Positions 1-64,000 of a stretch of 64,000 bases of DNA are shown here, piece by piece. Location of the stretch: positions 10,038 to 74,037 of the forward strand of contig JAIOIK010000112.1 in assembly GCA_019912545.1 (NCBI GenBank), given 5' to 3'. The notes below the pieces were generated by a model. The model saw only the letters and a program-made list of their open reading frames with translations, had not been told where the DNA came from and ran no database searches. The stretch's first letter is position 1. Every line of letters begins with the position of its first letter. The position numbers were made by a program, and so were the translations under genes. This DNA comes from Ignavibacteria bacterium. GTDB taxonomy: Bacteria; Bacteroidota; Ignavibacteria; Tepidaquicellales; OLB5.

Positions 1-3000
1 CTGTTTGGGCTTTAGGGCCTGTTTCTCTTCCGCCATCATCGTTCCGAAGTGATAGTGTTAATTCAGGTTTGTATCTTGTGCCAGTTATTTCAAGTACCAC
101 ATACATTACTTCTGTTGCATTATCAGCAGTACGAATGTTCTTATACTCAGCCTGAATATTCAGGAGTGGGTTGTTATAATCCCCGATGAAATCCAAATAG
201 CTGTTATTGATCTTGAAATTCTTATAAAATCTATAATATGAATCCCCTACTATATTTAGCCTTCCAAAGAGCTGGAATCTTCTGTCAAAAGTCCGGTTAT
301 CAAGCCTCAAATTGCCCTGAAACTCGCCGTTTAACTCTTCACGGGTAAGGCTGTTCATATTAACATTAATGAAAACATTCTTTTCCATCAGGATATCCAG
401 ATCGTAAGTGATGTAATCTGCAACAGTAGGCTCTCTTTTTTCAAGGATATAGTTATATCTTAAGAACGGATCAAGATCTGAAAGATCATCATTCGAGATC
501 TTAATAGTTGTATCAAGAAACTTATAACCATTGGGATCAGTCAAAATTCTATAAGTAAAATCGTCGGAATATATATCATATGCAAGGCTTGAAATTGCAG
601 GGAAGAAAATTTTAGCGTTCTTTATCATAAGCTGGCCTGAAACCAAAAGGTTATTAAGATTTCCTTTGATCCTAATCGGCGGATCACCGATGCCTGCAAG
701 CATTTCGCCGTAGAATCCAAACCTGTTTTGTATAGAGGAACCATCCAGCATAAACATTTCACCACTTGTTGTCAGATCAATATCATTAACGCTCAAGCCT
801 GAAAAATTAATTTTCCCGTTTACGTCAATGTGTTTTGACCTATCTTTATCATTAAACAGTGAAAAGTTCTCTACAATAAGGTCAGATTTATCTGTCTTAA
901 GCGTTGATTCAAATCTATAATACAGACCGTTCCATGTAAAAAAAAGTCTGCCTTTGGTAATATCGGCTTTACCAGTAAGTAACGGGTCAGAAATTGTCCC
1001 TGTAGCTTTTATCTCTCCATCAAGGAATCCCCTTACATCTGTGAAATTCGGGATTGCTTTGGAAAAGAAGTTGATCTGAAAGTTAGTAGCTTTTAAACTA
1101 AGATCAAGCGGACTTGTTATAACCGACATATAAGATGCGCTATCGGGGACTTGCAAAGGATTACTAAGCGGTACATTTCCAGTTAACCTAAGCTTACCCT
1201 GTCCCTGGGCATTGCTTAAGAGAACATCGGTTGAAAGATTATTATTGTAATAATCAATAAATGCATCAACCCTTCCAACCTTATTGCCGTCGTAACGCAG
1301 CAGGCTTGTGTTCAGTTCAAGTCCAAGCTTTGGGTCGTCAAGTGTACCTTTGAAAGTCATTAACACTCTTCTCACGTTGCCTTTAAATAAGTTTTCATAA
1401 GTACTGTATCCTCCTTTTTTATTATATAAAGCATTCGGATCATAAATAAGCTGCACCAAGGCGGGAATACTGATGCTGCCGGCTTCAAGGTACATGTTGC
1501 TTGTATCTTTGAAGGAATAGGTGCCTCCAATATTCAGTTTAACGTAGTCACCCGAAATATTAAATTTATCAAAATTTATCTCCTGCCTGCCGGAATAAGG
1601 ATGATATCCAACCAGCAACGTGTCATCGTTTTGTATATCGATCCTGTTATAACTCGCGAAAAGCTTATCAATACTCAGCGTAACAGAATCATTGTTAAGC
1701 ATTATATTTCCGTTTACATCAAGCCTTATAATAGAATCCTGTGCAGCATTGAGTGAAAAATGCTGAATGGCGTTAGCCAGATTAATGCTCGTCTTCACAC
1801 TGTCATATATCCGTGTACCAAGTCTAAGGGTATCAGCGTTAAATGTAATGTTTGAAGTGAACGAACTAAAATCTCCCTTTGGCGCAAAAGTATAATTTCC
1901 GTAATTGTTAAAATGCTTAAATTCAGCATCTGCATTTCTTAATAGTATTACAGTATCTTTGTACGCAAATTCATCAAGGTTTGCTTTTGTATAACCATTA
2001 AAGCCAAGCGAAGAATTCTTTATGCTTCCCTTAATATCTCCTTTTAAATACATGTCGCTTAAGAAGAACATCTTCGAAACTGCATCGGGATCTTTTGTTT
2101 TAAGCTCATAAGTAAAATCCATTGAAGCATTAGAAATAGCAGTGTTTTGCACAGGCATAAGAGTATCAAGGTTGAATTTCTTACTTATCTCATTTTGTAT
2201 CATTACTATGTTGCTTGCAATAACAACGCCGATTTCCGCAATCTTAAATGTACCCTTTGCATTGAAATCGATAAGGTTACTTGTTAACACCACGTAATCA
2301 TTTGCGCCTGATGTTGAGATTTTAAGATCAATCGGTGTAGCAAGAAAATCATAATTCCCGTAATATGAATTCGCCAGATTTATGTTGTAGGTTCCTTCGA
2401 GTCCTTCGGGGGATATTCCCCTTCCGTTCATATCGAACGCAAATGTGAGGCTGCTTTTATCATCAGCATTCTTTGTATATGTAGAAATATCCAGATTCTT
2501 TACATGGCCTTTAAGCGAATAAACAGGATTATTAAAATCACGGATATTTACATTGCCTTTAACCAGAGCATCAAATTTTCCGGATGCATAAGTAACGTCT
2601 GCTTCTATGTTATATCCCCGCAGGTTTAGAATGCCTGCTGATTTATCGATCTTCTGCTCGAGTAATTTCGTATCGTGAAGCTCATACTTTAAAGTTGTAT
2701 TTATATTAGCAAGATCAAATCCGCTTCCGATAGCCTCAACGTGCCCGTTTATATTGCTTTCAAGCTTTGGGTCTTTAATTACTTTGCCAATATTGCCGCC
2801 AGTTACATCAACTGAAGTGCTGTATTTGAAATTCGGAACTTTCAGGTTCATGTTATAAAACCCTTTGGCATTCCCAACTGTTGACTGCATATCAAAAGTT
2901 GATTCAAAATCCAGCGGCTCGCCTTTATATGTAACATTCCCTGTAACAACGCCTAAATGTGTATAATCAGGTATTGGCAGTCCCGGGGTATATCTCTTTG

Positions 3001-4177
3001 TATCATCAGGGTCAATTCTGAACTCATTGCTTTTCACATCAAACCACAAATATTCAGGATCAACAAGATTTTTCATCCTCCCGGTAAATCCCATATTGGT
3101 GTTTGGAGTTTCTATCCTGCATTTTTCTATAATTATATCATCAAACTTGCCTTTTGCTGTTAATTCAAAGAACAGGTCGCCATCAAGAAAGTCAACCGGA
3201 GGCAGGAAAGCTTTGAGATCATCAAAATCGAAATTTTTACCTACAACACTCAGCCTTAGGTCTTTGCCTTTAAACGATGGAAGACCGTCAACTTTCATCA
3301 GATCAAGTTTATCAATGAATACATAATCCATCATTACCCAGCTACGGCTTGATTCAATATTCAGCTTGTTGATCTCTGCGCGTGATTTTGAGATGTAAAA
3401 ATCTCCTGATAGCCCTTTGAGATCAAATCCAAAGTTTGAGTTGAATCCCAAATGGTCTATCCATAACTGAATTGCATTTTTATCATATTGCGCGCGGGTT
3501 TCAAGCGTAAGTGAGCTTATTTTAAGATTATCTGTTGTAAGTGATTTTGATGGTAATATATTTAAAGCTGTTATCGGGATATCCTGCGGTTTAACGGCGA
3601 GCATCACAAAATTCAGGTTTTCAATTCTTAAATGCTGAATGTCTATTTTCCACTCAAATTCGCTTGAATCCTGTGTAGTGTCTTCAGTGGAAAACAGATA
3701 TGCAAAATTCCACACTGAATCACCTTTATCATTAAATATCCTTGTGAAATTTACAGAAGGATTGGTTACGGTTGCCTCAGTAATTTCAATAGTCTTATCA
3801 AGCAGCTTAAATATATTAAAATTCACCTTAAAACGGTCAAGCTTTATCATCTCATCCTGCCTGACCTTAAGCATAGCATCTTTTACAATAATTTCGCTGA
3901 AGAAATTGCCTTCGATCTCACCAATCGTTAACGAAGAGCCTTTTTTGTTAAAATCTTCATTTAACTTGTCAACCAGATATCCTTTAAGAATATCCCTGAA
4001 TACAGCAGTTTGTGTAATAGAAACAAGCAGGGTTACAAGCAGAAGAATAATGCAAAAAGACAAAATAAAGTAAGAAAAAAACCTGGATTTTTTCTTTTGT
4101 TTTTGCGCTCCATTTTTTTTGAGTAGCTCCGGCGCTTTTGGACTCTTTAATGTTTCTATTTTTCTTTCTTCAGCCAA
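1..4177 (-). CDS. tamB: TamB/AsmA-like translocation-and-assembly-module protein (N-terminal ~1392 codons; C-terminus runs off the left window edge)
   Basis: Not in the ORF track because it is open at the window edge. My minus-strand translation met no stop from 4177 to 1. TTG start at 4177; an in-frame stop lies at 4189-4187 and there is no in-frame ATG before the TM helix. N-terminal TM helix FFSYFILSFCIILLLVTLLV is followed by >1300 aa of beta-rich sequence. The last residues seen (LFGRLNIVGDSYYRFYKNFKINNSYLDFIGDYNNPLLNIQAEY) resemble the TamB DUF490 C-terminal region. Confidence 0.7.
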   Translation of the reverse strand, partial: MAEERKIETLKSPKAPELLKKNGAQKQKKKSRFFSYFILSFCIILLLVTLLVSITQTAVFRDILKGYLVDKLNEDFNKKGSSLTIGEIEGNFFSEIIVKDAMLKVRQDEMIKLDRFKVNFNIFKLLDKTIEITEATVTNPSVNFTRIFNDKGDSVWNFAYLFSTEDTTQDSSEFEWKIDIQHLRIENLNFVMLAVKPQDIPITALNILPSKSLTTDNLKISSLTLETRAQYDKNAIQLWIDHLGFNSNFGFDLKGLSGDFYISKSRAEINKLNIESSRSWVMMDYVFIDKLDLMKVDGLPSFKGKDLRLSVVGKNFDFDDLKAFLPPVDFLDGDLFFELTAKGKFDDIIIEKCRIETPNTNMGFTGRMKNLVDPEYLWFDVKSNEFRIDPDDTKRYTPGLPIPDYTHLGVVTGNVTYKGEPLDFESTFDMQSTVGNAKGFYNMNLKVPNFKYSTSVDVTGGNIGKVIKDPKLESNINGHVEAIGSGFDLANINTTLKYELHDTKLLEQKIDKSAGILNLRGYNIEADVTYASGKFDALVKGNVNIRDFNNPVYSLKGHVKNLDISTYTKNADDKSSLTFAFDMNGRGISPEGLEGTYNINLANSYYGNYDFLATPIDLKISTSGANDYVVLTSNLIDFNAKGTFKIAEIGVVIASNIVMIQNEISKKFNLDTLMPVQNTAISNASMDFTYELKTKDPDAVSKMFFLSDMYLKGDIKGSIKNSSLGFNGYTKANLDEFAYKDTVILLRNADAEFKHFNNYGNYTFAPKGDFSSFTSNITFNADTLRLGTRIYDSVKTSINLANAIQHFSLNAAQDSIIRLDVNGNIMLNNDSVTLSIDKLFASYNRIDIQNDDTLLVGYHPYSGRQEINFDKFNISGDYVKLNIGGTYSFKDTSNMYLEAGSISIPALVQLIYDPNALYNKKGGYSTYENLFKGNVRRVLMTFKGTLDDPKLGLELNTSLLRYDGNKVGRVDAFIDYYNNNLSTDVLLSNAQGQGKLRLTGNVPLSNPLQVPDSASYMSVITSPLDLSLKATNFQINFFSKAIPNFTDVRGFLDGEIKATGTISDPLLTGKADITKGRLFFTWNGLYYRFESTLKTDKSDLIVENFSLFNDKDRSKHIDVNGKINFSGLSVNDIDLTTSGEMFMLDGSSIQNRFGFYGEMLAGIGDPPIRIKGNLNNLLVSGQLMIKNAKIFFPAISSLAYDIYSDDFTYRILTDPNGYKFLDTTIKISNDDLSDLDPFLRYNYILEKREPTVADYITYDLDILMEKNVFINVNMNSLTREELNGEFQGNLRLDNRTFDRRFQLFGRLNIVGDSYYRFYKNFKINNSYLDFIGDYNNPLLNIQAEYKNIRTADNATEVMYVVLEITGTRYKPELTLSLRNDDGGRETGPKAQT

Positions 4178-4182
4178 ATAAT

Positions 4183-4668
4183 TTACTTAGTGTAAAGCTG
4201 AATTATTTTATCTATGATATTTGTAGATGAATTATTTTCAACAAATTTGATCCGTTTTATTTCGCCGCCGTTATTTTTAACAACATCAGCGCCAACAATT
4301 TTATCTTCACTCCAGTCAGCACCCTTTACCAAAACATCCGGCAGAACATTACTTATCAGATTAAACGGGTTGTCTTCATCAAAAATAACAACAAAATCGA
4401 CCGGTTTAAGATTCGAAAGAACAAATGCCCTGTTTACCTCAGGCACAATAGGACGCTTATCGCCTTTTATCATTTTTACAGAACTATCTGAATTTAACCC
4501 GACAATTAATACATCACCCATGCTTTTTGCTTCAAGAAGGTATTCCACATGTCCCATGTGGATAATATCAAATACTCCGTTAGTGAAAACTATTTTTTTC
4601 TTTTCTGCTCTCAGTTCCCTTAGCAGTTCCTGAAGACCCTCTCCTGTATAAAATATTCTTTTCATCAA
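4183..4668 (-). CDS. hldC: D-glycero-beta-D-manno-heptose 1-phosphate adenylyltransferase (RfaE domain II as a separate protein)
   Basis: 161 aa with cytidylyltransferase-fold motifs FTNGVFDIIHMGHVEYL and a C-terminal ISSTNIIDKI-like segment. Sits 2 nt downstream of the kinase gene. Confidence 0.8.
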   Translation of the reverse strand: MMKRIFYTGEGLQELLRELRAEKKKIVFTNGVFDIIHMGHVEYLLEAKSMGDVLIVGLNSDSSVKMIKGDKRPIVPEVNRAFVLSNLKPVDFVVIFDEDNPFNLISNVLPDVLVKGADWSEDKIVGADVVKNNGGEIKRIKFVENNSSTNIIDKIIQLYTK

Positions 4669-4670
4669 AT

Positions 4671-5669
4671 TCAGTTCTTAAGAGAGTCTATTAATGCTTT
4701 TTTATAGATCGGGATTATCCCGACTTCTTCGCAAACAATCCCTGCGGCCTGGTTTGCGAGTAATACTGCTTCGGTTATGGTTGCGCCTCCGGCAATTGCC
4801 ACAGCAATTGTTGAGATAACTGTATCGCCTGCGCCTGAGACATCCGCAACTCTTCTGGCTTTTGTGGGGATATTTAGCATTACAGTCTTGCCATTTTCTT
4901 TATCAAAAAGCATCATCCCTTTTTCTCCGCGTGTTAATACAAGATACTCGCAGTTAAGCCGATCAATAAGTTTTCTTCCGGCTTCAACTGCGCTTTGGTC
5001 TCCGTCAACTGTCATTGCAAGTATATCACTTACTTCTTTCCTGTTGGGCTTGAAAATTGTTACATCTCTGTATTCAAAAAAATTGGTAAATTTCGGATCA
5101 ACATATACAGGCTTTTTTGCTTTCCTGCAAAGAGTGATTATTCCTGTGATAAGCTCTTTTGTTAAAACTCCTTTGTTATAATCCTGGAAAATTACTGCTT
5201 CGAAGTTTTTAAGATTACTCTTTACAAATGCGAGGATCTTATTTCTCAGGTCGTTTGAAAGATCATGCTTCTTTTCGCTATCAACCCTAAGCACATGCTG
5301 CGAATGAGAAATTACTCTTGTCTTTGCAGTGGTTGGTCTTGATTTATCTCTGAAAATTCCGATCGTTGAAAGCTTAAGGCTTTTCATCACCTTAATGTAA
5401 TCTTTTGAATCATTATCATGTCCAATTACACCAATGAGAATTGGCTCAGCCTCAAGAGCTTTGATGTTATTTGCAACATTTGCCGCACCGCCAAGCTTAT
5501 ATTCGGTCTTTTTAGTATCAATAACGGGTACAGGCGCCTCGGGAGAAATCCTTGAAATATCACCGTAAACGTATTTATCAAGCATTACATCACCAATTAC
5601 GGCGATTTTCTTGTTTTTACTTTTGCTTAAAATCGCGCCAAGCCTTGAAGAAGATATGTGTATAGTCAT
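4671..5669 (-). CDS. hldA: D-glycero-beta-D-manno-heptose-7-phosphate kinase (RfaE domain I, PfkB family)
   Basis: 332 aa with the PfkB ribokinase-like pattern: VIGDVMLDKY, GGAANVA, and C-terminal DVSGAGDTVISTIA. Confidence 0.8.
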   Translation of the reverse strand: MTIHISSSRLGAILSKSKNKKIAVIGDVMLDKYVYGDISRISPEAPVPVIDTKKTEYKLGGAANVANNIKALEAEPILIGVIGHDNDSKDYIKVMKSLKLSTIGIFRDKSRPTTAKTRVISHSQHVLRVDSEKKHDLSNDLRNKILAFVKSNLKNFEAVIFQDYNKGVLTKELITGIITLCRKAKKPVYVDPKFTNFFEYRDVTIFKPNRKEVSDILAMTVDGDQSAVEAGRKLIDRLNCEYLVLTRGEKGMMLFDKENGKTVMLNIPTKARRVADVSGAGDTVISTIAVAIAGGATITEAVLLANQAAGIVCEEVGIIPIYKKALIDSLKN

Positions 5670-5818
5670 TAAGTTATGGATTCAGACAAATTCCCGAGAA
5701 ATTGGGAAAATAATTAAAATTAAGCAAATATAGAGTTATTAGATGGTTTATTCAATTGAAAAACATGATTAATCCTTTCATTGAAACCCTGCGATTTTTT
5801 GCGTATTTTTGTTGTTCT

Positions 5819-7612
5819 ATGCAATTTACCAAGCGAACAAATACATGCGGCGAGCTGGAGCTTGCTGATTCAGGAAAACGTGTCTCTCTTAACGGGTGGG
5901 TATCACAGGTCCGTGACTTGGGCGGGGTTATTTTTGTTAATCTAAGGGATAGATACGGCGTAACTCAGCTTACAATTCCTTCCGAAAACAAGCAAGTTTA
6001 CGATATTGCCAAATCACTTGGTTTGGAATATGTTATTTCGGCTACGGGGATAGTTCAGAAAAGAAGTTCCGCTAATCCGAATATGAAAACCGGTGAGGTT
6101 GAAGTCCTTGCGGAAATTATTGAAATATTGAATGTTTCTGAAACTACTCCTTTTGTAGTTGAGGAAGAAGTTAAGGCTTCCGAGGAGTTAAGATGGAAAT
6201 ACCGTTACCTGGATCTCAGAAGAAAAAAAATAGCCGATAACCTTGTTCTAAGGAGCAAAGTTTACCAGATAGTGCACAGATATTTTGAACGTGAGAATTT
6301 TGTTGAGATAGAAACTCCGATTTTAATGAAATCCACTCCAGAAGGTGCACGCGACTATCTTGTACCATCACGCGTTCATAAAGGAAAATTTTACGCGCTG
6401 CCGCAATCACCGCAAACATATAAGCAGATACTTATGGTAAGCGGAATGGATAAATACGTGCAAATATGCAAATGTTTCCGTGATGAAGACCTTAGGGCCG
6501 ATAGGCAGCCTGAGTTTACACAGATTGATCTTGAAATGAGTTTCGTTGAGGAAAAAGATGTATTCAAAGTTGTTGAAGGCGTTATTTGTGATATATGGAA
6601 AGAAGCTGCAGGCATTGAGCTAAATACTCCATTTAAAATTATGAGCTATGATGAAGCAATGCAGGCATTTGGAAGCGATAAGCCGGATTTAAGAGTCAAA
6701 GGTGAGATGAAAATCGTTAATATAACAGATACCGTTAAGAATACCGAATTCAAAGTTTTTAATGATGCAATTTCGCAAAAAGGAATTGTTGCAGGAATAA
6801 AATTGACCGCTCAGGAAGTTTCAAGAAAAATTATTGATTCATTGACAGATTATGTGAAGACATTAAAATTTGGCGGACTTGGTTATATTAAATATAATGC
6901 TGACGGATCATCTGCATCTCCGATGCTTAAATTTTTGAATGATGAGATTCAGTCCGGGATTAAGAAAGATTTTGATGCAAATCCGGGTGATGTTGTATTT
7001 ATTTTATCAGGCGAAAAGAAAAAGGTTCTTTCTGCGCTTGGCAATTTGCGGCTTAAGCTTGCTGAAATGTTTAATTTGATAGATGAGACAAAGTACGAAT
7101 TTGTGTGGATAAACAATTTCCCAATTTTTGGATTTGAAGAATCCGATAACAGCTTTTATGCAGAACACCATGCTTTTACTATGCCAAATACAGAAGACAT
7201 GGCAAAACTGGATAATGGGTATAAAAATCCGAAAGAAAATATAGAAGACCTCTTGAGCATAAGGGCAACATGTTATGACCTTGTTTGCAACGGAAACGAA
7301 TTTGGCTCAGGAAGCATTAGAATACACAGAAGCGACATTCAGCAGAAGGTATTTTCAGTTCTTGACCTAACCAAAGATCAGCAGGAGGAGAAGTTCGGAT
7401 TTTTACTGGATGCGTTCAAGTTCGGCGCTCCCCCACATGGCGGTTTTGCTCTCGGGTTTGATAGAATTATTGCCATTCTTTGCGGAACTAAGGATATCCG
7501 CGAAACAATAGCCTTCCCAAAAACGACAAGCGCAGTGGGATTGATGGATAGCTGCCCGAGTATCGTTGAAGAAAAACAACTAAAAGAGCTGGGAATATCA
7601 ATCAACAGTTAA
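5819..7612 (+). CDS. aspS: Aspartate--tRNA ligase
   Basis: Class IIb aaRS motifs (FRDEDLRADRQPEFTQID, GSGSIRIH, GLDRI-like FDRII). I place the start at ATG 5819 (MQFTKRTNTCGEL), which matches the usual AspRS N-terminus. The track start, TTG 5756, adds 21 non-homologous residues. A TATTTTTG box lies at 5804-5811. Confidence 0.9.
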   Translation: MQFTKRTNTCGELELADSGKRVSLNGWVSQVRDLGGVIFVNLRDRYGVTQLTIPSENKQVYDIAKSLGLEYVISATGIVQKRSSANPNMKTGEVEVLAEIIEILNVSETTPFVVEEEVKASEELRWKYRYLDLRRKKIADNLVLRSKVYQIVHRYFERENFVEIETPILMKSTPEGARDYLVPSRVHKGKFYALPQSPQTYKQILMVSGMDKYVQICKCFRDEDLRADRQPEFTQIDLEMSFVEEKDVFKVVEGVICDIWKEAAGIELNTPFKIMSYDEAMQAFGSDKPDLRVKGEMKIVNITDTVKNTEFKVFNDAISQKGIVAGIKLTAQEVSRKIIDSLTDYVKTLKFGGLGYIKYNADGSSASPMLKFLNDEIQSGIKKDFDANPGDVVFILSGEKKKVLSALGNLRLKLAEMFNLIDETKYEFVWINNFPIFGFEESDNSFYAEHHAFTMPNTEDMAKLDNGYKNPKENIEDLLSIRATCYDLVCNGNEFGSGSIRIHRSDIQQKVFSVLDLTKDQQEEKFGFLLDAFKFGAPPHGGFALGFDRIIAILCGTKDIRETIAFPKTTSAVGLMDSCPSIVEEKQLKELGISINS

Positions 7613-7672
7613 CAATTTTCAATTAGCAATATTCATATTCAAGAATCTCGATTTGCAGCAAACATTAAAAAC

Positions 7673-8224
7673 ATGAGCCATAAGATAGGAAATACAGAAA
7701 TAGAAGTAATCCAGGGTGATATAACCTTGCTTGATGTTGAGGCGATCGTGAATCCCGCAAATACATTTTTGCTTCATTCTGGCGGACTTGCAGCCGCAAT
7801 AGTAAAGCGCGGCGGAATGATAATTCAGCAGGAATCAAAAAAGATCGGCAATATTCCAACCGGCACGGCAGTCATAACAAGCGGCGGCAATTTGAAAGCC
7901 AAGCATGTGATTCATGCAGTCGGCCCGAAGTATAAAGACGGTAAATCCGGTGAAGCCCAGAAGCTTGCCTCGGCGGTAAGCTCGGCCCTGATAGTTGCTG
8001 AACGTAAGAAGCTGAAATCAATCGCAATACCTGCAATTAGTTCAGGGATATTTGGTTACCCCACTACTGAGAGTGCAAAGATAATTGTAGAGACAACACT
8101 TGAGCATTTTGATGCTAAGAAGAAATCCAGCGAAGAAACCACGCTTGAAAAAGTTGTGTTCTGCTTATTAGATGAAACTGCTTTTGAACAATTTAATAGA
8201 GAAGTAAAAAATAAATTCAAATAG
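7673..8224 (+). CDS. Macro-domain protein (ADP-ribose binding / O-acetyl-ADP-ribose deacetylase-like)
   Basis: 183 aa with GDITLLDVEAIVNPAN...GGLAAAI...HAVGP...IAIPAISSGIFGYP, the canonical macro-domain motifs. Confidence 0.8.
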   Translation: MSHKIGNTEIEVIQGDITLLDVEAIVNPANTFLLHSGGLAAAIVKRGGMIIQQESKKIGNIPTGTAVITSGGNLKAKHVIHAVGPKYKDGKSGEAQKLASAVSSALIVAERKKLKSIAIPAISSGIFGYPTTESAKIIVETTLEHFDAKKKSSEETTLEKVVFCLLDETAFEQFNREVKNKFK

Positions 8225-8225
8225 A

Positions 8226-8420
8226 ATGAATTATAAATCAATAAATATTGATCCGGAAATTCTTGGCGGGACACCGGTGTTTAATGGTACCCGGGTTCCG
8301 ATCCAGACTTTATTTGATTATTTTGAAGGCGGAGATTCATTACAGCAATTCTTAGACGATTTCCCAACGGTAGAAAAGGAAAAGGCACTGGACGTTCTTA
8401 ATATTATCAACTCACAATAA
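8226..8420 (+). CDS. DUF433 family small protein (antitoxin-like HTH fold)
   Basis: 64 aa. IDPEILGGTPVFNGTRVPIQTLFDYFEGGDSLQQFLDDFP matches the DUF433 signature (GGxPvixGTRipv). Starts 1 nt after the macro-domain stop. Confidence 0.7.
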   Translation: MNYKSINIDPEILGGTPVFNGTRVPIQTLFDYFEGGDSLQQFLDDFPTVEKEKALDVLNIINSQ

Positions 8421-8461
8421 TGGAATAAACTCAATAAATAATTAATATAACCTAACAAAAA

Positions 8462-9787
8462 ATGCCTAAAACATTAGAAAAAGATTTAAAGCTTGAAAAG
8501 TTCAAAGTAAAAGACCTCTCGCTTGCTGAGTGGGGAAGAAAAGAAATACGTCTTGCTGAAGCTGAAATGCCGGGACTCATGGCTATCAGGGAAGAATACA
8601 AAAACTCCAAGCCTTTAAAAGGCGCAAGGATAGCCGGTTGTTTGCATATGACTATTCAAACAGCGGTTTTGATAGAAACACTTATCGAGCTTGGCGCTGA
8701 AGTAAAATGGTCTTCATGCAATATTTTCTCTACACAGGATCACGCAGCAGCGGCAATTGCTGCAGCAGGTATTTCGGTTTATGCCTGGAAGGGCATGAAT
8801 GAGGAAGAGTTTAACTGGTGCATCGAGCAGACACTCTTCTTCGGTTCTTTCGATAGGCCTTTGAATATGATACTTGATGACGGCGGCGACTTGACAAACA
8901 TGGTTCTTGATGATTACCCCGAGCTTATTGCCGGAATTAAAGGTATCAGCGAAGAAACTACAACCGGTGTTCACAGGCTGTATGATAGAATGAAGAACGG
9001 AACACTTTCATTACCCTGCATAAATGTAAATGATTCTGTTACAAAATCGAAGTTTGATAATAAATACGGCTGCAAGGAATCACTTGTTGACGCAATAAGG
9101 CGCGCTACTGATGTTATGATGGCAGGCAAGCTTGCCGTTGTTGCAGGTTATGGTGATGTTGGAAAAGGTTCATCACAGTCACTTCGCGGTGCTGGTGCAA
9201 GAGTTTTGGTAACCGAGATTGATCCGATCTGCGCTCTTCAGGCCGCAATGGATGGATACCAGGTTGTTACTATGGATGAAGCTGCTAAAGTTGCTGATAT
9301 TCTGGTTACAGCAACCGGCAATCTGAACATTATCACAGACAGGCACTTCAAATCAATGAAAGATAAAGCTATCGTTTGCAATATCGGTCATTTTGATAAC
9401 GAAATTGATATGGCATGGCTGAATAAGAATTACGGCAGCACAAAGGAAACCATAAAACCGCAGGTTGATATTTACAATGTTGACGGCAAGGAAATTATTG
9501 TTCTTGCAGAAGGCCGCCTTGTAAATCTGGGCTGCGCGATGGGGCACCCTTCGTTTGTAATGTCGAATTCATTTTCAAACCAAACACTTGCACAGATTGA
9601 GCTTTGGCAGAATCACACCAACTACAAAAATGAAGTTTACGTATTGCCAAAGCATCTTGATGAAAAAGTTGCAAGGCTCCATCTTGCAAAGGTAGGCGCT
9701 AAGCTTGAGAAACTCTCTCCAGAGCAGGCAAAATATATCGGCGTCGAGGTAGAAGGACCTTTCAAAGCAGAGTGGTATAGGTATTAA
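8462..9787 (+). CDS. ahcY: Adenosylhomocysteinase
   Basis: 441 aa with SAH hydrolase motifs ([25 protein letters not shown] site, HFDNEID, C-terminal YRY). Confidence 0.92.
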
Positions 9788-9805
9788 TTAATCCATTATA
9801 GACTA

Positions 9806-9839
9806 AAGGCAGTCAAATATTAATTGACTGCCTTTTTTT
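9806..9839 (+). terminator. Rho-independent terminator after ahcY
   Basis: Stem aaggcagtcaa / ttgactgcctt with loop atattaa, followed by a T7 run. Confidence 0.8.
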
Positions 9840-9930
9840 ATTGTATTAACTGAGATGGGGAAGCCCCGGTTATGAAAACCCGGAGCTTTTTAGGAGGTAA
9901 AACAATTGCGGTATTCCAGTGAGTAAAAAC

Positions 9931-10062
9931 TTAGAAGACGAGACTTAGAAGATTATCAATTGTTGATTTTAAAGACCAGTAGTATTGAACATTGTAGAAT
10001 AATATGTATGCTGCTACTAATGCGCCCTGAACCATTGTTATTATAAAATTTATTGCTTTCAT
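9931..10062 (-). CDS. Micro-ORF B, 43-aa hydrophobic peptide (single predicted TM)
   Basis: Below the 60-aa cutoff of the ORF track. ATG at 10062 is preceded by AAGGGA 8 nt upstream. Peptide: MKAINFIITMVQGALVAAYILFYNVQYYWSLKSTIDNLLSLVF. Begins 38 nt after micro-ORF A. Confidence 0.4.
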   Translation of the reverse strand: MKAINFIITMVQGALVAAYILFYNVQYYWSLKSTIDNLLSLVF

Positions 10063-10100
10063 TTTAGTATTCCCTTTATTTTTTATTTTTTTGTTTTTTA

Positions 10101-10271
10101 TTAAAGACCCTGGTTTGATTTGCTTTCGTAATTTCTTTCAATGAACCTTCTGTAATCTAATTCGTTGTGCATTTCTTTAAATTCGCCGTTTCCCTCAAAT
10201 ACCCAGTAGAACTGAAAATCTGTGATCTTGAAATTTCTGATGGTTACTTTGTTTTTTTCTGCGTTTTTCAT
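10101..10271 (-). CDS. Micro-ORF A, 56-aa soluble peptide of unknown function
   Basis: Below the 60-aa cutoff of the ORF track. ATG at 10271 has GGAG 9 nt upstream. Peptide: MKNAEKNKVTIRNFKITDFQFYWVFEGNGEFKEMHNELDYRRFIERNYESKSNQGL. Lies 53 nt downstream of the conserved promoter box. Confidence 0.5.
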   Translation of the reverse strand: MKNAEKNKVTIRNFKITDFQFYWVFEGNGEFKEMHNELDYRRFIERNYESKSNQGL

Positions 10272-10322
10272 TTTTTTAATCTCCGTTTATTTTTTAATTT
10301 TTGTTCTTAATCAATTCTTATG

Positions 10323-10370
10323 TACAAAGATATTTCTGAACCTTAAGGTATTTCTTACAGATTCCTTACA
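10323..10370 (-). promoter_or_regulatory. Predicted activator-dependent promoter of micro-ORFs A/B: TGTAAG-N5-TGTAAG-N21-TATCTTTGTA
   Basis: On the minus strand, TGTAAG at 10370-10365 and 10359-10354 (11-bp phase), a 21-nt gap, then TATCTTTG at 10332-10325 within the 13-mer AAATATCTTTGTA (10335-10323). The same geometry and the same 13-mer recur at 14053-14100. Confidence 0.55.
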
Positions 10371-10381
10371 GAGTTAAATAT

Positions 10382-10410
10382 TTGTTAATTCATTTATTTA
10401 TATCTATGAT
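10382..10410 (+). promoter_or_regulatory. Candidate sigma-70-type promoter of the STAND regulator gene
   Basis: TTGTTA (10382-10387), 17-nt spacer, TATGAT (10405-10410), about 70 nt upstream of the start. It abuts the TGTAAG repeats. Confidence 0.3.
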
Positions 10411-10478
10411 TTGAACAAATGGAGATCTCTGATTAAAGGGTAATAAAGGCACTGAATTATTGATAAATCTCTTTTAAA

Positions 10479-13400
10479 TTGCTTGAAATGCAGGAAACCA
10501 TAATAAAAACGCGGATTACCCCTAAAAAACTCACTGATAAGATAGTTTCAAGGGAGAGACTGCTCAATAAGTTTAGGGATAATTCAGGCAAAAACATGAT
10601 CTTTGTTATGGGACCAGCAGGTTATGGCAAAACCACATCGGTTTTGGACTACCTCAATACCGATCAAAAGCCCTATGCCTGGTTCTATATATCACCTGAT
10701 ATTGAGAGCTTTCACAGCTATGTTAATTACTTTGTACATTCCTTAAGATTGATTAAGAGTGATTTCGGCCAGAAAACTCTAGAACTTGCTTCTTCACTTG
10801 CCGGGAGCGATTTGTTCTCAATTGATGAAGCCGGTTCAATCAATTCAATTATTGGCACATTTGTTAATGAGTTTATCACAGAATTTGCTGAGGAAACATA
10901 TATTGTACTTGATGACCTGCACAATATACCTGAAAACACATGGCTCAATACAGCATTCAATTCTCTGATAGAGAATTTCCCTGCAAACTTGCATATTATT
11001 ATTACAAGCCGTTCTGAGCCGGATTTTAATGTTGCGAAGCTCAAAGCAAAGCGTAATCTGCTGATAATTGACAGCAATGATCTTAATTTCACTCTCAATG
11101 AAACTGAAAAGCTTGTCACCGATATTTATTCAATTCTTCACAGCAAGGATGATATAGGCAGGCTTGATAAAAAGATTGATGGTTGGGTTACAGGACTGCA
11201 TTTGATACTACAGGCATATGGAGAAGACTTTAAAAAAGTTACAGCCGGCTCTCACAAAAAAGTAGATGAGAGTATCTTTGATTATTTTGCAGAAGATATA
11301 TTCAATAAGGTAAGCGCGTATAACCAGGATTTTCTGCTTTTTACATCAATGCTTGATTCTTTCACCACTGAAATGTGTGATAAGGTCATGGAAATCACAA
11401 ACAGTAAACAAGTACTGGGCGAGCTTAAACGGAAAAATCTTTTTATTGAATCAACAATTTTAGAGGGCAAAAATAATGAGGCTGAAAACCTGTACAGCTA
11501 TCATAATTTATTCAGGCAGTTTCTGAACACAAAGCTTATTGATTCAAAATCCGAAAATGAGATTACTTCTTTTGCCGAAAAGATATTCAACTATTATCTT
11601 GAGACCGGGGATAATATTTCAGCTATTGAATTTTCACTCAAAGCTAAAAATTATAAAAAAGCCTATTCACTCATTATTAATGAGTATGAAAGCATTTTCG
11701 CTATGGGGCGTTATGAGCAGTTGTGGAGATGGGTAGAGCAGTTTCCTCATGAAACAGTTGAACAAAACTCAGACCTGCTTTTCATAAAGGGTAAACTGTA
11801 CAGATTTTTGAAGAGCGACCTGGAAAAGGCATCACAGCTATTCAAGAAAATTATTTCAAATTCCACACCAAATTCGAAGTTGCATGTGTTCGCAAGTTCT
11901 GAACTTTCAGAAATACTTCAGGCAACAGGCAAGCCCGAAGAAGCTTTGAATATATTTAAGAAGCTTTATGAGATCCCGACTCCGTCTGAGCTAAAAGCAA
12001 AGATCATTATCTCTCTTGCCCGTTCATACTATCGGCTGGGAGCTAAACATTATGATAGTATCATTAAGCTTTTGGATGAAGGCATTTTAATAGCAGAAGA
12101 AAATGAACTTGAACAGGCAATAACCGATATATACGGACTTTATGGCAGGATCTATTTGAATAAGGGTGATTTCATAAAATCACAGCATTACTTTGAAAGT
12201 ACTGCAAAGCGCGAAAGGAATATCTATAAGAAGTTTCAGACTATCAATAACCTTGTTCTAAGTTTCGGGTGGAGCGCTCAATATGCCAAAGCAAAGGAAT
12301 TTTACGATGAGGCCGCGAAGATCCGTGAACAATATAAAGGCCCGGTTTTTGAGCGTGATTTCATGAGGTTAACTGCACTTCTTTCGTTTGAAACCGGGGA
12401 TTATGAATCTGCCATAAAGCATTTATTGGGTCTTGTTAACCTTGATAAGAAAAATAAGGTCAGTTCATATTTTACGCTTCACTACCTGTATATTTGCGAA
12501 GCATACATGCTCATAAATGATCATGACAAAGCCAAAACTTATCTTGAGCTAGCCGGAATTTCAAAGGATCCGAAAGATGAATATCTTAATATTGAATTGA
12601 ATTCACATATAGCAATGCTGGAAAAAATGCAAACAGCAGATCCAGAAATAGAGAAAATATTTCTGGAAACTCTGAAATCCTATGAAGATTCTTCGTTATA
12701 CAGCACTTCTCAGATTCAGTTTCATCTTGCAGATTATTATTTCAGGAAAGGTTTATTCAGCACATCACTGCAGTATCTTGATAGCTGCTTAAAAACTGCT
12801 TCAGAAAAACAGTACAATTCATTTTTGGTTCAGCATTTTCTTCAGATGCGGTACCTGTTTGACCTTGCTCTGAGCAATAACCTTCATAAAAAGTATATTA
12901 CTAAGATATATGATATTTTTGTCGAAAGAAATTCATTCATGTGGCTCTCAACAGAGTGCATTAAAAGGAATAATTCAGATTCAATAAGTTCGTGGGATAT
13001 ACAGCTTAATACTCTCGGGGGAATAGAATTGTATGTAAGGGGTAATCCTGTTTCAGACGAAAAATGGATAAGAAAGAAAAGTAAATTGCTGCTGATCTAT
13101 TTGCTTGTTAACCAGGGCATAAAGATCAATAAAGATAAAGTCCTTGGTCTGCTTTTCAATGAACTCTCTGCAAGCAGCGCAGAAAATGTGTTTCACCAGG
13201 CAATTACAAATATCCGCGGTGCATTGAAACCGGTGTTGAAAGTTCATACTGCAGTTGAAAAACCTTTAAAGAAAACTAAAAGTGCCAAAAGTGCAGAACC
13301 TGTACCCGATTTTTCACTAAATTATCTGAATTACGAAGATAAGATACTATATATGTCAAGTGAGTATATCTATAAGACTGATGTTCAGGAGTTTAACCGG

Positions 13401-13820
13401 CTATATAGTATAGTTAAATCTCCCGAAACTGATGTAAGCAGGAAGATAGAAAATGCGAAACTGGCATGTGAGCTCTATAAAGGTGAGTTCCTTCCCGGAT
13501 ATTATGATGAGTGGATCGAAGAAATGAGAACAGTATTAGAGCATAAATACATCGAAATATGTGAGGTTTTGATAGAATTACTCCATAAAAACAAGAATTT
13601 TGATGAACTTATCATTTTCACAGAAAAGCTTTTGCAGGTTGATAAGCTGCATGAAGAAGCATCACTTGCATTAATAGAAGCGTATTCTGCAATTGGGAAT
13701 CATAACATGGCAAAGAAAAAATTTTCACAATTACTTAAGAATTATGAAGAAGAGTATGGCGAGAAGCCTTCTAAAAAGATTATGGACCAGGTTCGCGAAA
13801 TCCTGGATAAGGATCAATAG
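10479..13820 (+). CDS. MalT-like STAND ATPase transcription regulator with C-terminal SARP-type winged-helix + BTAD domain
   Basis: 1113 aa. The N-terminus parallels MalT (VSRERLLNKF...GPAGYGKTT Walker A; YIVLDDLHN Walker B; DGWVTGLHLILQ; YSYHNLFRQFL). The middle ~400 aa is TPR-like helical repeats. The C-terminus has LGGIELYVRGNPVSDEKWIRKKSKLLLIYLLVN...FHQAITNIRGAL (OmpR/SARP wHTH) followed by YKGEFLPGYYDEWIEEMR...ALIEAY (BTAD). Start is TTG 10479 or ATG 10488. Confidence 0.8.
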   Translation: MLEMQETIIKTRITPKKLTDKIVSRERLLNKFRDNSGKNMIFVMGPAGYGKTTSVLDYLNTDQKPYAWFYISPDIESFHSYVNYFVHSLRLIKSDFGQKTLELASSLAGSDLFSIDEAGSINSIIGTFVNEFITEFAEETYIVLDDLHNIPENTWLNTAFNSLIENFPANLHIIITSRSEPDFNVAKLKAKRNLLIIDSNDLNFTLNETEKLVTDIYSILHSKDDIGRLDKKIDGWVTGLHLILQAYGEDFKKVTAGSHKKVDESIFDYFAEDIFNKVSAYNQDFLLFTSMLDSFTTEMCDKVMEITNSKQVLGELKRKNLFIESTILEGKNNEAENLYSYHNLFRQFLNTKLIDSKSENEITSFAEKIFNYYLETGDNISAIEFSLKAKNYKKAYSLIINEYESIFAMGRYEQLWRWVEQFPHETVEQNSDLLFIKGKLYRFLKSDLEKASQLFKKIISNSTPNSKLHVFASSELSEILQATGKPEEALNIFKKLYEIPTPSELKAKIIISLARSYYRLGAKHYDSIIKLLDEGILIAEENELEQAITDIYGLYGRIYLNKGDFIKSQHYFESTAKRERNIYKKFQTINNLVLSFGWSAQYAKAKEFYDEAAKIREQYKGPVFERDFMRLTALLSFETGDYESAIKHLLGLVNLDKKNKVSSYFTLHYLYICEAYMLINDHDKAKTYLELAGISKDPKDEYLNIELNSHIAMLEKMQTADPEIEKIFLETLKSYEDSSLYSTSQIQFHLADYYFRKGLFSTSLQYLDSCLKTASEKQYNSFLVQHFLQMRYLFDLALSNNLHKKYITKIYDIFVERNSFMWLSTECIKRNNSDSISSWDIQLNTLGGIELYVRGNPVSDEKWIRKKSKLLLIYLLVNQGIKINKDKVLGLLFNELSASSAENVFHQAITNIRGALKPVLKVHTAVEKPLKKTKSAKSAEPVPDFSLNYLNYEDKILYMSSEYIYKTDVQEFNRLYSIVKSPETDVSRKIENAKLACELYKGEFLPGYYDEWIEEMRTVLEHKYIEICEVLIELLHKNKNFDELIIFTEKLLQVDKLHEEASLALIEAYSAIGNHNMAKKKFSQLLKNYEEEYGEKPSKKIMDQVREILDKDQ

Positions 13821-13920
13821 AGTACATTATCAGAATCTCAATTAAACCCTGATTTAAGACACAAAAATTATTCCACAAACCACAATATTTCTGGCTTAGT
13901 CTCTACTTTTCAAAGTTACC

Positions 13921-13967
13921 TCAGGTATTCACCTGATGTGCATCAGTTGAATATCTGACGCCACAAC
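13921..13967. repeat. Left copy of a 47-bp inverted repeat (double-hairpin element)
   Basis: tcaggtattcacctgatgtgcatcagttgaatatctgacgccacaac is the reverse complement of 16401-16447 with 43/47 matches. Confidence 0.85.
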
Positions 13968-14052
13968 GTAACGTACTTTTACAACTAATAATATCATTGG
14001 TTAGCATAAAGCTAAGAAATGTTGATTTCGTTCGTTTTTCAATACTTTTTAC

Positions 14053-14100
14053 TGTAAGAAACTTGTAAGAGCTTTCATAAGCTTTCCAAATATCTTTGTA
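14053..14100 (+). promoter_or_regulatory. Predicted activator-dependent promoter of the OM-barrel gene: TGTAAG-N5-TGTAAG-N21-TATCTTTGTA
   Basis: TGTAAG at 14053-14058 and 14064-14069 (11-bp phase), a 21-nt gap, TATCTTTG at 14091-14098 within AAATATCTTTGTA (14088-14100). ATG lies 50 nt downstream. Confidence 0.55.
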
Positions 14101-14148
14101 TAGAATTTAATTATTCAATTCTAAACAAACTTAAAAGAAAGCAAAAAA

Positions 14149-14970
14149 ATGAAAAACTCAAACAATGTAACTTTCAAAGCAGCAAGAATCGTTTTAACAG
14201 CAGTTATCGTAACTATGTCAGTTCTTTTTCCCTACGGAATATTAAAATCACAGGATAACAACAGTCTTGAGGGAATTGTCCAGAATTTTGTTGCAACACA
14301 GGATGCCACAGTATTACAGCCATACGCGGACGCATTAAGTACAAGCATGAACTCAGGGCTATTCCATTCAGCAAAAGTTAAAAAGGGCTTCAGCTTCTAC
14401 TTTGGGATTAAAGGCAGCGCATCTTATATAAATTGCGATAACCCGGTTGTGAAAGACGCCAACAGGACCTTCAGTATGATGCCAATGGCAGTTCCGCAGG
14501 TACAGATCGGTTCTTTGTACAGCACAGAAGTTTCAGCAAGATTTATGCCCACAATATCGCTTGGTAAATACGGTTCAGTTGGCACATGGGGAATTGGAAT
14601 AAAACACGGATTCACAAGCCACTTCAAGAACAGTCCAATAGACGGAGCAATTGGATTTGCATACAACAGGATATCAATAAATGACTCCAAAAACAGTGAA
14701 TTTGTAAATGCTTCATCAATGGCAGTGAATCTTCAGTTCAGCAAAGAGCTAAGCGTATTCACTTTCTACACAGGTGTACAATATGAAAAAACAAGTGCCA
14801 GCCTTAAGCTGAATTACCAGAATTTATCACATTCAGTGAATTATGAAAACGAAAACAAAATTAAGGCAATAGTTGGTTTGAACATTAAGCTTGGACCTGT
14901 AAACATTAATAGTGATTACAGTTTCGGGAAAACAAACTCAGTAAGTGCAGGATTTGGGTTTGGTTTCTAA
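14149..14970 (+). CDS. Putative outer-membrane beta-barrel protein
   Basis: 273 aa with an N-terminal signal/TM segment, alternating beta-strand-like pattern and a C-terminal aromatic beta-signal (SAGFGFGF). Followed by its own terminator. Confidence 0.55.
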   Translation: MKNSNNVTFKAARIVLTAVIVTMSVLFPYGILKSQDNNSLEGIVQNFVATQDATVLQPYADALSTSMNSGLFHSAKVKKGFSFYFGIKGSASYINCDNPVVKDANRTFSMMPMAVPQVQIGSLYSTEVSARFMPTISLGKYGSVGTWGIGIKHGFTSHFKNSPIDGAIGFAYNRISINDSKNSEFVNASSMAVNLQFSKELSVFTFYTGVQYEKTSASLKLNYQNLSHSVNYENENKIKAIVGLNIKLGPVNINSDYSFGKTNSVSAGFGFGF

Positions 14971-14987
14971 ATAGTATTATCCCTAAT

Positions 14988-15020
14988 TACCGGTCATTTA
15001 CACTGACCGGTATTTTTTTT
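14988..15020 (+). terminator. Rho-independent terminator
   Basis: Stem taccggtca / tgaccggta with loop tttacac, then a T8 run. Confidence 0.8.
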
Positions 15021-15074
15021 AATATCATTGTAATCAAAAATTTAATTCGTTAAAATTACCAACTTCAATAGAAA

Positions 15075-16370
15075 ATGAAAAAAATACTCATAATATCGCT
15101 TTTTTGTGTACAATCAATGGGTGCATTATCCCAGGTATGGGTTGAACAGTCGCCGCCGGTAGGGACTCCAGAGCTTTACTCAGTTTTTGCTTATAGCAGC
15201 ACTATAGCATGGGTATGCGGAGACCAGGGAACTGTACTTTGTACTTCAACAAGTGGTGCAACATGGATACCAAGAGGCAGCGCACTGTTTTTAAGTAATA
15301 ATATGTACGGAATATTTGCAACCAGCCAGGATACTGCTTATGTTGTTTGTTCAGTCGCCGGTGCCGGAAAAGTATTTAAGACAACAGATGCAGGCTTGAA
15401 TTGGGTACAGAAATTTACAAGGCCAAGTACAAGCCTTAAAGATATTGAATTTGTTGATAGTCAGACTGGTTATGTTTATGGCAATCCGAGTGAGAAAAAG
15501 TGGTTTATTATCAGGACTACAAATGCGGGAGCTTCGTGGGATAGCGTTAATGTAACAAGGCCTGCTTCATTTGATGTAGATGATTTAGCATGGCCGAATG
15601 CACTTCATGTAAAGCGTATTGGTGTTGGAGGTCCTATTACAATTTGGTTTGGCACTAATGCCGCTGCAATTATGCGAAGCACAAATTCCGGGGCTTTCTG
15701 GACATCCAGCGCAACTCAAAGCAGCAATGTTTTTTCAATTACTTTTATTAATGATCAGATCGGGTTTGCCGGAGGGCAGGTACCATACAGGACTTTGAAC
15801 GGAGGCTTAAACTGGACAGTACAGATAAATTATCCTAATTCCGGTGATTTCTTTTCTTTTGTAAATTCATCAGGATACTTATTTTATTCATCGGGGTTCA
15901 AGATATGTGTATCTACAAATACCGGAACCAGCTTTGCAGTTCAGTACTCCCAACCAAACCAGGAAAATTATAATCATATGGGCTTTGTTACTGTTGCTAA
16001 TGATAATGCTGTTTCAACTTTAACCGGATGGGGTGTCACTGATGAAGGCAGCATTTCTCATTACACTGAAACGATCGGTATTTCAACGATAAGTACAACT
16101 ATACCTGAAGAATTCAAATTGAAACAGAATTATCCAAATCCGTTTAACCCGGTTACTTACATTAATTTTGATATCCCCAAAAGAGGAAATCTAAGTCTAA
16201 AAGTTTTTGATGTTAATGGCAGACTTGTAAGAACAATTTTTGCGGGAGTGCTTAATGCAGGTTCTTACAAAGCTGATTTTGATGCTTCAGAGCTTCCAAG
16301 TGCAGCATATTTTTACAGGCTTGAGACTGAAGATTACATCGAAACAAGGAAAATGGTACTGATAAAGTAG
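15075..16370 (+). CDS. T9SS-secreted BNR/Asp-box (Ycf48-like) beta-propeller protein
   Basis: 431 aa with a signal peptide and repeated S/T-x-D/N-x-G-x-x-W motifs (TTDAGLNW, TNAGASW, STNSGAFW, TLNGGLNW). C-terminal T9SS sorting domain: QNYPNPFNP...YFYRLETEDYIETRKMVLIK. Confidence 0.7.
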   Translation: MKKILIISLFCVQSMGALSQVWVEQSPPVGTPELYSVFAYSSTIAWVCGDQGTVLCTSTSGATWIPRGSALFLSNNMYGIFATSQDTAYVVCSVAGAGKVFKTTDAGLNWVQKFTRPSTSLKDIEFVDSQTGYVYGNPSEKKWFIIRTTNAGASWDSVNVTRPASFDVDDLAWPNALHVKRIGVGGPITIWFGTNAAAIMRSTNSGAFWTSSATQSSNVFSITFINDQIGFAGGQVPYRTLNGGLNWTVQINYPNSGDFFSFVNSSGYLFYSSGFKICVSTNTGTSFAVQYSQPNQENYNHMGFVTVANDNAVSTLTGWGVTDEGSISHYTETIGISTISTTIPEEFKLKQNYPNPFNPVTYINFDIPKRGNLSLKVFDVNGRLVRTIFAGVLNAGSYKADFDASELPSAAYFYRLETEDYIETRKMVLIK

Positions 16371-16400
16371 TTTTGTAGTTGGTTATTTTCATATGGCTTT

Positions 16401-16447
16401 GTTGTGGCGTCAGATATTCATCTGACGCACGTCAGGTAAATACCTGA
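16401..16447. repeat. Right copy of the 47-bp inverted repeat (double hairpin)
   Basis: gttgtggcgtcagatattcatctgacgcacgtcaggtaaatacctga. Hairpin 1: gcgtcagat/atctgacgc (16407-16428). Hairpin 2: gtcaggt/acctgac (16431-16448). Lies 31 nt after the propeller gene stop. Confidence 0.85.
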
Positions 16448-16549
16448 CCTCACAATTTAAAGACAATAAGTTTAGCAAGAGACATTCTCATATTTAATAC
16501 TAATCTTGGTACCATGTATTGGCAGTAGTTTTGCATACATTCATCTGCA

Positions 16550-16580
16550 TTGAATAAAACCCTTAAATTCGATATTTTTG
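16550..16580 (+). promoter_or_regulatory. Candidate tRNA-Thr promoter
   Basis: TTGAAT (16550-16555), 17-nt spacer, TATTTTTG (16573-16580). The tRNA starts 17 nt later. Confidence 0.35.
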
Positions 16581-16596
16581 TAAAATTTGCAAGAAA

Positions 16597-16669
16597 GCTA
16601 GCGTAGCTCAGTTGGTAGAGCAGCGCATTCGTAATGCGCAGGCCACCGGTTCGACTCCGGTCGCTAGCT
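16597..16669 (+). tRNA. tRNA-Thr (anticodon CGU)
   Basis: Hand-folded 73-nt cloverleaf. Acceptor GCTAGCG/CGCTAGC, D arm GCTC-AGTTGGTA-GAGC, anticodon stem GCGCA/TGCGC with loop TTCGTAA, T arm ACCGG-TTCGACT-CCGGT. No encoded CCA. Confidence 0.9.
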
Positions 16670-16902
16670 CTTAATTCCTGTTTATTCCCGCATTTTTCCA
16701 TATTATGTAATACATTTAAATTAATTCTATTTACGATAACTCAAAAATACGAACTTACTTCTTCTGGCTTCTGCTCATAGCTGTACAGGCAGTATGGATT
16801 ATTAATTCAGACGGCTTTTACTTCATCGATGATTCAAGTCATTTTAACTACAACAGGCATTACTTAGAATCTATTGGACAGAGCATCGGGGCATGGCATA
16901 GA

Positions 16903-18201
16903 ATGGGAAGAGTTTTGCTGTTCTCCCTGCCTGCACAATTTGGCTTGAAAGGCGTACAGATCACCTCAGCGCTTCTGTTCATAGTCACAATATTTATTGC
17001 TTACAGGATCTTAAAGCAGAAAAGTGTTAAATATGCTGAGTGGGTTATTCCTATTATAGGCTTTCAGCCTGTACTTTTCAATGTATCATACACAACTCTC
17101 GCAGAATTACCTGCGGCCTTCTTAATTGTACTCTCATTTTATTATTACTTAAAGAATAAGCCCGTTCATGTACTAATTATCTCTTCGCTGATTTTTATTT
17201 TTCGGACGGAGTATTATTATGTTGCCGGAATTTATCTTCTAATATATGCGTATCAGAAGAATTGGCGGGTTCTGCCCTGGTTTTTTGCGGGTCCGTTATT
17301 ATGGTACCTTTATACCACTGCGATTACGCTCAATCCGATACAGTTTTTTTATGATATGACCCTGCACTCAAGGCTTCTGAAGATTGATGCCGGTGTTGAC
17401 TGGTATTACTATTTCCTTCATTCGGCGAAGATCTATGGAGTATTGCAGACATTTTTTTTCATTTGCGGTACTATTGCAGTGCTGATGAAAAGAGAATTTA
17501 AGGATCTTTACATACTAGTAGTTATAGTTCTAGCAGGCATTACAGTACAGACTCTCCTTGCATTAAAGGGGCTGAACCTGACCTGCAGCATTGGCCAGTT
17601 AAGATATGTTGCAGTTGTTGGCCCTGCATTGGGGATAGTTTCAGTAATAGGAATCAGCTTGTTGTGGAAGATTTTAAGGAATAACATTGTCAGATCATCT
17701 ATTATGCTGATATTTGTATTCATCATGTTTATATTGGGTCCGTATTCAACTCCTTATCACAATAAGTTTGAGATTGAGAAAGTATCAGAAGATATAGTTA
17801 GTTACACTGATAAGAATTATCCCGGTTATAAATTGATTTCAAACATGCACCAGCTTGCAAATGCCCTTGATGAATCTCAAACGGGCGGGAAAAGATTCAC
17901 GTTACTTTCGCAAAGTAACGTGAATAACAATAACAAAGTCCTTATTGTATGGTGCAGCTACTTAGAGGGCTCCCCTTTTGTTGATGATGATGTAACTCTT
18001 AAGGAAATTGAGTCAATTCCGGGTATCAAACAGGTGAAAGATTACAAAGATACAGTCAACAATTGTACGAGCATTCCGATTTACAGTAAATACAGGAAAG
18101 AAGGAGATGAATTCAAGCGCTCCAGAGATTTTATCGATTACATTATCGGAGACCAGACTACATGGGAAACAATTGATATAAGAGTTTTTTTGAAAGAGTA
18201 A
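16903..18201 (+). CDS. Polytopic membrane protein, GT-C-fold (ArnT/PMT-like) glycosyltransferase candidate; the true 5' end probably lies upstream (frame is open from 16720)
   Basis: 432 aa from ATG 16903, with >8 TM helices and a ~140-aa soluble C-terminal domain. The frame continues upstream for 61 codons, encoding a TM helix plus a loop (YFFWLLLIAVQAVWIINSDGFYFIDDSSHF), but without ATG, GTG or TTG. Confidence 0.5.
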   Translation: MGRVLLFSLPAQFGLKGVQITSALLFIVTIFIAYRILKQKSVKYAEWVIPIIGFQPVLFNVSYTTLAELPAAFLIVLSFYYYLKNKPVHVLIISSLIFIFRTEYYYVAGIYLLIYAYQKNWRVLPWFFAGPLLWYLYTTAITLNPIQFFYDMTLHSRLLKIDAGVDWYYYFLHSAKIYGVLQTFFFICGTIAVLMKREFKDLYILVVIVLAGITVQTLLALKGLNLTCSIGQLRYVAVVGPALGIVSVIGISLLWKILRNNIVRSSIMLIFVFIMFILGPYSTPYHNKFEIEKVSEDIVSYTDKNYPGYKLISNMHQLANALDESQTGGKRFTLLSQSNVNNNNKVLIVWCSYLEGSPFVDDDVTLKEIESIPGIKQVKDYKDTVNNCTSIPIYSKYRKEGDEFKRSRDFIDYIIGDQTTWETIDIRVFLKE

Positions 18202-18237
18202 AGAATTTATTTAAACATATAATCAAATGTTAAAGAT

Positions 18238-19986
18238 ATGAAGATCTTAACAATCACTCTATTCGCATTAATTATGGCCACAATAACATCAGAAGCACAG
18301 GATGCAAATAAACAGCTATGGGATCTTTTTTCCGTATACGACGAATACAATCTCAGATCGTACCCTGAAGGAGCTACTTACGAAGGAGATCACCGCTTCG
18401 ACGACCTGCTTTCTGACCAGTCAGATTATGCCACAATAGAAGGCTATGCTCAGACGCGCACTTTCCTCAAAGATCTCTTAAACATTGATTACAATTCCTT
18501 ATCAAATGAAAACAAACTCAACTATGACCTGTTCAAAAGAAGCCTGGACATAAGCCTTGAGGGAGAAAAATTCCACTGGCATTACACTCCAATCGGTCAG
18601 CAAGGCGGCATACATATTGGTTTCCCGCAGATCGTCAACTATCAGCCGCACTCAGTTTATGAGGATTTTCAGAAGTACTTCAAACGCCTGCGCGGCTTTG
18701 AAAAGCAGGTTAACGATGTAATTGATAACATGAAAAAAGGTATGGCAATTGGCTTAATGCCGCCTTCTTTTATTATTGAGCAGACCCTTCCGCAGATGGA
18801 AAGTATAATGAATGTAAAGCCTGAAGAATCTGTTTTTTATTCAATATATAAGAAAGAAAATAAACTGAGCGTTGAGGAAAAAGAAAAAGTTTCTTCAGAA
18901 TTGATTGATATTATAGAAACAAATGTAAATCCTGCATACAATAAACTGCATGAATTTGTGAAGAATGAATACCTCCCTAAATGCAGGAATGAAGCGGGCA
19001 TTTGGTCATTGCCGGATGGAAAAGAAAGATATGAAAATTCCGTTAAATATTATACAACGCTTGATTCAACTGCGGATGAGATCCACACAATAGGGATGAA
19101 TGAAGTTACACGACTACGCGGTGAGATGGAGAAACTCAAAGACAGCATTGGCTTCAAAGGAAGCCTTGATGAGTTCAACACTTTCCTGAAAACAGATGAT
19201 CAGTTCTATTACAAAGATAAAAATGATCTTTTGAATGGCTTCAGGGCAATTCTGAAAAAAATGGATTCTAAATTACCCGATCTTTTCTCTCATTTACCGG
19301 AAGTTAGCTATGACCTGTTTGAAATGGAGGAATTTCGGGCAAAATCAGCTCCCGCAGCTTATTATTACTCCGCCCCTGAAGACCGTTCACGCCCCGGATA
19401 TTTTTATGTGAATACATATAATCTGAAGGCAAGGCCTATATATACCATGACAGCATTGGCTCTACACGAAGCAGTTCCGGGTCATCATTTGCAGATATCT
19501 TTGTCGCAGGAACTTAAAGGTCTGCCAAAATTCCGCAGAGATTATTCTGTAACTGCATTTGTAGAAGGCTGGGGACTGTATGCTGAGCATCTAGGTTACG
19601 AAACAGGAATGTATGACGACATTTACCAGAAATACGGCGCATTGACATTTGAAATGTGGCGCGCATGCAGGCTTGTTGTAGATACAGGCATACATGAAAA
19701 AATGTGGACCCGCGAAGAGGCATATGAGTTCATGAAGAAAAATACTCCAAATTCAGAGCAGGACATTCAGTCTGAAATTGACAGGTATATATCCTGGCCG
19801 GGGCAGGCGCTTGCCTATAAAATGGGTGAATTAAAAATAAAGGAACTTCGGAAACTTGCCGAAACTAAGCTTGGAGAAAAGTTTGATGTAAAGGAATTTC
19901 ATGATGTTCTGTTAAGAAATGGCGCTATACCTCTGAAGCTTCTGGAGAAGAACATAATAGAATGGATCAAATCTAAGCAAAGCTGA
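18238..19986 (+). CDS. DUF885 family secreted metalloprotein
   Basis: 582 aa with a signal peptide. ALHEAVPGHHLQ and the GWGLYAE region are typical of DUF885. Confidence 0.7.
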   Translation: MKILTITLFALIMATITSEAQDANKQLWDLFSVYDEYNLRSYPEGATYEGDHRFDDLLSDQSDYATIEGYAQTRTFLKDLLNIDYNSLSNENKLNYDLFKRSLDISLEGEKFHWHYTPIGQQGGIHIGFPQIVNYQPHSVYEDFQKYFKRLRGFEKQVNDVIDNMKKGMAIGLMPPSFIIEQTLPQMESIMNVKPEESVFYSIYKKENKLSVEEKEKVSSELIDIIETNVNPAYNKLHEFVKNEYLPKCRNEAGIWSLPDGKERYENSVKYYTTLDSTADEIHTIGMNEVTRLRGEMEKLKDSIGFKGSLDEFNTFLKTDDQFYYKDKNDLLNGFRAILKKMDSKLPDLFSHLPEVSYDLFEMEEFRAKSAPAAYYYSAPEDRSRPGYFYVNTYNLKARPIYTMTALALHEAVPGHHLQISLSQELKGLPKFRRDYSVTAFVEGWGLYAEHLGYETGMYDDIYQKYGALTFEMWRACRLVVDTGIHEKMWTREEAYEFMKKNTPNSEQDIQSEIDRYISWPGQALAYKMGELKIKELRKLAETKLGEKFDVKEFHDVLLRNGAIPLKLLEKNIIEWIKSKQS

Positions 19987-19999
19987 GCAATTCAGAACG

Positions 20000-21019
20000 T
20001 TACTGCTCTGTCTGGTATAATTCTTTCAACATCATGCGTTCTTTTGGGTTAGTAATTACTATTATTTTACAATTTTCTGAAATTAGATGATCCATCTTGG
20101 GATTATAAGTCCATTCGTCATCTGTGACTGCGGCAAGTACAAGAGTATTCGGATATTTATGTAATTCCAGCTCATTAAGTTTTTTGCCGGCATGCTTTTT
20201 ATGCAATGATACTTCTTCTACTCTGAGATTTTTATCCTTATCTGTTAAAAGCCTGTCAAGAAATCCGACAACTGCCGGCCTTGTCATTTCAGAGGCCATT
20301 CTCATACCGGCAATATAATTCTCTGTAATTACACTGTCTGCTCCGGCTTTCACCATCTTCTGTTGGTTTGCAGCTTCGAGGCATCTTGCAACAACCTTTA
20401 TTGAAGGGTTTATATATTTTGCCGTTAAACTGATAACAAGGTTCTGATTATCATCTCCTGTTGCAGCAAAGATGCCTTTTGCTGTTTTAATCCCTGCATT
20501 TTCGAGCACTTCTTCAATATCCGCATCTCCGATTAATGTAATGACTTTAGGATATTTCTCTGAGACAATTTGAATAATCTCTTCATCTTTATCAATTACA
20601 ACGCAGGTCCTGTCTGTTAAATATAATTCATTCAAAATTACTGAGCCAACCCTGCCTGCACCACAAATGATGTAATGATTTTCAAGTTTGTTTATTACTT
20701 TTTTCATTCTTCTTTTCTTAAATGTTTCTTTAAGCTGCCCTTCAACAATTAACGCAGTGAAAGTTGAAATAATATATGTTGCTGTCCCTATCCCTGTAAA
20801 AGCAATTAGGATCGTAAACAATCTCCCGGTTGAGTTATAAGTAAGGTCAATAATCTCTCCGTAGCCTATTGTAAGGATTGTAATAACTGTCATATAGAGG
20901 CAATCAATAAGTGAGTATTTGCCTCCCCCGATGTGCCAATACCCAAATGTTCCCAAAAAGAGAACAGCGGTAAGCAGCGCAAGAGGAGTTCTGAATTTCT
21001 TTAACAATTCTGAGGTCAT
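20000..21019 (-). CDS. Potassium channel with RCK/TrkA-N domain
   Basis: Two TM helices flank the selectivity filter TIGYGE. Followed by a Rossmann motif IICGAGRVG and an RCK C-lobe. Confidence 0.85.
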   Translation of the reverse strand: MTSELLKKFRTPLALLTAVLFLGTFGYWHIGGGKYSLIDCLYMTVITILTIGYGEIIDLTYNSTGRLFTILIAFTGIGTATYIISTFTALIVEGQLKETFKKRRMKKVINKLENHYIICGAGRVGSVILNELYLTDRTCVVIDKDEEIIQIVSEKYPKVITLIGDADIEEVLENAGIKTAKGIFAATGDDNQNLVISLTAKYINPSIKVVARCLEAANQQKMVKAGADSVITENYIAGMRMASEMTRPAVVGFLDRLLTDKDKNLRVEEVSLHKKHAGKKLNELELHKYPNTLVLAAVTDDEWTYNPKMDHLISENCKIIVITNPKERMMLKELYQTEQ

Positions 21020-21101
21020 ATTAACACAAATTTAACGAAACGAGTATAGATAAACACTGATATTAATATATTATTTGATTATTTTTGTCTATCTAAAGCC
21101 A

Positions 21102-21599
21102 ATGCACACACTTTTTCTTTTAAGGCATGCCAAATCAAGCTGGGAAGACCTGCTTCAGGAAGACATTAAAAGACCACTTAACAAAAGGGGCAAAAATGAT
21201 GCGCCCCATATAGGGCGATTTCTTGCGGAAAAAGGAGATGTCCCGGACCTAATAATTTCAAGTACCGCAAAAAGGGCTTTGAGTACTGCAAAAAGGGTTG
21301 CTTCAGCAACCGGGTATGATACTGCCGGAATCTTGAAGGATAAAAGGCTTTATATGGCGGGTATTGATGATTTCCTGAGCGTCATATCGCAGGTTGATAA
21401 TAAAGTAAAGCAGCTTATGCTTGTTAGTCACAATTACGGAATAACAGATTTTGCGAATTTCATAAGCAATTCTGATATTCAAAGCATACCGACCTGCGGC
21501 ATAGTTAAGATAAAATTCGATTCAGGTGACTGGAAAGATGTACTGTACACTAAAGGTAAGCTGATCTATTTCGAATTTCCAAAGAACATTTTAAGATAA
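21102..21599 (+). CDS. Histidine phosphatase superfamily protein (SixA-like)
   Basis: LFLLRHAKS (RHG motif) and a later SH motif (LVSHN). Start moved to ATG 21102, because the track's TTG 21075 adds 9 unlikely residues. Confidence 0.7.
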   Translation: MHTLFLLRHAKSSWEDLLQEDIKRPLNKRGKNDAPHIGRFLAEKGDVPDLIISSTAKRALSTAKRVASATGYDTAGILKDKRLYMAGIDDFLSVISQVDNKVKQLMLVSHNYGITDFANFISNSDIQSIPTCGIVKIKFDSGDWKDVLYTKGKLIYFEFPKNILR

Positions 21600-21614
21600 G
21601 GCTGTAAAAATTAT

Positions 21615-23684
21615 ATGGAATACAAGTTTTTTAACAGAGAGTTAAGCTGGCTTTCGTTTAACCACAGGGTTTTACAGGAAGCAAAAGACCCCTCTGTGCC
21701 AATTTATGACAGGATCAAATTTCTTGCAATTTTTTCATCGAATCTAGATGAGTTTTTCCGCGTTCGTGTTGCATCTCTTCGCGCTCTTGAAGTATTAAAA
21801 AAGAAATCTCAAAAAGAGCTCAAGTTTGATGTAACCAAGCTTCTTGACAAAATTTACAGGAATGTGGTAAAGCTTCAGGAGGAGTATGGAAATATATATG
21901 TTAACAACATCCGCCCTGAACTTGAAAGGAATAACATATACATAGTTGACCAGAATCAATTGACATCCGGACAAAAAGAATTTGTATCCGAAATCTTTAA
22001 TGAACAGGTAGTTCCGCATATTATGCCTATGATAGTTGCTATGAAGAAGATAACACCCTTTTTAAGAAATCAGAGGCTTTACCTCGCAGTAAAACTTTCT
22101 GAGAAGCACTCTACAGGCACAATAAAAACCATGAAGAGAAAAAGATATAAATATGCAATTGTAGAAATACCTACAAATCATATTAACAGGTTTATACTGC
22201 TTCCGAAAATTGGAAATGATAACTTTATCATTTTTCTAGACGATATCATCAGGCTTTTTTTGCCGCAGATATTCTACGGTTATAATATTCATGAGTCATA
22301 CTCGGTAAAGCTTACCCGCGATGCTGAACTTTATATTGAAGATGAATTCACAGGCAACCTGCTTGAGAAAATTAAGAAGAGCCTCGCAAAACGCTCCAGT
22401 GGGGCGCCAAGCAGATTCCTGTATGACAAGGACATGCCTGTATCTTACCTGAATTACCTGAAGGAAGCTTTGCTGTTAAGCGATGAAGATGTTTACCCGG
22501 GTGCAAGATATCATAATTTCAGTGATTTTTTTGACTTTCCGAACCCGGGAGTAAAATCACTTAACTATCCTGAACTTAAGCCCTTAAAGAGCAAAGAACT
22601 TGATTCGTATTCTTCGATGTTTTCCGCAGCTAAAAAGAAGGACCACTTGCTTTATTTTCCATTTCATTCGTATGAATATGTTGTAAACGCGATTGAAGAG
22701 GCAGCCAAAGACCCTAAAGTAACTTCTATCAGGATTACTCAATACAGGGTAGCCAGAGAATCGAAAATTGTAAACTCGCTCATAAAAGCTGCGCATCGCG
22801 GCAAAGATGTTACAGCATTTGTAGAAATTAAGGCAAGGTTTGATGAAGAGATAAACATCAAAAGCGCTGAGGAGATGCAGAAAGCAGGCGTCAAGGTTCT
22901 GTACAGCCTGCCCGGTTTGAAAGTTCACTCTAAAATGGCGCTGATTACAAGAATGGAATCAGGCACCCCGAGAAACTATGCTTATTTATCCACCGGTAAC
23001 TTTAATGAAAAAACAGCCCGGCTTTATACAGACTATGGTTTTTTTACTGCAAACGAAGAATTGACTTACGAAGCTGAAAGAGTGTTTGAATATCTTGAAG
23101 GTAAAAAGACAGGGTATGAATTCAAACACCTACTGGTTGCCCAATTCGGTATGCGGCAGGGGTTTGAGGGTTTAATAGAAAAAGAAATCGAAAATGCAAA
23201 AAGTGGAATATCGGCGGCCATAACTATTAAAGTAAACAGCCTTGAAGATGAGAGGATAATTAAGAAATTATATGAAGCCGGCGCTGCCGGTGTAAAAGTA
23301 AAAATGATAGTTCGCGGAATCTGCTGTTTGATCCCCGGTGCAAAGGATATGAGTGAGAATATTTCCGGTATCAGCATTGTTGATAAATTCCTTGAGCATG
23401 ACCGTGTCTATATTTTCCATAATGCTGGTGATGAAAAGATCTTTTTATCATCGGCAGATTGGATGAAACGTAATTTGAGCCGCCGGATAGAAGTTGCCTT
23501 CCCGATTTATGACCCGATACTCAAGAAAATGGTAAAAGACATAATCGAAATTAAACTAAGGGATAATGTGAAAGCACGCTTAATCGATGAAAAACAAACT
23601 AACCAGTATATTGTAAATGATGATATTGTTTCAATCCGGTCACAAGATGAAATTTACACTTTTTTAAAGAATTTGAAGAAATAA
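21615..23684 (+). CDS. ppk: Polyphosphate kinase 1
   Basis: 689 aa. NRELSWLSFNHRVLQEA N-terminus, a PLD-like HSK motif (KVHSKMALI) and a C-terminal HDRVYIF region. Confidence 0.92.
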   Translation: MEYKFFNRELSWLSFNHRVLQEAKDPSVPIYDRIKFLAIFSSNLDEFFRVRVASLRALEVLKKKSQKELKFDVTKLLDKIYRNVVKLQEEYGNIYVNNIRPELERNNIYIVDQNQLTSGQKEFVSEIFNEQVVPHIMPMIVAMKKITPFLRNQRLYLAVKLSEKHSTGTIKTMKRKRYKYAIVEIPTNHINRFILLPKIGNDNFIIFLDDIIRLFLPQIFYGYNIHESYSVKLTRDAELYIEDEFTGNLLEKIKKSLAKRSSGAPSRFLYDKDMPVSYLNYLKEALLLSDEDVYPGARYHNFSDFFDFPNPGVKSLNYPELKPLKSKELDSYSSMFSAAKKKDHLLYFPFHSYEYVVNAIEEAAKDPKVTSIRITQYRVARESKIVNSLIKAAHRGKDVTAFVEIKARFDEEINIKSAEEMQKAGVKVLYSLPGLKVHSKMALITRMESGTPRNYAYLSTGNFNEKTARLYTDYGFFTANEELTYEAERVFEYLEGKKTGYEFKHLLVAQFGMRQGFEGLIEKEIENAKSGISAAITIKVNSLEDERIIKKLYEAGAAGVKVKMIVRGICCLIPGAKDMSENISGISIVDKFLEHDRVYIFHNAGDEKIFLSSADWMKRNLSRRIEVAFPIYDPILKKMVKDIIEIKLRDNVKARLIDEKQTNQYIVNDDIVSIRSQDEIYTFLKNLKK

Positions 23685-23774
23685 ACTCAATTTTTCACCC
23701 TTCTCTGAATTCCGGTTATAAAGGAACAATATTTACACTGCGGAGTATAACCCTTAAGAAAGGAGGATTATAAC

Positions 23775-24563
23775 ATGAATGACAATATAATTCTCATCAA
23801 TAATGACGGTTACGGCGCTCCCGAATTAAAGAAGCTTTCACAAGGCTTTACAATGAAGGGATTCATTGTAGCTGTAACAATACATATAGCTCTTGTTGCA
23901 TCATATATGATCTTTGCTTACTTGAATGAAGCTAAAGCTAAAGATATTCCCAAAAACAACAGGGAAGTAATAAGATTTGTTGAGCTTGAAGCTCCTCCAT
24001 CTTTAGATGAGACCGAGATACCTCCGGTTAAACAGGATGAAGTTGTTCAGAAAGTAAAAGACCTTTCCTCGCTTCAGCCAATTCCGGTAAGGAAAGACAT
24101 TGCTGATGATGTTGTTCTTAAAACACAGGACCAGCTAGATAACATAACAGGAAATGTTTCAAGAGAAGGTGATAGTGTTGTTATTGCAAACACAAATGAT
24201 ATAAAAATTGATAATACAATTATCACCGATAAGATCGACAAATTACCACAGGATCCAGTAAAAGATGTTTACACTTTGAGCGAAGTAGATGTTATTCCTG
24301 AATGTATTAATCTAAGCCAGGTTAAGTCAATGATGAATTACCCAACGCTTGCACAGGAAATTGGCCTGGAAGGTAAGGTAACCGTAAAAGTACTTGTTGG
24401 AGCTGATGGTAGCGTACTGAAAATCGGCTCACTTACCGGTCCCGATGCATTTTACGACGAAGTAAAAGATAAGGCTATGAACCTTAATTTTACCCCCGGC
24501 CTGCAAAGCAACAAGCCTGTGAAAGTCTGGGTTACAGTACCTTTTAGTTTCAAATTGAAATAG
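23775..24563 (+). CDS. TonB family energy-transducer protein
   Basis: N-terminal TM, a proline/acidic linker (LEAPPSLDETEIPPV), and a C-terminal TonB domain (YPTLAQEIGLEGKVTVKVLVGADGSV...VWVTVPFSFKL). AAGGAGG RBS. Confidence 0.8.
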   Translation: MNDNIILINNDGYGAPELKKLSQGFTMKGFIVAVTIHIALVASYMIFAYLNEAKAKDIPKNNREVIRFVELEAPPSLDETEIPPVKQDEVVQKVKDLSSLQPIPVRKDIADDVVLKTQDQLDNITGNVSREGDSVVIANTNDIKIDNTIITDKIDKLPQDPVKDVYTLSEVDVIPECINLSQVKSMMNYPTLAQEIGLEGKVTVKVLVGADGSVLKIGSLTGPDAFYDEVKDKAMNLNFTPGLQSNKPVKVWVTVPFSFKLK

Positions 24564-24704
24564 AATCAAATGCCAATTTTAAGTTATTGTAAATCCGCTA
24601 TTTAATATTTCTTTTTATCCCCTTATTACGTTAATTACTTTATTATATTTTATATATATATTTTATTAACAAGTACAATTCTAAAACCTGGATAGAATTA
24701 GCAA

Positions 24705-27266
24705 TTGATAGAATTTCCGTCAGCACAGAAAGATCGCTTCAGAGACCTGATCGAGGGCCTGAATATTATTACCTACGAATTTGATCTTTCCGAAAATAGG
24801 TATATATATGTAAGCAGAATGGCTGAATCAATACTTGGATACAGTTACAATTCCTGGTTTACAATTGGTTTTTGGTATGATCATCTGCATCCCGATGACC
24901 GTATGTGGGCATCAGAATTCGGTAGATACCATACTAAGCAGCACAAAGCTCACGAATATGAATACAGAATGATAGCCTCAGATGGTTCGGTAAAATGGCT
25001 TAAAGATATCGCCACAGTCAATTTAAAGAACGGCGAACCTGAATGTTTGCAAGGAGTATTAATTGATATGACACAGCGCAAGCAAACCGAGTTTGAGCTG
25101 ATGCAGAATAAAGAAATGTATAAAACCCTGGTTGAACAGCAATCCGAAATGATAACCAGGTGGAGACCCGATGGTACTTTTACATATGTGAACGATGTTT
25201 ACTGCAGATTCTTCGAAAAAGATAAAAGAGAATTGATCGGGAAAACTTACATTCCTCAAATGCCTCCTGACGATCTGGATAGATTTACAGCGTTCTTCAA
25301 ACAACTTACAAAAGATAAACCTGTTGGTACTTTTGTTCACAGGGTTATATTGCCGGATGGTGAGATAAGATGGCTGAAATGGACTGATAAGGCACTCTTT
25401 GATGATTCCGGTGAAATAGTTGAATACCAGACAGTCGGGCGTGATATAACCGTTCAGAAAAGGGCCGAAATAGCCCTGATGGAAAGTGAAAAACAGCTTC
25501 AATTGATCTTTGATAACGCCCCAATTGGTATGGCATTAACAGACTTTGAAAATAACTACATAAAAGTTAACAAAGCGTATTGCGAAATTGTTGGATATAC
25601 AAAAGAAGAACTGATGACTATGACCTTTGAGGAGATTTCACATCCCGAAGATAAAAAACTGGATGAAGAAATTACAGCAAAGGCAAAATTGGGGCATGTG
25701 ACTAATTTCAACTTCGAAAAAAGATACATTCATAAAAACGGAAGTACAGTCCTGACTGAACTTCATTTAAATGTATTAAAGAATAATACCGGCAGCCCGC
25801 ACCAGATCATAGCGCAGGTTGTTGATATAACAAAAAGAAAAGAATCTGAACACATATTAAAACAAACGCAGGCAAGACTTTCCGCTATATTGAATAACCT
25901 TCTCATAGTCACCATTTATGAATACGGAGAGGATATAAATTTTGTTTCCGAAAATATCCTGGATATTCTGGGTTATTCCTCAGATGAATTCATGAATAAC
26001 AAAGATCTGTTCAGCAATCTTATGCTTAAGGAAGATATCATAAAATATGACAGAAGGGTTGACGAGTGGAAGAAGAACGGCTCAGCCGGAGTATTAAGTA
26101 ATGAAATCAGGGTAAGGAACAGGAAAGACGAGATTGTCTGGCTTGAAGACCATATGTTTGAGGTGAAACCGGAAAATGGTAAGACTTATTTTTCGGGAAT
26201 CATGATCGATATTACACAGCAGAAAAAGACGAAACAGAAGATACACGATACTGAAACCAAGTTCGCAGCTGTTTTGAAAAACCTGCCAAAAGTTGTTGTT
26301 TACCAGTCCGGTGAGGGAAGAGACTTTGTTTCAGAAAATATAGCCGAAATGATCGGTTATCAGCCGGGAGATATAATTTCCGAAAAATACTTCTTTGGCA
26401 AAATCATGCATCCGGATGACCTTGTCAACGTGAAGAGTTCTCTCCAGAACTGGCACAAGGTAAACGAAGAAGGTATCCAGATAATGGAATTCCGGCTGGA
26501 AAAGAAATCCGGCGGATATGTCTGGATCGAAGACCATATGTTCAAAGTTAAAGCAGATGACGGACAGGAATACTTATCAGGAGTGCTGATTGATGTTACG
26601 GAAAGAAAGCTATATGAACAAAAAATCAGCCAGTCATTAAAGGAAAAAGAACTGCTGTTAAAGGAAATTCATCACAGGGTCAAAAATAACCTTCAGGTTG
26701 TATCCAGTTTGCTAAAACTGCAATCGGGATATGTGAGCGATTCTCACACACTTGATATCTTAACAGATAGCCAGAACAGAGTGAAATCTATGGCGCTGGT
26801 ACATCAGAAGCTATACCAGTCAAAAGATTATTCAAAGATCGATTTTTCTGAATATCTCAAACAACTTTCGGTTCACCTGCTGAATTCATTCAGAACAACC
26901 TCAAACAGTGTGGAGTTAAATGTCAGTTCGGATAATGTATTCTTAAGTATTGATTTGGCAATCCCGTGCGGTTTGATAATTAATGAGCTTATTTCGAATT
27001 CACTTAAGTATGCGTTCCCGGTTGAAAGAAAAGGTATAATTAATGTAGGAGTAAATTCATTTAACAATAATGAATATCATATTACAGTACAGGATAATGG
27101 AATAGGCTTCCCGAAAGACATTAATTATAGAGATACGAAGTCTCTTGGTTTACAGCTCGTGAATACTTTGGTCGGGCAAATAGACGGCACAATTTCTATG
27201 GATAATCACGTTGGAACTTCGTTCAAAATAGGATTCTCCTCAAAAGAGAACTCAAAACTAAACTAA
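24705..27266 (+). CDS. Multi-PAS sensor histidine kinase (HisKA_2 + HATPase_c)
   Basis: 853 aa with five or more PAS/PAC units. H-box EIHHRVKNNLQVVSSLL, N-box NELISNSLKYAF, G-box QDNGIGFP. TTG is the only start that keeps the first PAS intact; an in-frame TAG lies 6 nt upstream. Confidence 0.85.
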   Translation: MIEFPSAQKDRFRDLIEGLNIITYEFDLSENRYIYVSRMAESILGYSYNSWFTIGFWYDHLHPDDRMWASEFGRYHTKQHKAHEYEYRMIASDGSVKWLKDIATVNLKNGEPECLQGVLIDMTQRKQTEFELMQNKEMYKTLVEQQSEMITRWRPDGTFTYVNDVYCRFFEKDKRELIGKTYIPQMPPDDLDRFTAFFKQLTKDKPVGTFVHRVILPDGEIRWLKWTDKALFDDSGEIVEYQTVGRDITVQKRAEIALMESEKQLQLIFDNAPIGMALTDFENNYIKVNKAYCEIVGYTKEELMTMTFEEISHPEDKKLDEEITAKAKLGHVTNFNFEKRYIHKNGSTVLTELHLNVLKNNTGSPHQIIAQVVDITKRKESEHILKQTQARLSAILNNLLIVTIYEYGEDINFVSENILDILGYSSDEFMNNKDLFSNLMLKEDIIKYDRRVDEWKKNGSAGVLSNEIRVRNRKDEIVWLEDHMFEVKPENGKTYFSGIMIDITQQKKTKQKIHDTETKFAAVLKNLPKVVVYQSGEGRDFVSENIAEMIGYQPGDIISEKYFFGKIMHPDDLVNVKSSLQNWHKVNEEGIQIMEFRLEKKSGGYVWIEDHMFKVKADDGQEYLSGVLIDVTERKLYEQKISQSLKEKELLLKEIHHRVKNNLQVVSSLLKLQSGYVSDSHTLDILTDSQNRVKSMALVHQKLYQSKDYSKIDFSEYLKQLSVHLLNSFRTTSNSVELNVSSDNVFLSIDLAIPCGLIINELISNSLKYAFPVERKGIINVGVNSFNNNEYHITVQDNGIGFPKDINYRDTKSLGLQLVNTLVGQIDGTISMDNHVGTSFKIGFSSKENSKLN

Positions 27267-27271
27267 AGCAT

Positions 27272-27691
27272 TCATTTTATACCATCATAAAACCGGATGA
27301 ACTCTGATCTTATTTCATCCCTCACCCGCCGATAAACTTTCAGGATTTCCTCTTTAGACCCGATTGCATCAGCAGGATCATCAAATCCGATATGCAACCG
27401 GTTTTTAACTTCACCCGTAAATACCGGGCAAACTTCTTTTGCATTATCACAAACAGTTATCACGTAATCAAATGAATCACCGGTGAATTCATTTACATTT
27501 TGCGGAAACTGTGCTGAAATATCAATACCGGTCTCTTTCATTACTTCAACTGCATAAGGATTTACTTCCTTTTCCGGCCTGGTCCCGGCAGAATACACGT
27601 CCAGTTCACTATCAAAACTCTTAAAAAATCCTTCAGCCATTTGACTTCTGCATGAGTTACCCGTACATAATACCAAAATTTTAGCTTTCAT
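27272..27691 (-). CDS. arsC: Arsenate reductase, thioredoxin-coupled LMW-PTP family
   Basis: CTGNSCRS P-loop plus a VCDNAKEVCP cysteine pair (C-X6-C), as in Bacillus/Staphylococcus ArsC. No arsR, arsB or acr3 nearby. Confidence 0.65.
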   Translation of the reverse strand: MKAKILVLCTGNSCRSQMAEGFFKSFDSELDVYSAGTRPEKEVNPYAVEVMKETGIDISAQFPQNVNEFTGDSFDYVITVCDNAKEVCPVFTGEVKNRLHIGFDDPADAIGSKEEILKVYRRVRDEIRSEFIRFYDGIK

Positions 27692-27761
27692 AATAAATTC
27701 AGTATGTTGAAATTAAATATGGTTTGAAATTGTTATTAATTCAAACCAAGTATTAGTATTA

Positions 27762-28706
27762 ATGACAAAGGCAATAATTATTATAATATTCATCATTTTA
27801 TCGATATTAGTCGGGGGATGCTCGGATACAGGAGCTATATCCAAAAATGAATCAAAAGGGGATTCCCTTATACTCCAAAACGATGTAAAAAAAGACCTTT
27901 CGTCAATTGAGGAAATTACTTACGGGCTTGATTATAATTCTGCACTTGAGAACTATTCCAAAGTGATGCCTGAAAATGCATCTGTTACCCGGTTCAGGTA
28001 TTTTGTTATAATTTCAGATCTTGGTGAAGAATTAACCTATTCGCTCATAGATAATGATATAAGGAACACTATCAGCTCTATGGAATCGAATTTCGTTTCT
28101 AAAACACCCGTTGATGTTACACCAATATTTCTTTTCTCAGATTTTGAAAAATACAAAACATTTGTATTGAGCAATTTCAATATTGAAGAAAGTGATATTT
28201 CTCCATACGGATTCTTTAAAATTTCCAAAAATACGATTGCAATAAGATACGTAAACTGGAAAGGCAGTATCTCACATGAGGTTACACACAAATTCACAAA
28301 AAGAGATTTCCCGGATATGCCTTCCTGGTTTGATGAAGGATTTGCTTCATTAAATGAGAAGTCAACATTTAGAAACGGGGTTCTAATTGGCGATTTCAGT
28401 TTCAGGATAATACCGCTAAGAAGAGCTTTGAAAGAGAATACTTATGCCGGGCTTGAAACATTAATGCAGACAGATGATAACGAACTGTACGGTAAGAGAT
28501 CATCTTTCTATTATGCGCAGTCAAGATACCTGTTAATGTACCTTCAGCAAAAGGGCTTATTAGTTGACTTTTATAAACACTTCAGGGATACATACACTGG
28601 AGACAAAACCGGAATCAGCCAGCTTGAGAAAGTAACAGGCAAACCCATCAGCCAAATTGATGAAGAAGTGCTGAAGTTTGTGAAAAGTTTTGACGATGTG
28701 AGATAA
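27762..28706 (+). CDS. Lipoprotein with HExxH...E metallopeptidase-like motif (MA-clan / DUF1570-like)
   Basis: Lipobox LVGGC, then SHEVTHKF followed 13 residues later by WFDEGFASL. Confidence 0.45.
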   Translation: MTKAIIIIIFIILSILVGGCSDTGAISKNESKGDSLILQNDVKKDLSSIEEITYGLDYNSALENYSKVMPENASVTRFRYFVIISDLGEELTYSLIDNDIRNTISSMESNFVSKTPVDVTPIFLFSDFEKYKTFVLSNFNIEESDISPYGFFKISKNTIAIRYVNWKGSISHEVTHKFTKRDFPDMPSWFDEGFASLNEKSTFRNGVLIGDFSFRIIPLRRALKENTYAGLETLMQTDDNELYGKRSSFYYAQSRYLLMYLQQKGLLVDFYKHFRDTYTGDKTGISQLEKVTGKPISQIDEEVLKFVKSFDDVR

Positions 28707-28707
28707 A

Positions 28708-30069
28708 CTAACCCGCTATTTCATCTGCAGCTTCCTCACCAGTAATTATTGCGCCTTCCATGAAACCCTGCCAGTCAGATAAATGTTCACCTGCAAAATA
28801 AGTGCTTAGGAATTTCTTCTTTAGTATCGGCATAACTGTATACCACTGCCCTTTTCCATACAAAGCATAAGCACCTTTTGAAGTCTGGTTTGTTCCCCAA
28901 TAATAGCTGATCTGCTTAACTACTTTGTTCTTAACATCGCCAAACCCAGCCCTAAGCGAGTCTGATATCATATTAATCTTAAATTCATCATTTTGCCTGC
29001 TTACAACATCTGCTTTATCTCCAATTGTGTATGAAATCAACGCGCCCTTTTTACCCGGCTGGTTCTTTGTGCCATGATAGAAATAATGTCCGTAAACATC
29101 TGTGACCATATCAAACGATTCATCATTCCAGAATCTTTCATCAAACAAAATTGCATGTTTACTGATTCTGGCATATTGCAAAGCATTGATAGCATCAATT
29201 TTTTCCTCCGGAAGACCGGGTTTCCAGCTGATCCTGCTTAAAGAATATGTTGGAGTTGTGCATATGAGGTTATCACCGGAAAAAGTTTTTCCGTTATTGC
29301 AAATTACAGAAACTGTTCCATCCAGCTGCTGTACTTCAACTACTTTATGGCCAAGCAAAATGTTATCCGCACCGATTTTTTCTGCAAGCTTCTCCGGAAG
29401 CCTGCTGTTCCCTCCTTTGATCTTAAAGTCCATCTCATTTTTCTCGCTGGATTCGGCATATTCTGCCATTGCAGCATAAGCAGAAACATGCCTGATACTT
29501 TCACCAAAATCTGTACTATCAAACAATTCCCTGATCTGAAGATCGCGCTCACTTATACCATTATTAACAAGATAACGCCACCAATCCATTTTATCAAGTT
29601 TTTGCTTGTCCAGATCTGTAAGTTTGTCATATTCTGTCATTATCTTTGCAAACTTGGTTTTCCAATCGCTGGAATAATCCCACGCTCCTTTTGGATAATA
29701 CTGCCCTGCATAAATCAAATGAGAATCGAACTGATAATTCATAAGTTCAAGCCCCAGTTCACCGCTAAGAGCAAGAATTCTTTCATGCGATGCACCAACC
29801 CAATCCGCACCAAGTTCTATCACAAGGTCTTCGTCCTTATCGATTGTGTGAGAGAATACCCTTCCTCCAATCCTGCCCCTGCTTTCAAGTATGGTAACCT
29901 CACACCCCCTTTGCTTAAGGCGGTATGCCGCTGCAAGTCCTGCAAATCCTGCGCCAATAATAATTACCTTTGGTTTTCCAATCGAATTAATGCTAACAGC
30001 GCCGGGCAGTATAAGTGTGCCCGCTGCCAGAAGAGCTGATGATTTCAAAAAGTCCCTGCGAGATGTCAT
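28708..30069 (-). CDS. Tat-exported flavin-containing amine oxidase family protein
   Basis: Twin-arginine signal MTSRRDFLKSSALLAAG, FAD dinucleotide motif IIIGAGFAGLAAAYRL...ILESRGRIGGR, and C-terminal YFAGEH. Confidence 0.8.
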   Translation of the reverse strand: MTSRRDFLKSSALLAAGTLILPGAVSINSIGKPKVIIIGAGFAGLAAAYRLKQRGCEVTILESRGRIGGRVFSHTIDKDEDLVIELGADWVGASHERILALSGELGLELMNYQFDSHLIYAGQYYPKGAWDYSSDWKTKFAKIMTEYDKLTDLDKQKLDKMDWWRYLVNNGISERDLQIRELFDSTDFGESIRHVSAYAAMAEYAESSEKNEMDFKIKGGNSRLPEKLAEKIGADNILLGHKVVEVQQLDGTVSVICNNGKTFSGDNLICTTPTYSLSRISWKPGLPEEKIDAINALQYARISKHAILFDERFWNDESFDMVTDVYGHYFYHGTKNQPGKKGALISYTIGDKADVVSRQNDEFKINMISDSLRAGFGDVKNKVVKQISYYWGTNQTSKGAYALYGKGQWYTVMPILKKKFLSTYFAGEHLSDWQGFMEGAIITGEEAADEIAG

Positions 30070-30087
30070 ATGTTCCGGCGATAATTT

Positions 30088-31152
30088 TCAGTTAACTGCC
30101 CTTAAAACAAAATATATAATAAGAACAAAATATGATCCGGCAAAAATAAACAGGCTGTACCTATCAAGAGCTTGTGATTTCTTTTCTTTCCCATTCTTCA
30201 TGAAATTAAGAGAAATTGTTGAAATCAGAATGCATAAGAATATATAGATAAATGAAATATCATGCAGAATATCAACCAGCGTAAGGCTCTCATTCTGAGG
30301 CAATGTAGATGAAATAACATATTGGCTTGCAATGGCGGCAAAAATCGCGCCTACCGATAAGCCAAACCTGGGATCAAGATCAAGCGGATTAATGAAGAAA
30401 GTAAGAAGTGATATCAGCACAGAAATGAAAAGGCCAATAAACAGCTTAAAGAAAAGCCCATTGCCTTCTCTTTCAATTGTGAAGAAGATCACTGCCCTTG
30501 AATAGGATGAAAATTCATTAATGGGAATATTCGGGTCACCATAATTTGTTTCATAAACATGATCAAGTACTTTGATACCGAAATCTTTAATCTCCCAGCC
30601 ATCAATATGAACATTTTTGTCAATTCTGCTTGCGATTGTATCCGCAACAAAAACCAGTTTCGAATTATCTTTGTCAAAATCTTCAATATATATCTCGATC
30701 TTCTGCCTGTCAAAAGGAAAGTGAGACACATCCCATTCTTCCTTTATTGTGCTATTGATCCTTACGGTCTGGTACAGGTTCTTCCCTCTTTTCTCACTGG
30801 TTTCCCCCGATTTGTTATATTCAGTTGCATTCATTACTTCAAGGTATTCCAGCATATCAATGCTGTCTCTTGAGGCGTTGTACCATAAGTAAAAATCAAT
30901 ATTAAGCTTACGTCCGGGAAAATCGAGGTCATACAAAGAAAAAATATAAGCCCCAATCTTCACAGTATCAGCAGGCCCGGATGGTTCTTCCTCAACAGGA
31001 GTTTCTTCGCTTGCTTTTTTTTCGGTAATCGAATTTACTTTCAGGGAATCCTTTTTACTCTCCTGTAATAGCGCACCGGAGGCAATCAGGAAGAACAGAA
31101 AAAGCGGTATTGCAGCTATAGTAATTCTTCGGGAACTGTACTTGTTGAGCAT
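30088..31152 (-). CDS. Prokaryotic pentameric ligand-gated ion channel (Cys-loop/Pro-loop receptor homologue)
   Basis: Signal/TM, then a ~200-aa beta-rich ectodomain with the hallmark loop WDVSHFPFDRQKIEIYIED. Four TM helices follow, including an M2-M3 pattern SSTLPQNESLTLVD. Confidence 0.8.
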   Translation of the reverse strand: MLNKYSSRRITIAAIPLFLFFLIASGALLQESKKDSLKVNSITEKKASEETPVEEEPSGPADTVKIGAYIFSLYDLDFPGRKLNIDFYLWYNASRDSIDMLEYLEVMNATEYNKSGETSEKRGKNLYQTVRINSTIKEEWDVSHFPFDRQKIEIYIEDFDKDNSKLVFVADTIASRIDKNVHIDGWEIKDFGIKVLDHVYETNYGDPNIPINEFSSYSRAVIFFTIEREGNGLFFKLFIGLFISVLISLLTFFINPLDLDPRFGLSVGAIFAAIASQYVISSTLPQNESLTLVDILHDISFIYIFLCILISTISLNFMKNGKEKKSQALDRYSLFIFAGSYFVLIIYFVLRAVN

Positions 31153-31168
31153 TCTGTATTATTTTAGA

Positions 31169-31750
31169 TTATGATTTCAGTTTCGATGATAAAAAATACA
31201 CTTCTTCTGCAAGACGTTTGAGTTTCCTTTTAAGAGGGTCTTCATTGATACTGCCATCTGCATGCACAAGTTTATTTGCTGAGCCTATGGCAAGACTTGA
31301 AGGCGCGACGATCCCCCTTAAACTGTGAACAATATTTATCATAGTTTCAAGTGTGCCAAAACCTGCATTTTCGGCTCCGGCTGCCGCAATGAGTCCAACA
31401 GGTTTTCCCGTTAGATAAGGAGGTGTTCTATCCGAAAGGAATTCGAAATAATCAATAACATTCTTGAATGCGGCACTTACGGTTCCATGATATTCCGGCG
31501 AGGCGAAAACAAAACCATCCGACGAACTGATAATGTTAAGCATATCATCGACTGCGGATATATCAGGCTTGATGCCTTTGGAAAAACTGCACAGCGGAAA
31601 ACTCACTTCTTTAATATCAATAATCACCGTTTCCGCGCCAATTGCTGAAATTTCTGCCATTGCAGACTTTAATATGGCAAGGGTTGAAGAATTTTGCTCC
31701 AGACTTCCGCCAATACCTGTTATTTTCAGTTTTCCGCTCATAAAGTTCAA
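31169..31750 (-). CDS. NAD(P)H-dependent FMN reductase family protein
   Basis: 193 aa with a flavodoxin-like fold: ITGIGGSLEQNSST and SPEYHGTVSAAFKNVIDY. Confidence 0.75.
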   Translation of the reverse strand: MNFMSGKLKITGIGGSLEQNSSTLAILKSAMAEISAIGAETVIIDIKEVSFPLCSFSKGIKPDISAVDDMLNIISSSDGFVFASPEYHGTVSAAFKNVIDYFEFLSDRTPPYLTGKPVGLIAAAGAENAGFGTLETMINIVHSLRGIVAPSSLAIGSANKLVHADGSINEDPLKRKLKRLAEEVYFLSSKLKS

Positions 31751-31874
31751 TTATAATAAACTATTAATTAATAAATTAGTCATTCATTTTAATTTATTGA
31801 CCGATCTTGGGGAAGTGGAATATAGAAACATTATCCACTTTAAAGTATGGAATCAATTGAGTAAATTTGCACTT

Positions 31875-32177
31875 ATGACCAAAGAACAGATTTCCAAAGC
31901 TATAAAAGCGCTTCAAAACATTTCAATCGATTTCAAAATTGATTATGTGTTTTTTACCGGCAAATGTATAATAAGAGCGATCGTTCTTAATAATCCTGAT
32001 GATATGAGTAAAGTAAAGAGTATACTGGATGGGGATTTTATGAAGAACCTGAAAATGAAGAAGAGCAAAGAATGGTATTTGGGAGACCAGAAGGAAGTTA
32101 TTTACATGCAGTTGAAAAAGAAGATAGAGATCAGCATTGCCGATTACGAAGAATTTCTTGTTAACAATTACGCATAA
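31875..32177 (+). CDS. Hypothetical small protein (100 aa)
   Basis: This is the 3' part of track ORF 31533..32177; the 5' part is antisense to the FMN reductase gene. ATG 31875 is the first ATG outside that overlap, and a TTG near 31797 is an alternative. Its 3' end overlaps the gatA 3' end by 17 nt. Confidence 0.35.
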   Translation: MTKEQISKAIKALQNISIDFKIDYVFFTGKCIIRAIVLNNPDDMSKVKSILDGDFMKNLKMKKSKEWYLGDQKEVIYMQLKKKIEISIADYEEFLVNNYA

Positions 32178-33576
32178 TATAATTCCCAAGTTTTAAGACT
32201 GATACTTCATCAAAATCCCTGCCGATGATCTGCAATCCAACGGGAAGTTTTTCATTATCAAAGCCAATTGGTATGCTTAAAGCCGGGTTTCCCGAAAGGT
32301 TTGATGATGTTGTATAAACATCATTCAGGTACATCTCCAGCGGATCATCGGTCTTTTCACCTATCTTAAAAGCTGTTGTTGGAGTAGTTGGGGTAATAAT
32401 AAGATCAACATCTTTGAATGCCTTTACAAAATCATTTTTGATCAGACGCCTTACTTTCTGAGCTTTCCTGTAATATGCATCATAATAACCCGCCGAAAGT
32501 ACATATGTACCAAGCATTATCCTGCGCTTTACTTCCGCTCCAAATCCCTCAGTTCTTGAATTTACATACATTTCTTCAAGGTCGTTATATGAAGAAGCTC
32601 TTACACCATACCTGGCTCCGTCATACCTGGCAAGGTTGCTGGATGCTTCCGCTGTAGTTAATATATAGTACGCCTGGATTGAATATTTAAGGTTTGGGAG
32701 ACTGATATTCTTTATCACAAATCCGTCTGATGCAAGTTTCTTAATTACTTCTTTGATCTGTAATCTGATTTCGTCCTGCAATCCTTCTTCAAACAGATCC
32801 GGTACGATACCAATTGTTAATTTGTCCCTAAATTCAAAGTTATGACTGTAATCATTGACATCATTTTCCGCAGAAGTAGAGTCTCCATTATCATGGCCGG
32901 CCATCACTTCAAGAACTAAAGCAGCATCGGCAATATTTTTTGCAAACGGCCCGATGCAATCGAATGAAGAGGCAAAGGCAGTGAGCCCCTTTCTTGAAAT
33001 TCTGCCATAAGTAGGCTTTAGGCCAACTATTCCGCAAAGCGCTGCCGGCTGCCTGATAGAGCCGCCTGTATCAGTACCAAGAGAGACCATGCACATACCT
33101 GCGGCTACTGCAACTGCACTGCCACCTGAAGATCCGCCGGGCACTCTTGTATTATCAACAGGGTTTTTGACTATACCATAGGCTGAATTCTCGTTGGATG
33201 AACCCATTGCAAACTCATCACAATTTGTTTTGCCGATTATTATTGCATCTTCATCTATTAATCGCTTAACAGCCGTTGCTGTGTATAATGGCTCAAAATT
33301 CTGTAATATTTTAGAACCGCATGTTAAAGTCCTGCTCTTAATAGATAGTACATCCTTCACTGCAATGACCATGCCTGCAAGTTTACCTGCACTTTTGTTT
33401 TTTAATTTCAGGTCAATTTCTGCTGCCCTGGCAAGTGATTCTTCTTCAAAAACAGAAAGGAAAGCATTCAAATGCTTTCCTTTTTTAATATTGTCCAAAT
33501 AATACTTTACGGCTTCTAAAACAGAAGTCTTACCTGCATCCAGACCGGAACGTAAAGCAGAATAATCATTATACAT
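32161..33576 (-). CDS. gatA: Glutamyl-tRNA(Gln) amidotransferase subunit A
   Basis: 471 aa with the amidase signature GGSSGGSAVAVAAG and GTDTGGSIRQPA. Confidence 0.9.
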   Translation of the reverse strand: MYNDYSALRSGLDAGKTSVLEAVKYYLDNIKKGKHLNAFLSVFEEESLARAAEIDLKLKNKSAGKLAGMVIAVKDVLSIKSRTLTCGSKILQNFEPLYTATAVKRLIDEDAIIIGKTNCDEFAMGSSNENSAYGIVKNPVDNTRVPGGSSGGSAVAVAAGMCMVSLGTDTGGSIRQPAALCGIVGLKPTYGRISRKGLTAFASSFDCIGPFAKNIADAALVLEVMAGHDNGDSTSAENDVNDYSHNFEFRDKLTIGIVPDLFEEGLQDEIRLQIKEVIKKLASDGFVIKNISLPNLKYSIQAYYILTTAEASSNLARYDGARYGVRASSYNDLEEMYVNSRTEGFGAEVKRRIMLGTYVLSAGYYDAYYRKAQKVRRLIKNDFVKAFKDVDLIITPTTPTTAFKIGEKTDDPLEMYLNDVYTTSSNLSGNPALSIPIGFDNEKLPVGLQIIGRDFDEVSVLKLGNYIMRNC

Positions 33577-33579
33577 AGA

Positions 33580-33765
33580 TCAGCTCTGCTTTTTCTCCTC
33601 TGTTGGCGCGCTGGTAATCTCTGTTTCAATATCTTTTGAAGCTTTTTTGAATTCTCTTATTCCTTTGCCAAGCCCGCTCATCAGATCGGGTATTTTCTTA
33701 GCTCCAAATAAAACCAGAATTACGATACATATCAGAATTATTTCCTGTGTCCCTAATCCGAACAT
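33580..33765 (-). CDS. tatA: Twin-arginine translocase subunit TatA/E
   Basis: 61 aa: [42 protein letters not shown]. Confidence 0.9.
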
Positions 33766-33799
33766 TTCTTACTCCCCGCTCTCATATTGAGAACATTTA

Positions 33800-33892
33800 T
33801 TAATTAAAAATCTTAACTATAAGTTTAACTGCGCAATATGCTGTAATTATAACTACAAACATTATGACTGCAGTTTCTAAAGTACCGAACAT
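33800..33892 (-). CDS. Possible 30-aa hydrophobic micro-ORF
   Basis: MFGTLETAVIMFVVIITAYCAVKLIVKIFN, between purQ and tatA. No clear RBS, so the call is weak. Confidence 0.2.
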   Translation of the reverse strand: MFGTLETAVIMFVVIITAYCAVKLIVKIFN

Positions 33893-33910
33893 ATTTCTTA
33901 AAAGTTTTGA

Positions 33911-34591
33911 TTAATTCAGATAATTTATCACGCTTTCAAATATGTACCTGCCATCGTGACCGCCTAAAATGTCATCGCTGTATCTTTCCGGGTGAGGCAT
34001 CATACCAAGAACATTGCCTTTTTTATTGACGATACCGGCGATGTTCTTTAGTGAACCATTAGGGTTATCTTCATAACGGAATAATATCTGCCCGTTTGAT
34101 TCAAGTTCACTAAGCGTATTTTCATCACAGATATAATTTCCGTCACCATGTGCAACCGGTAAAACTATCCGGTCTTTATTCGGCACACCATTAAATGTTC
34201 CTGTAAAAATCGACTTTTTGTTTTCAACATTCAAAGTAACATTGCGGCATACAAACTTAAGATTCTCGTTCCTGAGGAGCGCCCCGGGAAGCAAACCCGC
34301 TTCGCATAATATCTGGAACCCATTGCATATTCCCATCACAATGCCGCCGCTCTCTGCAAATCTTACAACTTCTTTCATGACGCTAGAAAACCTTGCAATT
34401 GCTCCGCATCTTAAATAATCACCGTATGAAAATCCGCCCGGCACTATCAAAACGTTTCTGTTGCCAATTGAAGAATCTTTATGCCACAGGTATTCAGTAT
34501 CCTGTTCTAAGACATGTTTTAAAGTATTATATGCATCATGATCGCAATTAGAGCCGGGGAAAACAATTACACCAAACTTTGCTTTTGTCAT
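33911..34591 (-). CDS. purQ: Phosphoribosylformylglycinamidine synthase, glutaminase subunit
   Basis: 226 aa class-I glutamine amidotransferase (GICNGFQ, MPHPER). Confidence 0.9.
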
Positions 34592-34848
34592 TTATCTCCG
34601 TTCAGGCTGGTGATCTCATACTCATAATCTTCCATAACGGGATTTGCAAGTAACTTGCCGCATACTTCATCGGTCATTTTTTTTGCTTCTGTTTCGGAAG
34701 ATGCATCGATCTTTAGCTCTATGAACTTCCCTATTCTTGTATCTTTGATCTTATCATAACCAAGTGACTGGAATGAATGCTCAACAGCTTTTCCCTGGGG
34801 ATCAAGAATAGATCTTCTAAGTGTAACCTTTATTTTTGCTGAATACAA
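34588..34848 (-). CDS. purS: Phosphoribosylformylglycinamidine synthase subunit PurS
   Basis: 86 aa with [12 protein letters not shown] and [12 protein letters not shown]. Overlaps purQ by 4 nt. Confidence 0.85.
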
Positions 34849-34852
34849 TATA

Positions 34853-35266
34853 TTATATAGTATATTTCTTATAAATTCTCTTAAGTATAAAAAGCAGCAT
34901 CAGGCTTAAAAGCATAACCGAAAATATCGGCATAACATTTATGTTTGCTTCTACCAAAAGCCTTTTGTTAACATAACCTGTGTTAAATTTGGATCTTACC
35001 TTTGCAAACACAACCTGCCCGTTATCAGCAGATTCCCAGTTTTCAACATAGACAAAATCTCCGCCTTTTACCTTAGCGCTTGCATTATGATAATCATTAG
35101 GATCATTTAAAAGCGGAATATAACCATACGGTGAATTCCTGAGTATTGCTCTATCGTAAGCAAAATTATTGTAAATATCCATCGCGCTGTTAACCAGAGC
35201 GAATGTAACAAAAAAAAGAACAATAAAACCGAGGGCTTTAAAAAAGACAGATATTACCCTTCTCAA
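34853..35266 (-). CDS. Membrane protein with SH3-like domain
   Basis: 137 aa with N- and C-terminal TM helices flanking KVKGGDFVYVENWESADNGQVVFAKVRSKFNTGYVNKRLL. Confidence 0.5.
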   Translation of the reverse strand: MRRVISVFFKALGFIVLFFVTFALVNSAMDIYNNFAYDRAILRNSPYGYIPLLNDPNDYHNASAKVKGGDFVYVENWESADNGQVVFAKVRSKFNTGYVNKRLLVEANINVMPIFSVMLLSLMLLFILKRIYKKYTI

Positions 35267-35277
35267 TTAATTGGTAT

Positions 35278-36351
35278 TTATTTTGAACTAAGCTGTTTTT
35301 CTACTTTTTCTTTCTGCTCCTTATAAAGCTTTGCATCAAATATTTTTACAGCATTATCAATAGCTTCCAGTGATTTCGAATAATCTTTCAGGTTGAAATA
35401 AAACACTGATTGCCAGTAATAGTTTGCTGCCTCTGCGGTTGAGCCCTTTACATATGGCAAAGACATTTCAAGGATACTTAATCCGCGCATAATATCCTCG
35501 TTCGTCGATTTTTCATTCTTACCTATTGTTCTAGCCTGTGAGTTCAGGAATCTGCCGTAAGCTATCCTTACCTGCTCGTCATTCGGGAATTTGCTTAAAG
35601 CTTCTTTGAACCATTTTTCTGCAGTTGCAATATCAGCTTTGTTGGTATTATACCTCTCACCAATGCTTGTATAAGCATCTTTTAACACATTGCTATTGGG
35701 GTTTTCGGCAACAAACTTCTCCAGATTTGCCAAAACAACTGCAGTATCAGAAAGTTCAGCAATCATATATTTTGCATCATCTGTTCTGCCGTAGGTGTTA
35801 TCGGGGTCAATTTCAATTATCTTATTATAATTATTCTTAGCTTCGTCAGTCTTATCCATTGTTATCAGCTTATCTGCGATCTTGAAATTAGCTTCAATAT
35901 TTGAAGGATCTTTTTCTAGCGTTGTCTTCAGCTCAGTAAAAGTATTTTTCTTCTGGCTGTAATCAACCATCATTTCTTTGAACTGGGGTGCAGGATAATA
36001 ACCGTAAATCCTTTCAACCTCATTGCCATCTCCATCTATGAATAAAATTGTCGGATAACCTTCCACTTTATACTTCTCTTTAAAGGCAATTCCTTCACCT
36101 TTTTCAGCATCTATCTTATAATTGATCTGCTTGGTATTGGCATAATCATAAACATCCGGCCTTGAATAAACCAGGTTATCAAGCTCAACGCACCAAACAC
36201 ACCAGTCAGTCATTACATCAACCATAACAACCTTGTTTTCAGCTTTGGCTTTTGCAAGTACTTCGCTGACTGTACCTTTTTCAAAATTTAGCTGGCTGAA
36301 TACCGAAGAGGTAAATACAAAGAGGGCAACCAAGAAAACTGCTTTTTTCAT
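35278..36351 (-). CDS. Secreted thioredoxin-fold + TPR protein
   Basis: Signal peptide, WCVWC redox motif, then C-terminal TPR-like repeats. Confidence 0.7.
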   Translation of the reverse strand: MKKAVFLVALFVFTSSVFSQLNFEKGTVSEVLAKAKAENKVVMVDVMTDWCVWCVELDNLVYSRPDVYDYANTKQINYKIDAEKGEGIAFKEKYKVEGYPTILFIDGDGNEVERIYGYYPAPQFKEMMVDYSQKKNTFTELKTTLEKDPSNIEANFKIADKLITMDKTDEAKNNYNKIIEIDPDNTYGRTDDAKYMIAELSDTAVVLANLEKFVAENPNSNVLKDAYTSIGERYNTNKADIATAEKWFKEALSKFPNDEQVRIAYGRFLNSQARTIGKNEKSTNEDIMRGLSILEMSLPYVKGSTAEAANYYWQSVFYFNLKDYSKSLEAIDNAVKIFDAKLYKEQKEKVEKQLSSK

Positions 36352-36441
36352 TTTATACCGGTTATTTTTGATAGTTTATATAGTACCTTAAAATAACAAT
36401 TTAAGTTCAAATCTAATATGGTTATATTAGTATATATTTAA

Positions 36442-38982
36442 ATGAATAAATTCGCTAAAACGTTTCTTGGTTTATTGGTAATTGTCATACCCTCAATCCT
36501 TATTTTGGGCTTACTTTTCAATAATTTGTCGCAAAAATCCTTTTATCCTACCACTGGTGAAATAGCTGTTTCAGGCATCAAATCGCCCGTAAAGGTCTAT
36601 TTCGATAAATATGGCGTGCCGCACGTATTGGCAAAAGATGAAGACGATGCGTTCTTTACCCAGGGATATCTGCATGCAAGAGACAGGCTTTGGCAAATGG
36701 ATCTTACCCGCAGGGTTGCCGAAGGCAGGCTTTCCGAGATCTTCGGATCAGGTACAATGAACTTCGACAAAATGTTCAGAACGATAGGGATTCATAGGTT
36801 TGCATACAACTGGTATAATAATATAAGCCCGAAATCCAAACAGATGTTAACGGCTTACACTCTTGGAGTAAATAAATTTATCGAAACACATTATGATAAT
36901 CTGCCGGTTGAGTTTGATGCATTGAATTACCGTCCCGAACCGTGGAAACCCGAACACTCGCTTATGCTTGCCCGTATGATGGCATGGGATTTAAACATTG
37001 CATGGTACACTGATTATATTATCGGCGAACTTGTTAATAAAACGGGACTCGAAAAAACCTCTGAGATATTTCCTGATTCCAATATTACAATTTTTAAAAA
37101 TTCTCCGTCTGAAACTGAAGAAAGTGATTCCATAGAAACCAAAAGAAAAGAAACAGGAAGCACAGAACAATTTCGAATGTTTGCTGCACTTGGAAAAGGC
37201 ATTTTTGAAATTAATGAAAGTTACAGGAAATTCCTTGGGCTTGAAGGTTCTCATATCGGAAGTAACTCCTGGGTAGTCTCTTCACAAAAATCAATAACCG
37301 GAAAACCGATCCTTGCAAATGATCCTCACCTTGCCTTGCAGGCGCCTTCCCGCTGGTATGAGATATATATAAAGGGAGGCGAACTTGATGTTCAGGGAAT
37401 GAGCTTTCCCGGAGTGCCTTCGGTTGTAATTGGCAATAATAAATTTATTGCATGGGGCTTAACGAATTTGATGAACGATGATAACGATTTTATCATACTC
37501 AACAGAGACTCTGCAGGCAATAAGTATGTTTATGAAAATAAATCCTATGAACTGGACTCGATCAAGGAGAAAATATATGTAAAGGACTCTCTGGAAACAG
37601 AATATGTTGTAAGGCTTACTAAAATTGGTCCTGTTGTTTCAGACTTAAACATAAGGGGCTTCGCAGATTTTCAACCGAAAAGCAATGACCCGTATGAAGA
37701 TAAGCTAATGACCCTCAGATGGACGGGATATGAATTAAGCGATGAGTTGAATTGCTTTTATGGTATTAATACGGCAAAGAATTGGGATGAATTCGAAAAT
37801 GCACTGAAGAATTTCGGCGCGCCGGCACAGAATTTTACATATGCAGATGTTTACGGGAATATCGGATACCAGGCTGCCGGAAAAATACCAATAAGAAAAA
37901 CTTTGGATAATAACAGTTATGTTTATCCATCAGATGCAGATTTAGACTGGACGGGATTCATTGATTTCGAAAAAATGCCTTCAGTTTATAATCCAAAAGA
38001 AGGCTACATAGTTACCGCAAATACAAATCCGTTTAGCTGGATCGCTGCAGATAATTCAAAAGAAAAAGCGCAGGAAAAATTCTACATTTCATATTTATGG
38101 GAATCTGATTCCAGGTTTAACAGGATCAGCAATTTCCTGAGGTCACGCAGTTTGTTCGATATGGATGATTTCAGGCTTCTTCAGAATAACATTGAGTCAC
38201 CTTACGCAGCGAACCTTTCACGTCACCTGATCATGGCTTATGACAGCCTATCTGTAAGTGACGACAATATAAAGTGGTGTGTGGATAGATTCAGATCCTG
38301 GAATGGCGAAATGAAGGCCGGTGAATCAATTGCATCTGTTTACAATACATTTTTGGTTTACCTCTTAAAAAACATTTATGAAGATGAACTGGGGAAAGAT
38401 GTATTTAGGGACTTTTTGATCGTACAGAACATTCCTTACCGCTCACTTGAGCTCATTTTAAATCAAAGTGATAACCCCTGGTTTGATAATGTCAACACAT
38501 CACAAAAAGAATATAAGAACGAAATTTTAAGAAGAAGCCTTGAGCAGGCAATTGAATTTCTGAAGCTGAAATTCACAAACCAGGATATTAATACCTGGCA
38601 CTGGGGTCAGATCCATAATGTTAAATTCCGCCATCCGCTTGGACTTGTTGATGCATTGGATAAAACCTTCAATATTGGTCCATATGAAATTGGCGGGGAC
38701 CAGACAACTGTTAACAATACAGAATTCAGTTTTAATGAAGTAATAGAAGACGGCAAATTCTCAGTTGTAATTGGCGCATCTATGAGAAGAATAGTCAGCC
38801 TTTCGGCAATAGAGCATCCTCTATCAATTAATTCCACAGGGCAATCCGGCCAGCCTGTGAACGATAACTACAGCGACCAGGCAAAGATGTGGCTCTATGG
38901 AGAGTATAAGACAAATACATCAAGCGAGATAGAAATGCTGGATAAAAGATATGAATTGTTAACATTAACACCTATAAATTAG
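36442..38982 (+). CDS. Penicillin/AHL acylase family Ntn-hydrolase (peptidase S45)
   Basis: 846 aa. GYLHARDRLWQMD and the autoprocessing site G-SNSWVVS. Confidence 0.85.
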   Translation: MNKFAKTFLGLLVIVIPSILILGLLFNNLSQKSFYPTTGEIAVSGIKSPVKVYFDKYGVPHVLAKDEDDAFFTQGYLHARDRLWQMDLTRRVAEGRLSEIFGSGTMNFDKMFRTIGIHRFAYNWYNNISPKSKQMLTAYTLGVNKFIETHYDNLPVEFDALNYRPEPWKPEHSLMLARMMAWDLNIAWYTDYIIGELVNKTGLEKTSEIFPDSNITIFKNSPSETEESDSIETKRKETGSTEQFRMFAALGKGIFEINESYRKFLGLEGSHIGSNSWVVSSQKSITGKPILANDPHLALQAPSRWYEIYIKGGELDVQGMSFPGVPSVVIGNNKFIAWGLTNLMNDDNDFIILNRDSAGNKYVYENKSYELDSIKEKIYVKDSLETEYVVRLTKIGPVVSDLNIRGFADFQPKSNDPYEDKLMTLRWTGYELSDELNCFYGINTAKNWDEFENALKNFGAPAQNFTYADVYGNIGYQAAGKIPIRKTLDNNSYVYPSDADLDWTGFIDFEKMPSVYNPKEGYIVTANTNPFSWIAADNSKEKAQEKFYISYLWESDSRFNRISNFLRSRSLFDMDDFRLLQNNIESPYAANLSRHLIMAYDSLSVSDDNIKWCVDRFRSWNGEMKAGESIASVYNTFLVYLLKNIYEDELGKDVFRDFLIVQNIPYRSLELILNQSDNPWFDNVNTSQKEYKNEILRRSLEQAIEFLKLKFTNQDINTWHWGQIHNVKFRHPLGLVDALDKTFNIGPYEIGGDQTTVNNTEFSFNEVIEDGKFSVVIGASMRRIVSLSAIEHPLSINSTGQSGQPVNDNYSDQAKMWLYGEYKTNTSSEIEMLDKRYELLTLTPIN

Positions 38983-39001
38983 TGAAACCGCAAGAACTGA
39001 A

Positions 39002-39775
39002 TTGACAGAAAAAAAGATCTACCCTAAAAAATCGCTCGGACAAAATTACCTTGTTGATAATAACATCTGCAAAAGTATTGTTGATACATTTAATATACAT
39101 ACTACAGATCACGTGATCGAGATAGGGCCGGGACAGGGGGCGATCACTAAATATGTTTTAGAGCGAACAAAAAATTATACAGGCATTGAGCTGGATAGTA
39201 ACAACTTCCGATTATTGCAGCAATATTTTCCCTCAGCAGAATTTCTCAACGTGGATTTTATGGACTATCAGATAACTCATGCGTGTGATGGAAACAAAGT
39301 AAGGTTCATTGGCAATATACCATATAACATCACAACTCCAATAGTATTCAAACTTATGGATAGCAGAAACTGTATAACAGATGCACAGCTTATGATACAG
39401 GAAGAAGTTGCCCTAAGGATTGCAGCAAATCCGAACTCAAAAGAATATGGAATACCTTCGGTACTATTGCAGGCATTCAGTAAGCCTGAATTGAAGTTCA
39501 AGGTTTCAAAGAATTGTTTTTATCCAAAGCCTAAGGTAGATTCAAGAATAATTTATTTTGATTTCGGTATTTCCAAGGAAAACAACATTAAGAATATCGA
39601 ATTCTTCAGGAAATTTGTTAAAACAGCATTTTCACAGCGCAGGAAGACTTTGAGGAATTCACTTAAATCACTTGAGATAGATCTTAATGCCTCCGCCAAT
39701 GGTTTTGATTTTAACAGGAGGGCTGAAAGCCTTTCTGTTGACGAATTTATAACACTTGCTGATACATTTTGTTAA
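39002..39775 (+). CDS. rsmA: 16S rRNA (adenine1518/1519-N6)-dimethyltransferase
   Basis: KKSLGQNYLVD, VIEIGPGQGAIT, GNIPYNITTPI. TTG start. Confidence 0.88.
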   Translation: MTEKKIYPKKSLGQNYLVDNNICKSIVDTFNIHTTDHVIEIGPGQGAITKYVLERTKNYTGIELDSNNFRLLQQYFPSAEFLNVDFMDYQITHACDGNKVRFIGNIPYNITTPIVFKLMDSRNCITDAQLMIQEEVALRIAANPNSKEYGIPSVLLQAFSKPELKFKVSKNCFYPKPKVDSRIIYFDFGISKENNIKNIEFFRKFVKTAFSQRRKTLRNSLKSLEIDLNASANGFDFNRRAESLSVDEFITLADTFC

Positions 39776-42700
39776 AAGATCTGACAAAAAGAATATATTC
39801 TTCAGATAAGCTTAAGGAAGCCTGTTCAAACAACTGTGAAGATCTTTTCTTCACCGGCATCAGGGGTTCGTTAAACAGCTTCATAGTATCTGCAATTTAC
39901 GGCCCCCGAAAGAAGATAATAATTTGCTCTAATGATACAGGCAGGCTTTTCAAGCTTAAAGATGATGTAAATCTTTTACTCCATGAATATGCTGCATCAC
40001 TGTATCTGGGTGAGTTTGAAGAAGAATATGAGTCAGATATCACTCCGCTATCCACAACGCTCAAGAAACTCTCTCTTGAAGAAAGCTATATACTCTTAAC
40101 AAGCCCTGCTGCCCTTGAAAAAAGGATACTGACTGAAGAGACCTTTAAAAAGAATATCATTACCCTGAAGAAAGATAACGACCAGAGTTTCGAAGAACTC
40201 ATAGGCAAGCTTAACACGTTCAACTTCACAAAAAAAAGAATTGTTGAAGAAGAAAATGACTACGCTGTTCGCGGCGGTATAATAGATATTTACCCTGAAA
40301 ATTTGAGGCAGCCGGTAAGAGTTGAATTCTTCGGGGATACTATTGAATCAATAAGGGAATTTGATCTTACAACTCAGCGCTCGATCTCACAATTGGAAGT
40401 GGCAGAGATACTTCCTTCTATTGATACAGCCGAAGAGCTTCAAGGCTCAACGGAAAGACTGATCGATTATATCAAACCCGAAACCTTATTTCTGCTGGAT
40501 GAACCCGACCTGATAATGCATGAGCATGAAAGTATATATAGATCAATTTTTAATTTCCCAAGATCTTATTTTTCAGGGTTTCCGCTGGTTAAGTCTGAAT
40601 CATTAACAATTGAACAAAAAAAGCGTATCAAAGAAATTGTATTCGATTCAAAGTCACAGCCTGCCTTCAGGTCAAATACCAAATTGCTTTCAGAAAACCT
40701 TAAAGAGCTTACCACAGAGAACTTTAATATTTATTTTGCCTGCACCGATGATTACCAGGTAAAGCGTACAAGTGAACTGATCGAAGATCTGACAGGTGAG
40801 GAAATTTCGCGCAGAATAAAATACATCGATAGCTCATTACACGAAGGATTTGTGCTACCTTCAGAAAAGATCGCTGTTTACACCGAGCATGAAGTTTTCG
40901 GAAGGTATTTCCGACCTGCAAAAAGAAAACGCAAATTCAGCGGTATTACATTTAAAGAGCTTGCATCGGTAAATTACGGGGATTTCATGGTTCATCAAAA
41001 TTACGGGATCGGGAAATATGCCGGATTAAGAAAGATCACAACGGGCGGAATGGAGCAGGAAGCAGTAAAGCTCTTATATAAAGATAACGATACTGTATTT
41101 GTTAACCTGAATTCGATCAATCTTATAAAGAAGTATTCCGCCCAGGAAGGCGTTACTCCAAAACTCAACAAACTTGGCGGCAGTGAGTGGGAAAAGATCA
41201 AACAGCGCACAAAGAAGAAGATTCAGGATATTGCCAAAGACCTTATCCTGCTGTACTCAAAAAGAAAATCACTTAAAGGGTTTAGATTCTCCCCAGACTC
41301 TATTTGGCAGAAAGAGCTTGAAGCGAGCTTTATTTATGAGGATACCCCTGACCAGATCTCAGCGACCGAAGCGGTCAAGAGCGATATGGAAACCGAGCAC
41401 CCGATGGATAGGCTTGTATGCGGCGATGTAGGGTTCGGGAAAACAGAGGTAGCAGTCCGAGCGGCATTTAAAGCAGTTTCTGATAATAAACAGGTTGGAG
41501 TGCTTGTGCCAACAACAATTCTTGCAGAACAGCATTATAATACTTTCAAAGACAGGCTTTCTAACTGGGCTGTTGAAGTTGACCATTTATCACGCTTCAA
41601 ATCCAAAAAGGAACAAAAGGTAATACTTGAAAAGCTGGATAAGGGGAGCATCAACATTATTATCGGCACTCACAGGCTGCTTTCGAAAGATGTTAAATTT
41701 AAGGATCTTGGCCTGCTGATAGTTGATGAAGAGCAGAGATTTGGCGTAAAAGCAAAAGAAAAACTTAAGTTCATGCGCGAAAATGTTGATGTGCTAACAC
41801 TCACTGCTACGCCAATTCCGCGCACACTGAATTTTTCGCTGCTTGGAGCAAGAGATCTATCTATCATTAATACACCACCAAAGAACAGACAGCCAATTCA
41901 TACGGAGATAATAAATTTCGATAGGAAAATTATTTCCGATGCTATAATTCGCGAATTGCAGCGTGGCGGCCAGGTCTATTTTGTGAATGATAAAATTGCA
42001 AAGCTGGATGAACTTGCTTCTATTATTGAAGACTTAGTGCCTTTTGCAAAAGTTGCCATCGCTCACGGCCAGATGACACCTGCACAGCTTGAAAATGTCA
42101 TGATGCGCTTCCTTGAGAAAAAATCGAACGTACTTCTTTGCACTAAAATAATTGAGTCCGGGCTGGATATACCAAGCGTGAATACCATTTTTATAAACCG
42201 CGCTGATAATTTCGGGCTGGCAGAGCTTTACCAATTAAGAGGGCGTGTAGGAAGGTCAAACCTGAAATCATTTGCATATCTCATCACTCCTCCGCAAAGC
42301 TCGTTAACCCGCCAGGCTGTACGCAGGCTCCACGCGCTTGAAGAATTTACGGAGCTTGGTTCAGGGCTCAACCTCGCTTTAAAAGACCTTGAAATACGCG
42401 GAGCAGGAAATCTGCTTGGCAAAGAGCAAAGCGGATTTATTTCCGAAATCGGATTTGATATGTATATGCAGATACTTGACGAGGCTGTTAGTGAACTTAA
42501 AGAGTCTGAGCTTGGCGCTATTATAGCCGATATTGCGCCGAGAACTAAAACCAAAACCAAAAAATTCGCTCCCGTTACGCTTGAATCAGATATTAGCATG
42601 CTTATCCCCGAAAGCTACATAGATGATGAAAATACGAGACTTGAAATTTATCAAAGACTCTCTGCTATCAAGTCATTCGAAGAACTTGGTGAAGTAACTG

Positions 42701-43038
42701 CAGAACTGGGCGACAGATTCGGCAAGCTTCCCTCGGAATTACTCTCACTAATTAAACACATCGAGATCAAACTTCGTTTATCTGAAATGGGTTTTGAAAA
42801 ACTCATCATTAATGGAAATATTGCCGAGCTTTATTTTGACGTAAATAATGAAAGTGTATTCACAAGCGGTTATTTTGAAAAAGTACTTAATTACATGAGT
42901 ACAGCGCTTAACAACACTTCACGGGTTAAGCAAAGCAAAAAATCCGTATCGATTCAGTTTAAACTCTCCCAGGCAGAAAACTCCCCTGAAAAGCTAGTAG
43001 AAATCCATAATTTCGTCCAAAATCTGGCTTCTTTATAA
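39769..43038 (+). CDS. mfd: Transcription-repair coupling factor
   Basis: 1089 aa. CarD-like HQNYGIGKY, helicase motifs GDVGFGKTEVA and DEEQRFG, and a TRG region. TTG start overlaps the rsmA stop. Confidence 0.9.
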   Translation: MLKDLTKRIYSSDKLKEACSNNCEDLFFTGIRGSLNSFIVSAIYGPRKKIIICSNDTGRLFKLKDDVNLLLHEYAASLYLGEFEEEYESDITPLSTTLKKLSLEESYILLTSPAALEKRILTEETFKKNIITLKKDNDQSFEELIGKLNTFNFTKKRIVEEENDYAVRGGIIDIYPENLRQPVRVEFFGDTIESIREFDLTTQRSISQLEVAEILPSIDTAEELQGSTERLIDYIKPETLFLLDEPDLIMHEHESIYRSIFNFPRSYFSGFPLVKSESLTIEQKKRIKEIVFDSKSQPAFRSNTKLLSENLKELTTENFNIYFACTDDYQVKRTSELIEDLTGEEISRRIKYIDSSLHEGFVLPSEKIAVYTEHEVFGRYFRPAKRKRKFSGITFKELASVNYGDFMVHQNYGIGKYAGLRKITTGGMEQEAVKLLYKDNDTVFVNLNSINLIKKYSAQEGVTPKLNKLGGSEWEKIKQRTKKKIQDIAKDLILLYSKRKSLKGFRFSPDSIWQKELEASFIYEDTPDQISATEAVKSDMETEHPMDRLVCGDVGFGKTEVAVRAAFKAVSDNKQVGVLVPTTILAEQHYNTFKDRLSNWAVEVDHLSRFKSKKEQKVILEKLDKGSINIIIGTHRLLSKDVKFKDLGLLIVDEEQRFGVKAKEKLKFMRENVDVLTLTATPIPRTLNFSLLGARDLSIINTPPKNRQPIHTEIINFDRKIISDAIIRELQRGGQVYFVNDKIAKLDELASIIEDLVPFAKVAIAHGQMTPAQLENVMMRFLEKKSNVLLCTKIIESGLDIPSVNTIFINRADNFGLAELYQLRGRVGRSNLKSFAYLITPPQSSLTRQAVRRLHALEEFTELGSGLNLALKDLEIRGAGNLLGKEQSGFISEIGFDMYMQILDEAVSELKESELGAIIADIAPRTKTKTKKFAPVTLESDISMLIPESYIDDENTRLEIYQRLSAIKSFEELGEVTAELGDRFGKLPSELLSLIKHIEIKLRLSEMGFEKLIINGNIAELYFDVNNESVFTSGYFEKVLNYMSTALNNTSRVKQSKKSVSIQFKLSQAENSPEKLVEIHNFVQNLASL

Positions 43039-43178
43039 ATTTACTATTGCATAATAATCTATTTTTTGATAAGTTTTGGTAATAATCAGCTTTAATAACC
43101 AATGAATACAAATCAATTAATATCCTTTTCAATATTATATAATAAATGAAAAAGCTCTATTTAAAAATATAAACTATA

Positions 43179-44801
43179 ATGATAAAAAACTTAATAATAT
43201 TATTAGCCTTGAATTGTTCTGTATTGTTCTCTCAAGTATCAACTATATGGGAGCAGCGCTATAACGGAACGGGCAACAATTATGATGAAGCAACATCGCT
43301 CTTTGTAGATGGTGCCGGAAATGTTTATACAGCCGGCGCAAGCACCGGTTCCGGTTCTGATATAGATTTTGCGGTTGTAAAATATTCCCAGGCAGGAGCA
43401 TTACTCTGGTCTGCCCGGTACAACGGCCCCGGTAATGGCGCTGATGATGCGTATCTGGTAAAAGTTGATAATGCAGGGAATGTTTATGTAAGCGGTGCAA
43501 GCACAGGCACAGGTTCAAACCTGGATTATTGTGTAGTTAAATATAATTCTTCCGGCGCTCAGCAGTGGGCGGCGCGTTATAACGGCCCGGGAAATGCAAT
43601 AGATGAAGTTTATTCTCTTCAGGTTGATAACAGCGGAAATGTTTACATTACAGGATACAGTAATGGCGGCGCGACCGGAGATGATGCCTGTACGATAAAG
43701 TATAATTCTGCAGGTGCTGAACAGTGGGTAAAGAGATTCAATGGAACTGGGAATAATGATGATTATGGTAATTCCATACAGATCGATAATTCCGGTAACA
43801 GCTACGTTACCTGTGCGGCAACCGGTACAACTACAGATCAGGATTTTGTCACAATTAAATACGACGCTTCCGGTAACCAGGTTTGGACGGTAACTTATAA
43901 CGGACCGGGCAATGGAGAAGATTTCCCGTCTTCGAATGCTATTGACGCAAGCGGAAACTTATACGTCACTGGTTACAGCATGGGAAATGGTACAGATATG
44001 GATTACTGCACGATAAAATATAATAATAGCGGGCTGCAGCAGTGGGTATCCAGATATGACGGTCCGGATGGGTACGATGAATCTTTTAACATAATTTTGG
44101 ATAATTCAGGTAATGTTTATGTGACCGGCAACAGTGCAGATATCGGTGCCGGTGATGATTATTGTACTATAAAGTATGATAACAGCGGACAGGAATTGTG
44201 GGTAGCAAGATATAATGGAGGCGGCGCAAGCAATGATTACTGCAACTGGGTTGCAGTTGACCCAACAGGGAATGTTTATGTAACAGGAATAGTTGGCGAC
44301 GGAACCGGCAACGCACAAAACTGTGTAACAATTGGATATAACTCCTCAGGCGTGCAGCAATGGCTTGTGACTTATAATGGCCCGGGTAATGAATTCGATA
44401 GCGGTAATGCTCTTGCAGTTGATAATGCGGGGAATGTGTACGTAACAGGCGGAAGTGATAATGCAAACAATACAGATTTTATTACTATCAGGTATTCTTC
44501 TACTATCGGTATTCAGCCGGTTTCAAATGAAATTCCGCAAAAATTTTCTCTGGAGCAGAATTATCCGAATCCATTTAATCCGGTGACAAAGATCAAATTC
44601 AGCATTCCAAGATCAACTTATGCCAAACTCATAGTTTATAATTCCATAGGCAAACAAGTAAGCACTTTGGCAGATCAAAATCTTAATGCAGGAGTTTATG
44701 AAACTGAGTTTGAATCAGCAGGACTCTCGAGCGGGATATATTTCTATCGGCTCATAACTTCAGAGTTTACTGAGACCAGAAAAATGATTCTCGTAAAATG
44801 A
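43179..44801 (+). CDS. T9SS-secreted SBBP-repeat beta-propeller protein
   Basis: 540 aa with eight ~54-aa repeats (W..RYNGPGN..D....V.VD..GNVYVTG......D..T.KY...G). C-terminal sorting domain QNYPNPFNPVTKIKFSIP...YFYRLITSEFTETRKMILVK. Confidence 0.8.
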   Translation: MIKNLIILLALNCSVLFSQVSTIWEQRYNGTGNNYDEATSLFVDGAGNVYTAGASTGSGSDIDFAVVKYSQAGALLWSARYNGPGNGADDAYLVKVDNAGNVYVSGASTGTGSNLDYCVVKYNSSGAQQWAARYNGPGNAIDEVYSLQVDNSGNVYITGYSNGGATGDDACTIKYNSAGAEQWVKRFNGTGNNDDYGNSIQIDNSGNSYVTCAATGTTTDQDFVTIKYDASGNQVWTVTYNGPGNGEDFPSSNAIDASGNLYVTGYSMGNGTDMDYCTIKYNNSGLQQWVSRYDGPDGYDESFNIILDNSGNVYVTGNSADIGAGDDYCTIKYDNSGQELWVARYNGGGASNDYCNWVAVDPTGNVYVTGIVGDGTGNAQNCVTIGYNSSGVQQWLVTYNGPGNEFDSGNALAVDNAGNVYVTGGSDNANNTDFITIRYSSTIGIQPVSNEIPQKFSLEQNYPNPFNPVTKIKFSIPRSTYAKLIVYNSIGKQVSTLADQNLNAGVYETEFESAGLSSGIYFYRLITSEFTETRKMILVK

Positions 44802-44819
44802 TCAAATATTTATCAATAA

Positions 44820-44981
44820 GACTTACTCGGTAGAGAAGTTGATGTTCTTTTAAACGAACAATTACAGCCGTGCACATATGAAGTGGACTGGGATGGCAGC
44901 AAATATACAAGTGGTGTGTGTTTTTTAAATATAACAACAATAACATTCAGTGAAACTAAACGGATGGTATTTGTAAAATGA
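44820..44981 (+). pseudogene. Relic 3' half of a T9SS C-terminal sorting domain (remnant of a lost cargo gene)
   Basis: Start-less frame DLLGREVDVLLNEQLQPCTYEVDWDGSKYTSGVCFLNITTITFSETKRMVFVK*. It aligns with the distal half of the neighbouring CTDs (compare DLLGREVGVLVNELKQAGTYDAKFDG...KKMLLIK at 54.1 kb). Its TGA overlaps the ATG of the next gene (ATGA). Confidence 0.7.
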
Positions 44982-46978
44982 ATAAACTATTCAAAGCTTT
45001 TTTAATAGTCTGTGTGGTACTTCTATCAGCCCAAATTTCAAACAGCCAGGATCTGAAAACCTTCAATAATGCGAACTTTCAGAAAGTACTTTTATCCGGC
45101 ATGAGCAATACATTTGCCGGGAACATAAAACATTCATACGATGTATTGAATTACAAACTGCAGTTGAACGTATATGACTGTTTCAAATCACCGTTTCCAA
45201 AAAGTTTTTCTGCTTATGAATTAATCACTCTCAGAGTCGATTCAGTTATTAATTCCATTAAACTAAACGCAATAAATAATTCACTTTTCGTTGATTCCGT
45301 AAGGCTTTTGAATTATTCTCTTCTGAATATATCTCACTCATCCAATATTCTATCTGTTGTACTCAACCGCTATTATAATCCGGGTGAGATAGTTGACTTA
45401 GAAATTTATTATAGGCATAAAAACATTTATGATTCTGCTTTTCACGTCAATAACGGGCTGGTATATACAGATTGTGAGCATCAGGGTGCCCGGAAGTGGT
45501 TCCCGTGCTGGGATAAGCCATCGGATAAAGCGACTACGGATATAACAGTGAAGGTACCTTCAAATGTATTGCTTGGTTCAAATGGCCTGCTAAGGGATTC
45601 TATCCGCTCCGGGGATACAATTTATTATCATTGGGTAAGCCGTGACCCGATGTCCACATACTTAATCACAATTGCAGGAAGCACTGATTATAATCTTGAG
45701 ATCAGATATTGGCCAAAACTATCCAATCCATTAGATAGCATTCCGATCCGGTATTATCCAAAACCGGGCGAAACATATACAAATGTGAGAGATTCCATGA
45801 ATATACTGGTTGATTTTTATTCATCCAGATTCGGAGAGTATCCGTTTGAGAAAATTGGTTTTGCAAGCTCCGATATGCAGGCGAACGGATGCATGGAAAA
45901 TCAAACCCTTATAACTATGGTTCCCGGAACATGGGTACTTTGGGGAGCTGGCCATGAATTTTCACATCATTGGTTTGGTGATCTGATTACATGCGGAACA
46001 TGGGCCGATGTTTGGCTGAACGAAGGGTTTGCAACATATTGCGAGGCCTTATGGTATGAACATCTTCTGGGGGTTAATGAGTATAAGAATGCAATGGATC
46101 TAAAGGCGCAGAGTTATTTCACGGGTAATAATGGCAGGCCTATATACAATCCTGAATGGATTGATAACGAACCCCCTAATTTGTGGACACTTCTATATTA
46201 TCCGTTGATGTACGCAAAAGGTTCCTGCGTTCTTTATATGCTTAGAAACGTATTGGGAGACAGTGTATTTTTTGATGTTATACACAGTTACGTAACCGAT
46301 ACTAATTTCACATTTAAAAATGCTGTGACAGATGATTTTACCGCAAAGATTAACCAGGTTACAGGACAGGATTATTCATGGTTCATTAATGAATGGGTAA
46401 AGCAGCCTAACCACCCTGTTTACCAGAATAATGTTTTTTTCATAAACCTGGGCGGCGGTAACTGGAGAGTTAACTTTGTTGCAAAACAAATTCAGTTAAA
46501 TACTCCTTTTCACAAAATGCCTGTTGAAATTAAGGTACATTTTACCGATTCAACCGATACTTTGCTGAATGTATTTAACAATACAAACAACCAATCATTT
46601 ACTTTTGATTTTAATAAGCAGCCTGATTCATTGAAATTTGATCCTGACGATAAAATAATTCTGAAACAGGGAACAACAACAATTGGAATTACCATGATTT
46701 CTGATGTAATACCAGAAAGGTTTTCACTCTCACAGAATTATCCCAATCCGTTCAATCCTGTAACAAAGATAAAATTCAGCATTCCGAAATCTTCACAGGT
46801 CAAGATCGTGATTTTTGATCTGTTGGGAAAAGAGATTGAAACAATTGTAGATCAGCAGTTGAATCCGGGGGAATATGAAAATGATTTTGACGGATCAAGA
46901 CTCTCAAGCGGAGTGTATTTTTATATGCTTATTGCTGATGATATTACTGAAACAAAAAAAATGTTGATGATAAAGTGA
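44978..46978 (+). CDS. T9SS-secreted M1-family zinc aminopeptidase
   Basis: GCMEN (GAMEN-like), HEFSHHWFGD-X-WLNEGFA (HExxH-X18-E), and a C-terminal NYPNPFNPVTKIKFSIP...KKMLMIK. Confidence 0.85.
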   Translation: MNKLFKAFLIVCVVLLSAQISNSQDLKTFNNANFQKVLLSGMSNTFAGNIKHSYDVLNYKLQLNVYDCFKSPFPKSFSAYELITLRVDSVINSIKLNAINNSLFVDSVRLLNYSLLNISHSSNILSVVLNRYYNPGEIVDLEIYYRHKNIYDSAFHVNNGLVYTDCEHQGARKWFPCWDKPSDKATTDITVKVPSNVLLGSNGLLRDSIRSGDTIYYHWVSRDPMSTYLITIAGSTDYNLEIRYWPKLSNPLDSIPIRYYPKPGETYTNVRDSMNILVDFYSSRFGEYPFEKIGFASSDMQANGCMENQTLITMVPGTWVLWGAGHEFSHHWFGDLITCGTWADVWLNEGFATYCEALWYEHLLGVNEYKNAMDLKAQSYFTGNNGRPIYNPEWIDNEPPNLWTLLYYPLMYAKGSCVLYMLRNVLGDSVFFDVIHSYVTDTNFTFKNAVTDDFTAKINQVTGQDYSWFINEWVKQPNHPVYQNNVFFINLGGGNWRVNFVAKQIQLNTPFHKMPVEIKVHFTDSTDTLLNVFNNTNNQSFTFDFNKQPDSLKFDPDDKIILKQGTTTIGITMISDVIPERFSLSQNYPNPFNPVTKIKFSIPKSSQVKIVIFDLLGKEIETIVDQQLNPGEYENDFDGSRLSSGVYFYMLIADDITETKKMLMIK

Positions 46979-47118
46979 GAATTACTTAAACAGAAATCCC
47001 TGCCTGCAAAATAGGAAATGAGCAGAAAGAATTTTGGTCAATATTTTGCTATGACTTTCGCAAGTTTCTTTGTCTGAAAGCATATTATACTTGCAGCCTT
47101 CCTTAAAACTTCAAACAA

Positions 47119-47157
47119 TCGCAGAATGTAATAAAAGTACATTTGCGAGTTTTTTTT
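47119..47157 (+). terminator. Rho-independent terminator about 140 nt downstream of the M1 peptidase stop
   Basis: Stem tcgcagaatgta / tacatttgcga (one bulge), loop ataaaag, then a T8 run. Confidence 0.6.
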
Positions 47158-47220
47158 AAGGAACTTTTGCATTAACCCTTTAGTTATCATTGTATCTGAC
47201 AAAAATCAAATCGCTCATTA

Positions 47221-49506
47221 ATGAAAAGAATAATTACTGTTTTACTGCTGATTCTTTCAGTTTCTATGACCCTTTCCCAGCAAAAAGGAATCTTAACGGG
47301 AATTGCAATTGATAAAAGCTCTCAGTCTTTGCTTAAGGATATCAATATCCGGGTCCTGGGTACTGAACTAACGGCAAAAACCAAAGAAGACGGCAGTTTC
47401 AGGATAACGGGAATACCTGTTGGCACTTACCAGGTAGAGTTTACATCGGTTTCATACCAGTCATTTATCCAGACAGATGTTGTCATCACTACAGGAATTG
47501 AGCGTGAGCTTGTGATTGAGCTTCAGGGGGTATCTACCGAAGAGGTTGTAATCGAAGATTCACGCTTTCAAAAACCAAATGATGTTGTTACCTCATTTAA
47601 ATCACTTACATTTGAGGAGATAAGGCGCTTTCCGGGCGGACTCGAAGATATAGGAAGAGTTATACAATCACTGCCAGGGATCTCACTAACATCTGACGGA
47701 AGAAATGATCTTGTCGTAAGGGGCGGCTCTCCTTCAGAAAATTTATTTATTGTTGATGGTTTTGAAGTGAATAATATAAATCATTTCGGTTCACAGGGTG
47801 CAACCGGCGGTCCTATAAGCATTCTTAATCTTGATTTTGTGAGGAATGTAAACTTTTTCACAGGCGGATTCAGTGCAAAATACGGAGATAAACTTTCATC
47901 TGTTGTAGAAATTGAACAAAGAGCAGGAAGCTACGAAAAATTCTTTGGCAAAATAAATTTAAGCGGAACAGGTTTCGGCGCAAATTTTGAAGGACCAATT
48001 TCAAAGAAAAACCGCTCAAGCTGGTTAATTTCAGCAAGAAGAAGTTACCTGGATCTTATCTTTAATGCTGCGGGATTTTCATTTGTGCCGGAATATACTG
48101 ACTTCCAGGCTAAAGCGGATTTTAAACTCAACAATAGAAATTTCATTGAGTTTAACTCCTTCGGCGCGCTTGATAAAGTAAGATTCAACAACGATACTGA
48201 AGAGAATAAACAAAATAACCTGACAATACTTTCAAATAATCAGAACAGTTATTCCGCAGGAATATTGTGGAAAACCCTTTTAAATAAAAATTCATTTTTG
48301 GTAACTTCTGTCGCGAGGAATTATTCTAACTATAATTTTTCACAAAGAGATAGTAACTTCACAGAAGTGTTCCGTAATGATTCCAAAGAAAGCGACATTC
48401 AGCTTAAGCTTGATTACAGCAACAGTTTAAGCAGCACCACTTTTGTTTCGTTTGGCGGAGCAGGAAAACGATTAAAGCTGAATTATAATATTGATAAAAA
48501 AGCTGATACACTATACTATATTGATCCGAATACAGGTAACAACCTGGTGTTACCAGCAGTAACTATTGTTGAAAATATCAATACCTACAAAGCATTTGTT
48601 TATGCAGAAATTGTGCAGAGTTTCATGAAAAGACTTAAGCTTACAGCAGGTTTAAGATATGATTATTTTGATCTTATAAATAAAAAAAGTTATATCTCAC
48701 CAAGGACAAGCCTTGCTATTACTATTACGCCTGTATTTTCAGTTAACCTTGCATACGGTATTTTTTACCAATCACCTTCTAACATTTGGATTGTTGGATC
48801 TCAAGCCAATAAAGATCTCCGGGATATCAGGGCTGACCATTATATTGCAGGCATTGAGTACCTTCTTGACGAAAGCACAAGGCTGACAGTTGAAGGATAT
48901 TATAAAGATTACAGGAATTACCCGGTCAGTAAAAAGAGACCTTATCTCATTTTGGCAAACAACAGCGGTTTTGAAGACCAGAATACATTTGGTCTCGAGG
49001 AACTCAGAAGTGAAGGAACAGGGAATGCAAAAGGATTTGAGATCTTCCTGCAGAAGTCATTGACAAAGAATTTCTACGGTACAGTTAGCTTTTCTTATAG
49101 TGACGTAAAGTATAAGGCTTATGACGGAATTAAAAGACGCTCTGATTGGGATAACAGGTATGTTTTAAACATAAATGGCGGGTACAAATTAGGCAAGACA
49201 TGGGAGTTGAGTGCAAAATTCCGTATTGCCGGAGGGCGTCCATATACACCGATCAATCCGGCAGATGGCAGCATTGATTATGACCTTTATAATTCAGAAA
49301 TTCTGCCCGTCTATCATAGGCTTGATGTAAGGGCAGAAAAGAGATTCATATTCAGTGCCTGGACTCTAACAACATACATAGACATACAAAATATATACAA
49401 CAAGCAGAATGTATTCAGGTATGAGTGGAATCCATTCAAGCGTGAAATTGAAACTAGTAAAAACCTTGGCATTTTACCAACAATAGGAGTTAGCGCAGAA
49501 TTTTAG
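47221..49506 (+). CDS. TonB-dependent receptor with N-terminal carboxypeptidase-regulatory-like domain
   Basis: 761 aa with a signal peptide, a CarboxypepD_reg-like segment (GIAIDKSS...GSFRITGIPVGTYQVEF), a plug (PGGLEDIGRVIQSLPGI...RGGSPSEN), and a barrel ending in GVSAEF. Confidence 0.8.
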   Translation: MKRIITVLLLILSVSMTLSQQKGILTGIAIDKSSQSLLKDINIRVLGTELTAKTKEDGSFRITGIPVGTYQVEFTSVSYQSFIQTDVVITTGIERELVIELQGVSTEEVVIEDSRFQKPNDVVTSFKSLTFEEIRRFPGGLEDIGRVIQSLPGISLTSDGRNDLVVRGGSPSENLFIVDGFEVNNINHFGSQGATGGPISILNLDFVRNVNFFTGGFSAKYGDKLSSVVEIEQRAGSYEKFFGKINLSGTGFGANFEGPISKKNRSSWLISARRSYLDLIFNAAGFSFVPEYTDFQAKADFKLNNRNFIEFNSFGALDKVRFNNDTEENKQNNLTILSNNQNSYSAGILWKTLLNKNSFLVTSVARNYSNYNFSQRDSNFTEVFRNDSKESDIQLKLDYSNSLSSTTFVSFGGAGKRLKLNYNIDKKADTLYYIDPNTGNNLVLPAVTIVENINTYKAFVYAEIVQSFMKRLKLTAGLRYDYFDLINKKSYISPRTSLAITITPVFSVNLAYGIFYQSPSNIWIVGSQANKDLRDIRADHYIAGIEYLLDESTRLTVEGYYKDYRNYPVSKKRPYLILANNSGFEDQNTFGLEELRSEGTGNAKGFEIFLQKSLTKNFYGTVSFSYSDVKYKAYDGIKRRSDWDNRYVLNINGGYKLGKTWELSAKFRIAGGRPYTPINPADGSIDYDLYNSEILPVYHRLDVRAEKRFIFSAWTLTTYIDIQNIYNKQNVFRYEWNPFKREIETSKNLGILPTIGVSAEF

Positions 49507-49687
49507 AATAAGTACGCAATATTCAGAATTTATACAATTCCGATCTCTTTTTGCTGTTTTTTTCATTAAAAACCGCTATTTCCTTGCATACATATATCAT
49601 GTAATTTAATGAACAATATCATAGGAAAACCTTTAACCAATTGAGTATTTTGTATAGTTATACTGCAATTTTATAACTAATTGTACT

Positions 49688-51436
49688 ATGAAAAAGCTCA
49701 TATTGGTTTTATTTGTTGTAATCATCAGCTATCCTTATTCTACAAATACTCAGGATTTACCTGCTGAAAAACAAAAAGCGCAAGTATATCTCCTTAGCAA
49801 GGGAGAAGTTTATTTTTCATTTGAGGTTTTTGATAAAGCAAGGATAAATGAACTATCAAATGTTATTTCTATTGATAACGTTGATGGTCACCTGGTATTT
49901 GCTTATGCAAACAAGGATGAATTCAGTAAATTTCTGAATTATTCCATTCCATTCAAAGTACTGCCGCATCCCGGTGATGTTGATTTTGACCTGAAAATGT
50001 TTGATGGAACCGGTGAGAGCAATATTATGGAATGGGATGCATACCCAACTTACGAAGCTTATGTTGCTATGATGAACCAGTTTGCGGCAACATATCCCAA
50101 CCTGTGCAGGATAGTAAATGCAGGTACAACCATCCAGGGCAGGCAAATCCTCTTTGCTGTAATTTCTGATAATGTAAGTACTCAAGAGGCGGAACCGAAA
50201 TTCATGTATACTTCATCTATGCATGGAGATGAAACGACAGGCTATGTTTTAATGCTCAGGCTGATAGATTATCTTCTCAGCAATTATACTGCAATCCAAT
50301 CTGTATCCAGTCTTGTAAATGGAATTGAGATTTGGATAAATCCGCTTGCAAACCCTGATGGTACGTACCATGGAGGTAACAGCACGGTGAACGGTGCCAC
50401 AAGGAATAATGCTAACGGCTACGACCTTAACCGCAATTTTCCGGGAGTTGATGGCGTAAACAGCCAGCCATTACAAACTGAAACGCAGGTATTTATGAAC
50501 ATTGCCTCCCAAAATTATTTCAGGCTTTCTGCTAATTTTCACGGAGGAGCCGAGGTTGTAAATTATCCGTGGGATTGCTGGCAAAGGCTGGCTGCCGACA
50601 ATAACTGGTGGGTCCGGGTTTCAAGAAAATATGCCGATACAGTTCATGCCTATTGTGCACCCGGATATATGAATGATCTTGATAACGGCATCACTAACGG
50701 TTATGCATGGTATTATGTTAGAGGTTGCAGGCAGGATTACATGATCTATTACAGGCATGGCAGAGAAAGTACTATTGAGATCTCATCAACAAAACTTCTG
50801 CCGCCAACACAACTTCCGGCACTGTGGAATTATAACTATAGGTCTTTGCTGAATTACATTGAACAGTCATTGTACGGAGTAAACGGAGCTATAACTGATT
50901 CTGTTACTGGCCTGCCTCTGAAGGCTAAGGTTACTGCAGTAGGATTTGATATTGATAGCTCTGAGGTATATTCAGATAGCCTTTTCGGGAAATATTACCG
51001 TATGGCAATTCAGGGGAATTACAATTTAATGTTCACATGCCCCGGATATAATAGTAAAACAATTTCCGGAATATCTGTGAAGAATGATTCTGTAACAACT
51101 CTAAATGTTCAGCTCAGGCCATTAATAAATGGTATTACTATTAACCATAATTTACCGGCAGAATTCAGACTATATCAAAACTATCCAAATCCTTTTAATC
51201 CAGCAACAACCATAAAATTTGATGTTCCGGCATTAGACAGAAATAATTCAACACTCGTAACACTTGTTATTTATGATATTTTGGGGAAAAAATCGGAGGA
51301 ACTCCTTAATAATTATCTAAAATCAGGTACTTATGAAATAAATTGGGATAGTAAAAACTATTCTTCGGGAGTATATTACTATACTTTAAGTGCGGGTGAT
51401 CTTACCATTACAAAAAAACTTGTACTTATTAAATAG
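49688..51436 (+). CDS. T9SS-secreted M14-family zinc carboxypeptidase
   Basis: SSMHGDETTG (HxxE), NFHGGAEVVNYPW (third Zn ligand), a CarboxypepD_reg-like beta-sandwich, and a CTD QNYPNPFNPATTIKF...KKLVLIK. Confidence 0.85.
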   Translation: MKKLILVLFVVIISYPYSTNTQDLPAEKQKAQVYLLSKGEVYFSFEVFDKARINELSNVISIDNVDGHLVFAYANKDEFSKFLNYSIPFKVLPHPGDVDFDLKMFDGTGESNIMEWDAYPTYEAYVAMMNQFAATYPNLCRIVNAGTTIQGRQILFAVISDNVSTQEAEPKFMYTSSMHGDETTGYVLMLRLIDYLLSNYTAIQSVSSLVNGIEIWINPLANPDGTYHGGNSTVNGATRNNANGYDLNRNFPGVDGVNSQPLQTETQVFMNIASQNYFRLSANFHGGAEVVNYPWDCWQRLAADNNWWVRVSRKYADTVHAYCAPGYMNDLDNGITNGYAWYYVRGCRQDYMIYYRHGRESTIEISSTKLLPPTQLPALWNYNYRSLLNYIEQSLYGVNGAITDSVTGLPLKAKVTAVGFDIDSSEVYSDSLFGKYYRMAIQGNYNLMFTCPGYNSKTISGISVKNDSVTTLNVQLRPLINGITINHNLPAEFRLYQNYPNPFNPATTIKFDVPALDRNNSTLVTLVIYDILGKKSEELLNNYLKSGTYEINWDSKNYSSGVYYYTLSAGDLTITKKLVLIK

Positions 51437-51485
51437 AAATAATCAATAAATTATACAGAACTTTATTCAATTTAAATACATAACT

Positions 51486-54287
51486 ATGAAATCATTTTTA
51501 GTAGTTCTCTTTTCTTTATTTATTTTTTCGGTCTCCGGCAGCCTGAATGCACAGATAAGTGTTGCGGGTACGCCATATAGCTTTAGCTATAATATGGAAA
51601 ATCAGTTTCCGACAGTTACAATGCCTTCATTTGATGTTAACTTGCTATTGGAGCAGGATAGATTAGAATCCGCTTATAAGGATATTCCGCCAAGATTCGG
51701 AAATCTGTTTGAGGTTAATCTTGGCTTCAATAACTCCGGTACATGGAAAACGCTGGATAACGGAAACAAGGTATGGCAGCTTGGGATTAAATCACCCGGT
51801 GCATTTTCTATCAATTTAATATTTAACAAATTCTTCATGCCGCCAGGGGCGTCATTTTATGTTTACTCTTCCGATAGAAAAATGGTTCTCGGGGCTTTTA
51901 CTGAACAGAATAATCTGCCCGAAAGAGTTTTTTCAACTGCTCCTGTAAAGGGCGATTACATCATACTTGAATACAACGAACCCGCCGGTTCAAGAATTCC
52001 CGCAGAACTTCAGCTATCAAGCGTGACACACGCTTATAGAGATATGTTCGGTACGTTAATCACTGATGATTTTGGAACTTCAGGCTCCTGCAACAGGAAC
52101 GTTGTCTGCCCTGAGGGTGATCCTTGGCGCAATCAGATAAGATCAGCAGCAATGATAATTGTTGGAGGCACAAGATGGTGCAGCGGTTCGCTTATTAATA
52201 ATACAAGGAACGACGGGACTCCGTTTTTTATGTCTGCAAATCACTGCGGAACAAGTGTATCTACCTGGGTTTTTATGTTTCAGTATCAAAGTGCAACTTG
52301 CACGCCAAACGTAGATGGCCCTCTGACATTCACAATTTCAGGTGCTACACTATTGGCAAATAACTCAGCATCCGATTTTACATTAATGAGGCTTTCAAGC
52401 AAACCACCTGCATCTTACAATGTTTATTATGCTGGTTGGGATAGAAGAGATATTGCTCCCTCATCAGGTTCGGGAATACATCATCCTGATGGCGATATAA
52501 AAAAGATATCATTTTCTGGAGTGCCCTTTACTAACGGTACATGGAGCGGAACACCTGCAAATTCCCACTGGTTTGTAACTTGGACTGCAATCTCGGGAGG
52601 ACAGGTTCCAATTACAGAAGGCGGTTCTTCAGGTTCACCTATCTACAATCAGGATAAACGGTTCGTAGGGCAGCTTCATGGCGGCGCATCATACTGTTTT
52701 GCACCGGTTGGCAGCTTGAATGATCTATATGGAAAGTTTTCTCTATCGTGGGATTATGGAACTACCCCTTCAACACAGGCAAAATACTGGCTGGATTCCA
52801 TAAACACAGGCGCACAATTTATTGATGGTTATGATCCGCTTGCAGGACCGTTGAACGCATTCAATCTAACTAATCCTGGGGCTGGCTTAACTATTACAAC
52901 ACTGCCCGGCTCAACAACTGTAAATACTTTTAATTGGGATACTGCTTCCAGCGGTGCAACCTATAAATGGATATTCGGATCACCAAATGCTACCAACAGA
53001 CAGATCACTATTCCGCTCTTTACAAATGTATTGAATGTTACTTCAGGCCAGCTGGATGCTTACTTAGCAGGTCTTGGCGTTGCACAGGGAGGCTCACTTG
53101 CCGGATCGTGGGATACATGGAGCTTCAGGAATAATGCACCTTTGTATGATTCATTAAAATCCGCAAACGGCCCAAGGACTTTAACATTAACAAGAGGAGT
53201 ACCTGCATTAACTGCTTTTAATCTTGTAACTCCGGTCAATAACGCAACTATTGTAACGACGGCTGGTGATAATTCACTGATCAGTTCTACATGGTCGCGC
53301 TCAGGTGTTGGAGCTACATATAAATGGCATTTTGCTTCTCCTAACTTTTCAGTTCCTTCAAATACTAAGTTCAGGATCGCATCCGGCAATGGCGGAGCGG
53401 ATACAAACCTATCCCTCACTAGCGGTTATATTGATGGTTTGCTTGTATTGCTTGGTTTAAATCAGGGTGACTCAATTACAGGGCAATATAGAGTCTATGC
53501 TTATTCGCTGAACGATTCACTTTCATCTGCACAGATTTATAATATAACGTTCAAAAGAAGTTCCACAACAGTATTGTGCAGAAACGTTGTTAAGCCAATT
53601 CTGGATAACCAGGTAACACAGGATACTGTCAATATTAACATACCAAATGCATTAATAAGCAAAATGGTAGTAAGAATAGACAACGTTTCTCACACGTATG
53701 ACGGCGACCTTGCATTCTGGTTAAAGTCTCCGGCAAACCAAAATGTAAGAATTATTGGCAGAGTGGGCGGGGGAGGCGATAACTTTGTAAACACTGTTTT
53801 AGATGATGCAGCAGCCAATTCAATTTCAACCGGAACAGCTCCGTTCACAGGTACATTTAAGCCTTCCAGCCCGATGACCGTTTATAATGGTGGTAATCCC
53901 AATGGCAGCTGGGTACTTTCTATATATGACAGCGCTGGTGCTGACCAGGGTAGCTTGAATGCATGGTGTTTGGTTTTGACCTATTCCACAGTTTTGGGTG
54001 TAACTACAACTATCGAGATACCAAATAGATTCTACCTGAATCAGAATTATCCGAATCCGTTTAATCCCTCAACAACTATTAAGTACGGTCTGCCTAAGAA
54101 TTCAATAGTAAAAATAACAATGTATGACCTGCTTGGAAGAGAAGTTGGCGTGCTTGTTAACGAACTGAAACAGGCAGGAACCTATGATGCTAAGTTTGAC
54201 GGTACAAACATGGCAAGCGGAGTATATTTCTACAGGATAGAAGCCGGTGCATTTGTTGATACGAAGAAGATGTTGCTTATTAAGTGA
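51486..54287 (+). CDS. T9SS-secreted S1-family (lysyl-endopeptidase-like) serine protease with duplicated unknown domains and a proprotein-convertase P-domain
   Basis: Catalytic residues are in SANHCG (His), SDFTLMRL (Asp) and EGGSSGSPIY (Ser). Two ~115-aa tandem repeats span aa 456-692. P-domain: SHTYDGDLAFWLKSP...GSWVLSIYDSAGADQGSLNAWCLVLTY. CTD: QNYPNPFNPSTTIKY...KKMLLIK. Confidence 0.8.
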   Translation: MKSFLVVLFSLFIFSVSGSLNAQISVAGTPYSFSYNMENQFPTVTMPSFDVNLLLEQDRLESAYKDIPPRFGNLFEVNLGFNNSGTWKTLDNGNKVWQLGIKSPGAFSINLIFNKFFMPPGASFYVYSSDRKMVLGAFTEQNNLPERVFSTAPVKGDYIILEYNEPAGSRIPAELQLSSVTHAYRDMFGTLITDDFGTSGSCNRNVVCPEGDPWRNQIRSAAMIIVGGTRWCSGSLINNTRNDGTPFFMSANHCGTSVSTWVFMFQYQSATCTPNVDGPLTFTISGATLLANNSASDFTLMRLSSKPPASYNVYYAGWDRRDIAPSSGSGIHHPDGDIKKISFSGVPFTNGTWSGTPANSHWFVTWTAISGGQVPITEGGSSGSPIYNQDKRFVGQLHGGASYCFAPVGSLNDLYGKFSLSWDYGTTPSTQAKYWLDSINTGAQFIDGYDPLAGPLNAFNLTNPGAGLTITTLPGSTTVNTFNWDTASSGATYKWIFGSPNATNRQITIPLFTNVLNVTSGQLDAYLAGLGVAQGGSLAGSWDTWSFRNNAPLYDSLKSANGPRTLTLTRGVPALTAFNLVTPVNNATIVTTAGDNSLISSTWSRSGVGATYKWHFASPNFSVPSNTKFRIASGNGGADTNLSLTSGYIDGLLVLLGLNQGDSITGQYRVYAYSLNDSLSSAQIYNITFKRSSTTVLCRNVVKPILDNQVTQDTVNINIPNALISKMVVRIDNVSHTYDGDLAFWLKSPANQNVRIIGRVGGGGDNFVNTVLDDAAANSISTGTAPFTGTFKPSSPMTVYNGGNPNGSWVLSIYDSAGADQGSLNAWCLVLTYSTVLGVTTTIEIPNRFYLNQNYPNPFNPSTTIKYGLPKNSIVKITMYDLLGREVGVLVNELKQAGTYDAKFDGTNMASGVYFYRIEAGAFVDTKKMLLIK

Positions 54288-54366
54288 TGATATTCACTTA
54301 ATAAATAATCCCGATTTATCGGGACTGTTGATTAAGTAATAAGAAATTTAATTTTCACATTTTTAA

Positions 54367-54397
54367 GGGCGAACACTTTTGTTCGCTCTTTTTTTTT
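54367..54397 (+). terminator. Rho-independent terminator
   Basis: gcgaaca-cttt-tgttcgc stem-loop followed by a T9 run. A second hairpin, tcccgat/atcggga, lies at 54311-54327. Confidence 0.8.
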
Positions 54398-54474
54398 GAT
54401 TGAATTGCATGTCAATTTATCCGTAGATTGTTGAATAACTATTAAATTATATTTGTTAAAAAACTTAAACACAC

Positions 54475-55287
54475 ATGAGCAGCGAAAAAGATTATTTACT
54501 TGGAGTCAATCAGTTTGAATTAGATCGGCTGGAGTTTCAGCACAGCGTATGGAGGGATCTCACCAAATCATTCTTTGACCGTCTGAAAATTGGTGAAGGA
54601 ATGAAAGTTCTTGATGCCGGTTCAGGTCCGGGTTTCGTTACAATAGATCTGAGAAATCGTGTTGGTGAAAACGGCGAAGTTACTGCCCTGGAGCCTTCAA
54701 AAATGTATCTCGATCACTTCCGGAATTATTCAGAAGAAAAAAAATGGAACAATACTAAATTCATTTTAAGAACTGCTGAAGGCGCAGAACTTCCGCAGAA
54801 TTATTATGATCTCATTTTCGCAAGGTGGGTCATCGGATTTGTACCTGACCCGGAATTATTTGTCCGTAAATTAACTACTGCTTTAAAACCGGGTGGGGTT
54901 TTAGCACTTCAGGATTATGCATTTCACGGATTGAATCTTTATCCCCGCGGCGGCTCATATGAAAAGCTTTCCCCAGCTGTGGAAGAATACTGGAAATCTA
55001 CCGGCGGTGATCTTCGTATTGCAGCGCGTATTCCCGGGATATTTAAAGAACAAGGTCTAAAGCTTGTAGAATACAGACCTAACACACTGGCGGGCAGTCC
55101 GGGCAGCGGAGTATTTGAATGGCATCACTTGTTTATTACTCAGCATGTTCCATTTATAGTAGAAAAGAACATACTTTCAGAAGAAACCGGTAAAGCGATA
55201 CTTGATGATTGGAATAATCACAGGGCAAATCCTGACTCACTATTTTTTTCCCCTCTTGTTGTAGATATGGCGGGTGTGAAAATGTAA
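54475..55287 (+). CDS. Class I SAM-dependent methyltransferase
   Basis: Motif I VLDAGSGPGF and post-I TALEPS. A TATATTTG box lies at 54448-54455. Confidence 0.75.
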   Translation: MSSEKDYLLGVNQFELDRLEFQHSVWRDLTKSFFDRLKIGEGMKVLDAGSGPGFVTIDLRNRVGENGEVTALEPSKMYLDHFRNYSEEKKWNNTKFILRTAEGAELPQNYYDLIFARWVIGFVPDPELFVRKLTTALKPGGVLALQDYAFHGLNLYPRGGSYEKLSPAVEEYWKSTGGDLRIAARIPGIFKEQGLKLVEYRPNTLAGSPGSGVFEWHHLFITQHVPFIVEKNILSEETGKAILDDWNNHRANPDSLFFSPLVVDMAGVKM

Positions 55288-55310
55288 AATTCAGTTTATT
55301 TTATTTGTAG

Positions 55311-55338
55311 AGACGGGTCGGTGACCCGTCTTTTTTTA
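55311..55338 (+). terminator. Rho-independent terminator
   Basis: agacgggtc-ggt-gacccgtct followed by a T7 run. Confidence 0.85.
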
Positions 55339-55389
55339 TTATAGATTAAAATTCATTGAATTACTATTTATTTAAGCGGATATTGCACC

Positions 55390-56268
55390 ATGCCAGTTAC
55401 CATTCCGCCGCACCGCAAAGGTTTGATATATATTTCATTCACAGCATTTTTGTGGAGTACAAGCGGCTTCTTCATTAAATACCTTTCCATAAATGCTTTC
55501 CAGATATCATTTTTCCGCTCTGTTGTTGCTGCTATAACTATCTATGTTATATGCCTTCTTAGGAAACAGAAAGTAAAATTTGAATTCGATAAAGTCTCAA
55601 ATTTTGCAGCTATTTTTTATGCCGGTATTCTGATACTTTTTGTGATTGCAACAAAAATGACGACTGCTGCAAATGCAATATTCCTCCAGTTCACGGCTCC
55701 CATGTACCTAGTTGTACTGGAACCCCTGCTTATGAAAACAAAATTCGAGCCTAAGAACATTATCACAGTACTTATCTGTATTGGCGGAATGCTGCTCTTC
55801 TTTTTCGGGAAACTTGAGATCGGGAATATTTACGGCAACCTGATAGCCATTGCCTCGGGAATTTGTTTCGCAATGTTCAGCCTGCTGATAAAATACAAGC
55901 GTGTTAAGCAGAAGACGGACAGCACCATAAATAATGTCATTACCGGAAACGCGCTTGTTGCAATTATTGCCGGGTGTATAATATTCCCAAATTTTCATTT
56001 AGACCTCTCGCAGGGGCTCATCCTGCTTTACATGGGTGCAATTCAAATTGGTGTAAGTTATATTATATTCAATGAAGGCATCAAGTATGTTTCGGCAACT
56101 GAATCCATGATAATCGCCACGCTTGAAGCAATGTTCAATCCGATATGGGTATTTATCGGTATCGGCGAGGCTCCGTCAATATATTCAATACTCGGCGGAG
56201 CAATAATTTTCGGCGCGATCATCTGGCGCAATTTCAGCAAACGCGAAAAAGCTTTGATAATAGAGTGA
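55390..56268 (+). CDS. EamA/DMT-family transporter
   Basis: 292 aa with ten predicted TM helices in two EamA-like halves. Confidence 0.75.
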   Translation: MPVTIPPHRKGLIYISFTAFLWSTSGFFIKYLSINAFQISFFRSVVAAITIYVICLLRKQKVKFEFDKVSNFAAIFYAGILILFVIATKMTTAANAIFLQFTAPMYLVVLEPLLMKTKFEPKNIITVLICIGGMLLFFFGKLEIGNIYGNLIAIASGICFAMFSLLIKYKRVKQKTDSTINNVITGNALVAIIAGCIIFPNFHLDLSQGLILLYMGAIQIGVSYIIFNEGIKYVSATESMIIATLEAMFNPIWVFIGIGEAPSIYSILGGAIIFGAIIWRNFSKREKALIIE

Positions 56269-56308
56269 CGTGTAGTCACTAACAAACTGAACATAACTGG
56301 AAAACTCA

Positions 56309-56575
56309 ATGGACCTGAAAAAAATCGAATGTACTCAATGCGGCTCACATGATTTTGAAGAGCTTGGTGATAGTAAAATTAAGTGTAATTACTGCTCTAC
56401 AGTTTACCGTGTAAGCGAACCTGCCGGGAGTAAGCCAAAAGTGATAATAGGCAAAGGCGCGAATGTTGTGTTTGGCAAAAGCTCAAATGTAACAATCAAA
56501 GGCGGTGTTGAGATAAAGGAAGGCGCAAATGTGCCACGAAGTGGCTCCTTCGGAGCAGTTTCTTGGAAAACTTGA
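56309..56575 (+). CDS. Zinc-ribbon protein with short beta-helix-like tail
   Basis: CTQCGSHDF...CNYCSTVY (CxxC-X17-CxxC), followed by VIIGKGANVVFGKSSNVTIKGGVEIKEGANV. See the findings for the overlapping alternative frame. Confidence 0.5.
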   Translation: MDLKKIECTQCGSHDFEELGDSKIKCNYCSTVYRVSEPAGSKPKVIIGKGANVVFGKSSNVTIKGGVEIKEGANVPRSGSFGAVSWKT

Positions 56576-56775
56576 TATACTGGAAATTGGTGATGAGGAA
56601 AAAATAAAGAATTCTGAGTTTTATAAGAAGAAAAACCCATAAAGCCTGCAAAATACCTGAAATATCCTTATTTATATTGTAATTATCCCTCATTTTCTTT
56701 ATTTTTGCTAATTAAATAAGCAAAACGCAATAATTTTCCCGGTTAATTCGGGATTTCGCTTTGCTCAACATACCT

Positions 56776-57564
56776 ATGGACTACAAAAACATATTAGTAA
56801 CAAGACTCGAAAATCCAAAAGGATTAAAAGTCGGGCAGATACAGTTCAACCGCCCTGATGTTTTGAATGCCCTTAATATTGAATTAATGGGCGAGCTTTT
56901 AAGTGCCCTGCGCGATTTTGATAAGTCTGATGATATTGGCTGCATAATTATTACCGGAAATGCTAAAGCTTTTGCCGCTGGCGCGGATATTAAGGAAATG
57001 GCAACCCAAAGCGCAATCGATATGCACGTTCGCGATCAGTTTGCCGTTTGGGATAGCATCCGCAAGATCAAAAAGCCAATCATTGCCGCAACATCAGGCT
57101 TTGTGCTTGGCGGCGGGTGTGAGCTATCTATGGCGTGTGATATGATAGTCGCAGCAGAATCCACCAGATTTGGTCAGCCGGAAATTAAGCTCGGCATCAT
57201 TCCGGGCGCAGGCGGGACACAGAGATTGACAAGAGCAATAGGCAAGGCGCGAGCAATGGAAATGATACTTACCGGCAGAAATTACACGGCCCTCGAAATG
57301 TTTGAAGCCGGGCTTGTAAGCCGTGTTGTTGATGATGAGGTTTTTCTTGAAGAAGCGCAGGCGCTTGCAAAAGAAATTGCCTCAATGCCGCCCATCGCTC
57401 TGCAAATAGCGAAGGACGCAATAATGAAGGCATTTGATACAACTATCGAAGGCGGACTTGAATACGAGCGCAAAGCATTTTATCTCCTCTTCGCTTCTGA
57501 TGATATGAAAGAAGGCATGAACGCATTTGTTGAAAAGCGTAAACCAAAATGGGCTGGTAAGTAA
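56776..57564 (+). CDS. Enoyl-CoA hydratase (crotonase family)
   Basis: AFAAGADIKEM, GFVLGGGCELSMACDMIVAAESTRFGQPEIKLGIIPGAGGTQRL. ATG 56776 is preferred over the track's TTG 56761. Confidence 0.88.
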   Translation: MDYKNILVTRLENPKGLKVGQIQFNRPDVLNALNIELMGELLSALRDFDKSDDIGCIIITGNAKAFAAGADIKEMATQSAIDMHVRDQFAVWDSIRKIKKPIIAATSGFVLGGGCELSMACDMIVAAESTRFGQPEIKLGIIPGAGGTQRLTRAIGKARAMEMILTGRNYTALEMFEAGLVSRVVDDEVFLEEAQALAKEIASMPPIALQIAKDAIMKAFDTTIEGGLEYERKAFYLLFASDDMKEGMNAFVEKRKPKWAGK

Positions 57565-57565
57565 C

Positions 57566-57636
57566 GAGTGTGTTGAGTGTATAGAGTGAATTGAGTGTGT
57601 TGAGTGTTTTGAGTGTTGAGTAACAGATTGAGATAG
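57566..57636. repeat. Phased short tandem repeat, GAGTG every 9 bp (6 phased copies + 2 degenerate)
   Basis: GAGTG starts at 57566, 57575, 57584, 57593, 57602 and 57611. Then GAGTA at 57618 and GAGAT at 57630. The array begins 2 nt after the hydratase stop codon. Confidence 0.85.
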
Positions 57637-57722
57637 CTTTTGATTTTAGGCGGCCTGTGAAAATTGGTGTTAGAAAATTATCTGAGCAGAATAAATAAGT
57701 AGAAAAGGAAAATAAGAATCAT

Positions 57723-59321
57723 TTGATCAAAAATCTCATTTTATTGATAGTATTTGCGCTTTCTCTAAGCGTAGCGGCACAGGATAAAAAAAACGATTTC
57801 CAGCAGTCAAATAAGATGCTCGTGGATTCCAACTTCAACGCCGAGCAGATAATTGAAATGAATAAGCCTGCCCTTATTTCAATATGGTATCACACCAACA
57901 ACTACTATTCATATTCCAGCTTTACAACAATTGATACTAATCTTTTAAACGGCAGCGGCTTTATTTTTACCGAAGACGGCCTGATTGGGACTAATTATCA
58001 CGTTGTTGATGGCATCGATAGCCTGCTTATCAAAACAAGCGACGGCACGTTTTATGATGCTGAGATGCTGCTTATTGATGAAAAGAATGATATGGCTATC
58101 CTTCGCATAAAAAATGCAAATGGTACGAAATTTCCTACAATCAGATTTGCCAATTCAGATGTATTAAAGGTAGGACAGGAAGTATTCGCAATTGGCAGTC
58201 CGCTTGGCTATGAATACACAATTTCGCAGGGTATCATTGCGGGTATCCGGGATAATGAGAAAGTTTCTTTTACCGATCCGGTTACTTATGCGCCAATTGA
58301 AAAGAGCTTCGATAAGGTAATACAGATAACTGCAGCGATCTCACCCGGCAACTCAGGCGGAGCGCTTTTCAACCGCAAAGGTGAAGTTATCGGTATAACT
58401 ACATATACATATACGGGTTACGGAAATTTAAATTTCGCGCTTGCAATAAACAGTTTTGTGTATTTCATGAATTCCGTTGACCTTGCAAATATTGATAGTA
58501 ACGAAGAATCAAAAAGGAAACGCGCGGAAAGCCTATATTTCTCAAATCTTCGCCTGGCAAACAACTTTAAATCAGAGGCTACATATAACTGGTATTACGT
58601 TAAGCAAAAGGATACGATGAAAACCCTTGATACATTTGTTGTAAAACAGGATTCCGTTGCCAGAAATAATTTTGCCAAAGCAGAAACATTTTATTTTAAG
58701 TGCATCGATATAGCTCCTGATTCATTCAGTGTTTACCGCGAAATGATGGACCTGTATGTTTATTGCGAGAACTTTAACAAGGCTGAAAATCTTTATGACA
58801 CAATCAAAGCAAGATTTCAGTCAGATAGTCTACTAAGCCTGTTGTCATCAAGCCTTGCAAATGCTTATACTTCATCAAAAGAATATAAGAAAGCGCTTGA
58901 GTTCTATGAAAAGATGTCTTTAAAAGATACTTCCGATATTTACCTGCGTTACCAGATCGGGAACATTTACGAAAGTATGGGCAAAAACAGTAAAGCTATA
59001 AAGGAATATAAAAGAGTACTGAAGCGTGACCCCTCTTACACCCAGGCATACATACAGATAGGTGCGATATATTTTAATAAATACAAAGATTACAAAACAG
59101 CGAAAAATTATATTGAAAAGGCTTATGATAAAGAAATGTCTGCATATGGCTCAACCTACTACCTGGATATTCCTTACTATCTAGGAATGATAGCTGTAAA
59201 AGAGCGTAAGAAGTTTGATGCTATGCTGTATTTCATGGATCTGAAAAGTATTTATACTTATACACCAGAAGAGAACAAAAAGAAAGCTGATCTGCTTAAA
59301 GCATTAAGGGAAATAAATTAA
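57723..59321 (+). CDS. Secreted S1C (HtrA-like) serine protease domain fused to TPR repeats
   Basis: Signal peptide, GTNYHVV (His), NDMAILRI (Asp), SPGNSGGALFN (Ser). No PDZ domain; the C-terminal ~250 aa is TPR-like. TTG start. Confidence 0.75.
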   Translation: MIKNLILLIVFALSLSVAAQDKKNDFQQSNKMLVDSNFNAEQIIEMNKPALISIWYHTNNYYSYSSFTTIDTNLLNGSGFIFTEDGLIGTNYHVVDGIDSLLIKTSDGTFYDAEMLLIDEKNDMAILRIKNANGTKFPTIRFANSDVLKVGQEVFAIGSPLGYEYTISQGIIAGIRDNEKVSFTDPVTYAPIEKSFDKVIQITAAISPGNSGGALFNRKGEVIGITTYTYTGYGNLNFALAINSFVYFMNSVDLANIDSNEESKRKRAESLYFSNLRLANNFKSEATYNWYYVKQKDTMKTLDTFVVKQDSVARNNFAKAETFYFKCIDIAPDSFSVYREMMDLYVYCENFNKAENLYDTIKARFQSDSLLSLLSSSLANAYTSSKEYKKALEFYEKMSLKDTSDIYLRYQIGNIYESMGKNSKAIKEYKRVLKRDPSYTQAYIQIGAIYFNKYKDYKTAKNYIEKAYDKEMSAYGSTYYLDIPYYLGMIAVKERKKFDAMLYFMDLKSIYTYTPEENKKKADLLKALREIN

Positions 59322-59336
59322 TAATTTCTACTAATA

Positions 59337-61097
59337 ATGATACATAAATTTGATGTTGTAATTGTAGGGGCAGGCGGAGCTGGCTTGCGCGCTGCAGTTG
59401 AGATCCCCAAAGAATATTCCTGTGCAGTAATATCTAAAGTATTCCCGACACGCTCTCATACAGGAACTGCGCAGGGCGGCGTTTGCGCAGCATTATCCAA
59501 TGAAGAAGAAGATTCATGGCTTAACCATGCATTTGATACCGTAAAGGGATCGGACTATCTTGGCGACCAGGACGCAATAGAAATAATGTGCCAGGATGCT
59601 CCAAGGGCAATTATTGAACTTGAACACATGGGCATGCCTTTTTCGCGCACTAAAGAAGGCAAAATCGCACAGCGCATGTTTGGCGGACATACCAAACCTG
59701 ACGATCCTAATGACCCGAATTCAAAGAGGCATTCAGTGAAACGCGCATGCTATTCTGCTGATAGGACCGGCCATGTTATGCTCCAAACTTTGTATGAGAA
59801 TTGTATTAAAAATAATGTTAACTTTTTCTCTGAATATTTCATTACCGATCTTATCATTGAAGATGGCATTTGCAAAGGTTTGACTGCGATCGATATGGCT
59901 ACTTCTGAAATTCATACTTTCCAGGCAAAAGCCATTATGTTTGCAACCGGCGGTTATGGAAGAGTATTCAGGATAACTTCAAACGCACATGTTGGAACGG
60001 GTGACGGATGTGCGCTGGTATATAATGCAGGTTTGCCTCTTGAAGATATGGAATTTTTCCAGTTCCACCCAACTGGCCTGTGGAGGCTTGGAATATTAGT
60101 ATCCGAAGCAGCAAGAGGCGAAGGCGGAATACTAAGGAACAATAAGCATGAGCCTTTCATGGAAGTTTATGCGCCCACGGTTAAGGACCTTGCTCCGCGT
60201 GATATGGTTTCAAGAGCAATTATTTCTGAAATTCGCGCAGGAAGAGGAATACTTGGAAGCGACGGAACTTATTACATTGATCTTGACTTAACCCACCTTG
60301 GCAAGAAAGTTATTGATGAAAAGATCCCTGAAATCACCGGCTTTGCAAGAACTTATCTCGGAGTTGAGCCTACAAAAGAGTGCGTTCCGATACAGCCTAC
60401 TGCTCATTACGCTATGGGCGGCATCCCTACAAATTTTGATACTGAAGTTCTCGCAGATAACAGCGGTAATAAAATCAAAGGATTTTATGCGGCGGGTGAA
60501 TGCGCATGTGTATCTGTCCACGGAGGAAACAGGCTGGGTACAAATTCACTTTTAGATATTGTGGTATTTGGCAGGCGCGGAGGAAAGAAGATCTCCGAGT
60601 ACTTAAAAACAGCAGAAGAGCATACATTCAATACTGACCCGGCTGATAAAACCAGGGAATTGATGAACAAACTGCTTGTGCAAACCGGAAATGAAAAGAT
60701 CTCAGTCATACGCAGGGAGCTTCAGGAAAACATGATGGATAAATGCGGGATATTCCGCAACCAGGCTGATCTTGAACAAATGAAAGTGAAGATCAAAGAA
60801 TTACAGCAAAGATACTGCAGTATAACTATTCTGGATAAGAGCAAAGTATTTAATACCGATCTTATTGAAACAATTGAGCTTGGTAACCTGCTTGATATTG
60901 CAGAAAGCATTAATGAAAGCGCGCTTAACCGAACCGAATCCCGCGGCGCGCACACAAGGGTAGATTTTCCTAAACGTGATGATGCCGGCTGGATGAAACA
61001 TTCTTTCATTTGGAAGAATACAACAGGCGGCGATCCGAAGATCGGTTACAAACCGGTTGTTGTAACGCAGTTTCAACCAATGGAAAGAAAATACTGA
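59337..61097 (+). CDS. sdhA: Succinate dehydrogenase / fumarate reductase flavoprotein subunit
   Basis: VVIVGAGGAGLRAA, the SHTGTAQGG FAD-histidyl site, HPTG, and RGEGG. Confidence 0.92.
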   Translation: MIHKFDVVIVGAGGAGLRAAVEIPKEYSCAVISKVFPTRSHTGTAQGGVCAALSNEEEDSWLNHAFDTVKGSDYLGDQDAIEIMCQDAPRAIIELEHMGMPFSRTKEGKIAQRMFGGHTKPDDPNDPNSKRHSVKRACYSADRTGHVMLQTLYENCIKNNVNFFSEYFITDLIIEDGICKGLTAIDMATSEIHTFQAKAIMFATGGYGRVFRITSNAHVGTGDGCALVYNAGLPLEDMEFFQFHPTGLWRLGILVSEAARGEGGILRNNKHEPFMEVYAPTVKDLAPRDMVSRAIISEIRAGRGILGSDGTYYIDLDLTHLGKKVIDEKIPEITGFARTYLGVEPTKECVPIQPTAHYAMGGIPTNFDTEVLADNSGNKIKGFYAAGECACVSVHGGNRLGTNSLLDIVVFGRRGGKKISEYLKTAEEHTFNTDPADKTRELMNKLLVQTGNEKISVIRRELQENMMDKCGIFRNQADLEQMKVKIKELQQRYCSITILDKSKVFNTDLIETIELGNLLDIAESINESALNRTESRGAHTRVDFPKRDDAGWMKHSFIWKNTTGGDPKIGYKPVVVTQFQPMERKY

Positions 61098-61153
61098 TCA
61101 TGTAAATGGTCATAGGTCAAAACAATTTAAGATAAATTAATAAACGATCTAAA

Positions 61154-61861
61154 ATGCAAGTTACATTTAAGATTCTAAGATATAACCCCGAAAAAGACAA
61201 AGAACCTCATTATGAGCAGTACAGGTTTGAAGCATCTGAAAACATGACCGTATTGGACTGTTTGCATAAGATCAAGTGGGAGCATGACGGCAGCCTTGCA
61301 TTCAGGCGCTCATGCGCACACGGAGTTTGCGGCTCGGATGGCATGAGGATCAACGGGAAAAACTATCTTGCTTGCTCAACTTTGCTTAAGGTTCTGGATA
61401 CAAAAAAAACAATTACTATCGAGCCTCTTCCTTCACTACCTATTATTAAAGATCTTATCCTTGATATGACAGATTTTTATGATAAGTATAAAGCCGTTAA
61501 GCCCTACCTTATCAATAATTCGCCCACTACAGGAGATAGCGAAAGACTGCAATCAAACGCAGATGCAGAGAAGCTTTTCGAATCGGCAAAGTGTATCCTG
61601 TGCGCATGCTGTACAACAAGCTGCCCTTCTACCTGGACAAATGATAATTACATAGGCCCCGCTGCGCTGCTTAAAGCGTACAGGTTTGTATTTGATACCC
61701 GTGATGAAGCTGCTGATGAGCGGCTGGATATTATAGATACTCCTGACGGGATTTGGAGATGCCATACAATTTTTAACTGTGTCGAGTCGTGTCCGAAAGA
61801 AATTAACATCACTTGGCATATTTCACAGCTTAAGAAAGAGCTATCAAACAGGGAATTATAA
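61154..61861 (+). CDS. sdhB: Succinate dehydrogenase / fumarate reductase iron-sulfur subunit
   Basis: CAHGVCGSDGMRING (2Fe-2S), CILCACCTTSCP and CHTIFNCVESCP clusters. Confidence 0.92.
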   Translation: MQVTFKILRYNPEKDKEPHYEQYRFEASENMTVLDCLHKIKWEHDGSLAFRRSCAHGVCGSDGMRINGKNYLACSTLLKVLDTKKTITIEPLPSLPIIKDLILDMTDFYDKYKAVKPYLINNSPTTGDSERLQSNADAEKLFESAKCILCACCTTSCPSTWTNDNYIGPAALLKAYRFVFDTRDEAADERLDIIDTPDGIWRCHTIFNCVESCPKEINITWHISQLKKELSNREL

Positions 61862-61912
61862 TAAACGGCCTTCGATTTTAAAGGCCTGCCAGAGAGGCAG
61901 CAACAAAAAAGA

Positions 61913-64000
<2,088 letters not shown>

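Follow-up and report, generated by a model that had tools for sequence, protein, structure and literature searches.

In E. coli, the STAND/LAL protein MalT uses a series of neighbouring sites to activate promoters without a good -35 element, and its multimerisation requires ATP and ligand. In PhoB promoters, tandem 11-bp direct repeats replace the -35 element. Among the large SARPs of Streptomyces, AfsR (SARP module, NOD/NB-ARC and TPR repeats) acts at the promoter of afsS, whose product has 63 aa. SARP sites follow a general rule: the direct repeats lie 11 or 22 bp apart, with 8 bp between the 3' repeat and the -10 element; for AfsR, the box covers -40 to -19 (PMC10936776). Sites composed of three heptamers are known for DnrI and ActII-ORF4, and SARPs have been reviewed as exclusive to actinobacteria (PMC10972967). 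Regarding the core promoter, sigma-A of the Bacteroidota/Chlorobi group has TAnnTTTG as its -7 box: the consensus promoter reads TTG-N17-23-TAnnTTTG (bioRxiv 10.1101/172254) and, in Flavobacterium, the TAnnTTTG box is located at -12 to -5 (PMC9723704).

In the window (the whole 64-kb stretch of Ignavibacteria DNA that was analysed), the exact pattern TGTAAG-N5-TGTAAG-N21-TATCTTTGTA is found at 10370-10323 on the minus strand and at 14053-14100 on the plus strand, the two divergent promoters facing outward from the regulator gene that lies between them (Table 1). Every coordinate of the repeats and of the TATCTTTGTA boxes given in the first-pass annotation was correct, the 13-mer AAATATCTTTGTA is the same in the left and right copies, as had been noted, and the ATGs lie at the distances given there, that is, 53 nt (left site) and 50 nt (right site) downstream of TTTG. 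The full site is, in both promoters, TGTAAG-N5-TGTAAG-N6-CnTAAG-N9-TAnnTTTGTA: besides the repeats R1 and R2, it contains a third, degenerate repeat (R3) which starts 12 bp past the start of R2 and is separated by 9 bp from the TA that opens the -7 box. Single TGTAAG hexamers occur 37 times in the window, approximately the expected number; exact TGTAAG-N5-TGTAAG pairs occur twice, and 100 dinucleotide-preserving shuffles of the window did not yield a single one. Likewise, when up to three mismatches were allowed in a version of the site with 22 specified bases, the left and right sites were the only two places found in the window, and none of the 100 shuffles had a match. The two-site pattern is real and chance is excluded as its cause.

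Table 1. Features of the regulator module, with positions counted in the window. Fractions refer to the 15 protein-anchored orthologous sites.
Feature	Position	Strand	Remarks
Left gene 2, 43-aa hydrophobic peptide	9931..10062	-	ORF
Left gene 1, 56-aa conserved cytoplasmic protein	10101..10271	-	Motif F.FYW.F..G....H.E.DY..F...NY.SKSN
Left transcription start, predicted	near 10320	-	From box position
Left -7 box TATCTTTG + TA (TAnnTTTGTA)	10323..10332	-	Box in 15/15
Left R3 CTTAAG (family consensus CnTAAG)	10342..10347	-	Predicted -27..-22; nnTAAG in 14/15
Left R2 TGTAAG	10354..10359	-	Predicted -39..-34, in place of -33 element; 15/15 (partly built in)
Left R1 TGTAAG	10365..10370	-	Predicted -50..-45; TGTAAG in 14/15 (partly built in)
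Conserved block, candidate own promoter of regulator	10443..10487	+	Directly 5' of ATG; seven orthologous upstream regions compared
Regulator, 1110 aa	10488..13820	+	MalT-type STAND NTPase, MalT winged-helix domain, TPR sensor, C-terminal SARP module
SARP output module (OmpR-type wHTH + BTAD), C-terminal 299 aa	12921..13817	+	Profile and fold
Right R1 TGTAAG	14053..14058	+	
Right R2 TGTAAG	14064..14069	+	
Right R3 CATAAG	14076..14081	+	Kept as CnTAAG in orthologues
Right -7 box TATCTTTG + TA	14091..14100	+	
Right transcription start, predicted	near 14103	+	From box position, following PMC9723704
Right gene 1, DUF6588 protein with signal peptide	14149..14970	+	Pfam PF20230, E 6e-46
Terminator-like or attenuator-like hairpin, then T8 run	14988..15012	+	Between DUF6588 gene and next gene
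Right gene 2, BNR/Ycf48-like beta-propeller with T9SS C-terminal sorting domain	15075..16370	+	Pfam and NCBIfam Por_Secre_tail

The sequence TATCTTTG had been rightly taken for a -10/-7 box: it is the TAnnTTTG(TA) -7 box of FCB-group sigma-A (PMC9723704), in its perfect consensus form and with a conserved extended TA. The similar boxes pointed out elsewhere in the window are also present, namely TATTTTTG at aspS (5804) and tRNA-Thr (16573), and TATATTTG at 54448. The -33 TTG was looked for in 35 sites and found missing in 34 of them and, hence, the promoter should be weak when unassisted. The start positions in Table 1 are predicted from the -12 to -5 placement of the box in Flavobacterium (PMC9723704). 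A T-tract lies 5' of R1 in most sites.

Eight loci were fetched via the regulator protein (78-41% identity) and provided 15 protein-anchored sites; overall, the orthologous regulators beside the 15 sites show 41-100% identity. The alignment of orthologous intergenic regions, proposed beforehand as a check, revealed that the site is kept with invariant spacing beside orthologous regulators: all 15 sites lack any indel, and both TAnnTTTG and the 21-nt spacer between R2 and the box are present in 15/15. The conservation of R1 and R2 in these sites is partly built in, as TGTAA belonged to the anchoring pattern; R3 shows a mean pairwise identity of 0.83 versus approximately 0.40 in the flanks. Spacers and flanks range from 0.40 to 0.63, and identity stays at background level in the intergenic DNA around the sites. 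How many sites a locus has goes with its targets: two loci without the small gene (L087 and L104) have the right site alone, located there directly 5' of the beta-propeller/T9SS gene. In a different neighbourhood (L088), the module and both sites are retained. A metagenome scan with a pattern that demanded all 22 specified bases returned 23 further sites on 21 contigs, all of them intergenic; at least 14 of these 21 contigs carry the site within the module, and the remaining sites precede signal-peptide ORFs. Taking together window, orthologous loci and metagenome contigs, a downstream ORF starts 31-70 nt away in 38 of the 40 sites with enough flank. Some sites have no adjoining regulator (L097, with 12.6 kb and no regulator; L098; L101; L106), from which it follows that the factor acts in trans and that adjacency alone does not identify it.

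The regulator matches AAA_16, NPHP3_N, TPR and BTAD in Pfam, its NOD matches positions 2-419 of the NCBIfam MalT model (E 9e-61), and PF25873 (WHD_MalT) is present in its orthologues. Both Walker A (GPAGYGKTT) and Walker B are intact, and the P-loop and Walker B residues are invariant. Its C-terminus is a SARP module according to both profile and fold: (i) in profile searches, the module matches AfsR (8HVR, 3.8e-12) and EmbR (2FEZ, 8.6e-9), and its wHTH matches EmbR, ToxR and CadC; and (ii) the AF2 model (pLDDT 85) has AfsR (8K60/8HVR) and EmbR as its top six Foldseek matches, with TM values of 0.63/0.73. The recognition helix is FHQAITNIR, and a Lys-rich disordered insert lies between helix and wing hairpin. 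PF00196 was not found among regulator homologues of the close family.

In general terms, the closest parallels are AfsR and the large Streptomyces SARPs, with which the regulator shares an OmpR-type wHTH plus BTAD, a STAND NTPase and TPR repeats. AfsR is the best structural match of the C-terminal module (cryo-EM 8HVR, 8K60, 8JKE; afsS promoter). The likeness extends to the DNA: same-orientation repeats cover the upstream element, and R2/R3, at -39 to -22, coincide with the afs box at -40 to -19 (PMC10936776). If the 3' repeat is counted as a heptamer, 8 bp separate it from the -10-equivalent box, in keeping with the SARP rule, and R2/R3, the promoter-proximal pair, is by analogy the counterpart of the SARP box. 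Even the adjacent target is, as in afsS, a small protein (56 aa in this case). Nevertheless, here (i) the domain order is inverted, the SARP module being C-terminal like the DNA-binding domain of MalT; (ii) the NOD is MalT-like, while that of AfsR is NB-ARC-like; (iii) the identity is approximately 16%, and the wing region has the Lys-rich insert; (iv) the site has three repeats, the periods being 11 and 12 bp; (v) the promoter has a -7 box of the FCB group and belongs to a different sigma-A, in the phylum Ignavibacteria; and (vi) genes for T9SS cargo and the envelope, instead of antibiotic clusters, serve as targets. The R2-R3 period of 12 bp, versus the canonical 11, and the degeneracy of R3 (CnTAAG) in the TGTAAG group are at odds with our main reading. 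Upstream-element recognition differs between FCB-group sigma-A and HrdB.

Small SARPs (ActII-ORF4, DnrI, VlmI, FdmR1) also use three heptamer-type direct repeats, about one helical turn apart, over the -35 region (PMC10972967), but they consist of the SARP module without sensor domains, and their repeats are different, GC-rich and belong to actinobacterial HrdB promoters. MalT shares the N-terminal NOD, the MalT-type winged-helix domain (PF25873), the helical-repeat sensor and the C-terminal position of the DNA-binding output, which in MalT is a LuxR-type HTH and here a SARP (wHTH plus BTAD). With PhoB/OmpR, the recognition helix belongs to the same winged-helix family, as seen in the matches to ToxR and CadC; by contrast, the regulator has a BTAD, has no receiver domain, and would depend for its control on a STAND ATPase, not on phosphorylation.

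The recognition helix and the repeat vary together. Of the eight aligned TGTAAG-group regulators, seven share FHQAITNIR without change and P0023 has FHQAVTNIR, while the remaining protein drops to 41% identity. In paralogues, GGTAAG-type repeats accompany the helices FHQLISKFR and FYQSVSRLR, and GATAAG repeats accompany FHQLVSDLR, in both cases with the same N9-to-box geometry. For P0045 (FHQMVSKFR), GGTAAG was predicted before look-up, and its locus (L114) shows GGTAAG-N6-GGTAAG-N9-TAACTTTG. These cases are few and phylogenetically clustered, that is, three GGTAAG loci (probably mutual orthologues) and one GATAAG locus; a clear site was not found at the more distant paralogues L110, L112 and L113. 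The fact that paralogues keep the geometry and change the hexamer argues for a sequence-specific protein partner.

As judged from sequence, the targets comprise an operon of small proteins, a putative outer-membrane barrel and beta-propeller proteins secreted by the T9SS. The 56-aa protein has no match in Pfam or NCBIfam, and orthologues of its gene come after the left site in most loci; the 43-aa gene is probably co-transcribed with it. At a locus whose regulator shows 52% identity, the 43-aa peptide reaches up to 88%; in L083, the gene for this peptide is the first after the left site. On the right, the AF2 model of the DUF6588 protein (11 predicted beta-strands, pLDDT 68) matches, in Foldseek, outer-membrane barrels without exception, with low TM scores, and the protein is thus predicted to be an outer-membrane beta-barrel. 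The beta-propeller/T9SS gene is the sole target retained in every orthologous module.

Autoregulation through the left site, as suggested in the first-pass annotation, found no support: the stretch 10371-10400, where the -35 of the regulator had been placed, is not conserved in orthologues, and it is another block, before the regulator ATG, that is conserved. This block consists of CTG, 20 nt and TAAATTGC, and has at 10475-10482 a TAnnTTGY box, a variant of the -7 box already described (PMC9723704). If it acts as promoter, a nearly leaderless regulator mRNA would result.

From sequence geometry, conservation, regulator fold and helix/repeat co-variation, we infer the following with regard to binding, activation, start sites, signal and RNA polymerase contacts. 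Both sites are probably activator-dependent promoters for sigma-A of the Bacteroidota/Chlorobi type; the SARP module of the regulator would bind their repeats, and its STAND/TPR part would act as the switch. The three same-orientation repeats, in both promoters at predicted positions -50..-45, -39..-34 and -27..-22, would stand in for the -33 element and are most likely bound by one protomer each, side by side on one DNA face. By analogy with AfsR, the bound protomers may replace the missing upstream element via sigma region 4, beta flap and alpha-CTD ("sigma adaptation"); such contacts are not to be assumed from AfsR, because the SARP module is here C-terminal and only approximately 16% identical. 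The MalT-like STAND ATPase and the TPR sensor would keep the SARP module inactive until ATP and ligand trigger oligomerisation, which would fit three adjacent sites. Once switched on, the system would transcribe leftward the genes for the 56-aa protein and the 43-aa membrane peptide, and rightward those for the DUF6588 outer-membrane barrel and the T9SS-secreted beta-propeller protein. The earlier proposal that both divergent promoters are activated by the wHTH-BTAD encoded between them, through direct repeats of about 11 bp, is as well supported as computation allows: the SARP module, the conserved spacing, the lack of a -33 element and the co-variation speak for it. The first-pass interpretation as a whole is partly supported: the two repeats it assumed turned out to be three, autoregulation found no support, and the regulon extends past the two flanking promoters.

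It is rather unlikely that the repeats, being real operators, are bound by some other trans-acting winged-helix protein (such as a response regulator of the OmpR/PhoB type or a SARP paralogue from another locus), with the STAND-SARP gene as a co-regulated neighbour only. The sites far from any regulator gene would suit such a binder, as would the several paralogous STAND-SARP genes per genome (a single MAG contains both L001 and L085), but the module and both sites move as a unit to the new neighbourhood of L088, the module has no second conserved gene for a DNA-binding protein, the helix stays invariant in a diverging protein, and helix and repeat change together in paralogues, including the forecast case of P0045. 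If, instead, the adjacent regulator bound the repeats mainly as a repressor or dual regulator, R2/R3, lying over the core promoter (-39 to -22), could keep RNA polymerase out until a ligand frees the protein. This we regard as unlikely. In its favour, the spacer and the 5' part of the core promoter are covered by the sites, the -7 box fits the consensus perfectly, and the NOD and TPR domains of AfsR inhibit SARP output (PMC10936776). Against it, the -33 TTG is missing in 34 of 35 sites, activation is the role of those BTAD/SARP modules that have been characterised, which occupy just these positions (PMC10936776, PMC10972967), and same-orientation repeats at a fixed 8-9 bp from the box point to stereospecific polymerase contact, not to simple occlusion.

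Very improbable, finally, is the absence of a dedicated regulator, the site being either an extended core promoter read by an alternative sigma factor or alpha-CTD, or the terminal inverted repeats of a mobile element containing the regulator gene. Two mutually inverted copies do flank one gene, and the T-tract precedes R1 in most sites; however, the -7 box is the housekeeping sigma-A consensus and not an ECF-type motif (PMC9723704), and the altered hexamers of the paralogues, in an unaltered geometry, call for a protein partner. Only the box and the three phased hexamers are conserved, and the spacers show background identity, which is unlike transposon ends; synteny is stable, orthologous loci have no transposase, and single copies lie 5' of unrelated secreted-protein genes.

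Coming back to activation by the SARP module, the regulon would be wider than the two flanking promoters, as the same site lies 5' of other secreted-protein genes in related metagenome contigs, and in related genomes the system may also cover further secreted T9SS proteins. A SARP-like site layout, kept in many related genomes, is found in Ignavibacteria, while reviews confine SARPs to actinobacteria.

Both flanks of the gene that encodes the regulator, a STAND-SARP protein of 1110 aa (10488-13820), carry the same arrangement of short repeats and a promoter box. The coordinates proposed for the two sites by the first-pass annotation, the 13-mer AAATATCTTTGTA common to both copies, and the distances to the start codons (ATG 53 nt past TTTG at the left site and 50 nt at the right one) were confirmed from the window sequence. 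The pairing is real and not a product of chance: (i) a single TGTAAG occurs in the window at close to the expected frequency (37 observed vs. 30 ± 5 expected); (ii) the exact pair TGTAAG-N5-TGTAAG is present in two places only, and none of 100 dinucleotide-preserving shuffles holds any; and (iii) a site pattern of 22 specified bases, with up to three mismatches, recovers the same two places only, and matches in none of 100 shuffles. The proposed layout of two TGTAAG repeats (hereafter R1 and R2) holds, but a third repeat in the same orientation (R3) had been missed and emerged on aligning the two copies and then the orthologous copies. R3 starts 12 bp past the start of R2, with 9 bp between its end and the TA of the box; the full site reads TGTAAG-N5-TGTAAG-N6-CnTAAG-N9-TAnnTTTGTA. 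A CATAAG directly after the left box was considered as a fourth repeat and rejected, as it is not kept among orthologues; the interpretation of the sites as inverted repeats of a mobile element was also considered and rejected. Since the tRNA-Thr gene was the sole match in an Rfam scan of the region, the conserved blocks are not explained by a known RNA element.

Coordinates of the features in and around the regulator locus (window positions)
Feature	Position	Strand	Description
Left site	10370-10365, 10359-10354; 10332-10323	minus	TGTAAG twice, 21 nt, TATCTTTGTA
R3 of left site	10347-10342	minus	CTTAAG
Right site	14053-58, 14064-69; 14091-14100	plus	TGTAAG twice, 21 nt, TATCTTTGTA
R3 of right site	14076-14081	plus	CATAAG
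Semi-conserved AGAAnTTA / AGAATT motif, left	10301-10322	minus	3-10 nt past TTTGTA
Semi-conserved AGAAnTTA / AGAATT motif, right	14101-14112	plus	3-10 nt past TTTGTA
Hairpin	9805-9835		12-bp stem with T-runs, between convergent ahcY and small-peptide operon
Left target 2	9931-10062	minus	43-aa hydrophobic peptide, after the 56-aa gene
Left target 1	10101-10271	minus	56-aa conserved protein; no known family matched
Earlier placement of regulator -35	10371-10400		Adjoins the left repeats
Block before regulator ATG	10443-10487	plus	CTG, 20 nt, TAAATTGC
Candidate -7 box of regulator	10475-10482	plus	TAAATTGC, 5 nt before ATG
Lys-rich insert of regulator	13230-13310	plus	Regulator residues ~918-942
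Right target 1		plus	DUF6588 protein with signal peptide and C-terminal aromatic residue
Terminator-like hairpin	14988-15012		9-bp stem, T8 tail; between DUF6588 and beta-propeller genes
Right target 2	Downstream of hairpin		BNR/Ycf48-like beta-propeller protein with T9SS sorting domain
aspS box	5804-5811		TATTTTTG, 7 nt from aspS ATG

TAnnTTTG is the -7 box of the Bacteroidota sigma-A, located at -12 to -5 in Flavobacterium (PMC9723704), and the related Chlorobi consensus is TTG-N17-23-TAnnTTTG (bioRxiv 10.1101/172254). Within the window, this box occurs in intergenic DNA at about 1.8 times its density in coding DNA; the similar boxes reported upstream of other genes are indeed there, and several genes of the window are preceded by one. 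If the box is placed at -12 to -5, the predicted positions of the repeats are -50 to -45 (R1), -39 to -34 (R2), and -27 to -22 (R3). A -33 TTG, 17-23 nt upstream of the -7 box, was found in only 1 of 35 unique sites; given that the repeats occupy the -33 position, its absence is as expected of an activator-dependent promoter. A scan for the sigma-70 consensus is uninformative for this organism (25 promoter-like matches between 9700 and 16900 vs. 25.2 expected). Most sites have a T-tract, ATTTTTT, 3-9 nt before R1, a candidate UP-like element.

The conservation of the sites was studied through a protein-anchored comparison of the contigs encoding seven orthologous regulators (78, 60, 58, 54, 52, 47, and 41% identity), which were searched with the loose pattern nGTAA-N6-nGTAA. 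A four-part module recurs at these orthologous loci, i.e., a small gene on the minus strand followed, on the plus strand, by the regulator, DUF6588, and beta-propeller T9SS genes; at locus L088 it is kept despite quite different neighbouring genes. The search found a site on both flanks of the regulator wherever the locus has both targets, and the number of sites tracks the targets: loci L087 and L104, which are devoid of the small gene, have the right site only, directly upstream of the beta-propeller gene, and locus L083 has lost DUF6588 and retained the right site. Among the 15 protein-anchored sites, R2 is TGTAAG in all of them and R1 in 14, values that are partly built in by the anchoring pattern (TGTAA required at both). 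R3 conforms to nnTAAG in 14/15, and both the TAnnTTTG box and the 21-nt spacer between R2 and the box are invariant (15/15), with no indel. In R3, mean pairwise identity over these sites reaches 0.83, and in the box 1.00, vs. 0.40-0.63 in spacers and flanks. The AGAAnTTA / AGAATT motif is confined to the initially transcribed region of module sites (including those of the orthologous loci L081-L086) and is missing from stand-alone sites. At L087 (~4490-4515) and L104 (~5055-5080), a GC-rich hairpin, AACCCTGAGCGAAGCCGAAGGGTT, begins right past the -7 box, in what is predicted to be the 5' UTR.

When metagenomes were scanned with the 22-base pattern of the site, 23 sites were recovered on 21 contigs. 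According to tblastn, at least 14 of the 21 contigs belong to the module, their sites adjoining the regulator, small proteins, DUF6588, or a beta-propeller gene. On contigs L089, L091, L096-L098, L101, and L106, the sites are located upstream of signal-peptide ORFs, which encode a ~560-aa T9SS protein family, an SBBP beta-propeller protein, and ~170-aa lipoproteins; L100 is a weak case, with only a 47-aa ORF without homology after the site. Several stand-alone sites share samples with module sites (Ga0209819, Ga0315273, Ga0184637). Every site found is intergenic, including all those of the metagenome scan, and the random occurrence, also inside genes, that the first-pass annotation had proposed as a ground for refutation was not observed. 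Taking together the window, the orthologous loci, and the metagenome contigs, a downstream ORF follows 38 of the 40 sites that have enough flank, its start being 31-70 nt past the box. The sites are a real and strongly conserved cis-regulatory architecture. This architecture is a divergent pair of FCB-type promoters (Bacteroidota/Chlorobi-group sigma-A, -33/-7), predicted to be activator-dependent, with start sites that are likewise predicted.

Regarding the genes that these promoters would serve, the 56-aa product of the first left target bears the motif F.FYW.F..G....H.E.DY..F...NY.SKSN, and a homologue search with it yielded six close relatives with no annotation. The 43-aa peptide is a very conserved small membrane protein: it is up to 88% identical at locus L090 (6532-6654), where the regulator is only 52% identical, and at L083 it is the first gene past the left site. 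The hairpin beyond the small-peptide operon (9805-9835) is probably a bidirectional terminator. On the right side, the model of the DUF6588 protein has 11 predicted strands at moderate confidence (pLDDT 68), and its Foldseek matches are all outer-membrane barrels (TM 0.3-0.4); together with the signal peptide and the C-terminal aromatic residue, this leads us to read it as a putative outer-membrane beta-barrel, an assignment to the general class only. No TAnnTTTG box is present upstream of the beta-propeller gene in the window, which would be under either read-through or attenuation control, or else have a non-consensus promoter.

The regulator itself begins with a STAND-class P-loop NTPase, as indicated by the Pfam matches AAA_16 and NPHP3_N, whose Walker A (GPAGYGKTT) and Walker B (DD) motifs are invariant among 26 homologues. 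It matches positions 2-419 of the NCBIfam model PRK04841 (MalT) with an E-value of 9e-61; the divergent remainder of the protein keeps the match under the equivalog cut-off. The precomputed annotation of its orthologues includes the MalT-type winged-helix domain PF25873 (WHD_MalT), and multiple TPR families match the window protein. Directly after a wHTH, residues 967-1109 match the BTAD model PF03704 over its full length (E 6e-11, above the curated cut-off). The C-terminal 299 residues, used as a profile, reached the AfsR SARP module (8HVR, 3.8e-12) and the EmbR wHTH (residues 11-84, 8.6e-9), both of which were reached by profile, as a single-sequence PDB search with the C-terminus returned designed TPR proteins only. 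The AlphaFold2 model of the C-terminal module (pLDDT 85) has a beta-sheet, three-helix, hairpin topology, and its best six Foldseek matches are AfsR (8K60, 8HVR) and EmbR, over ~280 aligned columns (TM 0.63/0.73). A profile of the wHTH only matches EmbR, ToxR, and CadC, and aligns helix FHQAITNIRGAL to the OmpR-family recognition helix. From these domain, profile, and fold matches, it follows that the regulator is a MalT-like STAND sensor with a C-terminal SARP (wHTH + BTAD) output. A disordered Lys-rich insert of 25-40 residues (pLDDT <50) separates the recognition helix from the wing hairpin; orthologues differ in its length, and the paralogues P0047 and P0038 have none.

The regulator resembles MalT in its N-terminal P-loop NOD with Walker A/B motifs, its winged-helix domain, and its helical-repeat sensor, but differs from MalT and the LAL regulators at the C-terminus, where no LuxR-type HTH (PF00196) was matched and a BTAD/SARP is found instead; LuxR-ended homologues appear as distant matches only, covering the N-terminal 40%. 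Close homologues are named only as proteins of Ignavibacteria/Chlorobi-group MAGs. The identical proteins P0121 and P0127 bear the GenBank locus tags IT281_02800 and K8I03_08835. A search of genome contigs with the regulator alignment, based on generic P-loop patterns, mostly returned, among the matches listed, MalT-like genes of Chloroflexi and Firmicutes, with loci L001 and L002 being useful.

At SARP targets, the direct repeats are spaced by 11 or 22 bp, and 8 bp separate the 3' repeat from the -10 element (PMC10936776). AfsR recognises a box that extends from -40 to -19. Each of its protomers touches the first 8 bp of an 11-bp repeat, and the dimer connects the DNA with sigma region 4, the beta flap, the beta' zinc-binding domain, and the alpha-CTD, a mechanism termed "sigma adaptation"; as long as ATP is not bound, the SARP output of AfsR stays inhibited by the NOD and TPR domains (PMC10936776). 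Sites with three heptamers are described for DnrI, ActII-ORF4, and others (PMC10972967). Here, three same-orientation repeats are conserved. The two halves of the afs box match R2 and R3 in position, R2 takes up the -33 position just as a SARP box overlaps the -35 region, and exactly 8 bp separate the 3' heptamer CnTAAGs from the TA of TAnnTTTG in 15/15 protein-anchored sites. There are two deviations: the period is 11 bp between R1 and R2 but 12 bp between R2 and R3, and an additional repeat lies upstream. SARPs have been described as exclusive to actinobacteria and as having an N-terminal SARP domain (PMC10972967), whereas the module is C-terminal here, and both the organism and the close homologues belong to Ignavibacteria/Chlorobi-group MAGs. 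In short, the structure and most of the geometry are those of the SARP family; domain order and taxonomic range are not the textbook ones. A literature search retrieved no paper on SARP-type regulators in Ignavibacteria, none mentioning DUF6588, and, on the combination of a MalT-like STAND protein and a BTAD domain, nothing relevant except an AfsR structure paper.

As to which protein binds the repeats, the indirect support comes from their conservation together with the regulator and, most strongly, from the way the recognition helix and the repeat vary together. Eight aligned regulators (41-100% identity) have the helix FHQAITNIR (FHQAVTNIR in the homologue P0023) and the site TGTAAG-N5-TGTAAG-N6-CnTAAG-N9-box; FHQLISKFR, at locus L001, is accompanied by GGTAtG-N6-GGTAAG-N6-GGTAAG-N9-TATATTTG; FYQSVSRLR, in P0047 (locus L111), by GGTAAT-N6-GGTAAG with the box 1 nt closer; and FHQLVSDLR, at L002, by GATAAG-N6-GATAAG-N5-TGTCAG-N9-TATGTTTG. 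At these paralogous loci, the sites all precede T9SS beta-propeller genes. For another homologue, P0045 (FHQMVSKFR), GGTAAG was predicted from the helix first, and its locus L114 then showed GGTAAG-N6-GGTAAG-N9-TAACTTTG, upstream of an operon of 111-aa and 555-aa SBBP/T9SS proteins. This co-variation supports, without proving it, the regulator as the putative binder, in a small sample whose three GGTAAG loci are probably mutual orthologues. The distant paralogues were tried as well and none fitted the model: neither L110 nor L113 has a target, divergent or downstream, and L112 has a weak CCGATAA repeat only, with no clear -7 box. The three phased repeats are most probably bound by the SARP output module of the STAND regulator whose gene the two sites flank.

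Paralogous STAND-SARP regulators of Ignavibacteria (L001, L002, L111, L112, L114) consistently adjoin genes for T9SS-secreted proteins, namely beta-propellers (SBBP, DUF5122-like, Kelch) and a beta-lactamase-fold protein, so that T9SS cargo may be linked to this type of regulator throughout the family.

The first-pass annotation had also proposed autoregulation from the left site, and this part found no support. The place where it had set the regulator's -35 is not kept among orthologues; what is conserved in all of them is a block directly before the regulator ATG (...CACTGAATTATTGATAAATC...TTAAATTGC-N5-ATG), which is ~70-110 bp from R1 and faces the opposite direction. Its TAAATTGC fits TAnnTTGY, a variant of the -7 box (PMC9723704), and suggests a candidate start at ~10487, so that the regulator mRNA would be nearly leaderless. 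In aspS, too, the box is very close to the start codon.

In the proposed mechanism, the regulator would act at the promoter like AfsR and the small SARPs and would sense like MalT, in response to a presumed inducing signal. The joint interpretation, to which we give slightly less than an even chance, is that SARP "sigma adaptation" extends beyond actinobacteria and that Ignavibacteria possess a family of MalT-like STAND sensors with C-terminal SARP output, each paralogue having its own nnTAAG code at a fixed distance to an FCB-type -7 box and all of them together exerting dedicated, ligand-gated control of T9SS-secreted beta-propeller and envelope genes. The 56-aa protein could then be an AfsS-like partner or a sensor feedback factor; a small-protein target beside a STAND-SARP regulator recalls afsS beside afsR, by analogy only.

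If this interpretation is true, an activation mechanism solved structurally only for Streptomyces AfsR would extend to an unrelated phylum, whose housekeeping sigma reads another promoter grammar (-33/-7), and it would have to be asked what contacts a SARP module makes with the FCB-type sigma-A and RNA polymerase. The paralogues would provide a ready specificity series (AITNIR/TGTAAG, SKFR or SRLR/GGTAAG, and VSDLR/GATAAG), and the site a compact activator-dependent promoter cassette, a potential inducible system for Bacteroidota-type hosts. For the uncultured Ignavibacteria, this would be the first predicted regulon and cis-element, one that connects T9SS cargo genes of unknown function with a STAND ATPase that senses a ligand.

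Follow-up and report, generated by a model that had tools for sequence, protein, structure and literature searches.

A reductase, a divergent pentameric ligand-gated ion channel and a Tat-signal amine oxidase in one apparent operon of an uncultured Ignavibacteria genome

The gene trio and its boundaries

An uncultured Ignavibacteria genome carries genes for a reductase, a pentameric ligand-gated ion channel (pLGIC) and an exported amine oxidase in what appears to be a single operon. All three lie on the minus strand of the window (the whole 64,000-nt stretch of contig JAIOIK010000112.1 that was analysed), as open reading frames at 31750..31169 (193 aa), 31152..30088 (354 aa) and 30069..28708 (453 aa). 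The gaps of 16 and 18 nt given by a first-pass annotation of this DNA were recovered both from the ORF list and by direct reading of the junctions, with TAA, 16 nt and ATG between reductase and channel (spacer 31153..31168, minus strand) and TGA, 18 nt and ATG between channel and oxidase (spacer 30070..30087, minus strand). The equivalent of the first spacer measures 2-70 nt in 29 related loci, while the second has a median of 11 nt across 33 loci and is no longer than 25 nt in 26 of them.

Spacers of this length between genes on the same strand are too short for independent promoters, and the three genes are almost certainly co-transcribed. By itself, tight spacing is unremarkable here: 11 of the 33 same-strand neighbour pairs in the window (one third) lie no more than 25 nt apart, and tatA and gatA, a functionally unrelated pair directly upstream of the trio that serves as an internal control, are only 3 nt apart.

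The unit is bounded on both sides by genes of the plus strand. At its 5′ end, a conserved divergent ORF of 100 aa (31875..32177) occupies the same position in 18 loci by tblastn, at 31-77% identity, and gave no match in a Pfam search. The 124-nt divergent region between its start and that of the reductase (31751..31874) presumably contains the promoter of the trio. At the 3′ end, a convergent gene for a Peptidase_MA-like putative lipoprotein (27762..28706; weak PF13485 match, 0.0019) ends 1 nt away from the stop codon of the oxidase, with synteny kept in 24 of 29 loci. A scan of 27.2-34 kb for sigma-70 promoters and intrinsic terminators returned counts at or below shuffled expectation and no informative site at the operon boundaries. 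Against Rfam (E<=1), the stretch from 27 to 34 kb yielded neither a riboswitch nor a leader, and 31751..31874 had no match.

The channel, the oxidase and the reductase

The identities first proposed for the three genes were upheld, by PF03358 for the reductase, by PF01593 for the oxidase, and by homology and fold for the channel. The channel gene (30088..31152, minus strand) is annotated as "hypothetical" in genomes, and its product reaches none of the curated family thresholds. Pfam gives no match at E<=0.01, with PF02931 (Neur_chan_LBD) at 13.6 bits against a cut-off of 26 and PF02932 absent, and the NCBIfam model LGIC_1 scores 64.6 bits (9.7e-18) against a cut-off of 500. Because fold and homology both place the protein among the Pro-loop receptors, we attribute these low scores to model coverage and to membership in a divergent subfamily. 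Indeed, phmmer against the PDB retrieved 199 pLGIC chains at E<=0.1 (best 5.1e-11), with homology to ELIC, GLIC and the GABA-A and glycine receptors at 5e-11 to 1e-7 over residues 98-341. The AlphaFold model shows a signal or anchor helix (residues 7-31), a disordered linker (approximately 32-59), a beta-sandwich (62-228) and helices at 233-254, 261-283, 292-319 and 323-353, which is the pLGIC arrangement of an extracellular beta-sandwich followed by four transmembrane helices. Foldseek matched this model to GLIC, the rho1 GABA-A receptor and the glycine receptor at E-values of 1e-16 to 6.5e-18, with a probability of 1.0.

The sequence hallmarks agree with the fold. The FPFDRQ Pro-loop noted in the first pass lies at residues 145-150 (30703..30720, minus strand) and aligns with ELIC F119-Q124; it contains the characteristic proline and aspartate (FPFD), of which P146 and D148 are invariant in both family alignments, A1 and A2, and F145 and F147 are invariant in A1. 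The four transmembrane helices noted alongside it correspond to model helices spanning residues 233-353, and the M1-M4 domain was placed at 30094..30456 (minus strand) from DSSP on the model and the invariant columns of alignment A2, in which M2 begins with an invariant DLDPRFGL and ends with LPQ. The 354-aa protein is thus confirmed as a divergent but genuine pLGIC. The subfamily that it represents comprises 399 clusters at 50% identity (E<=1e-30), is mostly overlooked by Pfam models, and is annotated as hypothetical in genomes.

Of particular relevance to a possible ligand is a loop-C-like segment, YETNYGDP…Y (residues 200-217; 30502..30555, minus strand), which was located by phmmer alignment to ELIC and contains Y204 and Y217. 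[quoted passage not shown] In alignment A2 all four are invariant or at least 90% conserved, Y204 being invariant and Y217 present in at least 90%. The equivalent of ELIC F133, the loop-B aromatic, varies in the subfamily, and the pairwise alignment left the complementary-side residues unaligned. ELIC is gated by primary amines, as the first-pass annotation had stated (PMC3430861). By the predicted topology, the N-terminal helix would serve to export or anchor the channel, which would form a homopentamer whose periplasmic beta-sandwich presents a putative ELIC-like acidic and aromatic pocket of E157, Y204, Y217 and R219. Given this candidate pocket, the opener would most likely be a small, cationic, amine-type periplasmic ligand. 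The predicted ion path runs through the M2 pore, in which G2′, G6′ and F9′ are invariant and D258 and D260 would form an acidic ring at the inner mouth.

The third gene (28708..30069, minus strand) encodes a Tat-signal, MAO-like flavin amine oxidase of 453 aa. PF01593 (Amino_oxidase) covers residues 42-451 with 219.4 bits against a cut-off of 19.8 (1.5e-64), and the GxGxxG dinucleotide fold is present as GAGFAG at residues 39-44. In addition, K304, Y401 and F436 align with K296, Y398 and Y435 of MAO-B, supplying the lysine and the aromatic cage. The SRRDFLK twin-arginine signal described in the first pass was found at residues 3-9 (30043..30063, minus strand), where it is followed by the hydrophobic region SSALLAAGTLILPGA; RRxFL is present in 118 of 119 full-length homologues, and the Pfam TAT_signal model scores 22.1 bits, slightly below its cut-off of 22.7. 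The enzyme would therefore be expected to fold with FAD in the cytoplasm, to be exported by the Tat pathway, and to oxidise an amine in the periplasm, yielding ammonium and either an aldehyde or an imine. O2 is the probable electron acceptor, given that the oxidase has no cytochrome c gene beside it; indeed, no ORF with a CxxCH motif occurs within 26-35 kb.

The reductase gene (31169..31750, minus strand) encodes a PF03358 (FMN_red) protein (102.6 bits against a cut-off of 24; 2e-29) lacking a signal peptide, which we take to act as a cytoplasmic NAD(P)H-dependent flavin (FMN) or quinone reductase. Homologues align from residue 7, and translation probably begins at the ATG at 31741. The nearby arsC-like gene raised the possibility of an ArsH identity, which was rejected because the score of 42.6 bits falls far short of the 292-bit cut-off. 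The first pass had suggested that this enzyme handles redox by-products, for which no backing was found: nothing seen here ties the reductase to by-products of the oxidase, and it is retained beside the channel in only 23 of 30 loci.

Gene order within and beyond the clade

A shared amine ligand for channel and oxidase is chemically plausible, since residues of the channel align with the ammonium-contact residues of ELIC and the oxidase keeps the lysine and cage of the MAOs. It is therefore tempting to speculate, as did the first-pass annotation, that an amine opens the channel and that the periplasmic oxidase sets or removes this amine. In a loose and clade-specific form of the idea, removal of a periplasmic amine by the co-transcribed oxidase would end or tune the signal. 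Both proteins are predicted to face the periplasm, the oxidase by its Tat signal and the channel by its signal or anchor helix and extracellular domain. Gene order offers a way to weigh this idea, and approximately 120 related loci were compared, a comparison of neighbourhoods that cannot exclude functional links between unlinked genes.

The trio belongs to a larger block (purS-purQ-tatA-gatA … arsC-like, kinase), whose synteny extends across a single Ignavibacteria clade. In most clade loci the shared order is purQ, gatA, the small ORF, reductase, channel, oxidase, the PepMA-like gene, the arsC-like gene and the kinase. The first pass had named an adjacency unique to this genome as grounds for abandoning its proposal, but the same order is present in at least 29 loci. 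The channel-oxidase pair is ancestral to the clade, being found in both of its deep branches, and the two genes are co-directional across the 33 loci. The short spacer between them persists down to 54% channel identity, and channel and oxidase are therefore likely to be co-expressed across many species.

Beside the channel, the oxidase is retained in 29 of 33 loci and the reductase in 23 of 30. However, genes unrelated to the trio are kept there at similar rates (arsC-like, 26/28; small ORF, 25/27; purQ, 21/23; PepMA-like, 24/29; gatA, 20/26), such that adjacency of channel and oxidase does not rise above background synteny (29/33 against 21/23 to 26/28), and it was not found outside the clade.

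Every sub-combination of the three genes exists. Inside the block, channel and oxidase occur without the reductase in L041 and L024 (the 1.1-kb channel-oxidase spacer of L024 holds no ORF remnant of note), and the reductase is reduced to a remnant in L019. The channel stands alone inside the block in L022, L042 and L087, and in a different context in L040; in L022, L040 and L042 the oxidase is absent and the pocket residues of the channel are intact. In L125, also inside the block, the reductase is followed after 40 nt by the oxidase and the channel has been lost; the oxidase of that locus nests inside the clade, next to that of L023.

The arrangement in L125 might suggest that reductase and oxidase are the functional pair, for instance by linking amine oxidation to the redox housekeeping of flavins or quinones, and that the channel is an inserted passenger. 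We consider this very improbable. The two enzymes are predicted to work in different compartments, the reductase in the cytoplasm and the oxidase beyond it after Tat export, few members of the block are lost as often as the reductase, which is missing from L041 and L024 and a remnant in L019, and the oxidase occurs without a reductase in five contexts outside the block.

These five loci (L034, L036, L038, L123 and L124), which come from Chitinophagaceae, other Ignavibacteriae and other contigs, carry oxidase orthologues of 59-64% identity, and no channel gene lies near any of them. The reciprocal survey covered 76 distant channel loci of the same subfamily (27-53% identity, sharing the DLDPRFGL and YxxxYGD motifs), in none of which did an amine oxidase or FMN reductase occur within 5-6 kb of the channel. 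Clustering of neighbouring ORFs at these 76 loci yielded no other conserved channel partner either, with no neighbour in more than five loci; the neighbours that do recur are housekeeping genes, namely those for Tmk, an RsmD-like methyltransferase, DUF3822, NusB, TrmD and enolase. Independent recurrence of the pairing was therefore seen in 0 of 76 distant channel loci and 0 of 6 further oxidase contexts, these being the five outside the block together with L125.

We judge the proposal of amine sensing and degradation, in its loose form, to be possible but less likely than not. The co-directional, closely spaced genes, the ancestral pairing, the shared compartment, the putative ELIC-like E/Y/Y/R pocket and the MAO-like cage all speak for it, but the two genes stay adjacent no more often than background synteny would predict, a channel with its pocket residues intact persists without the oxidase (as in L022, L040 and L042) and the oxidase without the channel (L125), and the pairing was not seen again among 76 distant loci with the same pocket motif. 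Beyond co-transcription, the module as first proposed gains no specific support. The more definite claim, that the clade's pLGIC is gated by a periplasmic biogenic amine whose level is set by the co-transcribed, Tat-exported MAO-like oxidase, is in our judgement unlikely.

Perhaps, instead, the oxidase makes a species relevant to the channel, with ammonium or a cationic amine entering through an open cation pore as a form of nitrogen scavenging, or H2O2 or aldehyde gating the channel. A periplasmic oxidase with no adjacent cytochrome c gene is likely to release NH4+ and H2O2 in an O2-dependent manner (following PMC12224317), and the invariant acidic D258 and D260 at the inner mouth of M2 are compatible with cation conduction. 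However, the sequence does not reveal which ions the pore would select, since position -1′ is a proline, as in the PAR motif of anion channels; the idea has no dedicated support, and the same distribution arguments weigh against it. We judge it improbable.

On this comparison, the neighbourhood reflects inherited gene order and does not in itself indicate joint function, and any link between channel and oxidase is at most one of shared expression in the clade. With moderate confidence, we favor a view of the trio as modules that can be separated but occupy a common place in a compact block of Ignavibacteria gene order, one that rearranges only slowly, and not as an obligate functional unit.

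Microbial pLGICs have no known biological role, and none has been studied in vivo (PMC4795631). Were the channel and oxidase to share a ligand, the substrates of the oxidase would narrow the native agonist of the channel, and a bacterial pLGIC would for the first time have a physiological context and a class of native ligand. Such a prokaryotic pair of receptor and clearance enzyme would be an evolutionary parallel to the logic of neurotransmitter receptors and MAO in animals. On the comparative evidence, the neighbourhood alone does not justify that conclusion, and the value of the locus therefore lies in a testable lead and a newly delineated channel subfamily rather than in a demonstrated new system.

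Relation to known systems

The reductase shares the PF03358 flavodoxin-like fold of the YhdA/ChrR/ArsH-type NAD(P)H:FMN reductases, and YhdA-type azoreductases are its best PDB relatives (8.5e-12). Unlike the characterized types, it falls far below every NCBIfam equivalog cut-off, including those of SsuE/MsuE (for MsuE, 42.8 bits against 212).

The oxidase has in common with human MAO-A/B, the bacterial monoamine oxidase 8P84 and putrescine oxidase the PF01593 fold, GxGxxG, the catalytic-site lysine and the Tyr/Phe cage, with MAOs matching it at approximately 1e-27. It differs from these enzymes in its Tat signal and predicted periplasmic location, and the cysteine that binds FAD covalently in MAO is an alanine. 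Its closest solved relative is PDB 7EME, an "NAD(P)/FAD-dependent oxidoreductase" (5e-53) that aligns over residues 3-449, including the N-terminal leader region, but has SRSEF in place of SRRDF and Ile and Thr at the cage positions Y401 and F436. Our literature search found no paper describing 7EME, which consequently gives no substrate clue. The Tat-exported flavoprotein amine dehydrogenases NicA2 and Pnao resemble the oxidase in superfamily, Tat signal and periplasmic location (PMC12224317). Theirs are genes that adjoin one for the electron acceptor cytochrome c, whereas here no CxxCH ORF is near, and a cytochrome-c-dependent dehydrogenase of this type is therefore less likely than an O2-using periplasmic oxidase.

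Among channels, the best structural match is the proton-gated GLIC of Gloeobacter (Foldseek E 6.5e-18 over approximately 325 aligned columns), although sequence identity is only 15-16%. ELIC, from Erwinia/Dickeya, is likewise a prokaryotic Pro-loop receptor with FPFDRQ, no Cys-loop cysteines and a short M3-M4 loop. The relationship is distant (phmmer E approximately 1e-8), however, and the present channel differs in the start of M2 (DLDPRFGL), in its predicted 9′ Phe, in the lack of conservation of the loop-B F133, and in its long N-terminal anchor and linker.

In the literature searched, we found no described pairing of a pLGIC with an amine oxidase, in agreement with the first pass, and the only relevant neighbourhood survey was that of Tasneem et al. 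2004 (PMC549065). The pLGIC partners described there are fusions to PBP-I, MCP-N and Cache domains, operons with PBP-II or Cache proteins, and a Na+/H+ symporter, with no amine oxidase among them. Common to those cases and to the proposal for the Ignavibacteria locus is the reasoning by which a neighbouring periplasmic protein that handles small molecules is taken as a hint to the ligand of the channel.

Layout and packing of the gene cluster

The three consecutive minus-strand genes reported by the first-pass annotation, encoding an NAD(P)H-FMN reductase (31750..31169; 193 aa), a pentameric ligand-gated ion channel (pLGIC; 31152..30088; 354 aa) and an MAO-like flavin amine oxidase with a Tat signal (30069..28708; 453 aa), are borne out by the ORF table, and the junction sequences place them exactly 16 and 18 nt apart. 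They form a well-delimited unit, bounded at the 5' end by a 124-nt divergent region, across which lies a conserved 100-aa ORF of opposite orientation (31875..32177), and at the 3' end by a convergent gene that stops 1 nt short of the oxidase stop codon. In this phylum, scans for promoters and terminators are not informative.

Tight packing is, however, the norm in this genome, given that one third of the window's same-strand gene pairs have gaps of ≤25 nt and that, right beside the cluster, a TatA/E gene (33580-33765, minus strand; 61 aa; PF02416, 1.2e-18) ends 3 nt before gatA (32161-33576, minus strand). These two genes belong to a conserved purS-purQ-tatA-gatA run and illustrate how closely functionally unrelated genes are packed in this lineage; that a Tat substrate has a Tat component encoded approximately 3.5 kb upstream is probably a coincidence. 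The divergent 100-aa ORF (plus strand), which begins MTKEQISKAIKALQ, has no Pfam match and lies directly upstream of the channel in five related loci that lack the reductase (L022, L024, L041, L042 and L054). Downstream of the cluster lies a multi-PAS HisKA_2-type histidine kinase (24705-27266, plus strand; 853 aa), beside which no response regulator was noticed.

Product identities and the predicted ligand site

Pfam, NCBIfam and PDB homology, together with the channel fold, show that all three genes had been identified correctly from raw sequence. The source is an uncultured Ignavibacteria bacterium, and public records of identical proteins are named "MAG: hypothetical protein" and "FAD-dependent oxidoreductase". 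The reductase matches PF03358 (2e-29), has YhdA-type NADPH azoreductases as its closest solved relatives, and reaches no cut-off among NCBIfam equivalog models. The oxidase matches PF01593 (1.5e-64), and in an alignment to MAO-A/B its K304, Y401 and F436 fall on MAO-B K296, Y398 and Y435, whereas the covalent FAD-binding Cys of MAO is replaced by Ala. Its SRRDFLK leader is kept in 118 of 119 homologues. No CxxCH ORF was found nearby, which, by published criteria separating O2-using oxidases from cytochrome-c dehydrogenases (PMC12224317), favours a periplasmic O2-using oxidase. Among solved structures, the nearest relative of the oxidase (28708-30069) is PDB 7EME, whose entry carries only a generic name and for which we found no describing paper. 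It reads SRSEF where the oxidase has its twin arginine and carries Ile/Thr at the Tyr/Phe cage positions, so both its export and its chemistry may differ from those of the window oxidase.

The channel is a non-trivial identification, since it falls short of the Pfam gathering score (13.6 bits, against 26). It matches ELIC, GLIC and GABA-A/Gly receptors at 5e-11 to 1e-7 (phmmer, PDB) and NCBIfam LGIC_1 at 9.7e-18, and its FPFD Pro-loop is conserved in relatives. An AlphaFold model (mean pLDDT 67, with the extracellular domain mostly at about 70-90 and the transmembrane domain lower) consists of a beta-sandwich and four helices and matches GLIC (E 6.5e-18, probability 1.0). The subfamily (30088-31152; alignments A1 and A2) is largely missed by Pfam and annotated as hypothetical, yet it is large, with 399 clusters (50% identity) passing E<=1e-30 in an exhaustive HMMER search and 1441 passing E<=1e-10. 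Alignment A2, whose members come from Ignavibacteria, Saprospiraceae, Caulobacterales and Spirochaetes, shows several invariant features, namely DLDPRFGL opening M2, LP closing it, and the loop-C motif YxxxYGD. With R262 taken as 0', the predicted 2', 6' and 9' positions are invariant G, G and F, although the phmmer register differs by one residue. Together, DLDPRFGL, the predicted Gly 2'/6' and Phe 9', and YxxxYGD are unusual pore and pocket signatures.

In phmmer pairwise alignments, channel E157, Y204, Y217 and R219 correspond to ELIC E131, Y175, F188 and R190, which lie around the ammonium group of the ligand and transmit its binding to the pore (PMC3316889, where the ELIC pocket is defined). 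Since each of these residues is either invariant or conserved at 90% or more across the subfamily, a small cationic ligand is plausible. This bears on the proposal of the first-pass annotation that the oxidase sets or removes an amine agonist of the channel, while the reductase handles redox by-products. Both the channel and the oxidase would face the periplasm, and the predicted pocket and cage residues would be compatible with a common amine; however, the ELIC-like pocket is also retained in channels with no oxidase nearby. The by-product role of the reductase found no support.

Neighbourhood retention inside and outside the clade

Related loci came from a scan in which each GTDB species was represented by one genome (33 loci), a metagenome scan (80 more) and exact-protein look-ups, which supplied further contexts; the comparison covered 4-6 kb flanks, in which linked partners alone are visible. 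Within one Ignavibacteria clade (channel identity >=54%), the channel sits in a syntenic block of purS-purQ-tatA-gatA, a reversed small ORF (the 100-aa ORF described here), reductase, channel, oxidase, a reversed PepMA-like gene, an arsC-like gene and a reversed kinase. The channel-oxidase pair dates back to the ancestor of the clade. The gap between the two genes is short (median 11 nt; ≤25 nt in 26 of 33 loci), making co-transcription very likely. Yet across 39 non-duplicate clade loci the oxidase is kept beside the channel no better (29/33) than unrelated genes such as the arsC-like gene (26/28; window 27272-27691, minus strand, a low-molecular-weight phosphatase gene), the small ORF (25/27, among the most persistent neighbours) or purQ (21/23), with the PepMA-like gene at 24/29, gatA at 20/26, the reductase at 23/30 and the kinase at 20/27.

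Every sub-combination of the three genes occurs inside the block. Channel and oxidase stand without the reductase in L041 and L024, the latter with a 1.1-kb non-coding spacer between them (6967-8062) that is found in that genome only and holds no recognisable ORF remnant. The reductase is reduced to a 51-aa remnant in L019, and the channel is followed directly by the arsC-like gene in L022 and L087. In L042 a Tricorn/Omp85-like gene follows the channel. In L125 (3394-5359), the reductase is followed directly by the oxidase across a 40-nt gap with no channel gene; as a rough NJ tree places this oxidase within the clade, grouped with that of L023, the channel appears to have been lost secondarily. 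A close channel homologue (65% identity) lies in an unrelated context in L040 (1-3214, 6001-6999), where a DAO-family FAD oxidoreductase, a nitroreductase and an aldehyde dehydrogenase are found 2.5-6 kb upstream with other genes intervening; the resemblance to the amine-oxidation theme may be due to chance.

Outside the clade, no amine oxidase or FMN reductase was detected in the 5-6 kb flanks of 76 more distant channel loci (0/76; phmmer E<1e-4), where the recurring neighbour families are housekeeping genes, each present in five loci at most. Conversely, oxidase orthologues of 59-64% identity in Chitinophagaceae, other Ignavibacteriae and other contigs have no channel gene nearby. Two of these loci, from a different Ignavibacteriae lineage (L036 5001-6822; L123 4001-5938), keep the arsC-like gene after the oxidase, so this adjacency extends beyond that of oxidase and channel.

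Tight spacing and recurrent adjacency within the clade are compatible with a module, but the oxidase shows neither preferential retention beside the channel nor recurrence with it elsewhere. The most economical reading, which we consider somewhat probable, treats the three genes as passengers of a conserved block, transcribed together but working independently. A loose, clade-specific form of the sense-and-degrade proposal is possible but doubtful, variants coupled through the product are improbable, and a reductase-oxidase pairing is more improbable still.

Comparison with known channel contexts

In a survey of pLGIC contexts (Tasneem et al. 2004; PMC549065), the partners described are PBP, Cache and MCP-N in fusions, PBP-II or Cache in operons, and a Na+/H+ symporter; no amine oxidase is among them. 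The first-pass annotation knew of no described pairing of a pLGIC with an amine oxidase, and our targeted literature searches likewise found none. The channel-oxidase arrangement is therefore undescribed, but present evidence makes it a further example of known gene families rather than a new system.
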